From contig CAZSUC010000001.1 of NCBI GenBank assembly GCA_964610055.1, forward strand, positions 351,994-415,993: DNA of 64,000 bases. The letters are read 5' to 3'. This document shows, piece after piece, positions 1 through 64,000 of this stretch. Source of the stretch: an uncultured Candidatus Saccharibacteria bacterium. GTDB lineage: Bacteria > Patescibacteriota > Andersenbacteria > UBA10190. The translations under genes and the position numbers were made by a program. Position 1 is the first letter of the stretch, and every line of letters begins with the position of its first letter. Under the pieces are notes generated by a model that saw only the letters and a list, made by a program, of their open reading frames with translations, was not told the DNA's origin and searched no databases.

Positions 1-141
1 ATCTTATCCGCTTTTCCTGTGTTCTTACTTGCGGGCTTTGTGCGCTCGTCATCTTGGGTCGGGCGGGGATGGATAATCATATCTGTTTTATCGTTAGCTG
101 TTTTGCTCGGAGAATACATTAGCGGCTGGTGGGCTTTTTAA
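1..141 (+). CDS. C-terminal fragment of a membrane protein (5' end lies outside the window)
   Basis: Open frame from base 1 to a TAA at 139-141. Translation is hydrophobic (…FPVFLLAGFVRSSSWVGRGWIIISVLSLAVLLGEYISGWWAF*). Confidence 0.3.
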   Translation: MLSAFPVFLLAGFVRSSSWVGRGWIIISVLSLAVLLGEYISGWWAF

Positions 142-186
142 TTCCTCATTGACAAACGTCCAATTTTGCGCTACCATTAAAGAAGT

Positions 187-519
187 ATGGAATTTGACAA
201 CAATCAGCACTTCATTTCTCGTTGTCCCTTCTGTAGCGCCGAATATGACCTTGATGGGTCAAAAGTCATTGGAGAAGAAGATGACTCTACTATGGTTTAC
301 GTCGTCTGTTCTGAATGTGGCAGCTCTATTATTGCCATTGTTGCCATGTCTGGCCTCGGCATCGTAAGCCTTGGCTTGGTTACCGACATGGACGAAGTTG
401 ATTCTAAAAAATTCCTTAAATCTGACAGTATCTCTGGAGATGACATTCTTTCCATCTACGAACTCATGCATGATAGTCACCCTAGCGCAGTTAACCAATT
501 GACACGTTCTCAGAAATAA
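187..519 (+). CDS. small zinc-ribbon protein (CPFC…CSEC), hypothetical
   Basis: 110-aa ORF with two CxxC pairs (RCPFCSAEY … VVCSECGSS). No recognisable family. Confidence 0.4.
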   Translation: MEFDNNQHFISRCPFCSAEYDLDGSKVIGEEDDSTMVYVVCSECGSSIIAIVAMSGLGIVSLGLVTDMDEVDSKKFLKSDSISGDDILSIYELMHDSHPSAVNQLTRSQK

Positions 520-574
520 CCTACATTAGCAAAACCAGGGATTTACCCCTGTTTTGCTGTTATAACCATACTAT

Positions 575-1237
575 ATGTCAGATAGCCTTTCGCTGGATGT
601 TTCCTTACGCGAATCCAGTCAAACCTTAGCTTCCGTCCGTCAAACCGGTATTCCGGCTGTGTTGTACGGTCACTCTTTTGATAGTCAAAATATCGTGGTT
701 GATGCCAAACAGTTCGCGAAAATTTTTGCCATTGCCGGTTATAGCACAATGGTCACGCTAAATATTGGCTCCGATCAACACCAGGCAATTATTCGTGAAA
801 TTCAATTTCATCCTCTCAAAAATTATCCTATTCATGTTGATTTTTACCGTGTCCGCATGGATGAAAAGATTGTAGCTAACGTGCCGGTTACTTTGGTTGG
901 TGTCGCTCCGGCTGTCAAAGATATGGGGGGAGTCTTAGTGCGCAACTTAGATGAAGTTGAAGTTGAAGCTTTGCCTCAACATATGCCGCGCGAAATTACT
1001 CTCGACATTTCTGTCCTCACAAGTTTTGACCAACCTATTCATGTTAAAGACTTAAGTCTACCTCAAGAAGCAACTATTTTAGATAACGCAGACGAAGTGG
1101 TTATCCTGGTTCAACCTCCTCGCACCGAAACTGAATTAGAAGAATTAAACCAAGCGGCAACCGAAAACGTGGAAGCAGTTGAACAAGCCAAGCCAAAAGC
1201 TAAAGCCGAAGAAGACGCTGCCGATACTACCAAGTAA
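575..1237 (+). CDS. rplY: 50S ribosomal protein bL25 (general stress protein Ctc form)
   Basis: 220 aa. The N-terminal …IPAVLYG… L25 signature, a beta-barrel core and an acidic C-terminal extension match long Ctc-type L25. Confidence 0.8.
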   Translation: MSDSLSLDVSLRESSQTLASVRQTGIPAVLYGHSFDSQNIVVDAKQFAKIFAIAGYSTMVTLNIGSDQHQAIIREIQFHPLKNYPIHVDFYRVRMDEKIVANVPVTLVGVAPAVKDMGGVLVRNLDEVEVEALPQHMPREITLDISVLTSFDQPIHVKDLSLPQEATILDNADEVVILVQPPRTETELEELNQAATENVEAVEQAKPKAKAEEDAADTTK

Positions 1238-1249
1238 TTCCGTCTCAAT

Positions 1250-2026
1250 TTAATTGATTTTTACAATCTCGCCCGCGGTTGTTTCCACTACCGCGGGTTT
1301 GTGTAACGCTTGCATTCGTTTGATAAAATCTTGTCCATCTGATCCTCCGTCTAAAGCTAAGCGTGGCTCATATTTGAGGCCACGTTCTTCCACTAGCTCA
1401 CTTTGCATCGCCTCGTCCACTTCTGGGCTTGGTATGTAAGGGGGATTACTAACTATAAAATCAACCTTGTCTGGCTGAATTGGTTGTTCAAAATCACCGC
1501 ATCGTATGTCAATTTTTTCTTCTACCTTATATTTTTCAACATTCCGCTGCGCTGTTTGAATTGCGGTCTCGGAAATCTCGGTGGCGATAATCTTTTTGAT
1601 CATGGTGCCGCCTTCCAACGCTAACGTAATCGCAATACACCCACTTCCGGTTCCTAAATCCGCTACCACAATCGGCTGACCCTTGCTTTGATATATTTTT
1701 TTTATTTCATCTAAAGCTCTGGTTACCAACTCTTCTGTCGCCGGGCGGGGGATTAGGACGCTTGGATTAACTAAAAAAGTTCGGCCATAAAACTCTTGAT
1801 AACCTAAGATATAGGCCAACGGCTCGCCTTGTTTCCGCCGCTCACAATCACGCTCCATAGCTAACCATATTTTTTCTAACACCTGCTCTTCGCTGTGTGT
1901 ATATAGCCACGCCGCTTCATTCTGATTTAGGTGGTGCAGCGCTATCCGTTCCGCATCTAAACGCGGCGCGTCCGTAGCCCCGTTTAATATTTCTTGAATC
2001 CTCCGAACTGCTTGGCCAATAGTCAC
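1250..2026 (-). CDS. prmC: release factor glutamine N5-methyltransferase PrmC/HemK
   Basis: Contains the GTGSGCIAI SAM-binding motif and the NPPY catalytic motif (VSNPPYIP). It overlaps the prfA stop by 4 nt, the classic prfA-prmC operon arrangement. Confidence 0.85.
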   Translation of the reverse strand: MTIGQAVRRIQEILNGATDAPRLDAERIALHHLNQNEAAWLYTHSEEQVLEKIWLAMERDCERRKQGEPLAYILGYQEFYGRTFLVNPSVLIPRPATEELVTRALDEIKKIYQSKGQPIVVADLGTGSGCIAITLALEGGTMIKKIIATEISETAIQTAQRNVEKYKVEEKIDIRCGDFEQPIQPDKVDFIVSNPPYIPSPEVDEAMQSELVEERGLKYEPRLALDGGSDGQDFIKRMQALHKPAVVETTAGEIVKIN

Positions 2027-3102
2027 GACTGTGTATTTATCGCTTGGATTTTTATTTGTTTATCCGCTTCTTGCAGAGCAGCAAAGATTGGCTCCCACGC
2101 GCCCTGCATCACTCCTTCAATATTGCTCCATGATTGTTTAATCCGATGATCCGTAATTCGGTCTTGCGGAAAATTATATGTCCTAATTTTTTCCGAACGA
2201 TCACCTGTACCCACTTGTTGCCGTCGTTCGCTCGCTTCTTTTGATCGTCGCTCTTCTTCCTCTGCCGCCAATAAACGACTCCGCAAAATTTTCATTGCCT
2301 TTTCTTTATTCTTGAATTGGCTGCGTTCATCTTGCACAGCCACCACCGTATTTGTTGGTAAATGCGTAATTCTAATCGCCGAACTAGTCTTATTCACTTT
2401 CTGTCCACCAGCACCTCCAGATCGATACGTATCAATCCGCAAATCTTCTGGTCGAATAATAAAATCCTTTTCCGCCGCTTCTGGCATTACTGCCACAGTA
2501 ATCGTTGACGTGTGAATTCGTCCCATCTTTTCAGTTTCCGGCACTCTCTGAACTCGATGCACTCCTCGCTCAAATTTCAATACTCCAAAAACATTCTCTC
2601 CGGTAACTTCCGCAATCACTTCTTTAAATCCATTTTGCTCGCTTAATGAAGTGCTGACAGTATGCATGTTCCAGCGATGCTGTTCGGCGTAACGGGCATA
2701 AGCACGAAACAACTCCGCTGCAAACAAGGACGCCTCATCTCCACCTGCGCCCGCCCGAATTTCTAAAATTACGTTTCGGCTGTCACGCGGATCACGTGGT
2801 AATAAAGCCGTTTCAATTTCTTGTTCTAGTCGTGTAATTTCTTGGCGTAAACGTTCTCCGTCTTCTCGCGCTAATTCTTTTAATTCTTCGTCTTGCTCAT
2901 GTAGTACCATTTCTTCTGCTTCCTTGGCATCACGTAATCCTTTTTCGCGTTGCGTTAATAAATCAGCTAACTGGCTTTTTAACACATGCTCTCGAGATAA
3001 TTCCTGCATTTTTTCCGCATCCAGACTTACAGCCGGATCGCTCATCTGAGTATTCAGGCGCTCAATGTCTTGCTTTATTTGATTTAAATCCGGGTATTCC
3101 AT
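2023..3102 (-). CDS. prfA: peptide chain release factor 1
   Basis: 359 aa with the GGQ motif (SGGAGGQKVN). It aligns closely with E. coli RF1 (…RIHTS…VAVMPE…RSGGAGGQ…) and is co-oriented with prmC. Confidence 0.9.
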   Translation of the reverse strand: MEYPDLNQIKQDIERLNTQMSDPAVSLDAEKMQELSREHVLKSQLADLLTQREKGLRDAKEAEEMVLHEQDEELKELAREDGERLRQEITRLEQEIETALLPRDPRDSRNVILEIRAGAGGDEASLFAAELFRAYARYAEQHRWNMHTVSTSLSEQNGFKEVIAEVTGENVFGVLKFERGVHRVQRVPETEKMGRIHTSTITVAVMPEAAEKDFIIRPEDLRIDTYRSGGAGGQKVNKTSSAIRITHLPTNTVVAVQDERSQFKNKEKAMKILRSRLLAAEEEERRSKEASERRQQVGTGDRSEKIRTYNFPQDRITDHRIKQSWSNIEGVMQGAWEPIFAALQEADKQIKIQAINTQS

Positions 3103-3138
3103 CGCTTAGCTTTATCATATCACGCCCTTACATACAAA

Positions 3139-3168
3139 CTACCCGCTTCGGATATTCCGAGCGGGTAG
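3139..3168 (-). terminator. stem-loop downstream of rpmE (candidate intrinsic terminator)
   Basis: Inverted repeat ctacccgcttcgga/tccgagcgggtag with loop tatt, immediately 3' of rpmE on the minus strand. The downstream U-tract is weak. Confidence 0.4.
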
Positions 3169-3184
3169 TCGTTGAATTGCGTAT

Positions 3185-3472
3185 TTAATTAATCTTAACT
3201 CCTTCTTTTTGCTGCTTATCTGCTTTCTTAGTCTTGCTTTGGTGTTTTTCAATCTTAGATTGCGTTTTTTTAGTATCAGCTAATTTCTTCTTAAACTTGT
3301 CTACTCGTCCTGCAACATCCACTAACTTCTGTTTGCCAGTATAAAAAGGATGACAAGCGGAACAAACCTCAACCTTAATTTCGGGTTCGACCGAACCAGT
3401 CTCAAATTCGTTACCGCATGTACAGGTAACCTTGATATTTTCGTTATATTTCGGGTGGATACCGTCTTTCAT
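3185..3472 (-). CDS. rpmE: 50S ribosomal protein bL31 with Lys-rich C-terminal tail
   Basis: MKDGIHPKY…CTCG…[10 protein letters not shown] is the canonical L31 zinc-ribbon signature. About 30 extra lysine-rich residues follow at the C-terminus. Confidence 0.9.
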
Positions 3473-3744
3473 GGCCTTTTACTTACTTTTGATTTAGTTA
3501 GCATATGATACGTCATATTGTTGATTTCTGCAAGGATTTACCGTACTATTTACTCCGCTATCCTTATTTGGTCTTTTTTGGCCGAGAATAGCGCTTATTC
3601 ACAATTCCCATTTCGTGCCTACTATTCATCTGTGTTCTGAGTCCAGAATTCAGATTCCTCCTCCTCCCGGCTTGCCGGGCCTTGGGGCCGCTCTTATCTA
3701 GCGGGGGATAGCAGACCGAAAGCGGCTAACAAGGAGCAAATTTT

Positions 3745-4503
3745 ATGCCCAAAGATACTAAGTCTCCCGTCAACACCTTCGAGTTGCCGGATTTAATCAC
3801 CATGTTGGAAGCCGGTGTCCATTTCGGCCACGAACGCAGCAAACGTAATCCTAAAATGGAACCATATATTTATACTTTGCGTAATCGCATTGCGATTTTG
3901 GATCTCGAAAAGACCCAAGCTAAACTCAAAGAAGCCATTGATTTTCTCCAACGCATTGCCAAAACAACCAATCAAGAAATTCTCTTTGTTGGTACTAAAC
4001 GTCAAGCTCGAGATATCGTGCGTCGACACGCTGAATCTATCGGCATGCCATACATCACTCAACGTTGGCTGGGTGGTACCTTAACTAACTTCCGCACCAT
4101 TCTCAAAAGCGTTGAAAAATTGGACGAACTGAAATCCCTAGCCGAGTCTCCTCAAGCCCAAAAAATGACCAAGAAAGAACGGTCAGTGATGCGCAAAGAA
4201 ATCGAACGTCTTGAAGAAGTGTTAGAGGGGATTATGAATATTCGTGCTTTGCCAGCCGCGATCTTTATCGCCGGTATTCAAGATGAAAAATTAGCTTTGC
4301 GAGAAGCGGCTCGTATCGGCATCCCTGTTGTTGGTATTGCTGATACCAACGCTGATCCTAGTGCTGTCAAATATCCTATTCCTGGTAATGACGACGCCGT
4401 GCGTTCTTTGGATCTTCTGGTTGGCACTATTGCTCGGGCAATTGCAGAAGCTCGTGGTATTACGATTAAAAGCAAGACCACTCCAACTCCTGTCGCTGAT
4501 TAA
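3745..4503 (+). CDS. rpsB: 30S ribosomal protein uS2
   Basis: MLEAGVHFGHERSKRNPKM… is the canonical S2 N-terminus. An AAGGAG Shine-Dalgarno sequence lies 6 nt upstream. tsf follows. Confidence 0.95.
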   Translation: MPKDTKSPVNTFELPDLITMLEAGVHFGHERSKRNPKMEPYIYTLRNRIAILDLEKTQAKLKEAIDFLQRIAKTTNQEILFVGTKRQARDIVRRHAESIGMPYITQRWLGGTLTNFRTILKSVEKLDELKSLAESPQAQKMTKKERSVMRKEIERLEEVLEGIMNIRALPAAIFIAGIQDEKLALREAARIGIPVVGIADTNADPSAVKYPIPGNDDAVRSLDLLVGTIARAIAEARGITIKSKTTPTPVAD

Positions 4504-4537
4504 GGTATAATCAAACTATCTAACTTAATTTCAATTT

Positions 4538-5122
4538 ATGGCTACTCTCGAACAAGTGAAAGAATTACGCCGCCGAACTGGTTGCGGCATCGTTGATTGC
4601 AAACAAGCGCTTGAAGAAGCGCAAGATGACATTGAAGCTGCCATCACTGTTTTACGTAAAAAGGGGATTGCTAAAGTCGCTAAAAAAGCTGACCGTGAAA
4701 CTCGTGAAGGCATGGTTGCTTCATATACCCATAGCAATGGCCAGTTAGTCGCTATGGTTTCTATTCTCTGTGAAACTGATTTTGTCGCACGTAACGAACG
4801 GTTTCAGCAATTAGGCCGCGACATCGCTATGCATATCGCTGCGTCTGATCCGGCCGTTGTGCATCCGGGCGATATGCCGGAAGCAGCTTTAGAAGCTGAA
4901 CGCGCCATCGCCTTAGAACAGGCTAAAGCTTCTAATAAACCAGCTGACATTCAAGCGAAAATTGTTGAAGGCAAACTAAAAACATTTGCCGAAGAGCGTG
5001 CTTTGATGACCCAAGCTTTTGTTAAGGATCCTAGCAAAACTATTCAACAAATTATTAACGAAGCTATCCAAGAACTAGGGGAGAATATTTCTATCGGAGA
5101 TTTTCATCGTCTCTCCATCTAA
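4538..5122 (+). CDS. tsf: elongation factor Ts (short form)
   Basis: ATLEQVKELRRRTGCGIVDCKQALEEA is the EF-Ts UBA-like N-terminus, followed by the dimerisation core. This is the conserved rpsB-tsf pair. Confidence 0.9.
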   Translation: MATLEQVKELRRRTGCGIVDCKQALEEAQDDIEAAITVLRKKGIAKVAKKADRETREGMVASYTHSNGQLVAMVSILCETDFVARNERFQQLGRDIAMHIAASDPAVVHPGDMPEAALEAERAIALEQAKASNKPADIQAKIVEGKLKTFAEERALMTQAFVKDPSKTIQQIINEAIQELGENISIGDFHRLSI

Positions 5123-5146
5123 ATAGCAAACAAAAACAGAAAATAT

Positions 5147-5182
5147 CGCCCCGCCACCCCCTTGGCGGGGCGAACTGTTTTT
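5147..5182 (+). terminator. rho-independent terminator after tsf
   Basis: GC hairpin cgccccgcc/ggcggggcg followed by a TGTTTTT run. Confidence 0.6.
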
Positions 5183-5227
5183 GATAAGCTATTCACTAAC
5201 AACCTTTTTGCATCCTTCGTTTTTGCC

Positions 5228-6388
5228 ATGCTGTATAACCTTATGCCACCAACTATACTCCTCCTTTCTCTCGGTGGTGTTATGGTTATCCTTTCACGCG
5301 GTGTTCTGAGGATGCGCAAAGCTGAATTTAATGCCAGCATAAAATCGTACGGAAACAGTACTACTACAACAGTCAACTCCTCAAAAAATATTGGCCGTCT
5401 TTTTCGCCCTACCCATAAAGGTGTTCAAGCGATTTCTAATCGCGCCACAGGCGCCATGTTAGCTCTCAAACAAAATAGCCAAGAAATTTCCCAAGGATTT
5501 AGTGGCCTTAAGTCTCGCTTATCTAATCGACGCATTGCGCGCAAACAAGATTCGCCTGCTCCTGCTCCTGAGCCAACAGAGACTGTTGCGACTTCGCCTG
5601 CCAAAGGAGAGCTAGTCATGCCTGAATCTGGTTGGCGGGATAAATTTTCTTCCTCTGTGAGTAATGCTTTTGGAAGCGCGCGTCATCGCGCTCATAAGTC
5701 AGTCACTGCTCTTAAAGAACGTCGACAACAGCGTCAAATTGATCAAGAATCAAACACAAAAGATACTCCTGCTCCTACCCCTAAAAAACTATCCATCAAA
5801 ACAAGATTAGTCCAATCTCGTGTCAGCACTGAAGAATCGCGTTTATCATCCTCCGAATCTTCTGGTTCCGGGCTTTCTCTTTCAGCTGTGGTTAAAAAAG
5901 CCGTAACTGCTTCTGTCTCGGCTTCAACCGCACCAACTCCCGCTGAACCAGTAACTCTTTTAGGACAAGCCCAAGCCGCTTTAACTGCTAAAGATTTTAA
6001 AAAAGCTGAATTTTTTGTTTTGAATCATATTACCAAGCACACCAAAGACTGCGCTGCTTACATGTTATTGGGTCAAATTGCCTTAGCTCAGTCTAATTGG
6101 AGTGAAGGCTTGGAAATTTTCGAACAAATTATTTCTTGGAATGATCAGCAGCCAGGTGCTTACTCTGCTTTAGGATATGCTGCTTGTCGGGCGGGAAAAT
6201 TAACTCGTGCCATCCAAGCCCTACAGCGAGCGCATGAAGCTGAACCTGAGAATATTGCTGTTCTCCAAGATTTATATATTATTGCTCGTCGCATGGATAA
6301 TCCTGCATTACAACATTCAATCTCTAAAAAATTAGAGGCCCTGAATGCCCCTGTCGTCTCATCGCACGCTGACGTTGTCGCTGTTTAA
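5228..6388 (+). CDS. membrane-anchored TPR-repeat protein (hypothetical)
   Basis: The ORF is open from 5162, but the tsf terminator overlaps 5147-5182, so a start at Met 5228 or 5243 is more likely. It has an N-terminal transmembrane segment, an S/T/P-rich linker and C-terminal TPR-like repeats (…AYMLLGQIALAQSNWSEGLEIFEQII…AYSALGYAACRAGKL…). Confidence 0.5.
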   Translation: MLYNLMPPTILLLSLGGVMVILSRGVLRMRKAEFNASIKSYGNSTTTTVNSSKNIGRLFRPTHKGVQAISNRATGAMLALKQNSQEISQGFSGLKSRLSNRRIARKQDSPAPAPEPTETVATSPAKGELVMPESGWRDKFSSSVSNAFGSARHRAHKSVTALKERRQQRQIDQESNTKDTPAPTPKKLSIKTRLVQSRVSTEESRLSSSESSGSGLSLSAVVKKAVTASVSASTAPTPAEPVTLLGQAQAALTAKDFKKAEFFVLNHITKHTKDCAAYMLLGQIALAQSNWSEGLEIFEQIISWNDQQPGAYSALGYAACRAGKLTRAIQALQRAHEAEPENIAVLQDLYIIARRMDNPALQHSISKKLEALNAPVVSSHADVVAV

Positions 6389-6397
6389 TTAAAGATA

Positions 6398-6793
6398 TTA
6401 AATTCCTTTTCGTAAACGACGCATTGTGCTCCACGCGCCAGTTCCCACAGCAGCTAATAATCCTGGAATCATCCAAATCTCTGCGCCTGTTTGCGTTGTG
6501 GGACTGACATCTTGAGTCGTAGCCTCCTCTGTGACCTCTTCCTCCTCATCTTCCACCCAAGCTGGATTGATAGCAGTTTGATCATCCGTTAGACCAGCCA
6601 CTTCCTCGTTATTTTCTATACTTTCCGTCGGGTTTGCTGTCGGAGTTACGCTAATTAGCGCAGTCGGGGACATAGCTTCATCTTGACGATTTGGACGAAT
6701 AATTATCACGTACCATGCAATTGCCGCCACCAAGACTGCTAACATCGTCGCTCCGATAATAACGCTGCGCTGGCTTTGTGATTCTTCTTCCAT
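6398..6793 (-). CDS. small acidic membrane protein with C-terminal hydrophobic segment and basic tail
   Basis: 131 aa: N-terminal transmembrane segment, a D/E/T-rich middle, and a C-terminal …PTTQTGAEIWMIPGLLAAVGTGAWSTMRRLRKGI (hydrophobic then RRLRK). Confidence 0.4.
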   Translation of the reverse strand: MEEESQSQRSVIIGATMLAVLVAAIAWYVIIIRPNRQDEAMSPTALISVTPTANPTESIENNEEVAGLTDDQTAINPAWVEDEEEEVTEEATTQDVSPTTQTGAEIWMIPGLLAAVGTGAWSTMRRLRKGI

Positions 6794-6883
6794 AGCCCTC
6801 TAACATATGCTTTTTAGCCTTAATCGTCAACAAAAAACCGTCGACATTCATTGTCGACGGTAGCCATACAATGGTCCCATGTT

Positions 6884-7618
6884 CTAGTCCTGACATTCCC
6901 AGTTTTCCATAGTCTGCTGAAAAATGTCATTAATATAGTTAAAGAAAGTGCCAAACTTCTGATCCGGAAACGGACCCTCGTGCAAATCCCTTTCCGTACG
7001 CAGAGATTCAAGGCTCATCCGCAGCTGTGCCGGCGTCGTTGTGGCTTTAGCGTCCCTACGATTCAAAGCAGCTTTAATCCCTGCCTTAGTCACCGTCCAC
7101 AAGCAATCTGCTTCCCGCAATGCCCGTGGTAAAAATCCCGGCGGCAAACGCACTCCCAATTCAGGATCGTCATGAATAGCAATCAGGTCGACGATAGCCT
7201 GAATCTGATCTTGGCCGTACCAACCAGCGCTTGGCGCGGAGCGTAGCATCAGCGATGCCGCCCGTGCGCATTTCTGCATATGAATCTGAACATCCTGATT
7301 CGGGCAAACATCATGTAACAACGCCGCAGTTAAACCTACCATAGTCTCGGGCCAACTACAGTGATTTGCTACTGCCAGCCTCGCCATCATGTGCGTCACG
7401 AACAAGTGATGCTCAACCGGATTATTGGCCTCGGGATGGAGCCAATATTGATCCGTTAAAGCCATCATGGTTAATCGATGCAAGATTTCTTCCAATTTCC
7501 TAACATCATTAACCAAGCCAACTTCAGCTGCATGAATCGGTCGCAAAGCCTCACTTAAAAGAGCTTTCAAGACCTGGTCATTCGGACGGTCGTAATTCAA
7601 CCGCACTACATATGCCAT
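6884..7618 (-). CDS. HD-domain phosphohydrolase family protein
   Basis: 244 aa with H…HD metal-binding motifs (LLHDVC, IAIHDDPELG). Confidence 0.55.
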   Translation of the reverse strand: MAYVVRLNYDRPNDQVLKALLSEALRPIHAAEVGLVNDVRKLEEILHRLTMMALTDQYWLHPEANNPVEHHLFVTHMMARLAVANHCSWPETMVGLTAALLHDVCPNQDVQIHMQKCARAASLMLRSAPSAGWYGQDQIQAIVDLIAIHDDPELGVRLPPGFLPRALREADCLWTVTKAGIKAALNRRDAKATTTPAQLRMSLESLRTERDLHEGPFPDQKFGTFFNYINDIFQQTMENWECQD

Positions 7619-7696
7619 CTGTCTGTTCCTCGTCTTTTAAAGTTTTAACGTAAATTGTCAAAAAACAACCTTATCTAACTAATACACCCTCGTTGA

Positions 7697-7724
7697 ATAA
7701 AAAAGAACCCCGCCACCGGGGTTC
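7697..7724 (-). terminator. rho-independent terminator after the 88-aa membrane protein gene
   Basis: Hairpin gaaccccg/cggggttc followed, on the minus strand, by TTTTTTA. Confidence 0.55.
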
Positions 7725-7731
7725 AAGAGCG

Positions 7732-7998
7732 TCACCACATGACTTCCTCAATCGTCACGTTGGTTGGAGCGGCACACCACAGACTAAACAAGTACAGCAC
7801 TACTGCTCCCAGCAAAATCAAAACTTTTGTCCTGTGAGACCAACTATTATGGCTATCAATGATAGCCATAATCACCATAACTACCCCTAAAGCACAGGCC
7901 GCCATAAAAAACTGTCCCATCTCTCGCCCTTTCTGGACAATGAACAACTTAACTTGCAAAATTCCGCAAGCCAACCAAATCAATACCATAACTACCAA
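7732..7998 (-). CDS. small integral membrane protein (2 TM), hypothetical
   Basis: 88-aa hydrophobic ORF co-oriented with the two tRNA genes immediately upstream of it. Confidence 0.4.
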   Translation of the reverse strand: MVVMVLIWLACGILQVKLFIVQKGREMGQFFMAACALGVVMVIMAIIDSHNSWSHRTKVLILLGAVVLYLFSLWCAAPTNVTIEEVMW

Positions 7999-8020
7999 AT
8001 AATGTCAAAATTCCATCTTG

Positions 8021-8093
8021 TCCGAGGGGTAGGAGTTGAACCTACTTGGAACGGTTTTACAGACCGTCGCATAAGCCGTTCTGCCACCCTCGG
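8021..8093 (-). tRNA. tRNA-Tyr (anticodon GTA), class I: 5-nt variable loop, C1:G72, A73, no encoded CCA
   Basis: Manual fold of the reverse complement: acceptor CCGAGGG/CCCTCGG, anticodon stem ACGGT/ACCGT with loop CTGTAAA (GUA), T-arm GTAGG-TTCAACT-CCTAC, variable region tccaa. Total 73 nt. Confidence 0.75.
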
Positions 8094-8153
8094 CTTGTTG
8101 TAGATGATACCGGACAATACTTGGATCGCCAAGTATCTTTTCTACCAAACGGG

Positions 8154-8225
8154 AGCCAGCTGTCGGATTTGAACCGACGACCTTCGCTTTACAAAAGCGT
8201 TGCTCTGCCACTGAGCTAAGCTGGC
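8154..8225 (-). tRNA. tRNA-Thr (anticodon TGT)
   Basis: Reverse complement is GCCAGCT-TAGCTCAGTGGCAGAGC-A-ACGCT-TTTGTAA-AGCGA-AGGTC-GTCGG-TTCAAAT-CCGAC-AGCTGGC-T. It aligns with E. coli tRNA-Thr, including the shared 27:43 mismatch. Confidence 0.85.
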
Positions 8226-8306
8226 ACGGTCACGGCCGTTAACCGCCATGAAACATCACTATAGTCAAATTATGGCTAAAAATCAAACTTCTGTTATTCT
8301 TAACCC

Positions 8307-9374
8307 ATGGACGATCGCAACCTTATTATTAAGCGCCTTATTTCTAACAGCGCCGAAGTTATCACTCCTGAAGAATTTAAGCAGCGCCTTTCTTCCGACC
8401 AACCTTTAACCCATTATATCGGCTTTGAAATCTCCGGTTACGTCCATATCGGACAGGGGATTATGAGCGCCCTTGTTATCAAGGACCTGCAGGCTTTAGG
8501 CGTTAAGTGCACCATTTGGTTAGCTGATTGGCATACCTGGATTAACGACAAATTAGACGGCACCAAAGCAACTGCTCAAAAAATTGGGACTGGCTATTTT
8601 ACTGAAGCGCTCACGTCCGCCTTGCTCTGCGTTGGCGCAGATCCTGATCAGGTTGAATTTCGTTTAGCCTCTGACTGGTATGCTCGCGATGGCCTGGCTT
8701 ACATGGAAACCCTGATCAAAGTTGCTCGGCACACTACCTTAGCGCGCGCTTTGCGCAGTGTTAGTATTATGGGTCGGGAAGCGGGGGAAAATATTGAATT
8801 AGCTAAAACTTTTTATCCCGCCATGCAAGCGGCTGATATTTTTTACCAAAATATCGACATTGCCCACGCCGCGATGGATCAACGCAAAGCTCACGTTGTC
8901 ATGCGCGATGTTGCTGATCATGTTCAGCCTGACAAACCTAAACCGATTGCCCTACACCATCCTTTAATTGACGGTCTTACGGGCGAAGCTAAGATGAGCA
9001 AATCCAAACCGGATTCCGCTGTGTTTATTCATGACGAACCGGATGATATTCATCGTAAAATTAACAAAGCCTATTGTCAGGAAAAAGACACTCAAAAAAA
9101 TCCTATTCTTAACTGGACAAAAAACATCCTATTCTGGAACCGCGTTCATCCTTTTGTTATTGAACGCAAACCTGAACACGGCGGAACCTTGGAATTTTCA
9201 GACTATTCTCATTTGGAGCAAGCTTTTGCAGCCGGGGAGTTACATCCTATGGATCTTAAAGCGGCTGTTGCTGCCGAAATTGTCGCTCTCTTAGCTCCAG
9301 CTCGGTCTCATTTTGCTCAGCCAGAAATCGCTGCTAAAAAAGCCGAACTCGACAAAGTTCTTGCAAGTCGTTAG
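8307..9374 (+). CDS. tyrS: tyrosyl-tRNA synthetase, archaeal/eukaryal type
   Basis: 355 aa with a HIGH-like motif (YVHIGQ) and KMSKS. Collinear with M. jannaschii TyrRS: YIGFE(P/I)SG, YP(I/A)MQ..D, KAYC, PEKFGG/PEHGGTLEF, ELHPMDLK.AVA.E. It lacks the bacterial TyrRS C-terminal S4 domain. Confidence 0.85.
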   Translation: MDDRNLIIKRLISNSAEVITPEEFKQRLSSDQPLTHYIGFEISGYVHIGQGIMSALVIKDLQALGVKCTIWLADWHTWINDKLDGTKATAQKIGTGYFTEALTSALLCVGADPDQVEFRLASDWYARDGLAYMETLIKVARHTTLARALRSVSIMGREAGENIELAKTFYPAMQAADIFYQNIDIAHAAMDQRKAHVVMRDVADHVQPDKPKPIALHHPLIDGLTGEAKMSKSKPDSAVFIHDEPDDIHRKINKAYCQEKDTQKNPILNWTKNILFWNRVHPFVIERKPEHGGTLEFSDYSHLEQAFAAGELHPMDLKAAVAAEIVALLAPARSHFAQPEIAAKKAELDKVLASR

Positions 9375-9390
9375 TTTTATTACATATTGC

Positions 9391-9465
9391 GCCGATGTAG
9401 CTCAGTGGCAGAGCAATTCCATGGTAAGGAATAGGTCGGGAGTTCAATCCTCCCCATCGGCTCCA
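9391..9465 (+). tRNA. tRNA-Thr (anticodon GGT), CCA encoded
   Basis: GCCGATG acceptor, D-arm TAGCTCAGTGGCAGAGC, anticodon stem ATTCC/GGAAT with loop ATGGTAA, T-arm GGGAG-TTCAATC-CTCCC, 3' CATCGGC-T-CCA. Confidence 0.9.
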
Positions 9466-9502
9466 ATTTATTAGGCCTTTTTGCCTTGCCTATACTGCTC
9501 TT

Positions 9503-11053
9503 ATGCGTTGGTTACCTCTCATTTACATTATTCTCCTCGGTGGCGTCTTAACCGGCGGCACTATTTGGGTTTATCTTAATCGCAACCCTGTCGCTGCTCC
9601 CGTCTCTGATACCCCTGTTACGACTTTCCAGACTGCCAGCCACCAAACTTCGTTGCGAGTAATTGCTCGGCTTACCGACAATACTTCCTCGCGCGCCGTT
9701 ACTTGTTATCAATCTCAATGCACCACTCAAGAATTTCCAGCCGATGTCTTTACTTATGCTGTTAATGATGGGGAAGCATGGTATTACTATCTTCCCACTC
9801 AAACTGTTACCAAGCATGCGCAAACTTCCGTTACTCCGCTGCCGCTTAATCTCAGCCAATTATCCGGCACTTTAGTCCGTACTGTTTCTGACGCTGATCC
9901 AGTCACTGTCATTGGCCCAACTGACTTAACCGCTCCGCGCGGTCTCTTTGTCAGTCCCGATAGTCAACAACTCGCTTTTTTCCGCGACAATATTCACGAC
10001 TCTTCTCAAAAATTAACTGAACTTTGGCTCTACAATTTTTCTTCCGGCAATGTTCAGCTCATTGGAGAAAACTATTACCAACCCGATATTCGTTCTAACG
10101 TCAGATGGAACAGCGCTTCTAATTACCTCTATTTCATCGGTGATAATGGGCCGCAATCGTCATCCCAGGATGATCTCGAACTTTTATTAGTTTCTACTGA
10201 GTCTCCCGGGACTAAAACGGCTTTCAGCCAAGTCCCTTGGGATGATCTGGTTGATAATTTTAATAATCTTCAAATCGATCTTTCCTCAGATGGGCAAAGC
10301 CTAGTGTATGTTGGCAAATCATTTTTAGGCGCGAGCATTCTTACTGTTATAACTCCCACCGGCACGCAAAAAACCACTATTCGCAGTGCCGTACCTTTTG
10401 TGCAATGGATTGAAGATGGGCGTCTCATATATGCCGTCCAAGATCAGCAAGGCTTCACTTTTTGGCAGCGCAGTTCTGATAACACCCACCGTTTTTTAGC
10501 GCGCCGTCCCGGTGCCGTCACTTCTGCTCGCAGCGACTTAAGCGGGGAATACGTCGTCTTCGCCGTTAATGAATCGCCCGGCATCACTCGCTTCTATTCC
10601 TTGCGTCTCGCTGACGGCACGGTTACCGATGAAGGTAAGATTGCTAACAACAACAGCGAGGTTAGTTTAGCCTATATCCGCCAGGAATTAAGCCTTGCGC
10701 AAGAAACAGCCACCACAACCGCTGCTTATGCTGATAATGAAATCGCCGCTTTTATTGACGCTAATCTTACCAACATTGCCGGTCTCGGCGCACAGCCTCG
10801 CCGTTTTATTCCCACTGATCTGATTAATAACTATTTTCTTGATTACTTGAACTCGCAGGGTCAAGAACAGCGAATTCTGCTGAAAATTAACGATATTCTA
10901 CATAATGAATGGGTTATTAAAGGCCGCTATACCCCTGTTAACGGAACCTGGCGCAAAACTCAAGGTGGGGGCATAGCTGACCCCAAACCCGTTCGTTTGT
11001 ATGAGTGGGAAGATTCTCTGCAGCAATGGATTCAAAAAGATCTCAAAATCTAA
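9503..11053 (+). CDS. membrane-anchored PD40/TolB-like beta-propeller protein (hypothetical)
   Basis: 516 aa with an N-terminal transmembrane helix and repeated PD40-like motifs (FVSPDSQQLAFFRDN, LSSDGQSLVYVG). Confidence 0.45.
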   Translation: MRWLPLIYIILLGGVLTGGTIWVYLNRNPVAAPVSDTPVTTFQTASHQTSLRVIARLTDNTSSRAVTCYQSQCTTQEFPADVFTYAVNDGEAWYYYLPTQTVTKHAQTSVTPLPLNLSQLSGTLVRTVSDADPVTVIGPTDLTAPRGLFVSPDSQQLAFFRDNIHDSSQKLTELWLYNFSSGNVQLIGENYYQPDIRSNVRWNSASNYLYFIGDNGPQSSSQDDLELLLVSTESPGTKTAFSQVPWDDLVDNFNNLQIDLSSDGQSLVYVGKSFLGASILTVITPTGTQKTTIRSAVPFVQWIEDGRLIYAVQDQQGFTFWQRSSDNTHRFLARRPGAVTSARSDLSGEYVVFAVNESPGITRFYSLRLADGTVTDEGKIANNNSEVSLAYIRQELSLAQETATTTAAYADNEIAAFIDANLTNIAGLGAQPRRFIPTDLINNYFLDYLNSQGQEQRILLKINDILHNEWVIKGRYTPVNGTWRKTQGGGIADPKPVRLYEWEDSLQQWIQKDLKI

Positions 11054-11092
11054 TTTGCCAAAAATCCCAAAAAACCATATAGTATTCCCACT

Positions 11093-11257
11093 ATGAGTCA
11101 AGACACCATCATCCGCCTGCAGTGCAGCGTCTGCAAGCGCTACAACTACCAAACTCGCCGCAATTTACGCCGGCAGGACGGACATAAGTTAGAATTGGAA
11201 AAATTCTGCCCTCATTGCCGCCAACACCAAGTCCACAACGAAAAAGGCAAGAAATAG
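11093..11257 (+). CDS. rpmG: 50S ribosomal protein bL33 (54 aa; below the ORF-track threshold)
   Basis: Translation is MSQDTIIRLQCSVCKRYNYQTRRNLRRQDGHKLELEKFCPHCRQHQVHNEKGKK. It has the C-x2-C…C-x2-C zinc ribbon and aligns with L33 (…ECTECK.RNY.T.KN…LELKKYCP.CR.H..H). Confidence 0.85.
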   Translation: MSQDTIIRLQCSVCKRYNYQTRRNLRRQDGHKLELEKFCPHCRQHQVHNEKGKK

Positions 11258-11314
11258 GGGACAGTCGGTTTCTGGTAAAAAACTAAAAAATAGCTATCAT
11301 AGAAAACACACCTT

Positions 11315-11388
11315 GGGGGTGTGGTCTAATGGTATGACAACGGTCTCCAAAACCGTTAGCGGGGGTTCGATTCCCTCCACCCCTGCCA
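11315..11388 (+). tRNA. tRNA-Trp (anticodon CCA), CCA encoded
   Basis: Acceptor GGGGGTG/CACCCCT with G1·U72 wobble, anticodon stem ACGGT/ACCGT with loop CTCCAAA, T-arm GGGGG-TTCGATT-CCCTC, 3' G-CCA. Near-identical in layout to E. coli tRNA-Trp. rpmG followed by tRNA-Trp is a conserved arrangement. Confidence 0.9.
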
Positions 11389-11524
11389 AATTTCGTTTAG
11401 TCACTCGAAGTATTTTTATTAAACAGTATGATTCCAAACATTCCTGACGATATTCGTGCTGCCGGTTGGATGCCGAAGCGCTTAATCTCATCCGCCAACA
11501 ACTTGGACTGTAATTAAAAACGCT

Positions 11525-12160
11525 ATGCAAGTGCTTTACGAAGACAATCATCTAATTGCAGTTGAAAAAAAGCCTGGCCAACCTACGCAAGGAGACTCCA
11601 GCGGCACACTTTCGCTTTTAGATGAGGTCAAGCAATTTATCAAAGAACGTGATCAAAAACCAGGACAAGTTTTTCTTGGGCTTTTGCATCGTCTTGATAA
11701 GCCGGTTGGGGGAGTGGTGCTGTTCGCTAAAACCAGTAAAGGAGCTAGCCGTCTGTCCGCTCAAATCCGAGAACATCACTTTCTCAAACAGTACGAAGCT
11801 TTAATTGAAGGCCAACCGAATCATCATGGTCGTGTTGTGCAATGGCTTATAAAAAATCGCGGGCATAACACTGTTGTTGCCTATGATCATCCAGTCAAAA
11901 ACGCCATGTATGCTGAACTGACTTATCGCTGCCTTTCATCTGGAAAAATTTCTCGCGTCCTTGTGACACCTTTAACTGGCCGTCCTCATCAAATTCGCGT
12001 TGCTTTTGCTTCCTTGGGCCATCCTATTATTGGTGATAAAAAATACGGCGCTCGTGAATCTTATACCGACGGTATCGCTCTGCACGCTACCAGTATTACT
12101 TTTTTCCATCCTATTACGCGAGAAGAAGTTACTGTTACTTCGCCTTCACCCTTCAAGTAA
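11525..12160 (+). CDS. RluA-family pseudouridine synthase (catalytic domain only)
   Basis: HRLDKPVGGVVLFAKT (catalytic Asp motif) and the …GRPHQIRVAF… motif. There is no S4 domain. Confidence 0.8.
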   Translation: MQVLYEDNHLIAVEKKPGQPTQGDSSGTLSLLDEVKQFIKERDQKPGQVFLGLLHRLDKPVGGVVLFAKTSKGASRLSAQIREHHFLKQYEALIEGQPNHHGRVVQWLIKNRGHNTVVAYDHPVKNAMYAELTYRCLSSGKISRVLVTPLTGRPHQIRVAFASLGHPIIGDKKYGARESYTDGIALHATSITFFHPITREEVTVTSPSPFK

Positions 12161-12169
12161 TATTTATTT

Positions 12170-12745
12170 ATGTCCTCTTCAGTCGCATTTATCACAACTA
12201 ATCCTCATAAATTTGCGGAAGTCGCTGACATCCTGGCTAACTATCCGCTAACTCTCGAGCATCTAAATCGTTCTTACCCTGAAGACCATGATGCCAGCAT
12301 GTCCGAAATTGCTCGCACCTCTGCTCAGAGCCTAGCGCTCGAACTTCAACGCCCAGTAATTTTAGAAGATACCGGCCTATTCTTCACTGCTTATCCTGGT
12401 TTTCCTGGCGCTTTACCTAAATTCGTCTTTAACACTTTAGGCTATGACGGCATTTTCAAACTTTTACAGGGAAGTGATCGTTCTGCTTATTTTGAAACTG
12501 TTGCCGGCTATTGTGAACCCGGACAAGAACCGCTTACTTTTACCGGACGCATGTCCGGCGTTATTACTGATCAAGTCTTTGATCTGGATCAAGATGCCAT
12601 GCCGTATGATCGTATTTTTATTCCCACCGGAGAAGCAGTTACTATTTCCAGTTTAACCATGGCGCAAAAAAATACTTTCTCGCAACGCGCCCAAGCTTTT
12701 CGGCAATTTGGAGAGTATATTAAAAAGACCTATGGAAATTCTTAG
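12170..12745 (+). CDS. non-canonical purine NTP pyrophosphatase (HAM1/RdgB family)
   Basis: FITTNPHKFAEV resembles the (A/V)TGN.GK..E N-terminal motif. ILEDTGLFF…YPGFPGALPKF aligns with RdgB IADDSGL…GAPGIYSARY. Confidence 0.7.
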   Translation: MSSSVAFITTNPHKFAEVADILANYPLTLEHLNRSYPEDHDASMSEIARTSAQSLALELQRPVILEDTGLFFTAYPGFPGALPKFVFNTLGYDGIFKLLQGSDRSAYFETVAGYCEPGQEPLTFTGRMSGVITDQVFDLDQDAMPYDRIFIPTGEAVTISSLTMAQKNTFSQRAQAFRQFGEYIKKTYGNS

Positions 12746-13763
12746 CAATATTCCTCTCGCTCCGCTCACAACCATCCGTTTAGGCGGATCCGCCCAGTAT
12801 TTTACTGAATGTACTTCGGTTGAAGATATTTCATCCGCTCTCGAATTTGCTACAGCTAATCATTTGCCCGTACATATTCTTTCCGGAGGCAGCAATACTA
12901 TTTTCCCTGACGCTGGTTTTCCTGGCCTGGTACTTAAAATTTCATTAACTGGCATTAATCATCGTTTGCATGATGATTGTGTTTATGTAACTGCTCAAGC
13001 CGGTGAGAATTGGGACGATTTTGTTGCTTATTGTGTCACACATGACTGGGTTGGTTTAGAAGCTCTTTCCGGGATTCCTGGTTACGTTGGCGCGACTCCA
13101 ATTCAAAATGTTGGCGCTTATGGTTGTAGCGTCGGTGATCTGATTACCAGTTTGCAAGTTTATGACACACAGACACATTCTCTGTCTGATCTCTCGGCCT
13201 CCGATTGTCAGTTTACTTATCGTTCTAGTCGCTTCAAAACCGATCCCACGCATCGCTATATCATTACTGCTGTTACTTTTGCTTTACATCCACACGGGCA
13301 GCCTCAGATCAAATATCCTGAATTGGCTGCTCGTTTATCTCGTGATGATCAGCTCACCGTCGCTCATGTCCGAGATACTGTTCTTTCTATTCGTGGTCTC
13401 AAAGGCATGACTACTAATCAAACAGTCGAGCTCCATTCTTGTGGCTCCTTCTTTACCAATCCTATTATCACTCTCGCTGAACTCGACGCTCTTCAAACGC
13501 GCTCATCTATTCCTATTCCTCACTACACTGAATCTGGCGAAAAAATTAAAGTTTCCGCTGCTTGGCTCATTGAACAAGCCGGCTTCACTAAAGGGGAGCG
13601 TCGTGGTGGTGTCGGGCTTTCACCGCATCACATTCTGGCACTTGTAAATTACAACGGCACTACTACTGAACTGCTTAATTTCGCTCAAGATATTATTCAA
13701 CGTGTCCAAACCAAATTCGGTATCACTTTAGAACCAGAACCGATAGTTGCTGGAGCTAAATAA
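12708..13763 (+). CDS. murB: UDP-N-acetylenolpyruvoylglucosamine reductase
   Basis: FAD-binding N-domain …TTIRLGGSAQYF…PVHILSGGSNTIF…, with the MurB C-terminal domain. Its start overlaps the preceding gene, so it may be at Met 12732. Confidence 0.85.
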   Translation: MESILKRPMEILSNIPLAPLTTIRLGGSAQYFTECTSVEDISSALEFATANHLPVHILSGGSNTIFPDAGFPGLVLKISLTGINHRLHDDCVYVTAQAGENWDDFVAYCVTHDWVGLEALSGIPGYVGATPIQNVGAYGCSVGDLITSLQVYDTQTHSLSDLSASDCQFTYRSSRFKTDPTHRYIITAVTFALHPHGQPQIKYPELAARLSRDDQLTVAHVRDTVLSIRGLKGMTTNQTVELHSCGSFFTNPIITLAELDALQTRSSIPIPHYTESGEKIKVSAAWLIEQAGFTKGERRGGVGLSPHHILALVNYNGTTTELLNFAQDIIQRVQTKFGITLEPEPIVAGAK

Positions 13764-13764
13764 C

Positions 13765-14469
13765 CTAAGCTGGTTGCGGAGTTAATTTGGTTACGTTTGT
13801 TAATTCTCCTTTGATTAAAATACGTTGATTGGTTGTCCAAAGTGGCCAGCAAGCCATTAACGTTACCGTTGGCACTGGTCGATCCGAAGCAATCGTTAAT
13901 GACGGCGACGGCTTTACGATTTCTTTTTCCGTAATCTCATATGTGTATCTGGTACCGTTGTAATCCAGATGAATTACATTGCCTGGTTCCAAATCATTTA
14001 GTTTCAAAAATGCAAACCGGTATTTTCCTTTCCATGGTTCACCTGTACTATGCGCAGCGATAAAAGTATTCCCCAAATGCCCGGGCTCAATCCCGTTAGG
14101 GTATAGAGCTGCTCCATACGCTAATGTCGCTAAGATATCACTATCGTTCATGCTGTCACTCATAACTAAAGGCACATTCACTCCAATCGCCGGAATCCGA
14201 ATAAAGTTGCCTTCCTCCTCTTGGGTTAAGCCACTAAGAGCGGGATACAATTCTCGTGCCGGTACTGGTTCTGGCGTCGGTCTTTCTTCCGCCGGCCCTG
14301 CTAACGGCAGCTCCGGAATCTCAACTTGATCATCCTGGGTAATCAGCAAAGCCGCCGGCCACACCATGGAAATCAGCGTACCTACGCCAAATACCAGCAA
14401 GAAAACTGCCGCAAAGGTTCCGCTAAAAAGTCTCAAAGTTGTGCCAACATTAGACATAATTTCACTCAA
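13765..14469 (-). CDS. sortase family transpeptidase
   Basis: N-terminal transmembrane anchor, catalytic His (IAAHSTG) and the TLxTC catalytic Cys motif (TLMACWPLW). Confidence 0.8.
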   Translation of the reverse strand: MSEIMSNVGTTLRLFSGTFAAVFLLVFGVGTLISMVWPAALLITQDDQVEIPELPLAGPAEERPTPEPVPARELYPALSGLTQEEEGNFIRIPAIGVNVPLVMSDSMNDSDILATLAYGAALYPNGIEPGHLGNTFIAAHSTGEPWKGKYRFAFLKLNDLEPGNVIHLDYNGTRYTYEITEKEIVKPSPSLTIASDRPVPTVTLMACWPLWTTNQRILIKGELTNVTKLTPQPA

Positions 14470-14563
14470 ATTAGAACATTATATTGTAATTATATTCTCT
14501 TATAATGTCAAGTGAACTTTTTATCTCAAAACCTGTTACAATAATCATAATAATATCGGCCCT

Positions 14564-14746
14564 ATGAACCTCACTCAATTCATCACTGTTCTCGCCGGAG
14601 CATTTATTGTCGTCAGTATTCTTTTTCTTCTGCTTTTTTTCAGCGGATTTTGGGACGAAAAAACTGTTGAAGATTTAGAAAAAGATTATCCTGATTTTTT
14701 TGTTGAAACCACTGTTCTCGTTACCTCTCCGGTTAACACAAACTAA
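14564..14746 (+). CDS. small single-pass membrane protein (hypothetical)
   Basis: 60-aa ORF with a hydrophobic N-terminal half, followed by a terminator hairpin. Confidence 0.3.
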   Translation: MNLTQFITVLAGAFIVVSILFLLLFFSGFWDEKTVEDLEKDYPDFFVETTVLVTSPVNTN

Positions 14747-14758
14747 ACCCCAGCATAA

Positions 14759-14797
14759 CGAAACAACCGCTCCAAATTTGGAACGGTTGTTTTATGA
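14759..14797. terminator. bidirectional terminator hairpin between convergent small genes
   Basis: aaacaaccgctcc-aaattt-ggaacggttgttt followed by a T-run. It sits between the + strand 60-aa ORF and the - strand histone-fold gene. Confidence 0.5.
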
Positions 14798-14817
14798 GAA
14801 TTAACTTCTCAACTCAA

Positions 14818-14997
14818 TTATACGTCGTAAGGCTTTACAGTTGCGCGCTTGTTACCTTGGGCGCGGCTAGCACCGGCGTTTAACATTTCCATCACCTTTT
14901 TGTTCAAAGCTGGAACTAAATCACTCGACATTTTTACGCCTTTACCTTTGAGGTAATTGCGAACCTTACTTGCTACTACTAATACTTCTTCTGCCAT
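14818..14997 (-). CDS. bacterial histone-fold DNA-binding protein (HBb/Bd0055-like; 59 aa, not in ORF track)
   Basis: Translation is MAEEVLVVASKVRNYLKGKGVKMSSDLVPALNKKVMEMLNAGASRAQGNKRATVKPYDV. It aligns along its length with Bdellovibrio histone Bd0055 (MAEVLVVTSKVKK…GRKTV…). A GGAGG Shine-Dalgarno sequence lies 7 nt upstream. Confidence 0.7.
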   Translation of the reverse strand: MAEEVLVVASKVRNYLKGKGVKMSSDLVPALNKKVMEMLNAGASRAQGNKRATVKPYDV

Positions 14998-15132
14998 ATG
15001 TTACACCTCCTTCACTAAGCTTGAATTAATAATTATCCACATTTAGCCTGGATTGTACCATTATGGGCTAAACCGGCTCAATTCGGCCTTTCCACAAGCG
15101 TTTATCCAAACTTGCTCTGCTGTCAAGCCGAT

Positions 15133-16578
15133 TTACCATAAAATCAACACTGCTGCCAAAACTAAAACTAGTGATGCATGCGCAATTAACGCTGGCCTTT
15201 GAATCCGAATATGAATAATTATTGCTAAACTTAAGAGAATTAAAACGATCACGAAGATTATCGTCGTCATAATTCTCACCGCTCGATTAAACTTAGCTGG
15301 CGTTGCTACGAAATCCTGATTAGTTTCATTGTTGTAAACCGGTGCCAGGGAAATCGTTTTAATTACGCTTTCATTACCCGCTTCATCAAACAAAGACAGT
15401 GTTAAGGATTCGTTACGGAAGGGGATTAACATTCGCTCCTCTTGCGTGAATTCATATGTTTCTGATTCGCTGCGCCAAATCGCCCGGATTGCACCATTGT
15501 CATCACTCCAGATCATCCACCACTGCGGATTATCCGTTTGTATCGTTAACATGAATTTTAATCCCGCCTCATCTATTCTCGGTCCGGTAGTATCTTTCGT
15601 CACAGTTACGGCCGCACTCGCCGGACTGGTATTACCAGCTGCATCTGTTGCTGTTGCTGTGAGTGTCACTAAACCATCCGGTATTTCGGCCAAAGTAATT
15701 TCTGTCACAGTAATCTTGTCTGTCAGCGCCGCAATTCTTTGTACAACCGTGTCGTTTGCTAAAACCTCCAGGGTAGTTCCAGCCTCTGCTTGGATCGAAA
15801 CTTGAGCTGTATCAGCAACGTTTTCGTTAGCTGTAATCACGGTTATCACCGGAGGTTCTGGCGGCGTAGTGTCCGCTGGTATTATAGTCGGTGTTACTGT
15901 TGGACTTGGTGAAGGCAGGGGAGTTGTGGTTGGCAGCACAATTGCTGGAGTTGGTGTTGTTGGTGAAACTGTAGTTGCTGGTGCCACCTGTGCTGTCGCT
16001 GTACTTGGTAAACCAAACATATGCACAACAATCGTTGATGTACCGCCTTGAAACTCGCCCGTAACCACCGCTACGCCTGTTTCAGTGTAACTGGATAACA
16101 ACATATTCTCTTTATGAGTTGGACTATTCATCCACGCTTGCACCACATCTTCTGCTTCCGTAAAATCAATCGCTAAATTTTCTCCCGCCACTTTATACGT
16201 ATATCCCACTTTATTCATCCAAAACCATGGTGTAATTCCTGATGGTGAAATATGGGAAAAATAGTCTTCTTGTAACATGTGCTCACCCTTTTGTTGTGCC
16301 GCACTGGTTAACTTGTCGTTTACTGTTAATGGCTCTAAGCCTGCTTCTACCCGCTCGGCATTAGTTAATTGCACGATCCTGGCTGCTGTAATTGTTGATA
16401 ATTCGGCTGTTTTCGGTAACAGAATAACAAACAATAAGGCTAGCAATTTTGTGCTAACTAATAATGCCGACACGATCGCCAAAGGCTTATGTCGTAATAG
16501 CTTGGGATGATAATTATTATCCGCATGCGGAATCACACATAGCCGTGCTGAATGTACGTATCTTGCCGTTACGCTCAT
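15133..16578 (-). CDS. cell-surface CAP/SCP/PR-1 (YkwD-like) domain protein with P/T-rich linker, Ig-like region and C-terminal hydrophobic anchor
   Basis: CAP core …LTNAERVEAGLEPL…HYTQVVW-like segment (HISPSGITPWFWM…AGENLA…AWMNSPTHKENML), then a TPTPxxxPTTTP linker and a C-terminal transmembrane segment. Confidence 0.65.
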   Translation of the reverse strand: MSVTARYVHSARLCVIPHADNNYHPKLLRHKPLAIVSALLVSTKLLALLFVILLPKTAELSTITAARIVQLTNAERVEAGLEPLTVNDKLTSAAQQKGEHMLQEDYFSHISPSGITPWFWMNKVGYTYKVAGENLAIDFTEAEDVVQAWMNSPTHKENMLLSSYTETGVAVVTGEFQGGTSTIVVHMFGLPSTATAQVAPATTVSPTTPTPAIVLPTTTPLPSPSPTVTPTIIPADTTPPEPPVITVITANENVADTAQVSIQAEAGTTLEVLANDTVVQRIAALTDKITVTEITLAEIPDGLVTLTATATDAAGNTSPASAAVTVTKDTTGPRIDEAGLKFMLTIQTDNPQWWMIWSDDNGAIRAIWRSESETYEFTQEERMLIPFRNESLTLSLFDEAGNESVIKTISLAPVYNNETNQDFVATPAKFNRAVRIMTTIIFVIVLILLSLAIIIHIRIQRPALIAHASLVLVLAAVLILW

Positions 16579-16654
16579 GCCTTTTATTATGCGACACGTG
16601 CTTTGTTTTTAGAAATCCCTTGCTCATCATTGCAAAAGCGAATATTCTCCAAAT

Positions 16655-17725
16655 ATGAACATCGTCCTTATGGCTGGCGGCGGGGGAACTCGTCTTTGGC
16701 CCTTATCTCGATCTCACACTCCTAAACAATTTCTGGATTTTGGTACCAGCACCACTTTATTAGAACTAGCCTACCAACGCGCCGCTCGTATTGTCTCACC
16801 TGATCATATTTATCTCGCCACCCGCGTCGATTACGCTGATCGTAGTCGTCAGCTTTTGCCTAATATTCCCGCTGAGCGGATTTTTCTCGAGCCAGAAAAA
16901 CGCGACACCACCGCGGCTTTTGCTTCTGTTGCTTTGCGTTTGCGTCATGCTGGCCAAGGCCAAGAGCCGGTAATTTTCATGTGGTGCGATCATATTTTTA
17001 CTAACGAAGATGAATTCATCGGTGATCTTAAAAAAGTTTCTGATTTACTTGCTGCTCATCCTGAATCATTGCTCCTGTTAGGTCATGTACCGGTAACTCC
17101 GGAAACAACTCTCGGGTACATCGAATCTGATACACCAATTTCCGGATACGACGATGTCTTTAACGTGAAACAATTTCGCGAAAAACCAGACCGCGCCACC
17201 GCCGAACAATTTGTTGCTTCCGGCAATTTCTTTTGGAACCTGGGTTACTTTTCAACAACTCCTGATTATTTTATTCAAGCCTTATCTAAATTCGCCCCTG
17301 ATCTGACTCTTGTAATTTCTGCCTATGCCGATAGTTTAACGTCTGGTGATGAAGATAAAATTACAGCTGCATTTCATAACTTCCCTAAACTCTCTATCGA
17401 ATATACTTTAATTGAAAAATTGCCTCACATTATCGCTATCACTGGCAATTACGGTTGGAGCGATGTTGGTAACTGGAACATTGTTAAAGAAATTTTTGGT
17501 GATCTCGGTGTTAAAAGTTTAACCGGTGCCCCGCATCTCAACATTGGTTCAGAAAACACGTATATCTATAACGAAACCGACAAAGCTGTTACTTTGATTG
17601 GTATGAAAAACACGATTGTTGTTGTGACCAAAGACGCCATTCTGATTACTGACATTAACGAATCTTCGCGCGTTAAAGAAGCCGTCCAAAAACTTGAAGA
17701 ATCAGGCTCGAATCATCTCTTATGA
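16655..17725 (+). CDS. mannose-1-phosphate guanylyltransferase-like sugar nucleotidyltransferase
   Basis: N-terminal LMAGGGGTRLWPLS…PKQF nucleotidyltransferase signature. Confidence 0.7.
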   Translation: MNIVLMAGGGGTRLWPLSRSHTPKQFLDFGTSTTLLELAYQRAARIVSPDHIYLATRVDYADRSRQLLPNIPAERIFLEPEKRDTTAAFASVALRLRHAGQGQEPVIFMWCDHIFTNEDEFIGDLKKVSDLLAAHPESLLLLGHVPVTPETTLGYIESDTPISGYDDVFNVKQFREKPDRATAEQFVASGNFFWNLGYFSTTPDYFIQALSKFAPDLTLVISAYADSLTSGDEDKITAAFHNFPKLSIEYTLIEKLPHIIAITGNYGWSDVGNWNIVKEIFGDLGVKSLTGAPHLNIGSENTYIYNETDKAVTLIGMKNTIVVVTKDAILITDINESSRVKEAVQKLEESGSNHLL

Positions 17726-18735
17726 TTAAGATTACTAACTGGAAGCGCTTTTTCGCTTTTCTGATTGGCTTAATCGTCCTGCTTAGCCTTTTTCTTTTCT
17801 TTCGCCCTTGGCAAAATACCACCATTAAACGCAGTGGTGAGTTTGTAATCGCTGACGGCGTTCCTGCTGGTACTGTCTGGTCGAATTTAGTTTCCCAAAA
17901 TTTTAGTGCGCACATTTTTCCTTGGCGTTATCTTGCTTGGAAAATGTCCGCTGCTTCACAACTTAAATCCGGTACTTATCACTTAAATGTTGGAGAGTCA
18001 GCCGCAGATGTTATCCATCGGTTTATTTCCGGCGATGTTATTCCCGATGAACTCTCCTTAGTTTTTCCCGAAGGTTTTACTTTAGATCAAATTGCCGCTC
18101 GCGCTGCGGCCAAAGGTATTGGCACCGCTGCTGATTTTAAAGCCGCGGCCAAGCCTAATGCCTATACTGACCGCTTTTCTTTTCTCACCGATATTCCGGC
18201 TGGCCGTGATTTAGAAGGTTATCTTTTTCCTGATACCTACCAAGTTTTTGCCGATGATGATCCCGACGCTCTCATCACTCGTATGTTAGCCAATTTCAAC
18301 ACGAAACTATCTGACGAATTACGAGCAGACATTGCTGCATCCGGTCGTTCGCTTGACCAAATTGTTATCATGGCCAGTATTGTCGAGCGGGAAGTACAAA
18401 CCGACGATGATATGGCGACTGTCGCCGGTATTCTTTGGAAACGCTTTGACGAAGGGATGGGCTTAGATGTTGATGCTACTGTTCGCTATGTCCTGGATAA
18501 ATGGGACGGTGCTCTGACTGTAACTGATTTAGCCACGGATTCGCTGTACAACACTCGCAAATACGCCGGTCTGCCGCCCGGACCCATTAGTAATCCCGGT
18601 TTGCGCGCTCTAACTGCTGCTATCCGTCCCGAATCTTCCAACTACTATTATTATCTTTCCGCTCCAGACGGAACCACCTACTTTGCTCGCACTAACGACG
18701 AGCATAACCAGAATAAAGCGCAGTATCTCAAATGA
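17722..18735 (+). CDS. mltG: endolytic murein transglycosylase MltG (YceG family)
   Basis: N-terminal transmembrane segment plus the YceG motifs (FPEGFTL.QIA, YLFPDTYQ, ASIVEREV). Confidence 0.8.
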   Translation: MIKITNWKRFFAFLIGLIVLLSLFLFFRPWQNTTIKRSGEFVIADGVPAGTVWSNLVSQNFSAHIFPWRYLAWKMSAASQLKSGTYHLNVGESAADVIHRFISGDVIPDELSLVFPEGFTLDQIAARAAAKGIGTAADFKAAAKPNAYTDRFSFLTDIPAGRDLEGYLFPDTYQVFADDDPDALITRMLANFNTKLSDELRADIAASGRSLDQIVIMASIVEREVQTDDDMATVAGILWKRFDEGMGLDVDATVRYVLDKWDGALTVTDLATDSLYNTRKYAGLPPGPISNPGLRALTAAIRPESSNYYYYLSAPDGTTYFARTNDEHNQNKAQYLK

Positions 18736-19181
18736 GTCTAAATCCCGCACGCAATTACTACACAGTCGTTATTTCTAGTTACGTTCTTTTCCAGCGTGAC
18801 AACCAAGTTTTGCTTGCTCGCCGCATCAATACTGGTTATCGCGATGGCGAATATGGTGTCCCGGCTGGGCATATTGAAAAAGACGAGTTTGCCACCGAAG
18901 CAGCTATCCGTGAAATCAAGGAAGAAGTCGGAGTAAGGATAAAACCAGGCGATCTACGAATCGCCCACATTATGCACCGACATTGCGGTGACCACGAACG
19001 CATTGACTTCTTTTTTACTGCTACGCAATGGGAAGGTGAAATTACTAATACCGAACCGGAAAAATGCGATGACTTGCGCTGGTTTGCCTGGGACAGTTTG
19101 CCAACCAACACTATTCATTACGTTCGCGCCGCCATTGAGCGTTGGCACCAAGGCCAGTTCTTTTCTGAATTTACCGAATAA
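18732..19181 (+). CDS. NUDIX hydrolase
   Basis: Nudix box GHIEKDEFATEAAIREIKEEVGV (Gx5Ex7REUxEExGU). Confidence 0.8.
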   Translation: MSLNPARNYYTVVISSYVLFQRDNQVLLARRINTGYRDGEYGVPAGHIEKDEFATEAAIREIKEEVGVRIKPGDLRIAHIMHRHCGDHERIDFFFTATQWEGEITNTEPEKCDDLRWFAWDSLPTNTIHYVRAAIERWHQGQFFSEFTE

Positions 19182-19206
19182 AGCTCTAGTTCAAAAGTAA
19201 AAGAAA

Positions 19207-19238
19207 ACGGAGATAGACTCTAATGAGTCTATCTCCGT
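19207..19238 (-). terminator. rho-independent terminator (perfect 14-bp hairpin) downstream of the GC-rich gene
   Basis: acggagatagactc-taat-gagtctatctccgt. On the minus strand it is followed by a T-rich tract. Confidence 0.55.
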
Positions 19239-19260
19239 TGTGACACCAAAGTTCCAAAGT

Positions 19261-19893
19261 TCAAGCAACCACGCTTTCGGCGGACGGCACGCCCCACTTA
19301 GAGTCAACAATACTGCGCCGGCTGTCGAGCCTCGACACTCCGTGGTCCCCCCGATAGAGGTACGGCACACCCCCTGAGTCGTAGTAGCGAGAGCCGGTGA
19401 GATTCAAATCGTGGTGCTCCTCCAGCACCTCCGGAAAAATGATGGCGTGGACTAGGCCGTACCAGACCAGGTAAGAGATCCGGCCTTCAGCCTGGATATT
19501 TCCCATGGAGACGTTGGGCGCGATATTGCGCCGCCAATGCCCGTCTTCCACTCCCAAGAGTAAGTGGGCGCCGGCAGGAGCCAGTTCCAGGTCGATGAGG
19601 CATTCAGGATCGAGGTGGTTCCGACCTTTGATCCCGTTGACCTCCACCAAGGCCATGAGACCATTCAAGTCCAGCACCTCAGGTCGGCGCGGGACAACAA
19701 TGAACAGCTGCGGCATATTCGGCACGACCCTCGCCAGCCGATCCACGTCTGCCTTGCGCAGATCCAGGCCTTTGTCCTGCAAAATGCCTACCTGAAACTC
19801 AAAGAGTTCCTTGGGCGTGGGCAGCGGGATGACCGGCGCTTGCAACGCGCGGTACTGCGCATACGATAAGACAGGACGAGTCACGCTAGACAT
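19261..19893 (-). CDS. hypothetical protein encoded in a ~60% GC island
   Basis: 210-aa ORF. Local GC is about 60-67%, against about 40% in the flanks. The many overlapping spurious ORFs on both strands here are typical of high-GC DNA. No recognisable motif family. Confidence 0.5.
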   Translation of the reverse strand: MSSVTRPVLSYAQYRALQAPVIPLPTPKELFEFQVGILQDKGLDLRKADVDRLARVVPNMPQLFIVVPRRPEVLDLNGLMALVEVNGIKGRNHLDPECLIDLELAPAGAHLLLGVEDGHWRRNIAPNVSMGNIQAEGRISYLVWYGLVHAIIFPEVLEEHHDLNLTGSRYYDSGGVPYLYRGDHGVSRLDSRRSIVDSKWGVPSAESVVA

Positions 19894-19979
19894 GATCTAC
19901 TCCTTCGAAAAACCAAGTTTGAACCGTGAAAAGAGCCAAGTGCAATATCTTTATATCCCACGCATATCAGATGATTGTC

Positions 19980-20145
19980 AACATTGCAAATAAAACCAAA
20001 TTATGGCATACAATAACTAGTCATCCCAAGACCCAAGGCACCCATAAGTCCTTGGCAGGAAGGCAAAGAGGGGATAGTCAAAACTATCCGGTCGAACCTT
20101 TGCAACCCCATTTCCGCGGATGATCGCGGTTTTTTATTACCGCTT
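19980..20145 (+). promoter_or_regulatory. rplJ leader: putative promoter (TTGCAA…TACAAT) and structured L10-leader-like 5'UTR with attenuator hairpin plus T-tract
   Basis: TTGCAA (19982-19987) and TACAAT (20007-20012). Hairpins at 20071-20090 (ggatagtcaaaactatcc) and 20114-20129 (ccgcggatgatcgcgg), then TTTTTTATT, directly upstream of rplJ. Confidence 0.4.
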
Positions 20146-20170
20146 AAAATATCAACAAGTTATTCTCTTT

Positions 20171-20698
20171 ATGGCATTAACTCGCCAACAAAAAGAAGCA
20201 AAAGTAGTTGAAGCGGAAAATCATCTGAAATCTGCTCAAGCCGTGGTTTTCATGGCTTATGATGCCCTCGGAGTTAGCGATAGCGAAGAGCTGCGTGATC
20301 AGCTCTTTACCGCTGGCGTCCGTATGCGGGTTATTCCTAAACGCTTATTGCGTTTAGCGGCTCAAAACCTTAAGCTCGAGTTAAAATGTCCGGACTATGA
20401 TGGACAGATTGCTCTGCTTTGGTCGGATGCTGATGTTGTTGCTCCAGCAAAAACCTTACGTGAATTCGCCAAAAAACATGACAATGTTTCTATGGTCGAA
20501 GGAATCATGGAAGGTCGGGTTTTAACAACGGATGAAGTCCAAGCCTTAGCCCAATTACCAGGTCTGGAAGAATTACGCGCCAAGTTCGTTGGTACTATTG
20601 CCAACCCGATGCGTGGTTTTGTCTCCGTCTTATCTGGTACACAACGTGGATTAGTGTGCGCTTTAAAGGCAATCGCTGATTCCAAACCAACAGCTTAA
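20171..20698 (+). CDS. rplJ: 50S ribosomal protein uL10
   Basis: MALTRQQKEAKV… is the L10 N-terminus. The ORF track shows the frame open from 20120, but Met 20171 fits L10. rplL follows. Confidence 0.9.
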   Translation: MALTRQQKEAKVVEAENHLKSAQAVVFMAYDALGVSDSEELRDQLFTAGVRMRVIPKRLLRLAAQNLKLELKCPDYDGQIALLWSDADVVAPAKTLREFAKKHDNVSMVEGIMEGRVLTTDEVQALAQLPGLEELRAKFVGTIANPMRGFVSVLSGTQRGLVCALKAIADSKPTA

Positions 20699-20721
20699 TT
20701 ATTTAATCATCTAAATTTCCT

Positions 20722-21132
20722 ATGGCTGAAGATACTGAAAAAACAGTCGAGGTTCCTGCCAAGTTCAAGGATCTCGTTAAACAAATCGAAGACATGTCCG
20801 TTTTGGACTTATCTGAATTAGTCAAAATTTTGGAAGACAAATTTGGAGTTTCTGCGGCTGCTCCAGTCGCTATGATGGCTCCTGCTGCTGGCGGTGACGC
20901 TGCGGCCGCTGTTGAAGAAAAATCAGTCTTCAACATCGAATTAACTTCTGCTGGTGCTCAAAAAATTGCTGTCATCAAAGCTGTCCGTGAAATTACCGGC
21001 TTAGGCTTAAAAGACGCAAAAGACTTAGTTGAAAAAGCTCCTGCCACCGTTAAAGAAAACGTGAAAAAGGAAGAAGCCGAAGAACTCAAAAAGAAGTTAG
21101 AAGAAGCTGGCGCTTCTGTCGAACTCAAATAA
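20722..21132 (+). CDS. rplL: 50S ribosomal protein bL12 (L7/L12)
   Basis: N-terminal dimerisation helix, an Ala/Pro hinge and the C-terminal domain …[24 protein letters not shown]…. Confidence 0.95.
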
Positions 21133-21162
21133 TTTCAAATCGCTTTTACGCGGTCCGTTTTC

Positions 21163-21190
21163 GCCAGCCGTTCAACCGGCTGGCTTTCGG
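21163..21190 (+). terminator. rho-independent terminator after rplL
   Basis: gccagccg-ttcaac-cggctggc followed by TTTCGGTATTT. Confidence 0.6.
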
Positions 21191-21234
21191 TATTTAGCGT
21201 AAATCCAGTATGATAAGACTAAGACATCCTTCGT

Positions 21235-21615
21235 ATGTACCACCATTATTTCTATTGGCAGTTTGTGGTTGCTCCGCTTTGGTTAATGCGTTTATTCGGT
21301 AATTTGGAACGCGCTTTAATTCGTTTTTTTTCAGTGCCGGTTATGTTGCGCTATCTATTTGCTCCGTGGCATAAAGATACGATCTCATATCGGCAGGGAA
21401 GTATCAGTGGAATTTTAGAAGCTTTTGGTTTGAACATGGTTTCTCGCGGCGTCGGCGCTGTCATTCGCTCATTTGTTTTAGTTGCTTTTTTTGTCAGCCA
21501 ATTAGCCCTTCTTGTTTTTGCTTTTATTACATTTACCAGTTTTCTACTCCTGCCTTTCCTGGCTGTTTTTCTGGTAATCAGTGGCCTCTTATTACTACGT
21601 AACACTTTAGCATGA
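21235..21615 (+). CDS. small polytopic membrane protein (hypothetical), translationally coupled to the downstream Clp-like gene
   Basis: 126-aa hydrophobic ORF. Its stop overlaps the next start (ATGA). Confidence 0.45.
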   Translation: MYHHYFYWQFVVAPLWLMRLFGNLERALIRFFSVPVMLRYLFAPWHKDTISYRQGSISGILEAFGLNMVSRGVGAVIRSFVLVAFFVSQLALLVFAFITFTSFLLLPFLAVFLVISGLLLLRNTLA

Positions 21616-24065
21616 CCTCTGCTCTCACCAAAACTGATTTACATCGTTCTCAAGCTTACCGCGCTTATGCTGCTTATGATCTACTGTCTTCTGGTGTCTC
21701 CTTAACTATCTGGATTCTTCTAACGTTAATCACGGTAGTTTTATATCTAATTTCTGTCTTGCAAGCCAATCAGCTTATTTTTGGGATGAGCTTAATTTCA
21801 GCCGGCTTTAGTATTTTGGGTTGGTTATTTTACCTTTTTGGCATAACTTATTTGCCCACCAATGCCGCGCTTAAGTCCAAATCAGCGCAAAATTTACTTG
21901 ATTCTTGCAGCTTTGCTTCTTTGCGTCTTTTAGTACCTGTTATTGACCAGTCTAACGCTGTGGCTCAACTTTTATCACGTGTGTTAGATTGCCGCCCTGG
22001 ACGTGCTTTCTTGCGACGCATCCAAACTGATCCAGAAAACTTATCTTCTAGCCTCACTGCCACTGTCTTACCGCATATTACTTTATCCGATTGGCTACAA
22101 GCCGCTCTTCCTTTAACTCACACCTCTCCTGTCGGCGTTATCGAACCAGAGCATTTATTAGCTGCCTTATTGCTTCATCCGCAGGCTCAAGGCTTGATCC
22201 GTGCTTTTGATCTGCAAGAAGACGACATCAATTTTATTTCTTGGTGGTTAGTTTCCGCTCGTTTTTATCGAGCGCAAGCTCGGCGCTGGTGGAATCCTGA
22301 ACGCTTGTTAGCATTTTCTGGTATTGGTTTATCTTGGGCCTCTGGTTTCACCCCGTTAGTTGATCGGTATTCTCGGATTCCTCGCGGAAATCTTTGGGAT
22401 GATTTCTTGGTTGGCCGCACTCAATATGTCGATCAACTCATCACAACTTTAGCTCGCCAACGGCAAAGCAATGTTTTGCTGGTCGGTCAACCAGGTGTTG
22501 GTCGTATCGGTATTGTTCGAGAATTAGCTCGTCGAATTAGTGCTAGCCAAGCCCATCCTGTGCTTAATGGCCAAAAACTAGTTTATCTGCATATCGGTGA
22601 ATTAATTGGCTTAAGTAGTACTGCTTCTAATCAACTTTCTGTTTTTGCCACCGTCCTAAACGAAATGGAGCGAGCCGGAAATATTATTGCTGTCTTCGAC
22701 GGAATTAGCAGTGTCTTAGCGCAGCCAAACGGTAGCTCTTTGGATTTAACCGAAGTTTTATTGCCTTTCTTCTCTTCTCGTACTGTCCGTGTTGTCGTCA
22801 TGCTGTCATATGACGACTATCATTTACGCCTAAAAAACAATCCAGAATTACTCCATCTCTTTGAAACAATTCTCATTCAAGAACCTGGTGTTAACGACAC
22901 TCTCAAAACCCTCGCTTTAGCTACCCCTAGCATTGAAACTGAGACCAGTGTTTATTTACCGTATCAATCTTTACACACCTTAGTTGAAGGCACGGCCGAT
23001 TTAATGCCTGATATTCCGTTTCCGGAACGAGCCTTCGATATCTTAGAAGAAGCCTTAGTTCAGGCTCAGTCTAATCATCAACGTCAAATTCTCGTCACTG
23101 ATATTGATAATTTATTAAGTCGTAAAACTGGTATTCCGTTCGGGCAAATCCGTTCCTCTGAAGCTGAGCGCTTACTAAATCTCGAAGATATTATGCATCA
23201 GCGTCTTATTAATCAGCATCAGGCCGTACAAGCCATTAGTCGCGCCTTAGTCCGAGCTCGCGCCGGTATTCGCAATCCTCATCGTCCGATCGGTACCTTT
23301 TTATTCCTTGGCCCAACCGGAGTCGGAAAAACTGAAACTGCAAAAACTTTAGCGGATGCCTACTTTGGATCAGATGACTATGTTTTACGCTTTGATATGT
23401 CAGAATTTCAAACTGAAGAGGGGATTGCTCAATTAATTGGCAGTCATTCCAATCCAATTGGCCGCCTTACTTCCGCCATTTCCGATCACCCTTTCGCTGT
23501 TTTATTACTCGATGAATTCGAAAAAGCTCATCCCGCAGTTCATCAATTATTTTTACAAGTTTTAGATGAAGGGCATTTAACTGACGCGCGTGGACATACT
23601 GTTTCATTTAAACACGCCATTATTATCGCGACTAGCAATGCTGGCTCGGAAATGATTCGTGAAGAAGTTAAAGACGGTCATGTTCCAACCGATTTCTCTC
23701 GTCGTCTCACAGAGTATATTTTGTCTCAAGCTATTTTCCGTCCCGAACTTCTTAATCGTTTTGATGGCGTGATTACTTTTGTACCGCTAACTCCTGATCA
23801 TATTCGCGCAGTCGCTCGTTTAATGTTGGCTAAATTAAATCATCGTCTTGATGATAGGCACGGAGTCACTTTAGATGTCACTGATGAATTGCTTGATTTT
23901 CTAGTTACTCATGGCTACGATCCTGAATTTGGTGCTCGTCCCATGGATCGTCTCATCCAAAATACTTTAGAATACGCCATCGGTCGCCGCTTATTACAAT
24001 CTGATCTACGTCCTGGCGACACTTTGCATTTTAGCCTGACTGAACTGCAAGCCTTATTAAATTAA
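21612..24065 (+). CDS. membrane-anchored ClpA/ClpC-like two-module AAA+ protein with degenerate D1 and intact D2
   Basis: N-terminal transmembrane helices (about 2-3), then Clp_N-like repeats (…EHLLAALLLHPQ…). D1 has GQPGVGRIG in place of GxPGVGKT and FDGISS in place of hhhDE. D2 is canonical: GPTGVGKTETAKTLA, LLLDEFEKAHP, ATSNAG, and the C-terminal ClpB_D2-small region. Confidence 0.75.
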   Translation: MTSALTKTDLHRSQAYRAYAAYDLLSSGVSLTIWILLTLITVVLYLISVLQANQLIFGMSLISAGFSILGWLFYLFGITYLPTNAALKSKSAQNLLDSCSFASLRLLVPVIDQSNAVAQLLSRVLDCRPGRAFLRRIQTDPENLSSSLTATVLPHITLSDWLQAALPLTHTSPVGVIEPEHLLAALLLHPQAQGLIRAFDLQEDDINFISWWLVSARFYRAQARRWWNPERLLAFSGIGLSWASGFTPLVDRYSRIPRGNLWDDFLVGRTQYVDQLITTLARQRQSNVLLVGQPGVGRIGIVRELARRISASQAHPVLNGQKLVYLHIGELIGLSSTASNQLSVFATVLNEMERAGNIIAVFDGISSVLAQPNGSSLDLTEVLLPFFSSRTVRVVVMLSYDDYHLRLKNNPELLHLFETILIQEPGVNDTLKTLALATPSIETETSVYLPYQSLHTLVEGTADLMPDIPFPERAFDILEEALVQAQSNHQRQILVTDIDNLLSRKTGIPFGQIRSSEAERLLNLEDIMHQRLINQHQAVQAISRALVRARAGIRNPHRPIGTFLFLGPTGVGKTETAKTLADAYFGSDDYVLRFDMSEFQTEEGIAQLIGSHSNPIGRLTSAISDHPFAVLLLDEFEKAHPAVHQLFLQVLDEGHLTDARGHTVSFKHAIIIATSNAGSEMIREEVKDGHVPTDFSRRLTEYILSQAIFRPELLNRFDGVITFVPLTPDHIRAVARLMLAKLNHRLDDRHGVTLDVTDELLDFLVTHGYDPEFGARPMDRLIQNTLEYAIGRRLLQSDLRPGDTLHFSLTELQALLN

Positions 24066-24066
24066 T

Positions 24067-26313
24067 TTATTCTGCCACCGCTTGAATCGGTACCTGCAAT
24101 ACTTGCGTGCCTGACAAAACATAAAGTGAATTTTCATCTGGCGCCAACGCCACATCTCGCACGTTATTCAGACTGTCCAAGAAAATCTGCTGTTTCAGCT
24201 GCCCCTTTTTGGAAAAGATAACTACTCGTTTATTTATGCGGTCAAAAATATACAAATAGTTTGAATCTTCTTGCGTCATGATTTTATCTGCTCCTGCCAA
24301 GCCTGGTGACACTTCGTCTAAAGTAAAATCTAGTGCTTGCCCTTTAAATAGTTCATGTACCGATCCGTCTTCATGCAAAGTGTAGATGCTGCCATCGATC
24401 GTCATGCTTACAATTCCACTGCTTACAAAATTTTGATCCTCAATCCAAGCTACTCCACCGCTGTATCCGCTCAATGTCTTGCTGTAACTAAAAATGTTAT
24501 TTGCCGTTGCATCATAGACGTATAAGCGATTACTATACGCCGCCATTGCTTGAATATTTGGCTCCGAAGACGGGAAGTTAATGCTCTGGGAGCTAAAATT
24601 CCCATCCTTTGTATCCAATGAAGCCATGCCTGGCGCATCAGTTAAATACACGATCGTTTTATCTGCCGATTGAGTAATTGTCTTTTGAATATATCCAATT
24701 CCAGGAGTATTCCGACTTACCACATCCGGTTCACCATTCGTGCTCAAGCGGACAATCGTATTATCTTTAGGACTAAAAGTATAAGCTGCGCCATTAATAA
24801 ACTCTAAGCTAGTTAAAGTCTCGGTCCCTAATATTGACCCAAAATCTCCTATCGTTTTTGTTTCTAAAGACCCGGCATGAGTAATTTTCTGTAATCGATC
24901 CTGAATATCTGTAATCTGCTGTGCTAAGGTCTCAACTTCATTCTCATATGCTCCTAAATTCCTTACTTCTGCCAGGCTTGACTCCGCGTCTACCAGTAAT
25001 TTTGTTGCTTGTTCGCGATTATCATATATCAAGGCCGTTTCTGCTGCGTCGTGTTGGGTTTGAGCTTGGTATAGCAATTCGCTCGCTCGCTGAATTGAAG
25101 CATCTTCAGTTTTTTTATCTTTTAATAAAACAATGCTTGTCCCTAAAGCGATTGCTAATAAAATGGCAACAACACCAAAAATTTTGCTTGTCCGTGGCAG
25201 GGAATATAATCGCGCCAGCCCTAAAAGAATTAGCCGTATTGGCATTGTTATAACCGCTTTCAAACTCTCTAATAAACTCCGCTTTGGTAAGGTCGTTTCC
25301 TGTCTCACTTTTTTCTCTTTATGTCGTATCCTGAGCCATGCCGACTGGAGTTTAGTACCAGAATTACGTGATGCGCTCCCCATGGCGTTGCCGCCACGTC
25401 GTAATAACCGACCCATTAAAGGCGCTGCTTTCGTTAGTATCCAATGCCCACTCACCACGATGCCTCGTACTATTAAAATTAAAACTGTCTTACCAATAGA
25501 TTTTTTAATCTGTAACGGACGTCTTGGCTGCAGTGACGTTTGTACTCCACGCTGGCGTTGTTTATCAGTTACATTTACATTTTGATCCTGACTTACAGTT
25601 ACCGGCACCGAAGCTTTGTGTCGCGGTAAAATTGAAACTACAACTGTGCTTAAAGGAACATTAGCTCCTTGATCTTGGTACAGTTGACGCATCTTATTGC
25701 TAATTTCAGCCGATGACCGTTCTTCCGCAAAACGTAATAAGTCTTGCGGCCGGTAAATATTCATCATTGCCGGCGTGCCTAAATACAACACGTCATAATT
25801 ACTAATTTTCCCGCTCGCAACCTGACCAAAACTACGCAACGGATGCGTAATCACTTCCTCTGCTAAACTATCAGTCGCTTCTACAACCTGTCCGCTCCTT
25901 ACAATATAAATACCAGCTAAACCAGCGGCACTCACATGCACCCATTGTCCTGCCACCGCTGCCACCGCTACATGAAAATGCTGCATCCATTCTCGCCAGC
26001 CTCGCTCAGCCGTATCATGTAACACTAAATTAGCTTGATGTAGTGCCGATTCAAAACCAGACAACATGTTTCTTTTTGGGTCACGATAATACTCTCTTTG
26101 TAACGCTTGCACTACTGTTTCTAATAATTCCGTGCCCGCTCCATCCATATTTTTCGTCTCGCCTACAATATATAAGTGCCCTAAGTCTCGTTCTTCCGGA
26201 GCTGGCTCAAAAATGTACGACTCGCAAATAAATTCATCGCGCCCGCCAACTAATAATTCATTCGCGTCGTTAATATACAATTCATTCGGCTCGCTGCCTG
26301 TTCTCATGCCCAC
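24067..26313 (-). CDS. PP2C-like phosphatase domain / TM / coiled-coil / C-terminal beta-propeller protein (hypothetical signalling protein)
   Basis: The N-terminus has PPM-like motifs (…VGETKNMDGAGTEL… resembling DGMGGH, and …STVVVSIL resembling DN.TVVVV). A transmembrane segment near residue 370 is followed by a coiled coil and repeated beta-propeller-like blades. Confidence 0.5.
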   Translation of the reverse strand: MGMRTGSEPNELYINDANELLVGGRDEFICESYIFEPAPEERDLGHLYIVGETKNMDGAGTELLETVVQALQREYYRDPKRNMLSGFESALHQANLVLHDTAERGWREWMQHFHVAVAAVAGQWVHVSAAGLAGIYIVRSGQVVEATDSLAEEVITHPLRSFGQVASGKISNYDVLYLGTPAMMNIYRPQDLLRFAEERSSAEISNKMRQLYQDQGANVPLSTVVVSILPRHKASVPVTVSQDQNVNVTDKQRQRGVQTSLQPRRPLQIKKSIGKTVLILIVRGIVVSGHWILTKAAPLMGRLLRRGGNAMGSASRNSGTKLQSAWLRIRHKEKKVRQETTLPKRSLLESLKAVITMPIRLILLGLARLYSLPRTSKIFGVVAILLAIALGTSIVLLKDKKTEDASIQRASELLYQAQTQHDAAETALIYDNREQATKLLVDAESSLAEVRNLGAYENEVETLAQQITDIQDRLQKITHAGSLETKTIGDFGSILGTETLTSLEFINGAAYTFSPKDNTIVRLSTNGEPDVVSRNTPGIGYIQKTITQSADKTIVYLTDAPGMASLDTKDGNFSSQSINFPSSEPNIQAMAAYSNRLYVYDATANNIFSYSKTLSGYSGGVAWIEDQNFVSSGIVSMTIDGSIYTLHEDGSVHELFKGQALDFTLDEVSPGLAGADKIMTQEDSNYLYIFDRINKRVVIFSKKGQLKQQIFLDSLNNVRDVALAPDENSLYVLSGTQVLQVPIQAVAE

Positions 26314-26435
26314 CAGTATACCATGGCCTTCTCGCTGTTTTTACACCTTAATTTCTTCAGAAAATCAACTTGCTTCTCAGGGCTGGTTCTGCAATACTCG
26401 ACCTTGAACATATTTAGTGTTTATTTGCCTCATTC

Positions 26436-27071
26436 ATGGAAACCACCAACTTCCCGTTAGAAAAGATTTTCGGCTCTAGAACCCGCGTCAAGGTCATTAC
26501 TTTGTTTACTACTGGTGTTAAACGCCCTTATTATGTCCGTGAGATTGCCCGTAACGTCAATGAACGCCTCAATGCTGTTCGTCGTGAACTAGAAATTCTC
26601 AAAAAAATTGGCATGCTTACTACGCATGAAAATAAACGGCGCAAGTATTACGTTATCAATACAGAATTTCCCTTAGTTGAAGAACTGACCAGTATTATGC
26701 AAAAAGCTGGCCCTGGCATTCAAGATTCATTGTTCAAAAATCTTGAGCGCCTTGGTCATATTCAGTATATGTGTGTCTCTGGATTCTTTACTGGCGCGGA
26801 AGAGTCTCCCACTGATATTTTGATTATTGGCAACGCTAACGAAGAGCGCCTGGCTAATTTTGTTGGTCGGATTGAGACTCAGTTAAATCGAGAAGTCACA
26901 TATACGCCTATGACCGAAAACGAATATAAATATCGTTTGAATTTTAATGACCTTTTCCTACGTTCCATTTTCTCTTGCCCTTACAAAGAACTTATTAATA
27001 AACTTGACGAACGGCTCGATCCGGCCAAAATATCAATCAAGGAGAAAGCCGAAGTTTACCGGGGTGCATAG
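26436..27071 (+). CDS. winged-HTH plus minimal nucleotidyltransferase (Pol-beta-like MNT) domain protein
   Basis: N-terminal HTH region (…YYVREIARNVNERLNAVRRELEIL…). Central hG[GS]…DhD NTase motif (CVSGFFTGAEESPTDILIIGN). Its stop lies inside tRNA-Val. Confidence 0.45.
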   Translation: METTNFPLEKIFGSRTRVKVITLFTTGVKRPYYVREIARNVNERLNAVRRELEILKKIGMLTTHENKRRKYYVINTEFPLVEELTSIMQKAGPGIQDSLFKNLERLGHIQYMCVSGFFTGAEESPTDILIIGNANEERLANFVGRIETQLNREVTYTPMTENEYKYRLNFNDLFLRSIFSCPYKELINKLDERLDPAKISIKEKAEVYRGA

Positions 27072-27136
27072 CTCAGTGGTAGAGCGCTTCGTTCACATCG
27101 AAGAGGCCGTAGGTTCGATACCTACTGTACCCACCA
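27062..27136 (+). tRNA. tRNA-Val (anticodon CAC), CCA encoded
   Basis: Acceptor GGGTGCA/TGTACCC, D-arm TAGCTCAGTGGTAGAGC, anticodon stem CTTCG/CGAAG with loop TTCACAT, T-arm GTAGG-TTCGATA-CCTAC, 3' A-CCA. Confidence 0.9.
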
Positions 27137-27164
27137 TTTCAACGGTACGTGTTATGCTTCATAT

Positions 27165-27761
27165 ATGAAAAGCTCTTCCGTTTTTACTTGGTCGCGCATT
27201 GGATTTATTGGTTATTTTCTTTTTACTGCCTGGACTTTGTATTTTCATCCGTATACTTCTTCTGCATTAGCCGGGGAGTGGGTTCTGTATTTACTCTTGA
27301 TTTACATTTTATCCGAACGTATCTATTTTCTTTTTTTGCCCCGCCGAATTGATCTTTCTTTTGCCTTTCCAATCCTGCTGGCTATTTATACGCTTAATCT
27401 CTCGACGCTTTTATTAGGCGGCCAAGTAGAACACTACCTTTTAAATCGTGCTGAACACTTCGCTAGTTTCGTCCTGCTTACGTATGTTATTTGGGTGAGC
27501 TTTACTCAATATTTCGCCAAAGAACTTTGGAAGCATCATCCTTATTACACGGCCGTCACCGTACTTGCTTTTGCTTCTTTACTTGGTGTCATCAATGAGC
27601 TTATCGAGCTATTACTTGATAGTTTGCTTGGTACACACTTAATTGGGCCTAACCTTGATACCTCACTCGATCTCTTTATGAACACACTTGGCTCTATCCT
27701 ACTCATCGGCACCAATCTCATCCTCAAAGCCGGGGATGATCATACTCAGTCCAGTACTTAA
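27165..27761 (+). CDS. polytopic membrane protein (hypothetical) immediately upstream of sortase 2
   Basis: 198-aa hydrophobic ORF of about 6 transmembrane segments. Confidence 0.45.
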   Translation: MKSSSVFTWSRIGFIGYFLFTAWTLYFHPYTSSALAGEWVLYLLLIYILSERIYFLFLPRRIDLSFAFPILLAIYTLNLSTLLLGGQVEHYLLNRAEHFASFVLLTYVIWVSFTQYFAKELWKHHPYYTAVTVLAFASLLGVINELIELLLDSLLGTHLIGPNLDTSLDLFMNTLGSILLIGTNLILKAGDDHTQSST

Positions 27762-27765
27762 CCTC

Positions 27766-28362
27766 ATGCGGCGGTTTTTCATTCCGCTCATTATCGCAGT
27801 CTTCTTAGGTGGAATTTTTATCGGTTTTAAATATCAATCAGACATTGCCGTTCTCTTGCCTATTTCTCATCCCAAACCACCTTCACCCCATTCAGATTTA
27901 ACAACTGTTCCAGCGCCTTTTTCCTTAGACAATACGCCCCATCTTTATTTACCGCGCTCATCTCAATCACTACCGCTCATCTTTAGTAACACTTTTGACG
28001 ACCAGTATATTCAAACTCAGTTACAACACGGGGCTGTCGTTTTACCTTTTGGTCCTAATTTTGGTGAGCAAGGCAACATAGTCATTACCGCACATAGCAC
28101 TGGCCCAGCCGCCTTCGGGCCGTACCGCTTTGCTTTTTCTGAGTTAGCTAACTTACAAACTGGCGATCATGTTCTTATTAAAACCATCGCCGCTGATTAC
28201 ACGTATCAGGTTTTTAGCCAACAAATCATTTGGCCGCATGAGCTCGACCAGCTTCCTCGTGATGATCGTCCTACACTTACTTTAGTTACTTGTTGGCCTC
28301 TTTGGACTGATTTTAAACGTTTGCTCGTTAACGCTATTTTGACCAAAATCGAATACCACTAG
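27766..28362 (+). CDS. sortase family transpeptidase (second paralog)
   Basis: Catalytic His (ITAHSTG) and TLxTC Cys (TLVTCWPLW), with an N-terminal transmembrane anchor. The ORF track shows the frame open from 27688, but Met 27766 avoids overlap with the upstream gene. Confidence 0.8.
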   Translation: MRRFFIPLIIAVFLGGIFIGFKYQSDIAVLLPISHPKPPSPHSDLTTVPAPFSLDNTPHLYLPRSSQSLPLIFSNTFDDQYIQTQLQHGAVVLPFGPNFGEQGNIVITAHSTGPAAFGPYRFAFSELANLQTGDHVLIKTIAADYTYQVFSQQIIWPHELDQLPRDDRPTLTLVTCWPLWTDFKRLLVNAILTKIEYH

Positions 28363-28443
28363 CATCTTCTCGTTCCTTAATGTGCATAAATCGTCCTCAT
28401 AACCTATTGCTTGGTGGGGGAGTAAGTAGTACTGTGTAGATAC

Positions 28444-28480
28444 GTGGAAAAAAGTGGGGAGAAGTGGGGGTCTCCTGTGG
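28444..28480 (+). promoter_or_regulatory. MraZ-type operator: four GTGG(G/A) direct repeats at 10/10/13-bp spacing upstream of mraZ
   Basis: GTGGAaaaaaGTGGGgagaaGTGGGggtctcctGTGGA, about 170 bp upstream of the mraZ ATG. MraZ proteins bind spaced (G)TGGG repeats in their own promoter. Confidence 0.5.
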
Positions 28481-28652
28481 AAAATACACTCTAACCACAT
28501 GAATCGCCCTTTATACTAATGCTGCTTCACATGAGGCTCTGTCAGACCAGATAAGTTAACTTGCCTGGCCTGACAGGGGGAAAAGGGGACAGCTCTTTTC
28601 AAAGTAAAGGTATAAAGCGGTTCGCGAATTTTAGCAGTAGGATTGCGAACTT

Positions 28653-29084
28653 ATGTTTCTTGGGGAGCATACTCATTCAATCGACGCCAAGGGACGGTTA
28701 CAAATTCCGTCTAAATATAGAGATCAGCTCGAGAATGGCGTTGTTGTGACTCGCGGACTTGATCACTGTCTCGTGATTTATCCTCGGACAGAATGGGAAA
28801 CAATTGCTCCTAAACTCGCCGCCTTGCCTATTAATCGCAAACAAAATCGTGCCTTTGCGCGTTTAATGTTAGCTGGGGCTTGGGACGTAAGTTTAGATTC
28901 GCAAGGACGCATCATGATTCCAGAATATTTGCGCACTTATGCCGGTCTGTCTAAGCATACAGTTGTTGCCGGACTATATAACCGCATTGAGGTTTGGAAT
29001 GAAGACACTTGGCATGAGTACCGCACTGATACCGAAGCTGAAAGCGATAGTATTGCCGAAAGCATGGCTGAATTAGGCGCTTAA
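28653..29084 (+). CDS. mraZ: transcriptional regulator MraZ
   Basis: MFLGEHTHSIDAKGRLQIPSKYR… is the MraZ duplicated SpoVT/AbrB-like signature, and the gene heads the dcw cluster. Confidence 0.9.
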   Translation: MFLGEHTHSIDAKGRLQIPSKYRDQLENGVVVTRGLDHCLVIYPRTEWETIAPKLAALPINRKQNRAFARLMLAGAWDVSLDSQGRIMIPEYLRTYAGLSKHTVVAGLYNRIEVWNEDTWHEYRTDTEAESDSIAESMAELGA

Positions 29085-29088
29085 AGAT

Positions 29089-30099
29089 ATGATTGACGCC
29101 CACATTCCTGTTTTGCTCTCGGAAGTTATAGAGATTTTTGCCCCACAACCCGGTCAGAAACTCTTAGATGCAACCGTCGGTCATGGTGGTCACGCTAGCG
29201 CTTACTTAGAACGCACCACTCCTGACGGCCTAGTTGTTGGGCTTGATGCCGATCAGCAGGCTTTAGACTTCGCGGCACGTCGTTTAGAAAGATTTGGTGC
29301 TCGTTTTATCGGTTTACATACCAACTTTGCTCATCTAAAGGATTCAGTCTCTGGGGGAGGAATCCTTGGGGAAGAACCTTCATTGTTCCATCACATCTTA
29401 TTTGATCTTGGTGTCGGCAGTCATCAGCTTGCCGACCAAAACCGCGGTTTCTCTTTTCGTTCTGAAGGGGAACTTAGCATGTTATACGGTGACAATAGTC
29501 AGTTACCACTCGCTCAGGTTGATTGCCTGAACCGGCTTGCTCAGCAATTAGGTCGTCTGCCGGATGTCATTGATTTGATTCAGCATCTCAATGAAACTGA
29601 TCTTGCCACTGTTATCTATGTCTATGGAGAAGAACGATATAGTCGTCGGATCGCTGCTGCCCTCAAAAACCAAGCGCCTAATCTGGTCACAGCAGCAGTC
29701 ATGGCTGAAATTATTTCCAATGCTGTTCCAGCTGCTTATCGCCATCACAAGATTCATCCCGCGACTCGTACTTTTCAAGCCTTCCGGATTGCCGTTAATC
29801 GGGAATTGGAAGTCTTATCCGCTGCTCTGCCTCAGGCTTTGGATTTGCTTGCGCCAGACGGCATTATCGCGGTCATTAGCTTTCACAGCTTAGAAGATCG
29901 AATCGTTAAACACTTTTTCCAGCGAGAAACACGTCAATGCATTTGCCCGCCGGAAAAACCAGAATGCGTTTGTGGCCATCAACCCCAAATTAGCATTCTC
30001 ACGAAAAAACCGGTGTTGCCTTCCGCTAAGGAAATCAACTCCAATCCGCGGGCACGTTCGGCCAAGCTTAGAGCCGCTCGTAAACTCGCTCCGCCTTAG
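29089..30099 (+). CDS. rsmH: 16S rRNA (cytosine1402-N4)-methyltransferase RsmH (MraW)
   Basis: HIPVLL.EV…D.T.G.GGH N-terminal motif and the conserved dcw-cluster position. Confidence 0.9.
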   Translation: MIDAHIPVLLSEVIEIFAPQPGQKLLDATVGHGGHASAYLERTTPDGLVVGLDADQQALDFAARRLERFGARFIGLHTNFAHLKDSVSGGGILGEEPSLFHHILFDLGVGSHQLADQNRGFSFRSEGELSMLYGDNSQLPLAQVDCLNRLAQQLGRLPDVIDLIQHLNETDLATVIYVYGEERYSRRIAAALKNQAPNLVTAAVMAEIISNAVPAAYRHHKIHPATRTFQAFRIAVNRELEVLSAALPQALDLLAPDGIIAVISFHSLEDRIVKHFFQRETRQCICPPEKPECVCGHQPQISILTKKPVLPSAKEINSNPRARSAKLRAARKLAPP

Positions 30100-30161
30100 G
30101 CTTAGACGGATTAACACAAAAGCCCAACTAACATCAACCTTAAACACCAAAATAAACACAT

Positions 30162-30560
30162 ATGGTCAACCGCTTCGAACAACACGTTGTTCCTCGACAC
30201 AGCCGCTCTTCCTGGGCTATGTCGCGGCACAATACCGCCAGCGTTTTCAATCAGCGAGGTATTGCTACTCAATCAACTATCACTACCGCTCTTGTTATCC
30301 TGTCTTTGACGTCCGTCTCGTTACTCGGCTTCTTTTACTTACACCAGGTCTTTAACACCGCCGCTCAGGGATCTGGAATTGAAGCTCTTGAAGAACAACA
30401 ATTGGAGTTGAACGAAAAAATTCGCGAGCTAGAATTAGAAGGCGCGGAATTACGCTCTATCCAAGTTGTTGAAGACCGCGTTCAAGACTTGAACCTGATC
30501 AAGGCCGATGAAGTTTCTTACCTTGCTCCAGTAAATCACCAAGTCGCTCTTAACCAATAA
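30162..30560 (+). CDS. FtsL-like bitopic cell-division protein (by position)
   Basis: 132 aa: a single transmembrane segment followed by a leucine-rich coiled coil, between rsmH and ftsI. Confidence 0.45.
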   Translation: MVNRFEQHVVPRHSRSSWAMSRHNTASVFNQRGIATQSTITTALVILSLTSVSLLGFFYLHQVFNTAAQGSGIEALEEQQLELNEKIRELELEGAELRSIQVVEDRVQDLNLIKADEVSYLAPVNHQVALNQ

Positions 30561-30570
30561 ATAAAAATCA

Positions 30571-32457
30571 TTGCCTGTTTCCGCTGGTTTTAATCCGGAT
30601 CGCCGTATTCGGCTCTTGCGCCTGGGCAGTCTTGTGCTCCTGGTTATTTTAGTTGCGCGTCTGGGCGATTTACAATTATTACGTAATCAATATTTTTTAG
30701 ATGTTGCTGAGAGTCAGCGTTTACGTGCTTCTGAATTGTCCCCTCATCGCGGAGCTATTTATATGACTGAGTCTAATCAATCTGAGACAGATGATGTCTT
30801 TCCTGTTGCCAGTAATGAACGCGCTTGGGTAGCTTATGCTGTCCCCCGAGAAATGGACGAACCTTTTCGGGTGGCGGAGCAACTCGCCCCTCAGCTTTTT
30901 GCTTTCCAACAGCGCCAACAACAAACCACTCAAGATATTATTACTGAAACCGGTCAGCTTATTCAATCCAGTACTGAAGATACTTCACCCACACCGTCTT
31001 CCTCACCAAGCACAACTCTTTCCGAGACTGACCAATTAGCTGTTGTGCAGCAAGAACTAAGCGATAAATTCAATCAGCCAACTGATCCTTATGAGCCGCT
31101 GCTTAAACCTTACGAAACTTTAGACGATGAGTTTTATGCGTATCTAAAAGATGCTAATTTACCCGGGATCCATATTGAAGAGGAAGAAATTAGAGTTTAT
31201 CCCGAGCAAACCTTAGCCGCTCATGTTTTAGGTTATGTTGGTTATGAAGATAGCGGGCGCACTGGTAGCTACGGTATTGAAGGCTATTGGGAAAAACAAC
31301 TTGCTGGTGATCTTGGCTTTTTGTCTGCGGAAAGAGACAACTCTGGTCAGTTCATTGGTGTTTCTGACCGAGAATTTACTCCTGCACGCAACGGCGATGA
31401 TATTGTCTTAACAGTTGATCGAGTCGTTCAATCCATTATTGAAGAAGAGCTTAAAGCTGGAGTTGAAAAATATGGTGCTGAGCGGGGGAGTGTCATCGCC
31501 ATGAATCCGCAAACTGGCGCAGTTTTAGGCATGGCAACTTACCCCACTTATGATCCGAATTATTACTACTCTATCAACGATGCTCGCGTTCAATCCAATC
31601 CTGTGGTCTCTGATATTTTTGAACCCGGATCCATTTTGAAACCAGTAGTAATGGGCGCAGCCATTGAAGAAGGATTGGTTACTCCCGATACCACGATGGT
31701 TGATAACGGTCCAGTTAAAGTGGCTGATCGTGTCATTAATACTTTTGACGGTCAGCATCTTGGGCGCATTACCATGACACAAATTCTTGAGAATTCAAAT
31801 AACGTTGGCATGGTTTGGGTTGGACAGCAATTAGGCGCTGAAAAAATGTATGACTTTTTCCGCCGTTTTGGTATCGGAGAAAAAACCGGTATTACTTTAG
31901 AAGGTGAAACAAATACCACCTTATCTTCTCCTGATGAATGGAATGTTACGACTGTGGCCACTTCAAGTTTTGGCCAGGGTATTGCTTTAACACCCTTACA
32001 AGCCCTGAATGCAATCAATGTTTTTGCTAATGGCGGTACGCTTATGCAGCCATACATTGTCAAAGAATTACGTCACCAAGACGGTACTATTGAAACTACC
32101 ACCCCCACCGCAGTCCGACGGGTAGTCTCGTCGGATACTGCCGAAAAAATCTCAGCTATGATGGTTAGTGTTATTGAAAACGGTGTCGCTAAATTAGCCC
32201 GCGTTCCTGGTTACTATTTAGCTGGTAAAACTGGTACTGCCCAGGTACCAGATGAAAGGGGACAGTATGCAGAAGACCAAAAAATTATTTCTTTCGTTGG
32301 TTACGGCCCTGTCGATCAACCCCGCATTTCCTTGCTAATTAAACTGGATAATCCGGCTGGCTTATCTTTTGCTTCCGGTACTGCTGCACCTATGTATCGC
32401 AATATCATGCAGCGCTTACTACAGTATTATCAAATTCCACCGTCATACGCGGAATAA
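30571..32457 (+). CDS. ftsI: peptidoglycan D,D-transpeptidase (class B PBP, FtsI/PBP2-like)
   Basis: N-terminal transmembrane segment and dimerisation domain. Transpeptidase motifs are SxxK (GSILKP), SxN (SNNVG) and KTGT. Confidence 0.85.
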   Translation: MPVSAGFNPDRRIRLLRLGSLVLLVILVARLGDLQLLRNQYFLDVAESQRLRASELSPHRGAIYMTESNQSETDDVFPVASNERAWVAYAVPREMDEPFRVAEQLAPQLFAFQQRQQQTTQDIITETGQLIQSSTEDTSPTPSSSPSTTLSETDQLAVVQQELSDKFNQPTDPYEPLLKPYETLDDEFYAYLKDANLPGIHIEEEEIRVYPEQTLAAHVLGYVGYEDSGRTGSYGIEGYWEKQLAGDLGFLSAERDNSGQFIGVSDREFTPARNGDDIVLTVDRVVQSIIEEELKAGVEKYGAERGSVIAMNPQTGAVLGMATYPTYDPNYYYSINDARVQSNPVVSDIFEPGSILKPVVMGAAIEEGLVTPDTTMVDNGPVKVADRVINTFDGQHLGRITMTQILENSNNVGMVWVGQQLGAEKMYDFFRRFGIGEKTGITLEGETNTTLSSPDEWNVTTVATSSFGQGIALTPLQALNAINVFANGGTLMQPYIVKELRHQDGTIETTTPTAVRRVVSSDTAEKISAMMVSVIENGVAKLARVPGYYLAGKTGTAQVPDERGQYAEDQKIISFVGYGPVDQPRISLLIKLDNPAGLSFASGTAAPMYRNIMQRLLQYYQIPPSYAE

Positions 32458-32474
32458 AATGTTACAATAAAAAC

Positions 32475-33674
32475 ATGCCTACCTTCACTGAGCGCTTACT
32501 CTGGTTTCGCGCTCTTGATTATTTACGCACCTATCATCCGTTCCTAATCGCAGTTGCCGGTAGCGTTAACAATGCTGTCACTAAAGACTTAATTACTCGC
32601 GCCTTATCGCACGATTTTTCCGTTTTCACCCCACCACAGCCATATTCTAATCCGCGTAATGTCGCTCTTAGTATTGTTGGTCAAAACTCAGCTTCTCATT
32701 ACAACTTAATCAAATTGCTTTCTTTCAGTTTCATTCGAGAATTACGCGAGCATGAACCCACCGCTTTAGTTTTGGAATTGGGAGTTAATAAACCTGGCGA
32801 AATGGATTGGATGGCGCAAAAACTGCCGGTTAATTTAGCAGTCATAACTAATATCGGCACTGTTCATACTGATATTTTTGGCAGCCAAGCCTTGTTAGCC
32901 CATGAAATGTCGTCTTTAGTCGCAGCTTTGCCTGCTTCCGGTCTTGCTATTTTAAACGTTGACGATCCACTCGTTGCAGACATGGCTCAGCATACCCAGG
33001 CTCGTGTTGTTACTTTCGGCCAGTCAGACGCTGCTCATGTTCGTCTCATGCGGTTTAATCGTCTGGAGTCTTTTGGGTTTGCCGGTGAAATCAAAGTCGG
33101 ATCCAAAACTTACGAATTACACCTGCCGCATATCATTGCTCATCATCAGCTTACCTCTGTTCTGGCTGCTATTGCTGTTGCCGAAGCGCAGCACTTAAAT
33201 TTATCTGTCATAATTAAGCGCTTGCAAAATTACCGTCCGTCTGCCGGTCATCATAATCTCGTCGCTGGCCCTAACGGATCACGCCTGCTGGACGCTTCTT
33301 TTGACGCTTCTCCAGAAAGTATGTTAGCTGACCTCGATACTTTGCGCACCTTACCTGCTCGTCGTCGGATTGCTGTGTTAGCTGGTATTCCTGGAATTGA
33401 CTATAAATCAGTGGCTCTGCATCAACGTTTCGGTCAAGCAGTCGCTGAAACTGATGCCATGTTCATCGGCATTGGCGCGGAAATGAAAGACGCTCAAGCC
33501 GCTGCTTTGCGCCTTGGCGCCGACACCCATCATTTTGCAACTGCTCTTGATGCCGGTAAATGGATGTCTGGATTACTATGCTCCGGAGACTTAGTTCTAA
33601 TTACTGGTTCGCAATCTTATCGCCTTAATCAATTAATTTCTCGGCTTACTCGCCCAGTAGACAAAAACGCCTAA
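32475..33674 (+). CDS. Mur ligase family protein (MurF-like by position; atypical P-loop)
   Basis: Mur ligase central and C-terminal domain motifs are present (LELGVNKPGEMD…VITNIGTVHTDIFGS; NVDDP; LDASFDASPESM). The expected GTNGKT P-loop is instead AGSVNNAVTK. Confidence 0.55.
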   Translation: MPTFTERLLWFRALDYLRTYHPFLIAVAGSVNNAVTKDLITRALSHDFSVFTPPQPYSNPRNVALSIVGQNSASHYNLIKLLSFSFIRELREHEPTALVLELGVNKPGEMDWMAQKLPVNLAVITNIGTVHTDIFGSQALLAHEMSSLVAALPASGLAILNVDDPLVADMAQHTQARVVTFGQSDAAHVRLMRFNRLESFGFAGEIKVGSKTYELHLPHIIAHHQLTSVLAAIAVAEAQHLNLSVIIKRLQNYRPSAGHHNLVAGPNGSRLLDASFDASPESMLADLDTLRTLPARRRIAVLAGIPGIDYKSVALHQRFGQAVAETDAMFIGIGAEMKDAQAAALRLGADTHHFATALDAGKWMSGLLCSGDLVLITGSQSYRLNQLISRLTRPVDKNA

Positions 33675-33716
33675 AACAGGTACAAAATACACACCAGATC
33701 ACATATGGCCCTATCG

Positions 33717-33778
33717 TCTAACGGCTAGGACGTAGCGTTCTCAGCGCTAAAACCGGGGTTCGATTCCCCGTAGGGCTA
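33717..33778 (+). tRNA. tRNA-Glu (anticodon CTC), no encoded CCA
   Basis: Acceptor GGCCCTA/TAGGGCT, anticodon stem TAGCG/CGCTA with loop TTCTCAG, T-arm CGGGG-TTCGATT-CCCCG, discriminator A. Confidence 0.85.
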
Positions 33779-33854
33779 CTATCGTAAAATCAAAGCCGCA
33801 ATTCTTTCGTTTTTATATTGAGTTACGGAATGTGATTGTTAGACATTGCCATAA

Positions 33855-34517
33855 GTGCTATGCTCTCTTGTTATGCAAATACCCTCACAAGAATTTCATT
33901 GGCAATCAATACCACTTTACATTCTGTTAATTGTTGGCTTCTTTTGGTTCACCGGACGAATTAAGGCACTCATGTTATGGATTGCTGCTCTCGAAGCAGA
34001 GAAAGAAATGCAAAATCCGGCATACCATACAACAGGCAGTAGTGATACCTGGGATGCCCAACGAATCATGCATTGGACCGTATGGAGAGATACAATTATT
34101 GCCCAACACAGCTCAAGGGGTGTTGTTATTGGACTCACTGTCACTGCACTAGCCGCTTTTATTGGGTTAGCGGGGAAAGAGGGATTAACGTTTGGTGAAT
34201 TTCTTATTCTAGCCGCTGCCTCTTCGTCCATTTTATTTCAAACAGTTTTGTCGCTTTGGGAGTCACGTAATGAGCGAGAAGTTGCCTTTACATACACACG
34301 GGACCCGAGTGGCAAAAATAAGGATAGGGTAACAAAAAGTTTATTTGATAATATGCTCCGCCAAGCAATACAGCTTTTTACCCTCCTATCGCTTCTTTTG
34401 GTTATACTTTTAATTACCCAGAGAGCCTACCGAGCAGTAAATGATAATTTAGAACAAAATACCTCACCAAGTAACACGCAAATTGAAACACAAGCGAGCG
34501 CCACTGGTAATTCATAA
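33855..34517 (+). CDS. hypothetical polytopic membrane protein
   Basis: 220-aa ORF with several hydrophobic segments. No recognisable family. Confidence 0.4.
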   Translation: MLCSLVMQIPSQEFHWQSIPLYILLIVGFFWFTGRIKALMLWIAALEAEKEMQNPAYHTTGSSDTWDAQRIMHWTVWRDTIIAQHSSRGVVIGLTVTALAAFIGLAGKEGLTFGEFLILAAASSSILFQTVLSLWESRNEREVAFTYTRDPSGKNKDRVTKSLFDNMLRQAIQLFTLLSLLLVILLITQRAYRAVNDNLEQNTSPSNTQIETQASATGNS

Positions 34518-35064
34518 CAAGCACGGTACTTGTTTAAATATGGACCATATTATTGCCTTTAAACATGGGGCAACTCAGAAGCCCATTATTAAAATTGTTG
34601 ATACTTCAAAGCAAGTTGTGCTTGCGTTTATACCTTTTAAAGGAGAGCATATAACGCTTCATCCCCAAGCAGACGGCCAGATTTTAAGAACCCATAGTTC
34701 AGAACAGAAACTACCCTCTGTTTGGGATGCTGAAAGAGTGCAAATTGCTAAACAACTTGGTTATAAAAACCCCGAAAAGCACGCCACGTATTTTATCCAT
34801 GACACTCTTAAAATATTTTCCAACATGTCAGGCTACTATTTGGGTGGCAGAACGGTTGATTTCTCTCAAGTACCAATTGCAAAAAAGAAGTACAAAACCT
34901 TAAAGAAAACTATTATTGATATGCCGGTAAGCGACTGTATACTTCATATGTATCTCTCAACATCAAATAATCCACGCTCCAGCGCATTTCCTAATGTTCA
35001 AACCTCAATTGGAACAATCATTTTTGAATTTGATACAAGCCCATTATCAAATGTGACTAGTTAG
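34483..35064 (+). CDS. hypothetical protein
   Basis: 193-aa ORF (alternative start Met 34540). No recognisable motifs. Confidence 0.3.
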   Translation: MKHKRAPLVIHNKHGTCLNMDHIIAFKHGATQKPIIKIVDTSKQVVLAFIPFKGEHITLHPQADGQILRTHSSEQKLPSVWDAERVQIAKQLGYKNPEKHATYFIHDTLKIFSNMSGYYLGGRTVDFSQVPIAKKKYKTLKKTIIDMPVSDCILHMYLSTSNNPRSSAFPNVQTSIGTIIFEFDTSPLSNVTS

Positions 35065-35416
35065 TGTCCACAATAGACCTTCCCGACACCAGCGCGATTG
35101 TTCAGGTGGCACTTCATCCTGTAGTGCACGGTACTCGTTTCGCCAGAGCTGCATCAACTTAGCTATCCGGCTGAATGGGATTAATAATCGCCAATGCACC
35201 AAGTCCGCACTGACGTAGCGGTGCCGGGTGAAAACAAGACGGTACTTCTTTATACGAAGCACCTTTCCGCACAGATAAGCAAAAAAGCCCACATCCAATC
35301 ATAATATTATCGTTTAAGTTCTCAATTTTGAATAAAAAAATCCCCGCAGAGGACTCATTAAGTGAATCATGCGGGAAGTTAAGATTATCCTCTATTTTTT
35401 TAATCATATTTGTCAA
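35047..35416 (-). pseudogene. possible frameshifted gene remnant (two overlapping minus-strand ORFs in different frames)
   Basis: 83-aa and 85-aa ORFs overlap out of frame across about 370 nt. This stretch is about 50% GC inside an AT-rich accessory region. There is no intact long ORF on either strand. Confidence 0.2.
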
Positions 35417-35484
35417 ATAATATAAAAATAAATAACATCAGTGGTAAAATAAAACAACTTAATAATCAAAACTCAGTTCCAAAT

Positions 35485-35721
35485 ATGAAAATCCAAGTTT
35501 TCGGTTCAGGCTGCCATTCCTGCCAAAAATTATATGAGCTCGTCCAGCAAGTCATAGCTCATGAAAATATCGCAGCCGAAGTTGAATATATAACTGATAT
35601 TCATCAATTACTTGAACTCGGTTTCGTTCAAGCTCCCGCTCTAGCTATTGATGGTCGCCCCGTTCTTGCCGGCTTTGTGCCCAACGAAAAACAGCTAAAG
35701 GAGATTATTACTCAAAGTTAA
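35485..35721 (+). CDS. thioredoxin-fold 'redox-active disulfide protein 2'-like small protein (CxxC)
   Basis: MKIQVFGSGCHSCQKL… has a CxxC in the first turn, as in the Thioredoxin_3 family. That family typically sits next to DUF318 permeases. Confidence 0.6.
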   Translation: MKIQVFGSGCHSCQKLYELVQQVIAHENIAAEVEYITDIHQLLELGFVQAPALAIDGRPVLAGFVPNEKQLKEIITQS

Positions 35722-35724
35722 AGT

Positions 35725-36690
35725 ATGGATATTTTCTGTCCTCTTCAATTGTTAGTTAATTGGCTGACTTATGATATTTTGTCTCTTGCGCCAAACTCTC
35801 TTTTAGGCGATGCCGTCAATTTTTTTATCTTTGATACCATTAAGATCTTGCTCTTAATGGTCATCATAATTTTCTCAGTCTCCATTCTCAGAACTTTTAT
35901 TCCTCCGGAAAAAATCAGATCATTTCTGTCAGGTAAAAAATCATTTTCCGGCAATTTAATCGCAGCATTGTTTGGCATAATTACTCCATTCTGCACTTGT
36001 AGCGCTATTCCTCTTTTCTTAGGCTTCATTGAAGCCGGAGTACCTTTGGGTGCGACATTTTCTTTTCTCATATCATCACCAATGATAAATGAAGTTGCCC
36101 TAGTTCTATTATTAGGTTCATTTGGTTTGAAAGTGGGCCTAATTTACGTTTTAAGCGGACTTATTATTGCAATTTTATCCGGGTTTCTTATTGATAAAAT
36201 GAACATAGAAGGTTTATTAAATCAATCAGTATTACACCATACCTCCGCGCAACGTTTCACTGACATTAAGCAAACTTGGCCGCAACGTATAAATTATGCT
36301 TTAACATACACCCTAGATATTATTAAAAAAGTCTGGATTTATATTTTAATCGGTATTGGCATTGGCGCCTGGATACACGGTTATGTTCCTGATGATCTAT
36401 TAACAAATTGGGCTGGAAACAATAACTGGTATGCTGTTCCGCTTGCTATCATTATCGGGGTACCTCTTTATTCTAATGCTGCAGGAGTAATCCCGCTCGT
36501 TAGTGCTTTAACTGAAAAAGGTGTCGCTATGGGTACCGTCTTGGCATTTATGATGGCCATAACTGGATTATCTTTGCCAGAATTCATGATTTTAAAACGT
36601 GTGATGCGAACTAAATTACTGCTTATTTTTGGCAGTATTGTTACTGCCGGTATTATCTTTACTGGTTATCTTTTTAACGCCGTACTTTAG
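35725..36690 (+). CDS. DUF318/YraQ/ArsP-family permease
   Basis: 321 aa, about 8 transmembrane segments, with the family-typical TPFCTCS motif (PFCTCSAIPLF) and a second half-repeat. Confidence 0.7.
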   Translation: MDIFCPLQLLVNWLTYDILSLAPNSLLGDAVNFFIFDTIKILLLMVIIIFSVSILRTFIPPEKIRSFLSGKKSFSGNLIAALFGIITPFCTCSAIPLFLGFIEAGVPLGATFSFLISSPMINEVALVLLLGSFGLKVGLIYVLSGLIIAILSGFLIDKMNIEGLLNQSVLHHTSAQRFTDIKQTWPQRINYALTYTLDIIKKVWIYILIGIGIGAWIHGYVPDDLLTNWAGNNNWYAVPLAIIIGVPLYSNAAGVIPLVSALTEKGVAMGTVLAFMMAITGLSLPEFMILKRVMRTKLLLIFGSIVTAGIIFTGYLFNAVL

Positions 36691-36733
36691 AAGAGCATAA
36701 AAACACCCCGGAGCAATTATGCTCCGGGGCTTG

Positions 36734-37444
36734 TCACTTGCGCTTGCACTCGCGCCGCAAGGCTTCAGCGACCTCAAAACGTGAACTCACACCCAGTTTA
36801 TCCAAGATGCTATGCACATGGTTCTTTACCGTGTGAATTGACAGGTTTAATTCGCTTGCAATCTTAGCGTTAGACCATCCTTTGGACAAATAACTAGCAA
36901 TCCTCCTCTCTTGGTTGGTTAAACAGCGTCCTTTAGTTATAATGTCCAAAATTGCTGCCGGCACTAAGCCTATTTTCTCTCCAGCAAAGATGCGTAGTAA
37001 AAGTGCCTGAAAATCTTGTAATCCGTTACTATCTGACACAATCCCAGCAATCCTTCCTGATCCCATCATGTGGGCTAATTGCAATGTCATTGATGTCTCT
37101 CCGAACATGATGATTACAAACAGACTGCCCTTACGACCCCGGCCCCGCTCAATATCAACGATGTCCTGCCAATAGTTGCTTATCGTCTCGTTGTCCATAA
37201 CAACAAAGTCAGGTTTTTTCAAACGCAGCGCATCTAGCAGCCAGTCCTGATCTGGGGGGCTGCGGTTCAAACGTAAACACACCGGTTCAACCGCATCCAT
37301 TTGAGAAATTGCCTCCAACAAAACCTCTTCCCGTAGGAATTGTTGCATCACTACCGCTACTCGGTAGATTCTTGGGGTGATCATGACTTCCTCCTTGTCA
37401 TGAGAGAAAAGAACTGCCTCCAACGCTGCTACATCGTACCCCAA
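36734..37444 (-). CDS. LuxR-family transcriptional regulator (C-terminal HTH; N-terminal degenerate receiver-like domain)
   Basis: C-terminal …LTNQERRIASYLSKGWSNAKIASELNLSIHTVKNHVHSILDKLGV… is a LuxR/GerE HTH. Confidence 0.65.
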   Translation of the reverse strand: MGYDVAALEAVLFSHDKEEVMITPRIYRVAVVMQQFLREEVLLEAISQMDAVEPVCLRLNRSPPDQDWLLDALRLKKPDFVVMDNETISNYWQDIVDIERGRGRKGSLFVIIMFGETSMTLQLAHMMGSGRIAGIVSDSNGLQDFQALLLRIFAGEKIGLVPAAILDIITKGRCLTNQERRIASYLSKGWSNAKIASELNLSIHTVKNHVHSILDKLGVSSRFEVAEALRRECKRK

Positions 37445-38433
37445 AAATTCTTAGCTGTCTCCCAGTATTTTGAGTTACCCCTAATTTCTTTTTCCCAGTA
37501 CCAAAATTCCACTCCCCACCAATATGCTGCCGGCAACTGGGTTCTTTGCGCAAAACTATGGATTTCTTTCAATCTTTCTACTGATAAATTTTGTGCCCGT
37601 TCTTCGTCCGTAATTTCTGTAAACGATACTTGAGCCCATGGTTCACCCTGTAGTTCTGCTATCACCACTTCTTTGTCGCGTAATATTTCAACTATCCGTG
37701 CTTTGGCTCGATACAGCCAGGCGGGGAATAAGTAATCATAATGAAACAGCTTGCCAGTTCGTTGCGAGTATACTGTCCGGTACATTGTTGTTCCTATTAC
37801 GTCACCATACTGCGAAACATCCCACCACCAATTCAATTCACCTGAATCTGTAACCATAATCGGCTTTGTACTTAATGATCGGACTAAAGCTAATTCTTGT
37901 TCGTAAAAATTACGATCAAACGGGGGGCAATTTCCAAAATCAAGCATTGGCTCATTTTCTACCTGCCAAGTTATCACGGCCGGATGATTTTCATAGCGCC
38001 GCACCACCTCTTCAATACTGCGAAGCACTTGTGCTTGTTGCTCGGCTTCACTTAATTCCGCGGCCCATTCCGGCACATGACATTCCGGCCAACGCGGTAC
38101 TTTACGTCCCACAACCATGACAATCTCAGCCTCTCGTTCCTCTGCTTCATCTAACAACCAATCCCATGCCGTAAAATTATACTGATCCTTACTTGGTTCT
38201 AACTCGTCCCAATAAACTGGCAAGCGCATATGCTTTACTCCTAAATCATCTAAAATCGCTATATATGTTTCCTGCCAATCTAAACCAATTCCGCGTGCGT
38301 GTGGCCAAGAAAACGTTACTCCTTGAATTTGTGCTTGGGTATTCCAAAATTTTGGCCACGCCAACAAAATTATCCCGATGATGACAACTCCTAAAAAAAT
38401 TAATATTCCTACACTTACGATCTTCCTAAGCAT
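37429..38433 (-). CDS. membrane-anchored glycoside hydrolase, clan GH-A (GH5/GH42-like)
   Basis: N-terminal transmembrane segment. WQVENEP matches the conserved (W)x(I/V)xNEP acid/base motif of clan GH-A (TIM-barrel) hydrolases. Confidence 0.55.
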   Translation of the reverse strand: MLRKIVSVGILIFLGVVIIGIILLAWPKFWNTQAQIQGVTFSWPHARGIGLDWQETYIAILDDLGVKHMRLPVYWDELEPSKDQYNFTAWDWLLDEAEEREAEIVMVVGRKVPRWPECHVPEWAAELSEAEQQAQVLRSIEEVVRRYENHPAVITWQVENEPMLDFGNCPPFDRNFYEQELALVRSLSTKPIMVTDSGELNWWWDVSQYGDVIGTTMYRTVYSQRTGKLFHYDYLFPAWLYRAKARIVEILRDKEVVIAELQGEPWAQVSFTEITDEERAQNLSVERLKEIHSFAQRTQLPAAYWWGVEFWYWEKEIRGNSKYWETAKNFWGTM

Positions 38434-39364
38434 AGACTAACATCGCCATTCCTAAACTAATCACAATAATCCCGCTCATTTTTTGCACGAGCGACACTCG
38501 CGATAATTCTTCCTGGTATATCTTTGGCCATCGCAGCGACGCTATTGCCGCTAGTACCAATAATGCTAAATATTGCACCCCTTGTAATGCGTTGACTATT
38601 GATACGCTCCCTAAACGAATCGCATAACTTTGCAACATAAAGGCTCCTGCTGCCAATCCTTTATTGCCTATAAAGCCTATTCCAGCCCCAATATTCTGTC
38701 TTCGATTTATGCGTTTTTCTTTCTTCTTCGGCTGTCTTGTTTTTAACCAAGAACCAATTAAAGCCAATGCCAACACTGATTCGCATACGCGTCCATACAT
38801 AAATGCTAATAGGAAGGTAGGGGAGTTATCGTATAAAAATTTTACCGCCGTAAAATACGCCGCAAACAATAATCCACTTGTTATAATCAAAACCAAATCG
38901 CGACTACTAATTCGTTGTCTGTGCTGCCAAGAAAATGATAATAAAATTCCTCCTACAATTACCGCAATGCTACCCCAATAACTTAAAGCACTTAACCGTT
39001 CGCCTAAGAACAATGCTGCCAAAACCAATGTCCATATTGGCACTGCTGCTCCCACTAACGGCACTACTCGCGAAGACTCCTTCTGCTGCAACACCATATA
39101 AAATGTCCACAAAGCAGCCAAATGAAATAGTCCAGATAAACTAGACCACAATATAATAAATCCAGAAGGCCAGGCTTTTACCCAGGGCAGCAAAACTATT
39201 GCTACTCCTGCAGACAAGCCAGAGAAAAACGCATACCGAGCCGGACTGCCCATTACTGATTGGCTTTTCAGTAAACCTTTATCCGCCACAAACACTGCCG
39301 CATTAGCGGTATGTGCCATCACTGCTGACCACAGCCAAATCATGTTCTTATTATATCTAACCAA
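38426..39364 (-). CDS. EamA/DMT-superfamily transporter
   Basis: 312 aa with 10 predicted transmembrane segments in two 5-TM halves. Confidence 0.65.
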   Translation of the reverse strand: MVRYNKNMIWLWSAVMAHTANAAVFVADKGLLKSQSVMGSPARYAFFSGLSAGVAIVLLPWVKAWPSGFIILWSSLSGLFHLAALWTFYMVLQQKESSRVVPLVGAAVPIWTLVLAALFLGERLSALSYWGSIAVIVGGILLSFSWQHRQRISSRDLVLIITSGLLFAAYFTAVKFLYDNSPTFLLAFMYGRVCESVLALALIGSWLKTRQPKKKEKRINRRQNIGAGIGFIGNKGLAAGAFMLQSYAIRLGSVSIVNALQGVQYLALLVLAAIASLRWPKIYQEELSRVSLVQKMSGIIVISLGMAMLVYA

Positions 39365-39417
39365 ACACCCCCGACCAAATTGGTGGGGGTGTTTGTTAAT
39401 CCGATATCAGATTAAAT

Positions 39418-39732
39418 TTATGACCGTTGTTGCATGAAGCAGTCTCGGCAATATACTGGCTTACCTTCCGTAGGTTGGAAGGGCACGCGTGCCACTCCGC
39501 CGCATTTGGCGCAAGTAGTTTCAAACATTTGCCGATCGCCACCACCACCGCGATTATCGCGTTGTGGACGATGCTTAGCAAAACAATCCCGACAGTAAAT
39601 CGGGCGTCCTTGAGTAGGCTGAAAAGGAACTTGTGTTTCCTTTCCGCACTCAGAACAAACCGCGTCAAACGTCGGACGGTCGTCTCGATTATAACTCACT
39701 GATAATTCACCACCTTTCGACAAAGTTACCAA
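39418..39732 (-). CDS. tandem CxxC-x17-CxxC zinc-ribbon protein (hypothetical nucleic-acid-binding)
   Basis: Two internal repeats: CSECGKETQVPFQPTQGRPIYCRDCF and CAKCGGVARVPFQPTEGKPVYCRDCF, separated by a Gly/Arg-rich linker (RDNRGGGGDR). Confidence 0.5.
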   Translation of the reverse strand: MVTLSKGGELSVSYNRDDRPTFDAVCSECGKETQVPFQPTQGRPIYCRDCFAKHRPQRDNRGGGGDRQMFETTCAKCGGVARVPFQPTEGKPVYCRDCFMQQRS

Positions 39733-39902
39733 CGAGGCCTACTTTGCCGCAGGCTGCTATGGCTCACGTGCAAAACTATCCTCTAACCACATCATTGAAT
39801 ATATCTAGAAAAAAGTCAAGGCCAAACCTATTTTGCCAAATGCCATTGAGATTATAGGCCTTGCTCGGTAAGATTAAACAACTAATCCTTCTTTACATAT
39901 TT

Positions 39903-40508
39903 ATGTCATTTTCGTTACCAGATTTGCCCTATGCTTATGATGCTTTAGAGCCTCATTTAGACGCACGCACTTTAGAAATTCATCACACCAAGCATCACCA
40001 AAAGTATACCGATAAACTGAATGAAGCCGTGACTGCGTATCCTGATTTATCTTCACGGACTATTGAAGATATCCTAACCCATTTAGATGCCATTCCGGAT
40101 GAAATTCGTGCCGCCGTCCGTAATCATGGCGGTGGTTACGCTAACCATAATTTTTTCTGGAAAATTATGGCACCAGCTAGCGGGGGAGAGCCAACTGGCG
40201 CCTTAGCTGATGCTCTAACCGCCACTTTTGGTTCTTTTACTGATTTTCAAACGAAGTTTAACGACGTTGCTGCTGGTCAATTTGGTAGCGGTTGGGGATG
40301 GTTAGTTATGGATTCTGATCGCAATCTCAAAATTATGAGTACATCTAATCAAGATTCTCCTTTGTCTAGTGGTCTAACGCCTTTATTAGCAGTTGATGTT
40401 TGGGAGCATTCTTATTATTTGCACTACCAAAATCGTCGTCCTGATTACATAACGGCTTGGTGGAATGTTGTCAATTGGGAAGCCGTAAGTCAGATCTTTA
40501 CCGCCTAA
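39903..40508 (+). CDS. sodA: Fe/Mn superoxide dismutase
   Basis: LPDLPYAYDALEPH…HH.KHH…, D…WEHAYY, and metal ligands are present. The ORF track shows the frame open from 39861, but Met 39903 fits the SOD N-terminus. Confidence 0.9.
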   Translation: MSFSLPDLPYAYDALEPHLDARTLEIHHTKHHQKYTDKLNEAVTAYPDLSSRTIEDILTHLDAIPDEIRAAVRNHGGGYANHNFFWKIMAPASGGEPTGALADALTATFGSFTDFQTKFNDVAAGQFGSGWGWLVMDSDRNLKIMSTSNQDSPLSSGLTPLLAVDVWEHSYYLHYQNRRPDYITAWWNVVNWEAVSQIFTA

Positions 40509-40511
40509 TAT

Positions 40512-42104
40512 TTGCTCGCCCGCCCGCAACCAAGTACTCTAAAGGGGTACTTAAGTTGCGTTATGGAAATTCGCCCCCAAATCAAACAATTAAAATCCGC
40601 TCCTGAAGAAACCCCGACCGTTGCTGGCGGGGAACCAATCACCGTCTCGCCGGCCACAAAACGCATTGCTTTTGCGTATGAGCGTTTTCGTAATACTTTA
40701 GAGCCAGAAGAAGCCGATATCTTACGCCGCCAAGCTATTGTTAGGATCTTGGTTCGTCGGTTAGGAGAAAATCGTCCTCCGCGAGTTTCTGCTGAACAGA
40801 TCTTGCAAGAGCTTATCCGCGCGAATTACATTCCTCCTGTTACTACCGTATCGATTCCGCCTGTCGCTCGGTATCTCGAAAAAATTCAATATTTACGTCA
40901 GCATCTTGATCCCGAGTTAACTGCTTGGTTCCTTAACATTGCTGCTGTTTCTATCGACCGTTTATTCTACCCCTGGACTCGTCAAGAAGGCTTAATTACT
41001 CTCATGTATCAGGATGTTTTTGGCCGGACTGAATGGATGGATGATCTGGTTGCACCAAAAGATCGTCCGACTCAAACTTATATTGCTTGTCATCGCGCTT
41101 TATTCGAAGCGGATGATTATGAGATTACTTACCACTACTTTGTTCATTATTTCCCTGAATGGACAGCTCCTGACGCTAAACCCGAACAACTTAATCGTAT
41201 TGTTCAAGATTTACCTGGTTTTTATGCTCGTCTTACCGAATCAATTAACCACTCTGGCCGCGATCGCCTTACTCGATTATTGCGTCCCGCTTCTGTGCCT
41301 TATCGTATTATTGGCGATTTACTTAAAACTCAGTCAGAAGATCAACTTGCTCGTCCGGAAGATCTAACTGCTGCGACTCAAGAAGCTGTCACTAAGCGAG
41401 CTCAAAAATTACGCAGCAGTATGGGGAAGAGAGCCTGGCATAGCATTCTCTTCTTGTTTTGTACTAAAACTGTTCTTGCTTTTTTGCTCGAAGTTCCATA
41501 TGAGCTATTAGCCGTCAGCGCGATTCATTGGTTAGCCTTAGCCATCAATATTGCTTTTCATCCTTTACTTTTGCTCTTTTTAACCGTTTCTGTCCGTTTG
41601 CCTGGCCATGACAACACCAGTCGCATTGCCGAACAACTACAAAAGATTATTAGCGGCACTGGCGAATTACCAACTATTATCATTCGTAAGCCGCGAAGTT
41701 ACGGAGCCGCAACCTGGACTGTTTTTGCTCTTTTTTATGTCATTCTTTTCTTGCTCATTTTCTGGGGAATCTTCAGTCTTCTTGGGCTCTTGCATTTCTC
41801 GCTCATGGCCATGTTTATGTTTGTCATGTTCTTAGGCTTAGTTAGTTTCTTGGCAATGCGTATTCGTCGTTCGGTTAATCAAATTCGCCTGATCCCTGCT
41901 CGCGAAGGCGCTTTAGGAGCGTTTGTTACTTTCCTTAGTTTGCCAATTTTAGAATTCGGTCGTTGGCTTGCTCAAAACATCCAACAATTAAACGTTTTTC
42001 TTTTCTTCATGGATCATATTTTAGAAGCTCCCTTTAAAATTCTGATTGATATTATTGAAGAGTGGTTTGATTTTGTTCGTGACCGTCAGGAAGAAATCGC
42101 TTAA
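40512..42104 (+). CDS. hypothetical membrane protein (soluble N-terminal about 330 aa, C-terminal about 5 TM)
   Basis: 530-aa ORF (possible start Met 40563). No recognisable family. Confidence 0.4.
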   Translation: MLARPQPSTLKGYLSCVMEIRPQIKQLKSAPEETPTVAGGEPITVSPATKRIAFAYERFRNTLEPEEADILRRQAIVRILVRRLGENRPPRVSAEQILQELIRANYIPPVTTVSIPPVARYLEKIQYLRQHLDPELTAWFLNIAAVSIDRLFYPWTRQEGLITLMYQDVFGRTEWMDDLVAPKDRPTQTYIACHRALFEADDYEITYHYFVHYFPEWTAPDAKPEQLNRIVQDLPGFYARLTESINHSGRDRLTRLLRPASVPYRIIGDLLKTQSEDQLARPEDLTAATQEAVTKRAQKLRSSMGKRAWHSILFLFCTKTVLAFLLEVPYELLAVSAIHWLALAINIAFHPLLLLFLTVSVRLPGHDNTSRIAEQLQKIISGTGELPTIIIRKPRSYGAATWTVFALFYVILFLLIFWGIFSLLGLLHFSLMAMFMFVMFLGLVSFLAMRIRRSVNQIRLIPAREGALGAFVTFLSLPILEFGRWLAQNIQQLNVFLFFMDHILEAPFKILIDIIEEWFDFVRDRQEEIA

Positions 42105-42127
42105 CAAAAACATGCTATACTGTTCTC

Positions 42128-43171
42128 ATGACGTTCGCTGACCTCCTTTTTTTAATTCTCGGAATCGGGTTTGGAGGCGCTGTTATTCTGCTCTTTACTC
42201 GTCGCTCGTCTAATGGATCGCATGATAATCAAAATTTAGTTGATTTTGAGCGTCACCTGTCCGAACGCTTTGATCGCGTTACTTCTCAAATCGATGCTCG
42301 TCTTCGTGAGAATGTTCGTGCTATGGATTCTTCCAAATCCTTTTTAGCTGATCGTGTTAACCATACCGAGCGAGCTGTTCGCGAAGTGACTGCTAACTTA
42401 TCCCGCCTTCAACAAGCAACTAGTGCCCTGAAAGACAGCACTGATGAAATTAGTAGTTTTCAAAACCTGCTTAAAAATCCCAAAATTCGTGGCGGCTTTG
42501 GCGAAGTCCTCTTAAATAATCTTTTAGGCGATGTTTTGCCACGTGATCGCTACGAAATCCAGTATCCTTTGGGCAGCAACAATGAAATTTGTGACGCAAT
42601 TATTAAGCTGCAAGACGGTTACATTGTCGCTATCGACGCTAAATTTCCTCTGGCTAATTACGAAGCTTACTCGGCCGAACCTGATCCTGATCGCAAACGT
42701 ACTATCCGTACTCAATTAATTCGCGACGTTAAAAAGCACGTTACTGATATCAGTCGCAAATACATTTCTCCACGTGATCATACTTTAGATTACGCTTTCA
42801 TGTATGTTCCTATGGAAGGTGTCTATTACGAAACCATGGTACAACAAGGCCAAGAAAGTGGGGGATTATGGGACTATTGCATGCAAGCCCGCGTTGTTCC
42901 GGTTTCGCCCAATAGTATCCTAGCTTATTTGCACACTATTTTAGTTGGACTTCGCGGTATGAAAATTCAAGAACAAGCTAAAGATATTTTGGAGCACTTA
43001 GGCCAATTGCATCAAGATTTTGTCAATTTTAGTGATGATTTTTCTGTTATCGGGAAACACTTAACCAATGCTCGTAATAAATACGATGAATCTACCCGAC
43101 GTTTAGACAAAATCACTAATCGTTTGGATCAAATTGGCACTAACGTCACTCCAGCCGAGCTCGACGAATAA
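42128..43171 (+). CDS. rmuC: DNA recombination protein RmuC-like
   Basis: N-terminal transmembrane segment, a long coiled coil, and a C-terminal nuclease-like region with …AIDAKFPLANYE… and …YAFMYVPMEGVYYE… typical of RmuC. Confidence 0.55.
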   Translation: MTFADLLFLILGIGFGGAVILLFTRRSSNGSHDNQNLVDFERHLSERFDRVTSQIDARLRENVRAMDSSKSFLADRVNHTERAVREVTANLSRLQQATSALKDSTDEISSFQNLLKNPKIRGGFGEVLLNNLLGDVLPRDRYEIQYPLGSNNEICDAIIKLQDGYIVAIDAKFPLANYEAYSAEPDPDRKRTIRTQLIRDVKKHVTDISRKYISPRDHTLDYAFMYVPMEGVYYETMVQQGQESGGLWDYCMQARVVPVSPNSILAYLHTILVGLRGMKIQEQAKDILEHLGQLHQDFVNFSDDFSVIGKHLTNARNKYDESTRRLDKITNRLDQIGTNVTPAELDE

Positions 43172-43259
43172 ATGTGCATAAATCGGATCTCCCGTTATTG
43201 TACGTCTTTTGTTATTATATATACGTTCGGGCAAACATTTCACACACTAATTTATATTT

Positions 43260-43868
43260 ATGGCCTATAGCGATTTGACCAAGCGGCAAAGTGAAACTCT
43301 GAATTACATTCGAGAGTTTCTTTCTCAACATAATTACGCACCTAGTTATCGTGATATTATGCGCGGCACTAAAATTAATTCTCCAGCGACCGCCTATGCT
43401 CATGTTCAAGCCTTACGCGATAAAGGCTACCTTAAATTAACTGATGGCCAAATGCGTTCAGTTGAACTTACGGAAAAATCCAATGTCTTTACTCGTGGAG
43501 TCGAGCTGCCTTTAGTCGGCTCTATCGCTGCTGGTCAGCCGATTGAAGCAATTGAAAACCGTGAATCAATTGCCGTCCCGCTCGAATTGTTACCAAATTT
43601 AAATTGTTACGTTTTACAGGTCAAAGGTGAATCCATGATCGAAGACGGAATTTTAGACGGAGATTATGTGATTGTTGAACGTTCTTTTTATCCCGAAAAT
43701 GGCGATGTCGTTGTTGCTCTGCTCGATAATGAAAATGCTACTCTCAAACGATTCTATCGAGAGAAAACACGTATCCGGTTACAGCCAGCTAATAAAAAAA
43801 TGAAACCTATTTACACTCGCAATCCGATGATTCAAGGTGTTGTCCGCGGAGTTTTGCGCCGATACTAA
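43260..43868 (+). CDS. lexA: LexA repressor
   Basis: N-terminal LexA winged HTH (…YAPSYRDIMRG…AYAHVQALRDKGYL…) plus an S24 peptidase domain with Ser (GESM) and Lys (ATLKRF). Confidence 0.85.
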   Translation: MAYSDLTKRQSETLNYIREFLSQHNYAPSYRDIMRGTKINSPATAYAHVQALRDKGYLKLTDGQMRSVELTEKSNVFTRGVELPLVGSIAAGQPIEAIENRESIAVPLELLPNLNCYVLQVKGESMIEDGILDGDYVIVERSFYPENGDVVVALLDNENATLKRFYREKTRIRLQPANKKMKPIYTRNPMIQGVVRGVLRRY

Positions 43869-43874
43869 ATTGAT

Positions 43875-44357
43875 TTGGCAGTTCATCCAAAACTGCCATA
43901 CTCTAAAATCATGCGCTTAGTCATTGACACCAACGTCTTAATTAACGCTTACGACGATGATTTTAGTTCCTCGGCTAAATTGCTTAATGCGATAGCAAAA
44001 GGGGATATTACTGCTTTGCTTACCTCGGCTACTAAACTGGAATATCAAAATATATTACAGCGGCTAATTCCAGATCAAACTTATCAAGACCGTGTTAATC
44101 ATATCATTTCCCATATGCATTCCGTGACCCCGGAACATGTTTCGGTTACTATCGATGATCACGAAGATCTAAAATTTATCGCCGCCGCTGTTGGCGGCCA
44201 AGCTGATGCTTTAGTTACTAACGATCGTCATTTGTTAGATATTGGGGAAATCAACCAGATTCCTATTATTACTCCTCATGAAGCCTGGATACGCTTTGAT
44301 GAAAATTCTGGCTCATCTAGTGAATGGAATCAGTGGATGCAAGGGTTAGGTTTATAA
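43875..44357 (+). CDS. PIN-domain protein (PIN_3/TIGR00305-like putative toxin nuclease)
   Basis: It begins …MRLVIDTNVLINA… with the first conserved Asp. Further acidic residues follow (…TNDRHLLD…). It lies 6 nt downstream of lexA. Confidence 0.6.
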   Translation: MAVHPKLPYSKIMRLVIDTNVLINAYDDDFSSSAKLLNAIAKGDITALLTSATKLEYQNILQRLIPDQTYQDRVNHIISHMHSVTPEHVSVTIDDHEDLKFIAAAVGGQADALVTNDRHLLDIGEINQIPIITPHEAWIRFDENSGSSSEWNQWMQGLGL

Positions 44358-44378
44358 CCTGGTATAATATTCGTAGCT

Positions 44379-45638
44379 ATGTCTGCTCGCTTTTTCTCCC
44401 TCCTTTTTCTTTGTCTTCTTTTTAGTTGTTTCACTCATTATCCTGTTCTCGCCGCGACTTCTGACGATATTGCCGCTAAAAAAGCTGAAATTGAAGCACT
44501 AACTGCCAAAATCACCGAACTTAAAACTAAACATTCTGAGACTGCAGAAGAAGCTGAGCTGATCGCGAGCCAAGTCAAGCGGCTCGAAGCTTCTATCGCT
44601 AAAACTAAATTAGAATTAAATCAAACAAAAGCCGATGTTATTGCTGTTCAGGAAGAAAAATCCGATAACGAATCTACTATCGCTGATTTAGAAACTCAGC
44701 TAGAAAATAAGCGCGCTCAACTCAAACAACTAATTCGCACCCTTTATTCCAAAGAACAATCATCTATTATCACTATTTTTCTTAATACTGACAGTTTCAG
44801 TGACGTCTTAGCTGAGCGCGCCGCTATCCAACAGTTACAAGATCAAAGTATTGCTTTAGTTCAAGAATTACGTGCTCAAGCCGAAGAACTTGATCAGCGC
44901 CAAGATGAATTATCTCAGCAAGAAGATGATCTGTCTCAGCTTCAACGAATGCAAGCTGCTCAGCAGGCCGAACTTAAGCAACAAGAAGCTGAAAGCCGCG
45001 CATTTCTCCAGTCAAAAAAAGAAGAGCAATTACAATACGAACAAAAAATTGCAGAAGCAGAAGCAGCTCGCCAAGAAATTGAAGCCGACGTTTTTTCCTT
45101 ACAGGGAGCTGGTGCGGTTAAAGTTAAACTGACTGAAGCCACCGATATTGCTAAATACGCCTCTCAGTTGACTGGCGTACGTCCTGCCTTATTACTTGCC
45201 GTCTTAAAAGTTGAATCTAATTTAGGTAAAAATATTGGTTCAGGCCAGTATCCTGATGATATGCAGCCCGCTAGTCGCGAGCCTTTTCTGCGTATTACTG
45301 CCAAACTTGGTCTTGATCCGTACACTGCCCCAATTTCCGCTCGACCGCGCAGTGGTGTTGGTTGGGGTGGGGCGATGGGACCAGCGCAAATTATGCCGCA
45401 AACATGGGAGGGGATTGCTGATCGGTTAGCGCAACTCTTAGGTAAAACTATAGCTGACCCCTATGAGCTAACTGATGCCTTTGTTGCGACCGCTATTTTT
45501 CTAGCTGATCGCGGTGCTGCTGACCCTGCTCTTGAATATGAAGCCGTTAATCGTTATTTAGCTGGGCCGAACTGGCAAAAATTCACTTGGTATGGAGATC
45601 GAGTTATGGCTGTTGCCAAAGAATATGAAAACATCTAG
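44379..45638 (+). CDS. secreted coiled-coil protein with C-terminal lytic-transglycosylase (SLT)-like domain
   Basis: Signal peptide, then about 250 aa of Q/E-rich coiled coil. The C-terminal part …LLAVLKVESN…GPAQIMPQTW… resembles the SLT catalytic ES and GLMQ motifs. Confidence 0.5.
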   Translation: MSARFFSLLFLCLLFSCFTHYPVLAATSDDIAAKKAEIEALTAKITELKTKHSETAEEAELIASQVKRLEASIAKTKLELNQTKADVIAVQEEKSDNESTIADLETQLENKRAQLKQLIRTLYSKEQSSIITIFLNTDSFSDVLAERAAIQQLQDQSIALVQELRAQAEELDQRQDELSQQEDDLSQLQRMQAAQQAELKQQEAESRAFLQSKKEEQLQYEQKIAEAEAARQEIEADVFSLQGAGAVKVKLTEATDIAKYASQLTGVRPALLLAVLKVESNLGKNIGSGQYPDDMQPASREPFLRITAKLGLDPYTAPISARPRSGVGWGGAMGPAQIMPQTWEGIADRLAQLLGKTIADPYELTDAFVATAIFLADRGAADPALEYEAVNRYLAGPNWQKFTWYGDRVMAVAKEYENI

Positions 45639-45972
45639 CCGCTTACAATTATCCTTATGGATTTTTTTACTTGTTTTTAGTTTCGTCTTAAACGGTTTGC
45701 TTTGGTTTGGGGCTCATCAATATTTTACGCCTGACAGTACAACTACGGTTTTGCATTATAACGCCGATTTTGGGATTGACTTTATTGGTGACAGCTCCAA
45801 TATTAATGTTCTGCCCCAAATTGGGGTCATTCTTTGCCTCTTTAATCTATTAGTTGGTCTAGCTATTTTTCGAGTCGAGCCTCGTTCTGCCTGGGTTCTT
45901 TGGTTTACGAGCCCATTCTTACAAATTGGCTTAGCTATTTCCTTATATGTAATTTGGCGTATTAATAACTAA
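45592..45972 (+). CDS. small membrane protein (hypothetical)
   Basis: 126-aa ORF with 3 hydrophobic segments. It overlaps the end of the preceding gene. Confidence 0.3.
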   Translation: MEIELWLLPKNMKTSSRLQLSLWIFLLVFSFVLNGLLWFGAHQYFTPDSTTTVLHYNADFGIDFIGDSSNINVLPQIGVILCLFNLLVGLAIFRVEPRSAWVLWFTSPFLQIGLAISLYVIWRINN

Positions 45973-45975
45973 ACT

Positions 45976-47634
45976 ATGTCTCGTACTATTGCTCTCGAAA
46001 TCCCTGTTTCTCATTGGCGTCAACGTATATATGAAATTTTACCCGGAGCGCTTTCTTGGGGCACTCTAATCGGTTTAACAGTCTTGTCATTCGTTTTGCC
46101 CTTTTGGATTTCCATTTTTGTTATTTTATATGACCTCTATATTTTGACTCGCATTGTCTATATGTCGGTTCACTTATTTTATGCATATCGACGCTTGCGT
46201 CGCGAACAATCAGTTGATTGGCTTGCTCGTTGTCAAGCTGTTTCTGGTGACATTGATGATTATTTATCTCGTTTAGATCAAAATATTCAAACTAATTGTG
46301 AATTACTCGGATCACGTCACCAAAAAGTTAAAGAGTTACGAACTCATCGAGAACAAGTTCAAGGGATCAAATCTAGCCACTTAACCGTTCTCTCCTGGGA
46401 TCAGGTTCATCACATTATCATTTACCCCACATACAATGAATCCTTAACCGTTCTTCGGCATTCTTTGCATGCTTTATTGGATTGTTCTTTCCCGCACGAA
46501 CATTTACATGTTGTTGTTGGGTTTGAAGAGCGGTTAGGGCCAGAAGCTCACACTAAAGCTACTGCTTTAACCCATGAATTTAGTCAGCATTTTGGTACTT
46601 TTCTGACTACTTTTCATCCTGACGGTTTGCCCGGTGAAACACGCGTGAAAAGCGCCAATGCCTCTTGGGCAGTTAAAGCTATGGAAAAAGAACTTTTACG
46701 GCAAGGCATTCCAATTGAACATATTTTAGTTAGTAATTTTGATAGCGATACTGTTGTTGGTCCGCAATATTTTGCCTACTTAACCTATGCTTTTATTACA
46801 CATCCTGATCGTTATCACGTTAGCTACCAGCCATTACCTTTATATAATAACAACATTTGGGATGCGCCTAGCTTTTCTCGCATTACAGCCGCTGGATCTA
46901 CTTTTTGGCAAATGATCGAGGCTACGCGTCCTGAACGTTTAGTTACATTTTCTAGCCACAGCATGTCGCTCAAGGCTTTGCGAGAAGTTGGTTATTGGCA
47001 AACAAATATTGTTTCAGAAGATTCACGTATCTTTTGGCAATGTCTCTTGCATTACGATGGTCATTACCGAACTCACCCTCTTTTTACTACGGTTTCTATG
47101 GACGCCGCTCTGGCTGATAATTGGTGGCAAACACTCAAAAATCAGTATAAACAGAAACGTCGTTGGGCGTGGGGAATTGAAAACTTTCCTTACTTAGCCG
47201 AAGGTTTCCGTAATAACCCGCGCATCTCTTTTCGCACTAAATTTACTTACATTTATCGAACTTTAGAAGGGCACCATTCCTGGGTAACTGCTCCTATCAT
47301 TTTAGCCGGACTAGGTTGGTTGCCAGTTATTTTTGGCGGCCCAGAATTTCAAACCACTGTTCTTTCGTATAATTTGCCATATATTACGCGTGCCATTATG
47401 TCGATCGCCATGGGCGGACTTGTTGTGACCATGGCTTTAAGTTTAGTTCTATTACCTCCTCGGCCAGCTAACTCTAGTCGTTGGCGTTATTCCGGCATGA
47501 TTCTGCAATGGATTTTAGCTCCTTTCATTGCCACTATTTTGTCTTCCTTTCCTGCTCTTGATTCCGAAACACGTCTCATGTTAGGTCGCGACTATCAATT
47601 TAATGTTATGGTGAAGTCTCGTCGCAAGCATTAA
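45976..47634 (+). CDS. processive family-2 glycosyltransferase (cellulose/chitin-synthase-like, membrane-embedded)
   Basis: D, DxD (FDSDTV) and QxxRW (QKRRWAWG) motifs, with N- and C-terminal transmembrane helices. Confidence 0.75.
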   Translation: MSRTIALEIPVSHWRQRIYEILPGALSWGTLIGLTVLSFVLPFWISIFVILYDLYILTRIVYMSVHLFYAYRRLRREQSVDWLARCQAVSGDIDDYLSRLDQNIQTNCELLGSRHQKVKELRTHREQVQGIKSSHLTVLSWDQVHHIIIYPTYNESLTVLRHSLHALLDCSFPHEHLHVVVGFEERLGPEAHTKATALTHEFSQHFGTFLTTFHPDGLPGETRVKSANASWAVKAMEKELLRQGIPIEHILVSNFDSDTVVGPQYFAYLTYAFITHPDRYHVSYQPLPLYNNNIWDAPSFSRITAAGSTFWQMIEATRPERLVTFSSHSMSLKALREVGYWQTNIVSEDSRIFWQCLLHYDGHYRTHPLFTTVSMDAALADNWWQTLKNQYKQKRRWAWGIENFPYLAEGFRNNPRISFRTKFTYIYRTLEGHHSWVTAPIILAGLGWLPVIFGGPEFQTTVLSYNLPYITRAIMSIAMGGLVVTMALSLVLLPPRPANSSRWRYSGMILQWILAPFIATILSSFPALDSETRLMLGRDYQFNVMVKSRRKH

Positions 47635-47644
47635 TTTTATTAAC

Positions 47645-48667
47645 ATGTCGCTTGATTTTTCTCTGCTCACGCCATCATCTCTCCTAAATTTTTTAATTGC
47701 TTTTCTACTAACTTTTGCAGTCATTGCTTGGCTTCTAAAGCGTCAACATCCAATTTTACGTTCCGTTCCTGGTGTCACTAATGTCTACTACGCCGGAGCT
47801 ATTCTTGTCGGCGTTATTGTATCCTTGTCATATTTTGTTATTGCCGATCCCTCCCTAATCATTGGTTTGCTTGCCGCTTCCTTCTTTATTCTTTTCATTG
47901 GTATTCGCGACGAAAACACCCCTCTTTCTCCTGGACAGCAGCTTACTTGGCAAATCGTTATTGCTCTCTTAGCTGTTAGTTGGGGATGGGTTATTCAATA
48001 TGTCAGTCATCCTAGCGGTTCCGGAATAATTTTTCTTAATCAGTTGTCATGGGGACCGTTCATTTGGCCGGGAACTATTATTACTGTGATTTGGCTACTA
48101 CTACTCATGAATGCCATGAATTGGCTCGACGGATCCGACGGCTTAGCTGCTGGAGTTGGTACAATTGCTTTTTTAGCTCTTGGCGCTGTTGCGCTTTTGC
48201 CTTCTATTTATGACACTCGTACTCTAACTTTGGCTTTAATTGGAGCCGGTGCTTTTTCTGGATTCTTAATTTGGAATTTTCCGCGAGCACGAGTTTATTT
48301 AGGCACTACCGGTAGCTGGTTTCTTGGTCTTTATTTAGGATTGGTTGCCCTTTTAAGCGGGGGAAAAATAGTTACAACTTTATTAGTCTTAGCTTGGCCT
48401 GTATTTGATCTTATGTTTGTTGCTCTAGAACGCTTTTTAAAACATCAGCCGCCGTGGCAAGGGGATACCACAACTCACCTGCATCATCGTTTACTTAACC
48501 ATGGTTTTAGTCCGCGCACTCTTGCGCTTGGTGCTATTAGTGCCACTATTTTATTTAGTGCGCTTGCACTCATCCTTCAAACTAAATTCAAACTCTTGGC
48601 ACTAGTTATCATGGCCGGTATGATGGCTATAATCGGATTTCGCATCTTTCTTCCTCGTCATGACTAA
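47645..48667 (+). CDS. polyprenyl-phosphate sugar-1-phosphate transferase, MraY/WecA family (GT4 fold)
   Basis: 340 aa, about 10 transmembrane segments, with the MNAMNWLDGSDGLAAG motif (NxxNxxDGxDGL). Confidence 0.75.
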   Translation: MSLDFSLLTPSSLLNFLIAFLLTFAVIAWLLKRQHPILRSVPGVTNVYYAGAILVGVIVSLSYFVIADPSLIIGLLAASFFILFIGIRDENTPLSPGQQLTWQIVIALLAVSWGWVIQYVSHPSGSGIIFLNQLSWGPFIWPGTIITVIWLLLLMNAMNWLDGSDGLAAGVGTIAFLALGAVALLPSIYDTRTLTLALIGAGAFSGFLIWNFPRARVYLGTTGSWFLGLYLGLVALLSGGKIVTTLLVLAWPVFDLMFVALERFLKHQPPWQGDTTTHLHHRLLNHGFSPRTLALGAISATILFSALALILQTKFKLLALVIMAGMMAIIGFRIFLPRHD

Positions 48668-49127
48668 TCGTCATATCCTTATCTTGTCTGTTGGTGGCGC
48701 GCTAATTATGTGCGCTGTGATCTGGGCTGGTTGGAGTATGCGTAATTTAGATTGTCGCGATTTTGATGAAGCAACTGTCATGATCAACAACCATTCATAT
48801 AACATGGCTTTAGCTGACACTGATACTGAACGGGCCCAAGGTTTACAAGCTTGTCATACTATTCCCGATGATAGCGGCATGCTCTTTATTCTATCCGAAC
48901 GTGAAATACCTGGTTTCTGGATGAAAAGCATGGTTATTCCGCTTGATATCATTTGGATTCGGGATGGTAAAGTTGTTGGTTTAGAAAATAATGTTCCGCC
49001 CCTAACTAATCAAACCGACAATCCTCTGATTTACTCTCCTGATGTTCCGATTGATGCGGTTATTGAGGTTCCGGCTAATCAAGCGGCGAAATTTGGATTA
49101 ACCCTTGGTGCTTCGGTGCAATACTAA
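48660..49127 (+). CDS. DUF192 (COG1430) family protein
   Basis: 155 aa. …MLFIL…IPLDIIWI.DGKVVG… matches the DUF192 signature. Confidence 0.5.
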   Translation: MTNRHILILSVGGALIMCAVIWAGWSMRNLDCRDFDEATVMINNHSYNMALADTDTERAQGLQACHTIPDDSGMLFILSEREIPGFWMKSMVIPLDIIWIRDGKVVGLENNVPPLTNQTDNPLIYSPDVPIDAVIEVPANQAAKFGLTLGASVQY

Positions 49128-49146
49128 CATGTAGTATAATAATCAC

Positions 49147-49782
49147 ATGACTCAGCGGAAACAAAAACAAAAATCACAATTTAATCTTGATAATCCAATT
49201 ATTAAATACGGCGGGAGCGTTATTATCGCTCTTCTAGTTATTTTAGCTGCTCTCGTTATTTTCCCCACTCAAAATCGAATGCTGCGCACTCAAGTTGTTT
49301 CCAATCCGTCCTCAGCCGCGACTGCTTGTACTAATCAAACCGGTTATATCAACTACTCTGATGTTGTCGGCAGTGCTTTCGCCACTGGTTTTAATCATAG
49401 AGTACGTGCCAGACAGTTGGCTCGGCTGGACGCTATCAATAAAATGACGGCTATCTTTCAAACTAACCTCTCTTTAATTGTTACTAATGCCGATGATGAT
49501 GTTTCCGCATGTAGTAATGGTTGCTTAATGGTAGGCACATCTGTTTCTTGTACGCTGGTTACACCCTCTGCGAGTAGTTGTGATTACACAACCACTCCGA
49601 TTACGGGCGGATCTAGTGTAACTGCTAGTTGTCCGACACGTGTTAAATGTGTTCGTACGTGTGAAGCCAGTCCTAGCTCATCACCAAGCCCTGCTGCTAG
49701 TAACACAGCCATGCCTTCCAGCACTTCTATTCCTACGCTCAGCACTCCGCTGCCTATAATGTATACGCCTAGCGCAAGCTAA
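49147..49782 (+). CDS. secreted/anchored Cys-rich protein with Ser/Pro-rich C-terminus (hypothetical)
   Basis: N-terminal transmembrane or signal segment, 8 Cys residues, and a C-terminal SPSSSPSPAAS…PTLSTPLP segment. Confidence 0.4.
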   Translation: MTQRKQKQKSQFNLDNPIIKYGGSVIIALLVILAALVIFPTQNRMLRTQVVSNPSSAATACTNQTGYINYSDVVGSAFATGFNHRVRARQLARLDAINKMTAIFQTNLSLIVTNADDDVSACSNGCLMVGTSVSCTLVTPSASSCDYTTTPITGGSSVTASCPTRVKCVRTCEASPSSSPSPAASNTAMPSSTSIPTLSTPLPIMYTPSAS

Positions 49783-49798
49783 TCATTGATTCAAGTTT

Positions 49799-50683
49799 AT
49801 GAAAGTCGCCTTTATCGGTGCCGGTGAAATTGGACAAGCTATCGCGCATGTTATTTCTTCTGCGCCTACAGTCGAACTTGTCATGTGGGATAAAGAACCA
49901 GGCAAAGTCCCTAATCAACCTGATTTAAATCACATCGCTGCCACTTCCGAAATTATTTTTATGTGTATTCCGTCTTGGGCCATGCGATCCGGCTTAACTG
50001 GATTACGTGATGCTGGCCTCAACTCTGATATTGCTTTAATTTCTGTTGCCAAAGGAATTGAAAAGGATACCAATCAAACTATGGATCAAATTATTGATGA
50101 TATTTTGCCGCATAATCAATTCGGACTTTTAGGTGGTCCCTTGTTGGCTGAAGAAATCGTCGCTGATCAATCAGGCATGGGAGTTTTAGCTACTCACTCT
50201 CAATCTTTATCTGACGCTGCTCACACTCTCTTTAGTAACTCCCGTGTTAAATTAGAGGATTCAGTCGATGTACATGGTGTCGCTGTTGCCGGCGTCTTGA
50301 AAAACGTTTATGCTCTCGGATTAGGTATCGTTGCTGGCCTTAACTTAGGACATAATTTCCAAGGTTGGTACATTCGGGAAGCTTTACGCGAAATGCGTCA
50401 GGGAATCATGGCGTTAGGTGGACAAGGCGAGACCGCTTATGGTGCCGCTGGTGCCGGAGATTTAATTGCTACTGGATTTAGTACCGATTCATCTAATTAT
50501 CAGGTTGGTAAAATCCTCGCTGAGCAGGGGAGTGTGGTTAAGGAAAGTGAAGGCTATGCCTCTTTGCCACAAGTTTTACGTTTGCTTGGCGACACGGCTA
50601 ATAGCCAGATTCTCATGCAAGCTATTAAACAAATTGTCATTGATCATCTGCCCGCCGCTGAAGTCTATGGCCGCCTCCCCTAA
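49799..50683 (+). CDS. gpsA: NAD(P)H-dependent glycerol-3-phosphate dehydrogenase
   Basis: N-terminal Rossmann motif (KVAFIGAGEIGQA). SVAKGIE, GVLKNVYALGLGI and GAGDLIATG align with E. coli GpsA motifs. Confidence 0.7.
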   Translation: MKVAFIGAGEIGQAIAHVISSAPTVELVMWDKEPGKVPNQPDLNHIAATSEIIFMCIPSWAMRSGLTGLRDAGLNSDIALISVAKGIEKDTNQTMDQIIDDILPHNQFGLLGGPLLAEEIVADQSGMGVLATHSQSLSDAAHTLFSNSRVKLEDSVDVHGVAVAGVLKNVYALGLGIVAGLNLGHNFQGWYIREALREMRQGIMALGGQGETAYGAAGAGDLIATGFSTDSSNYQVGKILAEQGSVVKESEGYASLPQVLRLLGDTANSQILMQAIKQIVIDHLPAAEVYGRLP

Positions 50684-51848
50684 AGCCGATCTGGTTTTAG
50701 TTATAGATGTGGGTACTACCGGGGCCAAAGCCTTATTATTTAATACTAATGAACAAGTTCTCGGTCGCGCTTATCAACGTTTAGAAACTAATTATCCCGA
50801 GCCTGGATTCGCCGAACAGAATGCACAGAATATTATTGGTGCCGTGCACCAAGTTATTCAAACTGTTGTCCAATCAAATAAAATTTCTCCTCAACGTATC
50901 TGTTCCTGTGCAATTACTAATCAAAGAGAAAGCATCGTTGCTTGGCGACGCGACACTCGTAATCCCTTGCACCCAGCTATCTTGTGGGAAGATACCCGCT
51001 CCGCACGTCTTTGCGCTTCTTGGCAAAGCGCTTTTGGCTCTCAAGTTACCGCTAAAACCGGCTTGCCCATTGAGCCTTATTTTTCCGCGCCTAAAATCCA
51101 CTGGTTACTCGATAACGTGCCTGATGTTCAAAAAGCTTACCAAGAACGTCAACTATGCGTTGGGACTATGGATTCTTGGTTACTGTATAACTTAACTCAA
51201 GAATCAATTCACGCGACTGATTACACTAACGCTTCTCGTACATTAATATTTGATATCACTACGAAACAATGGGACACTACTTTACTAAATCATTTTCAAA
51301 TTCCGCCCGATATTTTGCCGCAAGTTTTTCCTTCTCGCTTTACTTATGGCACCTTAGTTTCTGACATCTTAGGCGTTAGTATTCCTATCACAGCAGTTTG
51401 CGGGGATCAGCAGGCCAGTTTATATGCTGCTGGCGGGTCAATCGGCACAACTAAAGTTACTTATGGTACCGGTACTTTTATTATGCAGCTTCTCGGACCA
51501 GATTTTACCCTCCATGCTCCTTTCTACACTACTCTTACACCCGGTTCTAACGGAACTTTATACGCTTTTGAAGCCAAAGCCGCTCGTGGTGGCAAAGAAG
51601 CCGATTTAGTTCTCGATGATCCTGCTAAATTAGAAAACTTTTTAACTGATCTAGTCCGAGAGGTTGCCGGAATCTTAGCGCAACTCCCACATCAACCTAC
51701 TGAAGTCGTGATTGATGGTGGCGTCATTCGTGATGGTATTATTCCGCGCTTGCAGCCCGAAATCTCTGGTATTCCTATCCATGAGCATGATATTTTTGAT
51801 GGCACCGCCCTAGGTATGTTCCGTTTAAGCCAGGCCCTTGACGAATAA
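50667..51848 (+). CDS. FGGY-family carbohydrate kinase (glycerol-kinase-like)
   Basis: LVLVIDVGTTGAKALLF (FGGY N-terminal actin-fold motif). The ORF track shows the frame open from 50466, but Met 50667 fits. It is adjacent to gpsA. Confidence 0.65.
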   Translation: MAASPKADLVLVIDVGTTGAKALLFNTNEQVLGRAYQRLETNYPEPGFAEQNAQNIIGAVHQVIQTVVQSNKISPQRICSCAITNQRESIVAWRRDTRNPLHPAILWEDTRSARLCASWQSAFGSQVTAKTGLPIEPYFSAPKIHWLLDNVPDVQKAYQERQLCVGTMDSWLLYNLTQESIHATDYTNASRTLIFDITTKQWDTTLLNHFQIPPDILPQVFPSRFTYGTLVSDILGVSIPITAVCGDQQASLYAAGGSIGTTKVTYGTGTFIMQLLGPDFTLHAPFYTTLTPGSNGTLYAFEAKAARGGKEADLVLDDPAKLENFLTDLVREVAGILAQLPHQPTEVVIDGGVIRDGIIPRLQPEISGIPIHEHDIFDGTALGMFRLSQALDE

Positions 51849-51885
51849 CGCGCCATCGTACATGATAAGAGCCTAAGTCAATTCT

Positions 51886-52200
51886 ATGTCACACGCAGTC
51901 ATTCTTACCGGCGGAAAGCAATACCTCGTTTCAGATGGGGAGCATGTTCGCGTCGATAAAATTAAAGCCAAAACCGGCGAAAAAGTCACTTTAGACCAAA
52001 TTTTACTGGTTTCGACTGGCAAAACTGTCAAAGTTGGACAGCCCACAGTTTCCGGCGCCACTGTTTCCGCTACCGTTGTTAAAAATGGAAAAACTGATAA
52101 AGTTTATGGCGCTAAAGTCAAAGGCAAGAAGCGTTACAAAAAATATTTTGGCCATCGCCAAGACTATACTGAATTAGAAATTACTGGCATCAAAGCCTAG
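51886..52200 (+). CDS. rplU: 50S ribosomal protein bL21
   Basis: MSHAVILTGGKQYLVSDGEHVRV… is the canonical L21 start. Confidence 0.9.
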   Translation: MSHAVILTGGKQYLVSDGEHVRVDKIKAKTGEKVTLDQILLVSTGKTVKVGQPTVSGATVSATVVKNGKTDKVYGAKVKGKKRYKKYFGHRQDYTELEITGIKA

Positions 52201-52790
52201 ACTTCTCGTCTCCCGGTAAAAGCTGCCGACAGGGTTGTCGCATCGGCAAATTCAATATCGCCTCCAGTGGGCAAACCTCGCGCCAAGCGCGTAATTTTTA
52301 TTTCCGAACGCTCTATTTTACCGCGAATATATCTGGTCGTTGCATCACTTTCCATCTTATGGTCGAGCGCAATTATCACTTCCTTAATCTCGCCGTTATT
52401 AATTCGCGTAATTAGTTCATTTAATGTTAAATCGTCCGGGCCAATGCCCTCTAAGGGTGACAATACTCCTCCTAAAACATGGTATTGCCCGTTATAACTC
52501 CCAGTTCGTTCAAATGCCTCCACGTCCAGTGCGTCTTCTACTACGCACAATAAGCTTTGGTCACGCATCTGACTCGCACAAATTGCACACTGATCGTTCT
52601 CAGCCAAATTAAAACACGTGTTACATATTTTTACTTGGGCATGTAAACTCGTTAACGTTTCTGCTAAGCGTCCCACCACACCAGCCGGCTGTCTTAATAA
52701 ATGCAAAGCCAACCGTTCCGCCGTTTTTGGTCCAATTCCCGGTAAACGAGTTAATTCCTGGGTTAAATCTCGAACTGCTTGCGGTAACAT
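52197..52790 (-). CDS. recR: recombination protein RecR
   Basis: HhH, a C4 zinc finger (CNTCFNLAENDQCAIC), and Toprim and Walker-B-like regions. Confidence 0.9.
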   Translation of the reverse strand: MLPQAVRDLTQELTRLPGIGPKTAERLALHLLRQPAGVVGRLAETLTSLHAQVKICNTCFNLAENDQCAICASQMRDQSLLCVVEDALDVEAFERTGSYNGQYHVLGGVLSPLEGIGPDDLTLNELITRINNGEIKEVIIALDHKMESDATTRYIRGKIERSEIKITRLARGLPTGGDIEFADATTLSAAFTGRREV

Positions 52791-52793
52791 AAT

Positions 52794-54179
52794 CTAGGCA
52801 GCTGGCATTTCTTCATACCTGGTTTCAAGTTCGGCGTACGCGACAAACCGATTATGAAACTGCATTGGTAGTTCTCCTGTCGGACCATTTCGATGTTTCT
52901 CAATCAACAAGGACACATCAATAGTTTCGGGACGGTCCTGAAGCTCATCCTCAGTGAATGGGGGACGATGAATAAACATAACTAAGTCAGCGTCTTGCTC
53001 AATACTGCCTGATTCTCTTAAATCTGATAATTTTGGTCGTTGATCCGTCCGCATTTCTACTGCTCGAGACAACTGTGATAATGCTAACACGGGCACATTT
53101 AACTCAATCGCCAAGCGCTTTAATCCACGCGAAATATCTGATACTTCTTGTACCCGATTATCTTTATATTTACTTGATTCCATTAATTGTAAGTAATCTA
53201 TAATCAAAAGTCCTAACCCGTGCTCTGCTTGTAAGCGTCGTGCCATCGTGCGCATCCCCATGACACTGTTCGAGGCGTGATCATCAATATATATCGGTGC
53301 ATTTGATAGTTCTCCCATTGCTTGGCCTAAGCGCGCAAAATCATCATATTCTCCGCCAGTCTCTAAATTACCTGTACGTAATCGCCATAAATCTACTCTG
53401 GCATGCGACGCTAACAAACGATCAACTAACTGTTCTTTAGACATTTCTAAACTAAAAAATCCCACTGGCACTCCACTTAAGGCCGCATTTCTCGCAAAAT
53501 CTAATGCTAACGCAGTTTTTCCAACCGATGGCCGCGCCGCTAAAATAATTAAATCTGACTTTTGCCAACCGGCTAATTTTGCATCTAAGCCAGCAAAGCC
53601 AGTCGGTACACCGCGTAATTCATGATCGCCTCGATGTAATTTATCAATGCGTGTAAAGGCGTCCTCTAACGCATCGGAAATTTTTGTAAAAGCATGCTGC
53701 TTATGGTCTTGGGAAACGCTAAATAGCGTTTGTTCTGCTCTGTCCAAGACTGTTTCTACGTCTTCCTCTTCATCAAAACCTAATTCAGAAATATCGGAAG
53801 CCGCCGAAATCAAGCGTCGTAATGTTGCCGCTTTGGCTACAATCTGGGCGTAATGCAAGACATTTCCAGCCGTTGGCACAACCGTCGCAATATGTGCCAC
53901 CGCGCTTTCTCCTCCCACTACCTCTAATTCCTGACGTTCTTTAAGGCGATGCGTTACTGATAAAATATCAATTGGGTCGCCTTTTTGGTATAGATCTAAC
54001 ATGCACTGAAATAACAATCCGTAAGTCTGACGATAAAAATCAGATGGCGTAACTAAATCAGCAACTTTAATGATTGCATCTTTGTCAATTAGTAAGCTAC
54101 CCAACACCGATTCCTCAGCTTCATAATCGTGTGGCGGTACTCTCACTCCTGTATCGTGCGTTTTTTTTCCTTTAGCCAT
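52794..54179 (-). CDS. dnaB: replicative DNA helicase DnaB
   Basis: N-terminal DnaB domain and a RecA-fold C-terminal domain with Walker A (ARPSVGKTA). Confidence 0.9.
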   Translation of the reverse strand: MAKGKKTHDTGVRVPPHDYEAEESVLGSLLIDKDAIIKVADLVTPSDFYRQTYGLLFQCMLDLYQKGDPIDILSVTHRLKERQELEVVGGESAVAHIATVVPTAGNVLHYAQIVAKAATLRRLISAASDISELGFDEEEDVETVLDRAEQTLFSVSQDHKQHAFTKISDALEDAFTRIDKLHRGDHELRGVPTGFAGLDAKLAGWQKSDLIILAARPSVGKTALALDFARNAALSGVPVGFFSLEMSKEQLVDRLLASHARVDLWRLRTGNLETGGEYDDFARLGQAMGELSNAPIYIDDHASNSVMGMRTMARRLQAEHGLGLLIIDYLQLMESSKYKDNRVQEVSDISRGLKRLAIELNVPVLALSQLSRAVEMRTDQRPKLSDLRESGSIEQDADLVMFIHRPPFTEDELQDRPETIDVSLLIEKHRNGPTGELPMQFHNRFVAYAELETRYEEMPAA

Positions 54180-54282
54180 TGGTATACGACGCTTCTAATC
54201 TCGTTTACCTAGCATACTAGCGCCGGCATATAATTGCACGTGGATAAGTGGATAAGCGGTGGAAAAACCAGTGGAAAACTTA

Positions 54283-55692
54283 TTACTTAATTGGTCGTAC
54301 GCGTGATCCTGTGTTTGTATCTTCAACTGTATATCCTAATTCTTCCATCTTAATGCGTAATTCATCTGCTCGTTCCCATTTTTTCTCTCGTCTCGCTGTT
54401 TCCCGCTCAGCCTGTAATTTTACTACTTCTAATGGCACTTCTTCTTGGCTTAACTCTGTTCGCAATGGTTCCTGTATCCCCAAAACTCGATCCATCATTA
54501 ATAAAGTTGCTGCTTCATTGCCTGTTAATTTATTTTCTTCCAACTTTTTATTCACTTCTTTTATAAATCCCCAAAACACAGCCAAAGCTGCCGGCGTATT
54601 CAGATCATCGGCTAGAGCCGCTTGAAAATCATCTTTTACTTTTTGATCAATTGCACCAGTTTCATTTTGTCCATCTAATCTCCGCCATACCTGTTTAATT
54701 GTTTCTAACTGTTCTTGGGCTTGTTTCATTAAATCCCAATCAAATTCCATCGGAGTGCGATAATGGCTGCCCAAAATCAATAATCTTAACGCTAAAGGGG
54801 AGTACCCTTGCTCGCGTACAGTATCCAAATTTATCGTCGCACCAGAACTCTTGGCCATCTTCTCTCCGCCCATACGTAAATGCGCATTATGCATCCATAC
54901 CCGGACAAATTTTTGTCCGGTTGCGCCTTCTGCTTGAGCAATCTCATTTTCATGATGGGGGAACTTGTTATCAATCCCGCCGGTATGAATATCAATCTCT
55001 GTATCCAGATATTCCATGCTCATCGCTGAACATTCAATATGCCAACCCGGATACCCCACCCCCCAAGGCGAATCCCATTTCTGTGTGGCTTGTTTATCAA
55101 AAATCCATAAAGCAAAATCAGCCGGATGTCTTTTTTCTGCGCGCACGCTAATACGTTTACCTGCTTCTAACTGCGCTACACTATTCCCTGATAATTTCCC
55201 ATAATCCGGAAAAGTTGTGACGTCAAAATAAATTCCAGTTTCAGTCTGATAAGCCTTACCTCGATCCAAAAGCTGTTGGATGAGTTCTTGCATGGCCTGA
55301 ATGTGATTAGTCGCGCGCGGATATTTGTGTGCCGGCTGAATATTCAATGCTTGCAAGTCATTTTCAAAGTTTTTAATTTCACGATCTGCAATTTCAAGTG
55401 GGCTTTTCTGCTCTAAGCGCGCCTCTTTAGCTAATTTGTCTTCTCCTTCGTCTAACTCATCTTCCGTCAAATGTCCGACATCGGTAATATTCATAATTTC
55501 TCGAACTTCATATCCCCACAGTTCTAATGTTCGCCTTAAAACGTCAGCAAACACATAGCGGCGCATATTCCCGATATGCTGTCGTTTATATACAGTCGGT
55601 CCGCAATGATACACTCTCGCCTTGCCCGGCTCTTTCGGTTCAAACGGCTCTAATGCTTTTGAATATGAGTTGTAGAAAACTAATGACGGCAT
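54283..55692 (-). CDS. cysS: cysteinyl-tRNA synthetase
   Basis: CGPTVY…HIGN (HIGH), WHIECSAM (zinc site) and KMAKSSG (KMSKS variant). Confidence 0.9.
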   Translation of the reverse strand: MPSLVFYNSYSKALEPFEPKEPGKARVYHCGPTVYKRQHIGNMRRYVFADVLRRTLELWGYEVREIMNITDVGHLTEDELDEGEDKLAKEARLEQKSPLEIADREIKNFENDLQALNIQPAHKYPRATNHIQAMQELIQQLLDRGKAYQTETGIYFDVTTFPDYGKLSGNSVAQLEAGKRISVRAEKRHPADFALWIFDKQATQKWDSPWGVGYPGWHIECSAMSMEYLDTEIDIHTGGIDNKFPHHENEIAQAEGATGQKFVRVWMHNAHLRMGGEKMAKSSGATINLDTVREQGYSPLALRLLILGSHYRTPMEFDWDLMKQAQEQLETIKQVWRRLDGQNETGAIDQKVKDDFQAALADDLNTPAALAVFWGFIKEVNKKLEENKLTGNEAATLLMMDRVLGIQEPLRTELSQEEVPLEVVKLQAERETARREKKWERADELRIKMEELGYTVEDTNTGSRVRPIK

Positions 55693-55761
55693 ATAAAACT
55701 ATGTTATCCTTCACTATACTGTTTGTTCTCTAAAAAACCCAGAGCTAGAAGGTAATCAACC

Positions 55762-56427
55762 ATGGTTGTCTCAAAATGCGTTCAGTGTCGGCTTGGTGTT
55801 GATTTAGATGGGGTTATTATCCGGTCCAATCTACCTCAGTTTAAACAATGGATCAATGATCACGACAAAAATCCCACTAGTTATGAAAACTTCGGTCAAT
55901 TGCCCGAAGAGACAGCATCTGATTTGTATTGTCAGTTCTTATCTTCTCCTGCTGCGCCTCCTATGCAAATCATGCCCGGCGCTCTTGAGGCCTTACGTGC
56001 TTTGAGCCAATTTGCCAGCTTCTACCTCATCACTGCTCGCGGCCTTGTTTCTCGCGCACTGACACTTAACGCGCTTCAGCCGCTGATTCCAACCGACGTT
56101 CGATTTACTGACATGATCTTCGGCTGCGCTCGGCAAAAAGATGCGGCTATGTCTGCCTACGGCATTCGTCTTTTAGTGGATGATAGTCCGCCTGAGCTTA
56201 AACGAGTCGTTGGAGCTCGCCAAGATAACTACGGTATTGGCATGTTCAATCCTGACATCCTCGCTTGGCCTCAGCATGAACGCATCATTCTGCCCTCAAC
56301 CATTCGGAGGTTTTACTCTCCGTCTAATCCTCGCGCTCAAGACGCTCTATACCGCGCAACATGGATTGAAATTGTAGAGACTATCACTAATCTCTACGCC
56401 CAAGGCGCGTTGTCTATCGCCGCCTAA
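55762..56427 (+). CDS. HAD-superfamily 5'(3')-deoxyribonucleotidase-like hydrolase
   Basis: HAD motifs: DLDGVI (motif I), YLITAR (motif II) and LVDDSP (motifs III/IV). Confidence 0.5.
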   Translation: MVVSKCVQCRLGVDLDGVIIRSNLPQFKQWINDHDKNPTSYENFGQLPEETASDLYCQFLSSPAAPPMQIMPGALEALRALSQFASFYLITARGLVSRALTLNALQPLIPTDVRFTDMIFGCARQKDAAMSAYGIRLLVDDSPPELKRVVGARQDNYGIGMFNPDILAWPQHERIILPSTIRRFYSPSNPRAQDALYRATWIEIVETITNLYAQGALSIAA

Positions 56428-56463
56428 CCTTGTTCTCTTACCGCCGCCTCATCAGCGGCTTTT

Positions 56464-57372
56464 TTATAAAACTCTTTTACCGCGGAACCGCCACATAATT
56501 AACAGCAAAACCGCTACTAAAATTGCTAACAATCCCCAGAACACCCATAACCCCGCTTCGGTCGTATTAGAATTTGCTGGATTAACAGCTGAGAGCAAAA
56601 CTAAGCCCGGTAAACCTACGGCTGAGTAATACGTTAATAAACGCAGTAATTCATTTTCTTTATGCTGTAATAAACTGCCATTCGTTTCCGATAATTCATC
56701 CACACTTTCATATAATCCTTCCAAGACCTCCCATAGTTTTTGCACTTGCCGATGTAATCTTTGCCAGCGTGCTGTCACGTTTTCACTTAAATTTAATTCC
56801 GCAGGCACAGCCGCAAACAAAGATCGTTGTGGCCGGATAATTTTACGAAAATCCAATACGTCTCGTTTTAAAATCGCACTTTCTTCCACCATCTTGCGCT
56901 CATTGCCATGAAAAACCGCGTCTTCCGCAATATCAATGTGCTTTGCCAAACGGTTTAACTTATGAAACGCACTCGCATACATTTGTGACACTATATATAA
57001 ACCCAAAGCTAAAGCTCCCTCGCTAAAATACTCTTCTCGTTTTTCTGGCACTTCCTCGTATTCAGTCCAAATCTTTTCTAAAACAGGAATTTGTTCAAAG
57101 TGAACCGTTTGTAACCAATCTTTTCCTACAATTAAATATAAAGGGACTCCGCGTGTTAAACGTGCCTGCCGATCAAAAACCGGCACTTGGACTAACACCA
57201 AAGTATAATTAGGGCGCGGCATTACTTCTGGACGCTGATGATTTTGCACGACAAATTCCGCATCCGCCGGATCCAATCCTGTTTCACGGACTAACTCTGC
57301 CAATTCATCCGCCGTCGGCTCGCCAACGTCTTTCCAGCTAACTCCATTTTGTGCCTCTAGCTTTCGTGCCAT
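56464..57372 (-). CDS. CorA-like divalent cation transporter family protein (no canonical GMN motif)
   Basis: Soluble N-terminal domain with a long helix and two C-terminal transmembrane segments. The GMN position reads …AVNPANS…. Confidence 0.4.
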   Translation of the reverse strand: MARKLEAQNGVSWKDVGEPTADELAELVRETGLDPADAEFVVQNHQRPEVMPRPNYTLVLVQVPVFDRQARLTRGVPLYLIVGKDWLQTVHFEQIPVLEKIWTEYEEVPEKREEYFSEGALALGLYIVSQMYASAFHKLNRLAKHIDIAEDAVFHGNERKMVEESAILKRDVLDFRKIIRPQRSLFAAVPAELNLSENVTARWQRLHRQVQKLWEVLEGLYESVDELSETNGSLLQHKENELLRLLTYYSAVGLPGLVLLSAVNPANSNTTEAGLWVFWGLLAILVAVLLLIMWRFRGKRVL

Positions 57373-57403
57373 ATACTAACTAAGTATACATGAAAAACAT
57401 CCT

Positions 57404-58540
57404 ATGCAGCTAAGATCCTTCATTCTTCCTTTACTTATTGTTTTGCCAATGCTGCAATTATCCGGTTGCACTTCTACCAGTGTCTCGCGCCCGCCATCAG
57501 GCGGCACTTATATTTCTCGTAGTGCTGGTGCGTATTTTGATCAATCCGTGCAGTTAACCGATGATTCCGGCTATACCTCTCGTTATACTTTTAAAGGCAT
57601 CCATCGGCCTGAATATGATCTTAACCGCATTTATTTAGCGGCTGATACTGATGGCATTGTCTATTCTGTCAACGATGGGGAATTGTGGTCACAAATTTCA
57701 ACCGGTCTTTATCGTACTTTGAGCGTTGTGAGTCTTTCTTCCGATATTATGGTTATTGCTGGTTTGGATGAAGATGGCCAAGGTTATGTGCGTCGTACCA
57801 GTGATGCCGGCCAAAGTTGGGAAACAGTCTTAACCATTCCGCGTCCAGAAAGCAGCGGATTTAATTTTCTTAAACAAAACACTAATCCTCAGTCCGTAAT
57901 TATTGCCTTATCAGCCGATCCTTTTCATGATGATCGTGTCTACGCTGGTACTAGTCTCGGTAATATCTTAATTGGCGAACAATATGGGAAAACTTGGACA
58001 ACTGCCCACACGCTTAATGGCACTATTTACTCGTCTTCTAATTTTTATATCCGTTCCGTTATTCCATCCCCACATACTCTCGGAGAAGTGCTGATCTTAA
58101 CATCAGATAATTTACTTTATCGCATCAGCAATTCTCAACAAACTCAAATCAAGGTTTCATTGGACACCAATGCTCTGAAAAATTCTCTTTCTAAGAGCTT
58201 ATCCATTCGCTCCGTTAAATTTATTACTGGTTATCCTGACGCCATTTTCATTGGTCTGTCTGACGGCGCAGCTGTCTCCAATGATCGCGGTGTGACTTGG
58301 GAACGTTTGCCTTTACCGGCTGACACCTCCAAGCCGTTTGACAGCGCTATCGTTGAAGCCAGCCCCACGAACCCATCTCGTCTTTTAGTTGCCTTAGATG
58401 ATGTTATTTATCGTTCCGAAGATGGCGGTACTAATTGGTATTCAACCTCTTTAAATCTCTCTTCTCGTAGTGTTGTTTTTCTCTCTATTAACCCCTCAAA
58501 TCCGAGTCACGTTATCGCTGTCACCAGTCCCAACAGTTAG
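57404..58540 (+). CDS. lipoprotein with BNR/Asp-box repeats (beta-propeller; Ycf48/sialidase-like)
   Basis: Lipobox LQLSGC. Repeated S-x-D-x-G-x-T-W boxes (SDAGQSWE, SNDRGVTWE, SEDGGTNWY). Confidence 0.55.
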   Translation: MQLRSFILPLLIVLPMLQLSGCTSTSVSRPPSGGTYISRSAGAYFDQSVQLTDDSGYTSRYTFKGIHRPEYDLNRIYLAADTDGIVYSVNDGELWSQISTGLYRTLSVVSLSSDIMVIAGLDEDGQGYVRRTSDAGQSWETVLTIPRPESSGFNFLKQNTNPQSVIIALSADPFHDDRVYAGTSLGNILIGEQYGKTWTTAHTLNGTIYSSSNFYIRSVIPSPHTLGEVLILTSDNLLYRISNSQQTQIKVSLDTNALKNSLSKSLSIRSVKFITGYPDAIFIGLSDGAAVSNDRGVTWERLPLPADTSKPFDSAIVEASPTNPSRLLVALDDVIYRSEDGGTNWYSTSLNLSSRSVVFLSINPSNPSHVIAVTSPNS

Positions 58541-58577
58541 CCAATTTGACACATTTAATCATCCGGTTAGGATTAAA

Positions 58578-58604
58578 TTAGCACTCAAAGCCATAGAGTG
58601 CTAA
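58578..58604 (+). promoter_or_regulatory. CIRCE operator (HrcA binding site)
   Basis: TTAGCACTC-aaagccata-GAGTGCTAA is a perfect match to the CIRCE consensus. It ends 13 nt upstream of the hrcA ATG, which overlaps its last 7 nt. Confidence 0.9.
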
Positions 58605-59335
58605 AATATATTTACGCTATGACTGACCGTCAATCTCTTATTTTAGAAGCCCTTATTAACGAATATATTCGCACCGCTAAACCTGTGGGCAGCGCGGCAG
58701 TTTTAGCTAAATTAGAAATTGATTTAAGCCCCGCCACCGTTCGTAATGAAATGCAAGCCTTAGAAGAAAGTGGCTATCTGTTTCAGCCGCATGCTTCTGC
58801 TGGCCGCATTCCGACTGACAAAGGTTACCGTTATCATATCGATCGTCTGCGGCGCGTGGCTTTTAATGATTCACAAAAAGAACGCCTTGAAGAAGAGCTT
58901 ATCCGTCTCATGGGGGAGTACCGCGAGCTAACTCGTAGCGCGTCCTGTTTACTTGCGCGTATGTCGCGCCTCGTTACTATGTGCAGTGCACTTTCATCGG
59001 GTGAAACCACTGAAACTGGCTTATCTCAACTTTTGCAGCAGCCGGACGCTGACATGCTTGAAACTGTGCGTGAAGTAAGTCGCTTGCTTGATGATCCCGC
59101 GGCCGTTACCGAAAAACTATCCGACATCACTGACGATGAAACTGTTGTTTATGTTGGTCGCGAAAATCCTTATTACCCGGCTGAACATACCAGCTTAATT
59201 GTTCGCAGTATCGACACTCCGCAATATGGTCGCTTAGTTTTTATGATCGCCGGCCCCAAGCGTATGTCATATCGTCGACATGTTAATTTATTAGACGCAA
59301 TTAGCGATATCCTTCATCACAATCAAGACCTATGA
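58598..59335 (+). CDS. hrcA: heat-inducible transcription repressor HrcA (short form)
   Basis: N-terminal wHTH (…LINEYIRTAKPVGSAAV…) and the position CIRCE-hrcA-grpE-dnaK. Confidence 0.85.
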   Translation: MLKYIYAMTDRQSLILEALINEYIRTAKPVGSAAVLAKLEIDLSPATVRNEMQALEESGYLFQPHASAGRIPTDKGYRYHIDRLRRVAFNDSQKERLEEELIRLMGEYRELTRSASCLLARMSRLVTMCSALSSGETTETGLSQLLQQPDADMLETVREVSRLLDDPAAVTEKLSDITDDETVVYVGRENPYYPAEHTSLIVRSIDTPQYGRLVFMIAGPKRMSYRRHVNLLDAISDILHHNQDL

Positions 59336-59790
59336 TTCATTCTCGTGAACTTAATTCACCTCAAAATCAGCACGCTGAAGAATACTTACAAGGTTGGCAA
59401 AGAGCCCGCGCTGAACTTGATAATTTTCGCAAACAAATTGCGGATCAAAACTCAGTCGCCGGCAATCGACATCTTGTTAACATCGTAACTACTTTTTTAC
59501 CAATCGCTGATAATTTCCGCGCTATTACCGAGCATTTACCACCTGATCTCGCTGATAATGCCTGGGCGCAGGGAGTTACGCATGTTTGTCGACAATTTCA
59601 AGACACTCTACAAAGCCTCGGTCTCACTGAAATTAACCAAATTAATGTTCCTTTCGATCCTAACATTCATGAAGCGGTTGCTTCCGATCAAGCTGATACT
59701 GATCATTCTCACACAATCAGCGCCATTATTCGTCCTGGTTACCGGCTAGGTGAAACAATAATTCGTCCGGCCCAGGTACAAGTTAAGTAA
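59332..59790 (+). CDS. grpE: nucleotide exchange factor GrpE
   Basis: 152 aa with the GrpE coiled-coil and beta-sheet domain. Its start overlaps the hrcA stop, and it lies between hrcA and dnaK. Confidence 0.85.
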
Positions 59791-59818
59791 TTTAACCTAT
59801 ATAATTAAACTAACTTTT

Positions 59819-61696
59819 ATGAGCACAATTATTGGAATTGACTTAGGCACTACTAATTCAGCCGTCGCTGCCATGCAAGGCGGTCAACCAACCATTTTAG
59901 AAAACTCTGAAGGCAATCGCACGACTCCGTCTGTTGTTGCTTCTAAGCAAGGGGAGCGCCTCGTTGGTGTTCTAGCCAAACGTCAAGCTGTTGTTAACCC
60001 CGGCAATACAATCTATTCCTCTAAGCGTTTAATTGGTCGTCGTTTTCAAGACCCCGAAGTTCAGCGTGACAAAGAACTATTACCTTATGAAATCAAAGAG
60101 GGCGCTAATGGGGGAGTAGAAATTAAGTTTGGCGATTCTTGGGTTCGGCCCGCCGAAATCTCCGCCATGATTTTACAAAAATTAAAAGCTGATGCCGAAG
60201 CTAAGCTCGGCACGACTATCACTGATGCTGTTATTACCGTACCCGCTTATTTCGACGACGCTCAGCGCAAAGCTACCAAAGATGCTGGTCGAATCGCCGG
60301 TTTAAATGTGTGCCGCATTATTAACGAACCAACTGCCGCTGCCTTAGCATATGGCCTCGACAAAAAATCCGAAGAAAAAATAGTTGTTTTTGATTTAGGT
60401 GGTGGAACCTTTGATGTTTCCATTCTCGAAGTCGCAGCTGATACAATCGAAGTTCGCGGTACTCATGGTGACACTCACTTAGGTGGCGATGATTTTGACC
60501 AACGCATCATTGACTGGATTGTTTCAGAATTTAAAGCCCAAGAGGGGATTGACCTCAGCAAAGACAATGTCGCTTTGCAGCGCTTGAAAGAAGCGGCCGA
60601 AAAAGCCAAGCATGAATTAAGCGCAGCCACTACCACTGAAATCAATCAGCCCTTCATTACTACCGATGCCAATGGGCCTAAACACTTAGTTATGACCATG
60701 AGTCGCGCTAAGCTCGAAGAGCTCGTAAGTGAGTTAATTGATCGCGCCATTCAAGTTACCAAAGACGCTTTAGCTGAAGCTAAGTTAACTACTGCCGACA
60801 TCAATGAAGTAGTTATGGTTGGTGGCCAAACGCGCATGCCGAAAGTGGTTGCCGACGTTAAACAATTATTTGGTAAAGACCCTCATCAAGGTATTAATCC
60901 TGACGAAGTTGTTGCTCTTGGTGCGGCCATTCAAGGTGGTATTTTAGGCGGCGATGTCAAAGACGTCCTGCTGCTTGATGTTACTCCGCTCACCTTAGGC
61001 TTGGAAACTTTGGGCGGTGTGCGTACGCCATTGATTCCAAAAAACACGACCATTCCTACTAAAAAATCTCAAGTTTTCTCAACCGCTGCCGATAACCAAC
61101 CACAAGTTGAAATCCATATCCTACAAGGCGAACGGGAAATGGCCGCTGATAACAAAACCCTCGGTCGTTTTGTCTTAGACGGTATTCCTCCTGCTCCTCG
61201 TGGTGTTCCACAAATTGAAGTGACTTTTGACATTGATGCTAACGGTATCCTCAATGTTTCCGCTAAAGACAAAGCCACTAATCGCGAACAAAGCGTTAAA
61301 ATTGAAAGCAGTTCTGACCTGACAGAAGCTGAAATTCAGCGTATGCAGCAAGAAGCCGAAGCTCATGCCGCTGAAGACAAGCAGCGCAAAGATGCGATCG
61401 AAACCAAAAACCAGGCCGAACAACTCATCTACACCACCGAAAAAACTCTGAAAGATTTAGGTGACAAAGTTGACGACACAACCAAACAAGATATCACCGC
61501 TAAAATTGAAGAGTTGAAAAAAGCCAAGGATACCGATGACATTAACGCTATCAAACAAGCTTCTGATGCTTTATCAACTAAAATTCAAGAAATCGGTCAA
61601 AAAATGTACCAGCAAAATCAATCCCAGACGCCAGAACAACCAGCAGCCCCTGATGAAGGCGAAGTAGTCCAAGGGGAAGCTAAAGACAAAGAATAA
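59819..61696 (+). CDS. dnaK: molecular chaperone DnaK (Hsp70)
   Basis: [18 protein letters not shown] and the canonical Hsp70 domains. Confidence 0.95.
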
Positions 61697-61698
61697 TT

Positions 61699-62631
61699 AT
61701 GTCCTTACCGCGGCCGCAAATTAAAGAAATTGGATTAGCACTAGCAAGTTTGCTTTTAAGCCTCATCCTCTTTCTTAGCGTTGCGGCCGCGGCTGCAGCC
61801 GGATTCACGCATACTGTTATTCTAACTATCGTTGGTCTTATCGCTTTCAGTTGGCTCGCGTTAATAGCAGTTTATCTAGCCTTTGCTCCCACGCGTTGGC
61901 TCGCATATCTCATTATTTTCTTCAGCGCTTTCTTACTCGCACTAATTGGACGCTTTCATATTAGTGCTATTATTGGCGCTCTGATCTTAATTGGCACCCT
62001 CGTTCCTGCTCGTCGCGCTTTCCAACTTGATCTGCATAATCATGTTAAATATCAAACCTCCCAGGCTTTCGGATCCGGTGTTCATATCTTGCTTTTAGGT
62101 CTCATTATGTCAATTTCCGGTTTAATCTTGCCGCAAGTCTCAAGTCTAATCGCTCAAAAGGGGATTAGTATCAATGCCGCTACCGTTTCCTGGATTATCA
62201 AACCTGTCTCATCGTATTTTGCTAACGACTTACCTGGCTTAGCTGACGGCGGTACAGTTGACGACTATTTAGATCAGCAATTTGCCAGCCAACTTCCAGC
62301 CGGTCAAACACTCTCTTCCGCACAGCGCCAGTTAGCCTATCAAGAAATTAGTCAGCGATTCGGCGACCAACCCATTACCGGCACTGAAACCTTAGCCGAT
62401 ATTGTCGCTTATCGTTTAAATAGCTGGCTCAAAAACCTCACCCAAGCCAATTCCATTACGATCGCTTTTAGCTTAATCGTCCTCGTTTTACTAACTATCC
62501 GCGCAATTTTACCAGTCGTTGCTTGGTTAGTTCTTGCTTTAATCACTTTCTTGATTTTTCTCAGTCGCCGTGTTGGTTTACTGCAGCTCACTGAAGTTCC
62601 AACCCCGGCTCAAAAGCTGGAAATCCGTTAA
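61699..62631 (+). CDS. polytopic membrane protein inserted between dnaK and dnaJ (hypothetical)
   Basis: 310-aa ORF with about 6 transmembrane segments, co-oriented with tight spacing inside the dnaK operon. Confidence 0.45.
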   Translation: MSLPRPQIKEIGLALASLLLSLILFLSVAAAAAAGFTHTVILTIVGLIAFSWLALIAVYLAFAPTRWLAYLIIFFSAFLLALIGRFHISAIIGALILIGTLVPARRAFQLDLHNHVKYQTSQAFGSGVHILLLGLIMSISGLILPQVSSLIAQKGISINAATVSWIIKPVSSYFANDLPGLADGGTVDDYLDQQFASQLPAGQTLSSAQRQLAYQEISQRFGDQPITGTETLADIVAYRLNSWLKNLTQANSITIAFSLIVLVLLTIRAILPVVAWLVLALITFLIFLSRRVGLLQLTEVPTPAQKLEIR

Positions 62632-62646
62632 ACATCTTCCAAACGT

Positions 62647-63726
62647 ATGGCCAAAGATTATTACGAAATTTTAGGCGTTGATCGTTCTGCCTCGCCGGAA
62701 GCAATAAAAAAGGCGTACCGACGTCTTGCTCATCAACATCATCCCGATAAAGCTGGCGGTAACGAAGCTAAATTTAAAGAAATCAATGAAGCTTATCAGG
62801 TTCTTGGAGACACTTCTAAGCGTTCCCAATACGATCAATTTGGTGCCAATTTTGAACAAGGTGGCGCCAATGGTTTTGGCGGCTTTGATTTTTCCGGCGC
62901 TGGCTTTGGCGGCATCAACGATATTTTTGAACAATTCTTCCGTGGTGGCGCCACTAATCGGACTCAACAACGCAGTGTTCGTCGCGGTGATGATATTGGC
63001 ATTGATGTCACCATCTCGTTTGCTGAATCCGCTCGTGATATCACCAAAGAAGTGAATCTTCGCATGTATCAAGCTTGCTCTCATTGTCATGGCAACGGTG
63101 CTGAACCAGGTACAAAAATTGAAACATGTCGGACTTGTCAGGGGACTGGTACTGTTACCACTACTCGTCAAACTATGTTTGGCTCTTTTGCTCAGAGCAG
63201 CGTCTGCCCCGACTGTCATGGCGATGGCAAGAAAGCCGTTACTGTCTGTCATAAATGCCATGGAGAAGGCCGTGAACTTACTAATCGTAAGTTAGATATC
63301 AAAATACCAGCCGGCATTGCCAACCAGCAAACAATCGAGATTTCCGGCAAAGGTGAAATCCCACCTCGCGGCGGTTTGCCTGGTAACCTTTACGTTAATG
63401 TTCACGTTGTGCCTCACCCTCGTTTACGTCGTGACGGACGTAACGTCCGCCTCGCTGAATCTATCAGCTTTACCGCCGCCGCTCTTGGTACTTCGCTCAG
63501 TGTTCCTACTTTAACTGGCGAGGAAAAGATTGATATTCCCGCTGGCACTCAGCCTGGAACCGAGATTCGTTTAAATGGTCTCGGATTTCCAGCCATTCAC
63601 AGCACCACTAAAGGCGATCAAATTGTCACCATCCAAGTTGAAATTCCGCGTAAGCTAACTCGTCATCAAAAAGAATTACTGCAAGAATTTGAGAAATCTC
63701 CCACTAAAAAACACCGGCTTTTCTAA
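62647..63726 (+). CDS. dnaJ: chaperone DnaJ
   Basis: J-domain with HPD (HQHHPDKAG), a G/F region and four CxxCxGxG zinc-finger repeats. Confidence 0.9.
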
Positions 63727-63755
63727 GCCGGTGTTTTAGTTTACCTCAGACAGTC

Positions 63756-63977
63756 TTACTTTACCTCGTTATAAAACTTATACACTTTCAAAACATCGCC
63801 TTCCATCTTTCCCACAATTCGTACTTTTTGCGCATCTGCACTTAAAGTATCATGCTCCATTTCGCCACCGCTGCGAGCATAAAAGGGAGTGTTATCTCGA
63901 TACGACACCGTCACATCCTTACCAACATATCGTTCTGCTTTAAACGTCGAACTGGAAACACTAAGCTTCATCAGCAT
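63756..63977 (-). CDS. hypothetical protein (possibly N-terminally truncated by the window edge)
   Basis: 73-aa ORF ending at 63756. The frame upstream of 63977 was not checked; 23 nt remain to the window end at 64000. Confidence 0.25.
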   Translation of the reverse strand: MLMKLSVSSSTFKAERYVGKDVTVSYRDNTPFYARSGGEMEHDTLSADAQKVRIVGKMEGDVLKVYKFYNEVK

Positions 63978-64000
63978 GTGGTCTTGGTCGTAATCAATTA

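Follow-up and report, generated by a model that had tools for sequence, protein, structure and literature searches.

A membrane-anchored Clp-like ATPase and its small membrane partner: a proposed two-gene family of the Candidate Phyla Radiation

Introduction

Clp/Hsp100 proteins are the textbook soluble threading motors, and a protein of this type that is tied to the membrane raises the question of what such a machine does and how it works. The locus considered here lies in a 64,000-nt stretch of the genome of an uncultured Candidatus Saccharibacteria bacterium of the Andersenbacteria lineage (the window). A first-pass annotation, made from the sequence, had described a membrane-anchored ClpA/ClpC-like protein with a catalytically dead first ring, coupled to a small membrane protein. 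We found that this protein belongs to a large natural family that appears to break several Clp/Hsp100 rules at once, with a membrane anchor, drive by one ring, no aromatic pore loops and a dedicated, unannotated small membrane subunit. The family is spread across the Candidate Phyla Radiation (CPR), which accounts for much of bacterial diversity and has tiny genomes with few dispensable genes; database labels such as 'ClpC' or 'AAA family ATPase' hide how it differs. Searching the literature for an Hsp100 protein with a membrane anchor, or for a Clp-like ATPase of CPR bacteria, we found no description of either.

The gene pair and the small subunit

Both genes are on the forward strand and both open reading frames, as given in the ORF list, are real. 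The small subunit gene (126 aa) occupies positions 21235..21615 and the large subunit gene (817 aa), which codes for a membrane-anchored, Clp/Hsp100-derived two-ring AAA+ protein, positions 21612..24065. The ATGA overlap reported earlier, in which the large gene's start codon shares letters with the stop codon of the small gene, was confirmed at 21612..21615. Ortholog pairs also abut or overlap: L002 has a 4-nt gap, and the genes of L001, L004, L008, L009 and L010 overlap by 4 to 16 nt. Between rplL and the small gene there is a stable hairpin with an 8-bp stem rich in G+C, followed by a T-rich tail (21163..21184, forward strand; an RNA fold of 51 nt around it gives −21.6 kcal/mol), which is not among the sites listed by a consensus terminator scan. 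It may act as an attenuator or terminator, in which case transcription of the pair could continue from rplJL or begin at a start of its own.

The small protein had been called polytopic; it is predicted to have about two membrane helices (aa ~79–125), which follow a basic N-terminal part of ~75 residues containing a helix (2–31), a conserved FSxxxMLRxLFxPWHKD loop and an ISRxxGxxxR helix. Its invariant residues are W8, F32, S33, S70, R71, G74, R78 and P107, the last of these in the membrane part. The AF2 model (pLDDT 91.4) draws residues 57–125 as one helix. Its comparison with the PDB gave nothing significant (best match ExbB, E = 4), and searches against Pfam, NCBIfam and PADLOC returned no match. 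The protein is nevertheless a member of a large unannotated family, with 1908 matches in one search and at least 1384 clusters at 50% identity in another, and is found in Berkelbacteria too. A free-standing small ORF is the rule in this family: of the 150 best cluster representatives, nearly all measure 120–135 aa.

In Andersenbacteria, Saccharimonadia, Peregrinibacteria and one genome of the Parcubacteria group, the small gene is directly upstream of the ATPase gene, and the order and spacing (a short overlap or a gap of a few nucleotides) are kept across phyla. The ATPase gene follows directly in 74 of the 80 loci, from several CPR phyla (73 found by motif search and L013 found separately); the remaining six contigs end too soon. 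The two proteins are fused in three separate groups (P0096–P0106, L051 and L049), and in the L051 fusion the small subunit replaces the ATPase's own hairpin. The link between the two proteins that had been suspected from their overlap is thus borne out by adjacency and fusion, which suggest that this small membrane protein is tied functionally to the ATPase. We propose the pair as a new family, a conserved two-gene module of the CPR (Patescibacteria) consisting of a membrane Clp-like ATPase and a small subunit. The defining motifs, FS..LL.RTLF.P[WF] and ISR.IG...R in an upstream, abutting or fused membrane protein of ~125 aa, are present at this locus.

Gene neighbourhood

Conservation covers the pair and not its surroundings. 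Andersenbacteria, the window included, have MltG/YceG on one side of the pair and the mraZ-rsmH-ftsL-ftsI cluster on the other, and sortases are encoded close by; the pair is divergent from murT-gatD in Southlakia epibionticum and one group of Saccharimonadia, and L017 has an FtsQ-like POTRA gene upstream. Such neighbours would suit a cell-envelope or division factor that acts on a membrane protein of peptidoglycan synthesis or of the divisome. However, murT is adjacent in only 8 of the 37 loci with full flanks, and in Peregrinibacteria and oral Saccharibacteria the neighbours (tmk, folD, purF, yebC) are unrelated. A conserved wider neighbourhood was therefore rejected, the dcw and murT contexts being lineage-specific.

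Data from S. epibionticum bear on the same point. Its pair, assigned to the family by synteny and domain coordinates, consists of SEML1_0701 (127 aa) and SEML1_0700 (an AAA ATPase of 860 aa), which adjoin murT as in L004 and L008–L010. Both genes received the Tn-seq calls NE, NE and GD, with reads going 4124→2517→1638 and 258→157→51 for SEML1_0701 and SEML1_0700, respectively, as listed (PMC10633639, Table S1). MurT is essential in this organism, whereas the pair is non-essential with a late growth defect (PMC10633639, Table S1), and an envelope or division role is on balance improbable. The main text of that paper (PMC10633639) does not discuss SEML1_0700 or SEML1_0701.

Two further candidates suggested by context or database matches were set aside. 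A convergent neighbour of 748 aa, considered as a third component, occurs only in Andersenbacteria, is absent from the Saccharimonadia loci and has no family or PDB match. The PADLOC defence entries DolB and PDC-M37B match the D2 region (513–686) only; partners are not in PADLOC and the neighbours are housekeeping genes.

Architecture of the large subunit

The large protein consists, in this order, of a transmembrane hairpin, a divergent Clp_N domain, a catalytically dead D1 and a catalytically complete D2. Its AF2 model is confident throughout (pLDDT 92.1, pTM 0.88), and a Foldseek search with it puts ClpC, ClpB and ClpA on top (E about 1e-38 for ClpC/ClpB). The two AAA+ modules recognized earlier both align to ClpA, ClpB and ClpC, with the ClpA profile model giving one unbroken alignment (query 264–806 to 185–731). 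The protein thus has the tandem D1 and D2 modules and the ClpB_D2-small domain of Clp/Hsp100 class I.

The hairpin (aa 25–84; 21684..21863, forward strand) is evident from hydropathy, AF2 and charge. Kyte–Doolittle segments span residues 22–58 and 55–79 and AF2 helices residues 28–51 and 54–84 (pLDDT 94–97), leaving an external loop of ~4–7 residues. K/R counts over 88 orthologs (3.7 in the N-tail, 0.14 in the loop and 2.3 after TM2) fit the positive-inside rule and argue for an N-in/C-in topology. Nearly all orthologs have this hydrophobic hairpin, so the N-terminal transmembrane helices of the first-pass annotation, two in number, stand and a mis-called start is unsupported.

The next domain (aa 95–224, eight helices; 21894..22283, forward strand) carries the Clp_N double repeat of class I proteins in a form that is weakly but consistently recognizable by Pfam, PDB profile search and hhalign. 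The query scores 19.8 bits against the Pfam Clp_N cut-off of 20.7, i.e. 0.9 below it, but 9 of 20 orthologs match. The hhalign comparison with ClpB N-domains gives 93.9% probability (E = 1.6e-7) with both repeats covered, and the best match in the PDB profile search is the ClpA N-domain (E = 0.07). This domain is followed by a family-specific Trp-rich linker, RRWW...GIGLSWASGFTP.VDR (aa 225–262; 22284..22397, forward strand); its 58% identity to orthologs is on par with the conservation of D1, and it is possibly a membrane-interface element.

The D1 ring

Alignment to the D1 of ClpB and ClpA identifies residues 263–490 (22398..23081, forward strand) as a conserved pseudo-ATPase ring. The state of its motifs was counted in about 100 Candidatus Andersenbacteria orthologs (alignment n = 104). 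The P-loop (22485..22511, forward strand) reads GQPGVGRIG, compared with GEPGVGKTA in ClpB; the Lys is replaced by Arg in 92 of the 104 orthologs and by Gln in 9, and the Thr by Leu or Ile in 95, in agreement with the reported loss of Walker A. The loss of Walker B (IAVFDG; 22686..22703, forward strand) proved partial: the catalytic Glu has become Gly in 104/104, but Asp363 is kept in 101/104. The KYRG pore loop has given way to LSSTASN and the ERRF arginine fingers are gone. Of the catalytic Walker residues expected in both rings of a Clp/Hsp100 protein, therefore, D1 has GVGRIG and FDG in place of the canonical motifs and D2 an intact set. Judged from its sequence, D1 is incapable of ATP hydrolysis, though conserved. 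It is dead yet constrained, because its identity to orthologs is about 54% (68% for D2) and even the substitutions, Arg for Lys and Gly for Glu, are conserved.

Other lineages have different D1 motifs, namely GxGR[IL]G with DG, GVGKT with DN, DD or ED, GSGRRN with DE, or no P-loop at all, and in all lineages compared every D1 is missing the ERRF arginine fingers and the pore-loop Tyr. Some Saccharimonadia (L018, L022, L025–L028) keep both Walker A and Walker B (GVGKTT and DE), and D1 may be active there. D1 catalysis nevertheless appears to be dispensable across the family.

These observations also bear on the idea that the pair is an artefact, whether of a start called in the wrong place, of one gene split in two or of a pseudogene in decay. 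Fused forms do exist, and a frameshift could in principle split one gene. Given that the separate small ORF is the rule among the 150 best cluster representatives, that nearly all orthologs have the hairpin, that D1 is constrained and that the AF2 model is confident throughout, an artefact is barely conceivable.

The D2 ring and the pore loops

The D2 large domain (aa 557–722; 23280..23777, forward strand) matches Pfam AAA_2 (1.3e-42) and is followed by a ClpB_D2-small domain (23778..24035, forward strand; Pfam 1.2e-22) with sensor-2 GARP (R776). The ortholog alignment has invariant columns for Walker A (23310–23336, forward strand), Walker B (23502–23525, forward strand), sensor-1 N676, the arginine finger R716 and sensor-2 R776, and no lineage compared departs from the catalytic residues of D2. 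D2 is the predicted sole motor of the large protein. Its description as fully canonical is right for these catalytic parts but not for the pore loop, GSHSNPIG (23439..23462, forward strand), which has no aromatic residue and is 5 residues shorter than the GAPPGYVGYEEGG of ClpB that it replaces. The AF2 model places this loop at 610–617, flanked by helices 604–609 and 618–625. Orthologs have G-x4-P-[VTI]-G, and the Andersenbacteria loop keeps a conserved P-[VTI]-G-R; the loop is not conserved between Andersenbacteria and Saccharimonadia, and that of Peregrinibacteria retains one Tyr and one Phe. The absence of the aromatic pore loops (KYRG in D1, GYVG in D2) holds across nearly the whole family.

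To our knowledge, every characterised threading AAA+ enzyme has an aromatic pore-loop-1 residue (ClpX/ClpA/ClpB GYVG, FtsH FVG, Msp1, Cdc48 D2). Canonical threading is unlikely here because both rings are without such residues and the D2 loop varies between lineages; a non-canonical grip of the substrate by the D2 loop is possible. This limits the first-pass proposal of a machine for membrane-protein extraction or quality control. In that case a hexamer would thread damaged or misplaced proteins from its D1 side, in the manner of Msp1/ATAD1 or of the FtsH ATPase, with the small protein as adaptor or receptor. The N-terminal anchor, which sets the D1 entrance at the membrane, the Clp_N-like domain for substrates or adaptors, the apparently complete ATPase of D2, the conserved P-[VTI]-G-R of the Andersenbacteria loop and the slow fitness loss of the non-essential Southlakia genes, as expected of quality control, would all suit an extractase. 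The lack of the aromatic residue in D1 as well as D2, together with a D2 loop that is five residues short and differs between lineages, makes it unlikely.

The missing threading loop would be in keeping with a transport or gating motor, comparable to Bcs1, VirD4-type or FtsK/SpoIIIE-like machines, in which membrane helices, two from each large subunit and about two from each small one, form a ring-shaped conduit and D2 opens it or pushes cargo. The membrane helices pack closely and have hardly any external loops, the small subunit is an obligatory component that stands in for the ATPase hairpin in the L051 fusion, and CPR bacteria are epibionts that exchange material with their hosts. Such a motor is nevertheless distinctly unlikely: no conserved cargo or secretion genes are nearby, the membrane helices have no conserved polar or charged residues except R78 at their boundary, the pair is non-essential in Southlakia, and the idea is an analogy pure and simple.

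Clp features that are missing

The JGI annotation implies an ordinary ClpC/ClpA-type partner of ClpP, and the overall fold does match ClpC–ClpP structures. A search of residues 557–817 found no [LIV]G[FL] docking tripeptide and no insertion relative to ClpB, so the reported absence of an IGF/LGF tripeptide is correct for D2. There are two IGL tripeptides elsewhere, at aa 238 (linker between N-domain and D1) and aa 332 (D1), on the wrong side for ClpP docking; the former was ruled out as a ClpP loop since it sits on the membrane side. Only 9 of 104 orthologs have such a tripeptide after the D2 Walker A, at positions that are not conserved. The segment after D2 sensor-1 has ClpB length, which indicates that ClpP docking is missing, as in ClpB. 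Residues 400–530 of ClpB, the M-domain inserted in its D1-small part, have no counterpart in the alignment, the query running from 484 to 492, and a UVR domain is missing as well. Scores fall far below the NCBIfam cut-offs for ClpA (TIGR02639, 367.1 vs 993.15; PRK11034, 309.6 vs 1350) and ClpB (TIGR03346, 398.6 vs 1232.1). Southlakia encodes ClpP (SEML1_0493) and a separate, canonical ClpC with Clp_N and UVR domains (SEML1_0512). With D1 dead in addition, a ClpP partner is very improbable. In the 64-kb window, tblastn with approximate Escherichia coli queries gave no match to ClpP or ClpX; DnaK is encoded there (59819–61696).

Identity with ClpV/TssH was also rejected (TIGR03345, 314.6 vs 884.95; no T6SS domain among the neighbouring genes scanned), as was identity with FtsH (no Peptidase_M41 match, and two rings).

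Discussion

The reading that we prefer, to which we assign a probability of about 0.45, is a two-subunit, ClpP-independent membrane AAA+ remodeller that is driven by D2 and is probably non-threading; the pair probably works in a mode that has not yet been described. Because the N-terminal hairpin holds the large subunit, its Clp_N-like domain and D1 face the cytoplasmic side of the membrane. D1 would serve as a structural ring, as D2 does in NSF or D1 in PEX1/PEX6. The absence of the M-domain implies that there is no DnaK coupling, and the complex would act without this coupling and without a protease. Rather than threading a polypeptide, ATP turnover in D2 would drive a conformational cycle that D1 and the N-domain transmit to the membrane part. 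There the cycle would remodel or release either a client bound to the membrane or the helix bundle of the small subunit itself. The role would be membrane-proximal maintenance or assembly, of modest fitness value, rather than essential biosynthesis. What argues against threading is a single trait of the sequences, the missing aromatic residues.

A more far-reaching version, which we regard as doubtful, makes the pair a new functional class of Hsp100 proteins that are not unfoldases, in which the single active ring of a hexamer levers a membrane assembly of ~24 helices formed by its own hairpins and the small subunits. Such a machine would be non-threading, in the manner of Torsins or Bcs1, and would serve to gate, insert or move something within the CPR membrane or across it; it would have arisen early in the CPR and been retained in most of its lineages.

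Both genes already have transposon mutants in a Saccharibacterium that can be cultivated, which opens the function to direct tests. The outcome would reveal to what extent the Hsp100 scaffold can be repurposed and would be relevant to the workings of other AAA+ proteins that do not thread, Torsins among them.

Comparison with known systems

In the order of its domains (N-domain, D1, D2, D2-small) and its ClpA-like length without a long middle domain, the large protein resembles ClpC and ClpA, which also match it best in structure (9gi1_f, TM-score 0.84 on the target, rmsd 3.9 Å, 575 columns). Unlike them, it is membrane-anchored, has a dead D1 and no pore-loop Tyr, lacks the ClpP loop, the MecA-binding M-domain and UVR, and has an obligatory small membrane partner. 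Its D2 is closest to that of ClpB (about 278 bits) and, as in ClpB/Hsp104, ClpP docking is missing; the coiled-coil M-domain and GYVG of these proteins are absent, D1 is dead and there is a membrane anchor.

With FtsH and Msp1/ATAD1 the large protein shares an N-terminal anchor (a two-helix anchor in FtsH too) and a ring whose entrance lies against the membrane. FtsH and Msp1/ATAD1 are single-ring AAA enzymes with an aromatic pore loop, to which FtsH adds an M41 protease domain, whereas the large protein has neither the single-ring layout nor the aromatic loop nor the M41 domain. NSF, PEX1/PEX6 and p97 are alike in that one ring is a non-hydrolysing scaffold and the other the motor, although they belong to another AAA+ clade, are soluble and have aromatic pore loops in the active ring. 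Bcs1, the analogue for a transport function, is likewise a membrane-anchored ring that does not thread in the classical way; it is a single-ring, heptameric mitochondrial protein that moves folded cargo and has no sequence relation to the large protein beyond the AAA fold.

Comparison of the AF2 model of the small protein with the PDB detected no homology to Torsin partners. Torsins themselves, eukaryotic ATPases of the ER and nuclear envelope, are luminal, have a single ring and obtain their arginine finger from a partner, whereas the large protein is bacterial and cytoplasmic, has a D1 and keeps R716. Torsins with LAP1/LULL1 nevertheless share with the pair a Clp/Hsp100-D2-like fold, membrane association, the lack of an aromatic pore residue and a small transmembrane partner (general knowledge and the review PMC5425593), and by this analogy they would be the closest working model for the module.

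Organization and distribution of the gene pair

The gene for the small protein (21235–21615, plus strand, 126 aa) and that for the AAA+ ATPase (21612–24065, plus strand, 817 aa) share an ATGA at 21612–21615, in which the former ends and the latter begins, just as the first-pass annotation had described. The large protein has a single identical database entry and its closest homologs are named Candidatus Andersenbacteria, a lineage of the CPR/Patescibacteria. The small protein had no matches in Pfam, NCBIfam or PADLOC and its fold had none in the PDB. Its family yielded 1908 matches in an indexed search and 1384 cluster representatives at E ≤ 1e-3 (955 at E ≤ 1e-10) in an exhaustive one, coming from Andersenbacteria, many Saccharibacteria (including oral ones), Peregrinibacteria, Moranbacteria, the Parcubacteria group and Berkelbacteria. 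Of the 150 representatives listed, nearly all are 120–135 aa long. The N-terminal ∼75 residues are strongly basic (9.4 Lys/Arg vs 4.0 Asp/Glu) and are followed by ∼45 hydrophobic residues without any charge; the invariant positions are W8, F32, S33, S70, R71, G74, R78 and P107.

We examined 80 genome loci. In 74 of them the small gene is followed directly by a Clp-like ORF of 800–900 aa, whose start coincides with the end of the small gene or lies only a few bases from it; contig ends interrupt the other six. Three separate groups encode both proteins as a single fused polypeptide: a subclade of Andersenbacteria (proteins P0096–P0106; loci L005 and L007 lack a separate small ORF), a Saccharibacteria genome (locus L051, 855 aa) and a Moranbacteria genome (locus L049, 3986–5521, 512 aa). 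Between phyla, no gene neighbourhood is conserved outside the pair. The adjacency, the fusions and the changing surroundings establish the two genes as a module, which is distributed CPR-wide and in which the small partner is obligatory. The Moranbacteria fusion comprises the small subunit, the membrane segment, the N-domain and D1 (the first AAA+ ring) and ends after 511 residues, ahead of the stop codon, without a D2 (the second). It represents a split gene or else a pseudogene. A 'Chloroflexi' metagenome-assembled genome (L021) carries a Saccharimonadia-type pair beside a murT gene with 63% identity (tblastn) to that of a Saccharimonadales locus (L004); its contig is probably a misbinned Saccharimonadia contig.

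In most bacteria rplJ-rplL is followed by rpoB-rpoC. In the window, the rplJ-rplL stretch (20120–21234) lies 5′ of the pair and what follows rplL is a stable hairpin (21163–21184) and then the pair itself, an order also seen in Andersenbacteria loci L001, L002, L005 and L007. A 748-aa ORF on the minus strand (24067–26313) converges on the ATPase stop codon. Its position is kept in Andersenbacteria, where the product has 706–724 aa and the gene in some cases overlaps the 3′ end of the ATPase gene, and it has no counterpart at the Saccharimonadia loci. This protein had no significant match in Pfam (DUF5667 scored below threshold) and none in the PDB or PADLOC; its C-terminal half gave a weak ScyE-like match. 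Genes for a sortase, a CAP-domain protein, ManC, YceG/MltG, a NUDIX protein and a DUF5701 protein lie upstream of the pair, and those for a wHTH protein, a sortase, mraZ, rsmH, ftsL, ftsI and a Mur ligase lie downstream, with DnaK farther on. The two sortases and the secreted CAP-domain protein (13765–14469, 15133–16578 and 27688–28362) have equivalents near the pair at other Andersenbacteria loci. The segment with the NUDIX and DUF5701 genes (18732–19893) has a G+C content of 0.50 vs ∼0.43 elsewhere, both genes are missing from the YceG-rplJ interval of L002, L005 and L007, and the segment looks like a local insertion.

Architecture and membrane anchor of the ATPase

Pfam recognized AAA_2 (residues 558–718) and ClpB_D2-small (726–806) in the large protein and gave a faint AAA_16 match on D1. 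Scores against all five NCBIfam models (ClpA, ClpB, ClpV, ClpG and ClpK) were far below the cut-offs; the ClpA alignment was uninterrupted (query 264–806 to model 185–731). The best matches among PDB sequences were ClpB, ClpC and ClpA. Since ClpB residues 400–530 were skipped in the alignment, the query has no middle domain. An AlphaFold2 model built with 85 homologs was confident (pLDDT 92.1, pTM 0.88), comprised a helical hairpin (28–51 and 54–84), eight helices over 95–224 and two AAA+ modules, and matched ClpC/ClpP, ClpB and ClpA structures in Foldseek. We assign the protein to the class I Clp/Hsp100 family as a divergent member, and it fails the defining tests of ClpA/C, ClpB and ClpV.

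Hydropathy analysis of the query places two membrane helices at its N-terminus, and nearly all orthologs show the same. Lys/Arg counts in 88 orthologs (3.7 in the N-terminal tail, 0.14 in the loop and 2.3 after the second helix) are consistent with an N-in/C-in hairpin whose external loop is very short. In fusion proteins P0096–P0101, the stretch that links the basic N-domain of the small subunit to the ATPase body seems to contain three hydrophobic segments, which, if all membrane-spanning, would contradict the N-in topology; the L051 fusion has two. The Clp_N repeats that had been noted were found by profile-profile comparison with ClpB N-domains (probability 93.9%, E 1.6e-7, both repeats covered). 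The query itself scores under the Pfam cut-off (19.8 vs 20.7 bits), but Pfam Clp_N matches 9 of 20 orthologs. The best PDB match of the N-domain profile was the ClpA N-domain, and we regard this region as a divergent Clp_N. Another membrane-anchored Clp-like variant, P0110 (903 aa), has a CxxC...CxxC zinc ribbon N-terminal of its membrane helix, GVGKD in D1 and a D2 loop that likewise lacks Tyr.

A degenerate D1 and a D2 with a shortened pore loop

The D1 Walker A motif reads GQPGVGRIG in the query vs GEPGVGKTA in ClpB, and Walker B reads IAVFDG vs ILFIDE. Alignment of 104 orthologs confirmed that these motifs are degenerate: the Walker A Lys is replaced by Arg in 92 and Gln in nine, the Thr by Leu/Ile in 95, and the catalytic Glu of Walker B by Gly in all 104. 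The claim that both motifs are lost was, however, too broad, as 101 orthologs retain the Walker B Asp. D1 also retains neither the KYRG pore loop nor the ERRF arginine fingers. Its conservation is close to that of the rest of the protein (identity to orthologs 54% for D1 and 68% for the D2 large domain), which makes it a maintained pseudo-ATPase and not a decaying domain.

The combination of GxGR[IL]G and DG is the Andersenbacteria state. Most Saccharimonadia have GVGKT with DN, DD or ED; L018, L022 and L025–L028 have GVGKTT with DE (Pfam AAA recognizes the D1 of L018), L014 has GSGRRN with DE, and L017 and L024 have no P-loop at all. No lineage in this comparison keeps the D1 arginine fingers or pore-loop Tyr, whereas the D2 catalytic motifs are constant in all of them. 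Thus, the dead D1 of the window is one state within a family-wide relaxation of D1 catalysis.

In D2, Walker A, Walker B, sensor-1 N676, arginine finger R716 and sensor-2 R776 are invariant in orthologs, so that its description as fully canonical stands for catalysis but not for the pore loop, which is GAPPGYVGYEEGG in ClpB vs GSHSNPIG in the query. The query loop is shorter by five residues and contains no aromatic one. The Andersenbacteria loop is G-x4-P-[VTI]-G-R-L-T; that of Saccharimonadia (ADGADDPxSLT or EVGSxNTNSLT) is unrelated to it. Unlike all other lineages, Peregrinibacteria loci L016, L019 and L030 keep Tyr and Phe in the loop (GSTDPRYPSEGFLT); their Walker A ends in Q, not E. As the first-pass annotation had noted, D2 has no ClpP-docking tripeptide ([LIVM]G[FL]), its segment after sensor-1 being as long as in ClpB; two IGL tripeptides (residues 238 and 332) are both membrane-side. 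Judged by its sequence, the large protein has neither a ClpP loop nor an M-domain, and neither of its rings carries a gripping residue.

Possible function

To our knowledge, the Southlakia epibionticum study is the sole Tn-seq analysis of a patescibacterium. SEML1_0701 (hypothetical protein, 127 aa) and SEML1_0700 ('AAA family ATPase', 860 aa; AAA_2 544–706, D2-small 713–792) overlap and are divergent from murT/gatD (PMC10633639), the arrangement seen at L004 and L008–L010; they were matched to the family solely through synteny and domain coordinates. Both were called NE, NE and GD at passages 0, 1 and 2, with normalized reads for the pair of 4124, 2517 and 1638 and of 258, 157 and 51, and the adjoining MurT is essential (PMC10633639). 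ClpP (SEML1_0493) and ClpC (SEML1_0512, two Clp_N repeats and a UVR domain) are encoded in the same genome and are non-essential (PMC10633639). The membrane Clp-like protein therefore coexists with the ordinary ClpC–ClpP system and does not replace it. No account of either a membrane-anchored Hsp100 or the CPR pair was found in literature searches; in databases, the pair is without annotation or mislabelled.

The initial observation is real and conserved, with three statements corrected, and its interpretation is partly supported. Extraction of membrane proteins, as then suggested, is possible: the orientation of the anchor and the fitness phenotype in Southlakia fit, but the state of the pore loops makes it less likely. 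There is less support for a transport or gating role, or for an envelope-specific one. All characterized threading AAA+ enzymes that we know of require an aromatic pore-loop residue, and for this reason the conformational cycle that D2 drives at the membrane is probably a non-threading one. D1 would be a scaffold ring, and the machine would act independently of a protease and of coupling to DnaK. Torsin, together with its transmembrane activators, offers the closest working analogy. The pair is open to testing in cultivable Saccharibacteria.
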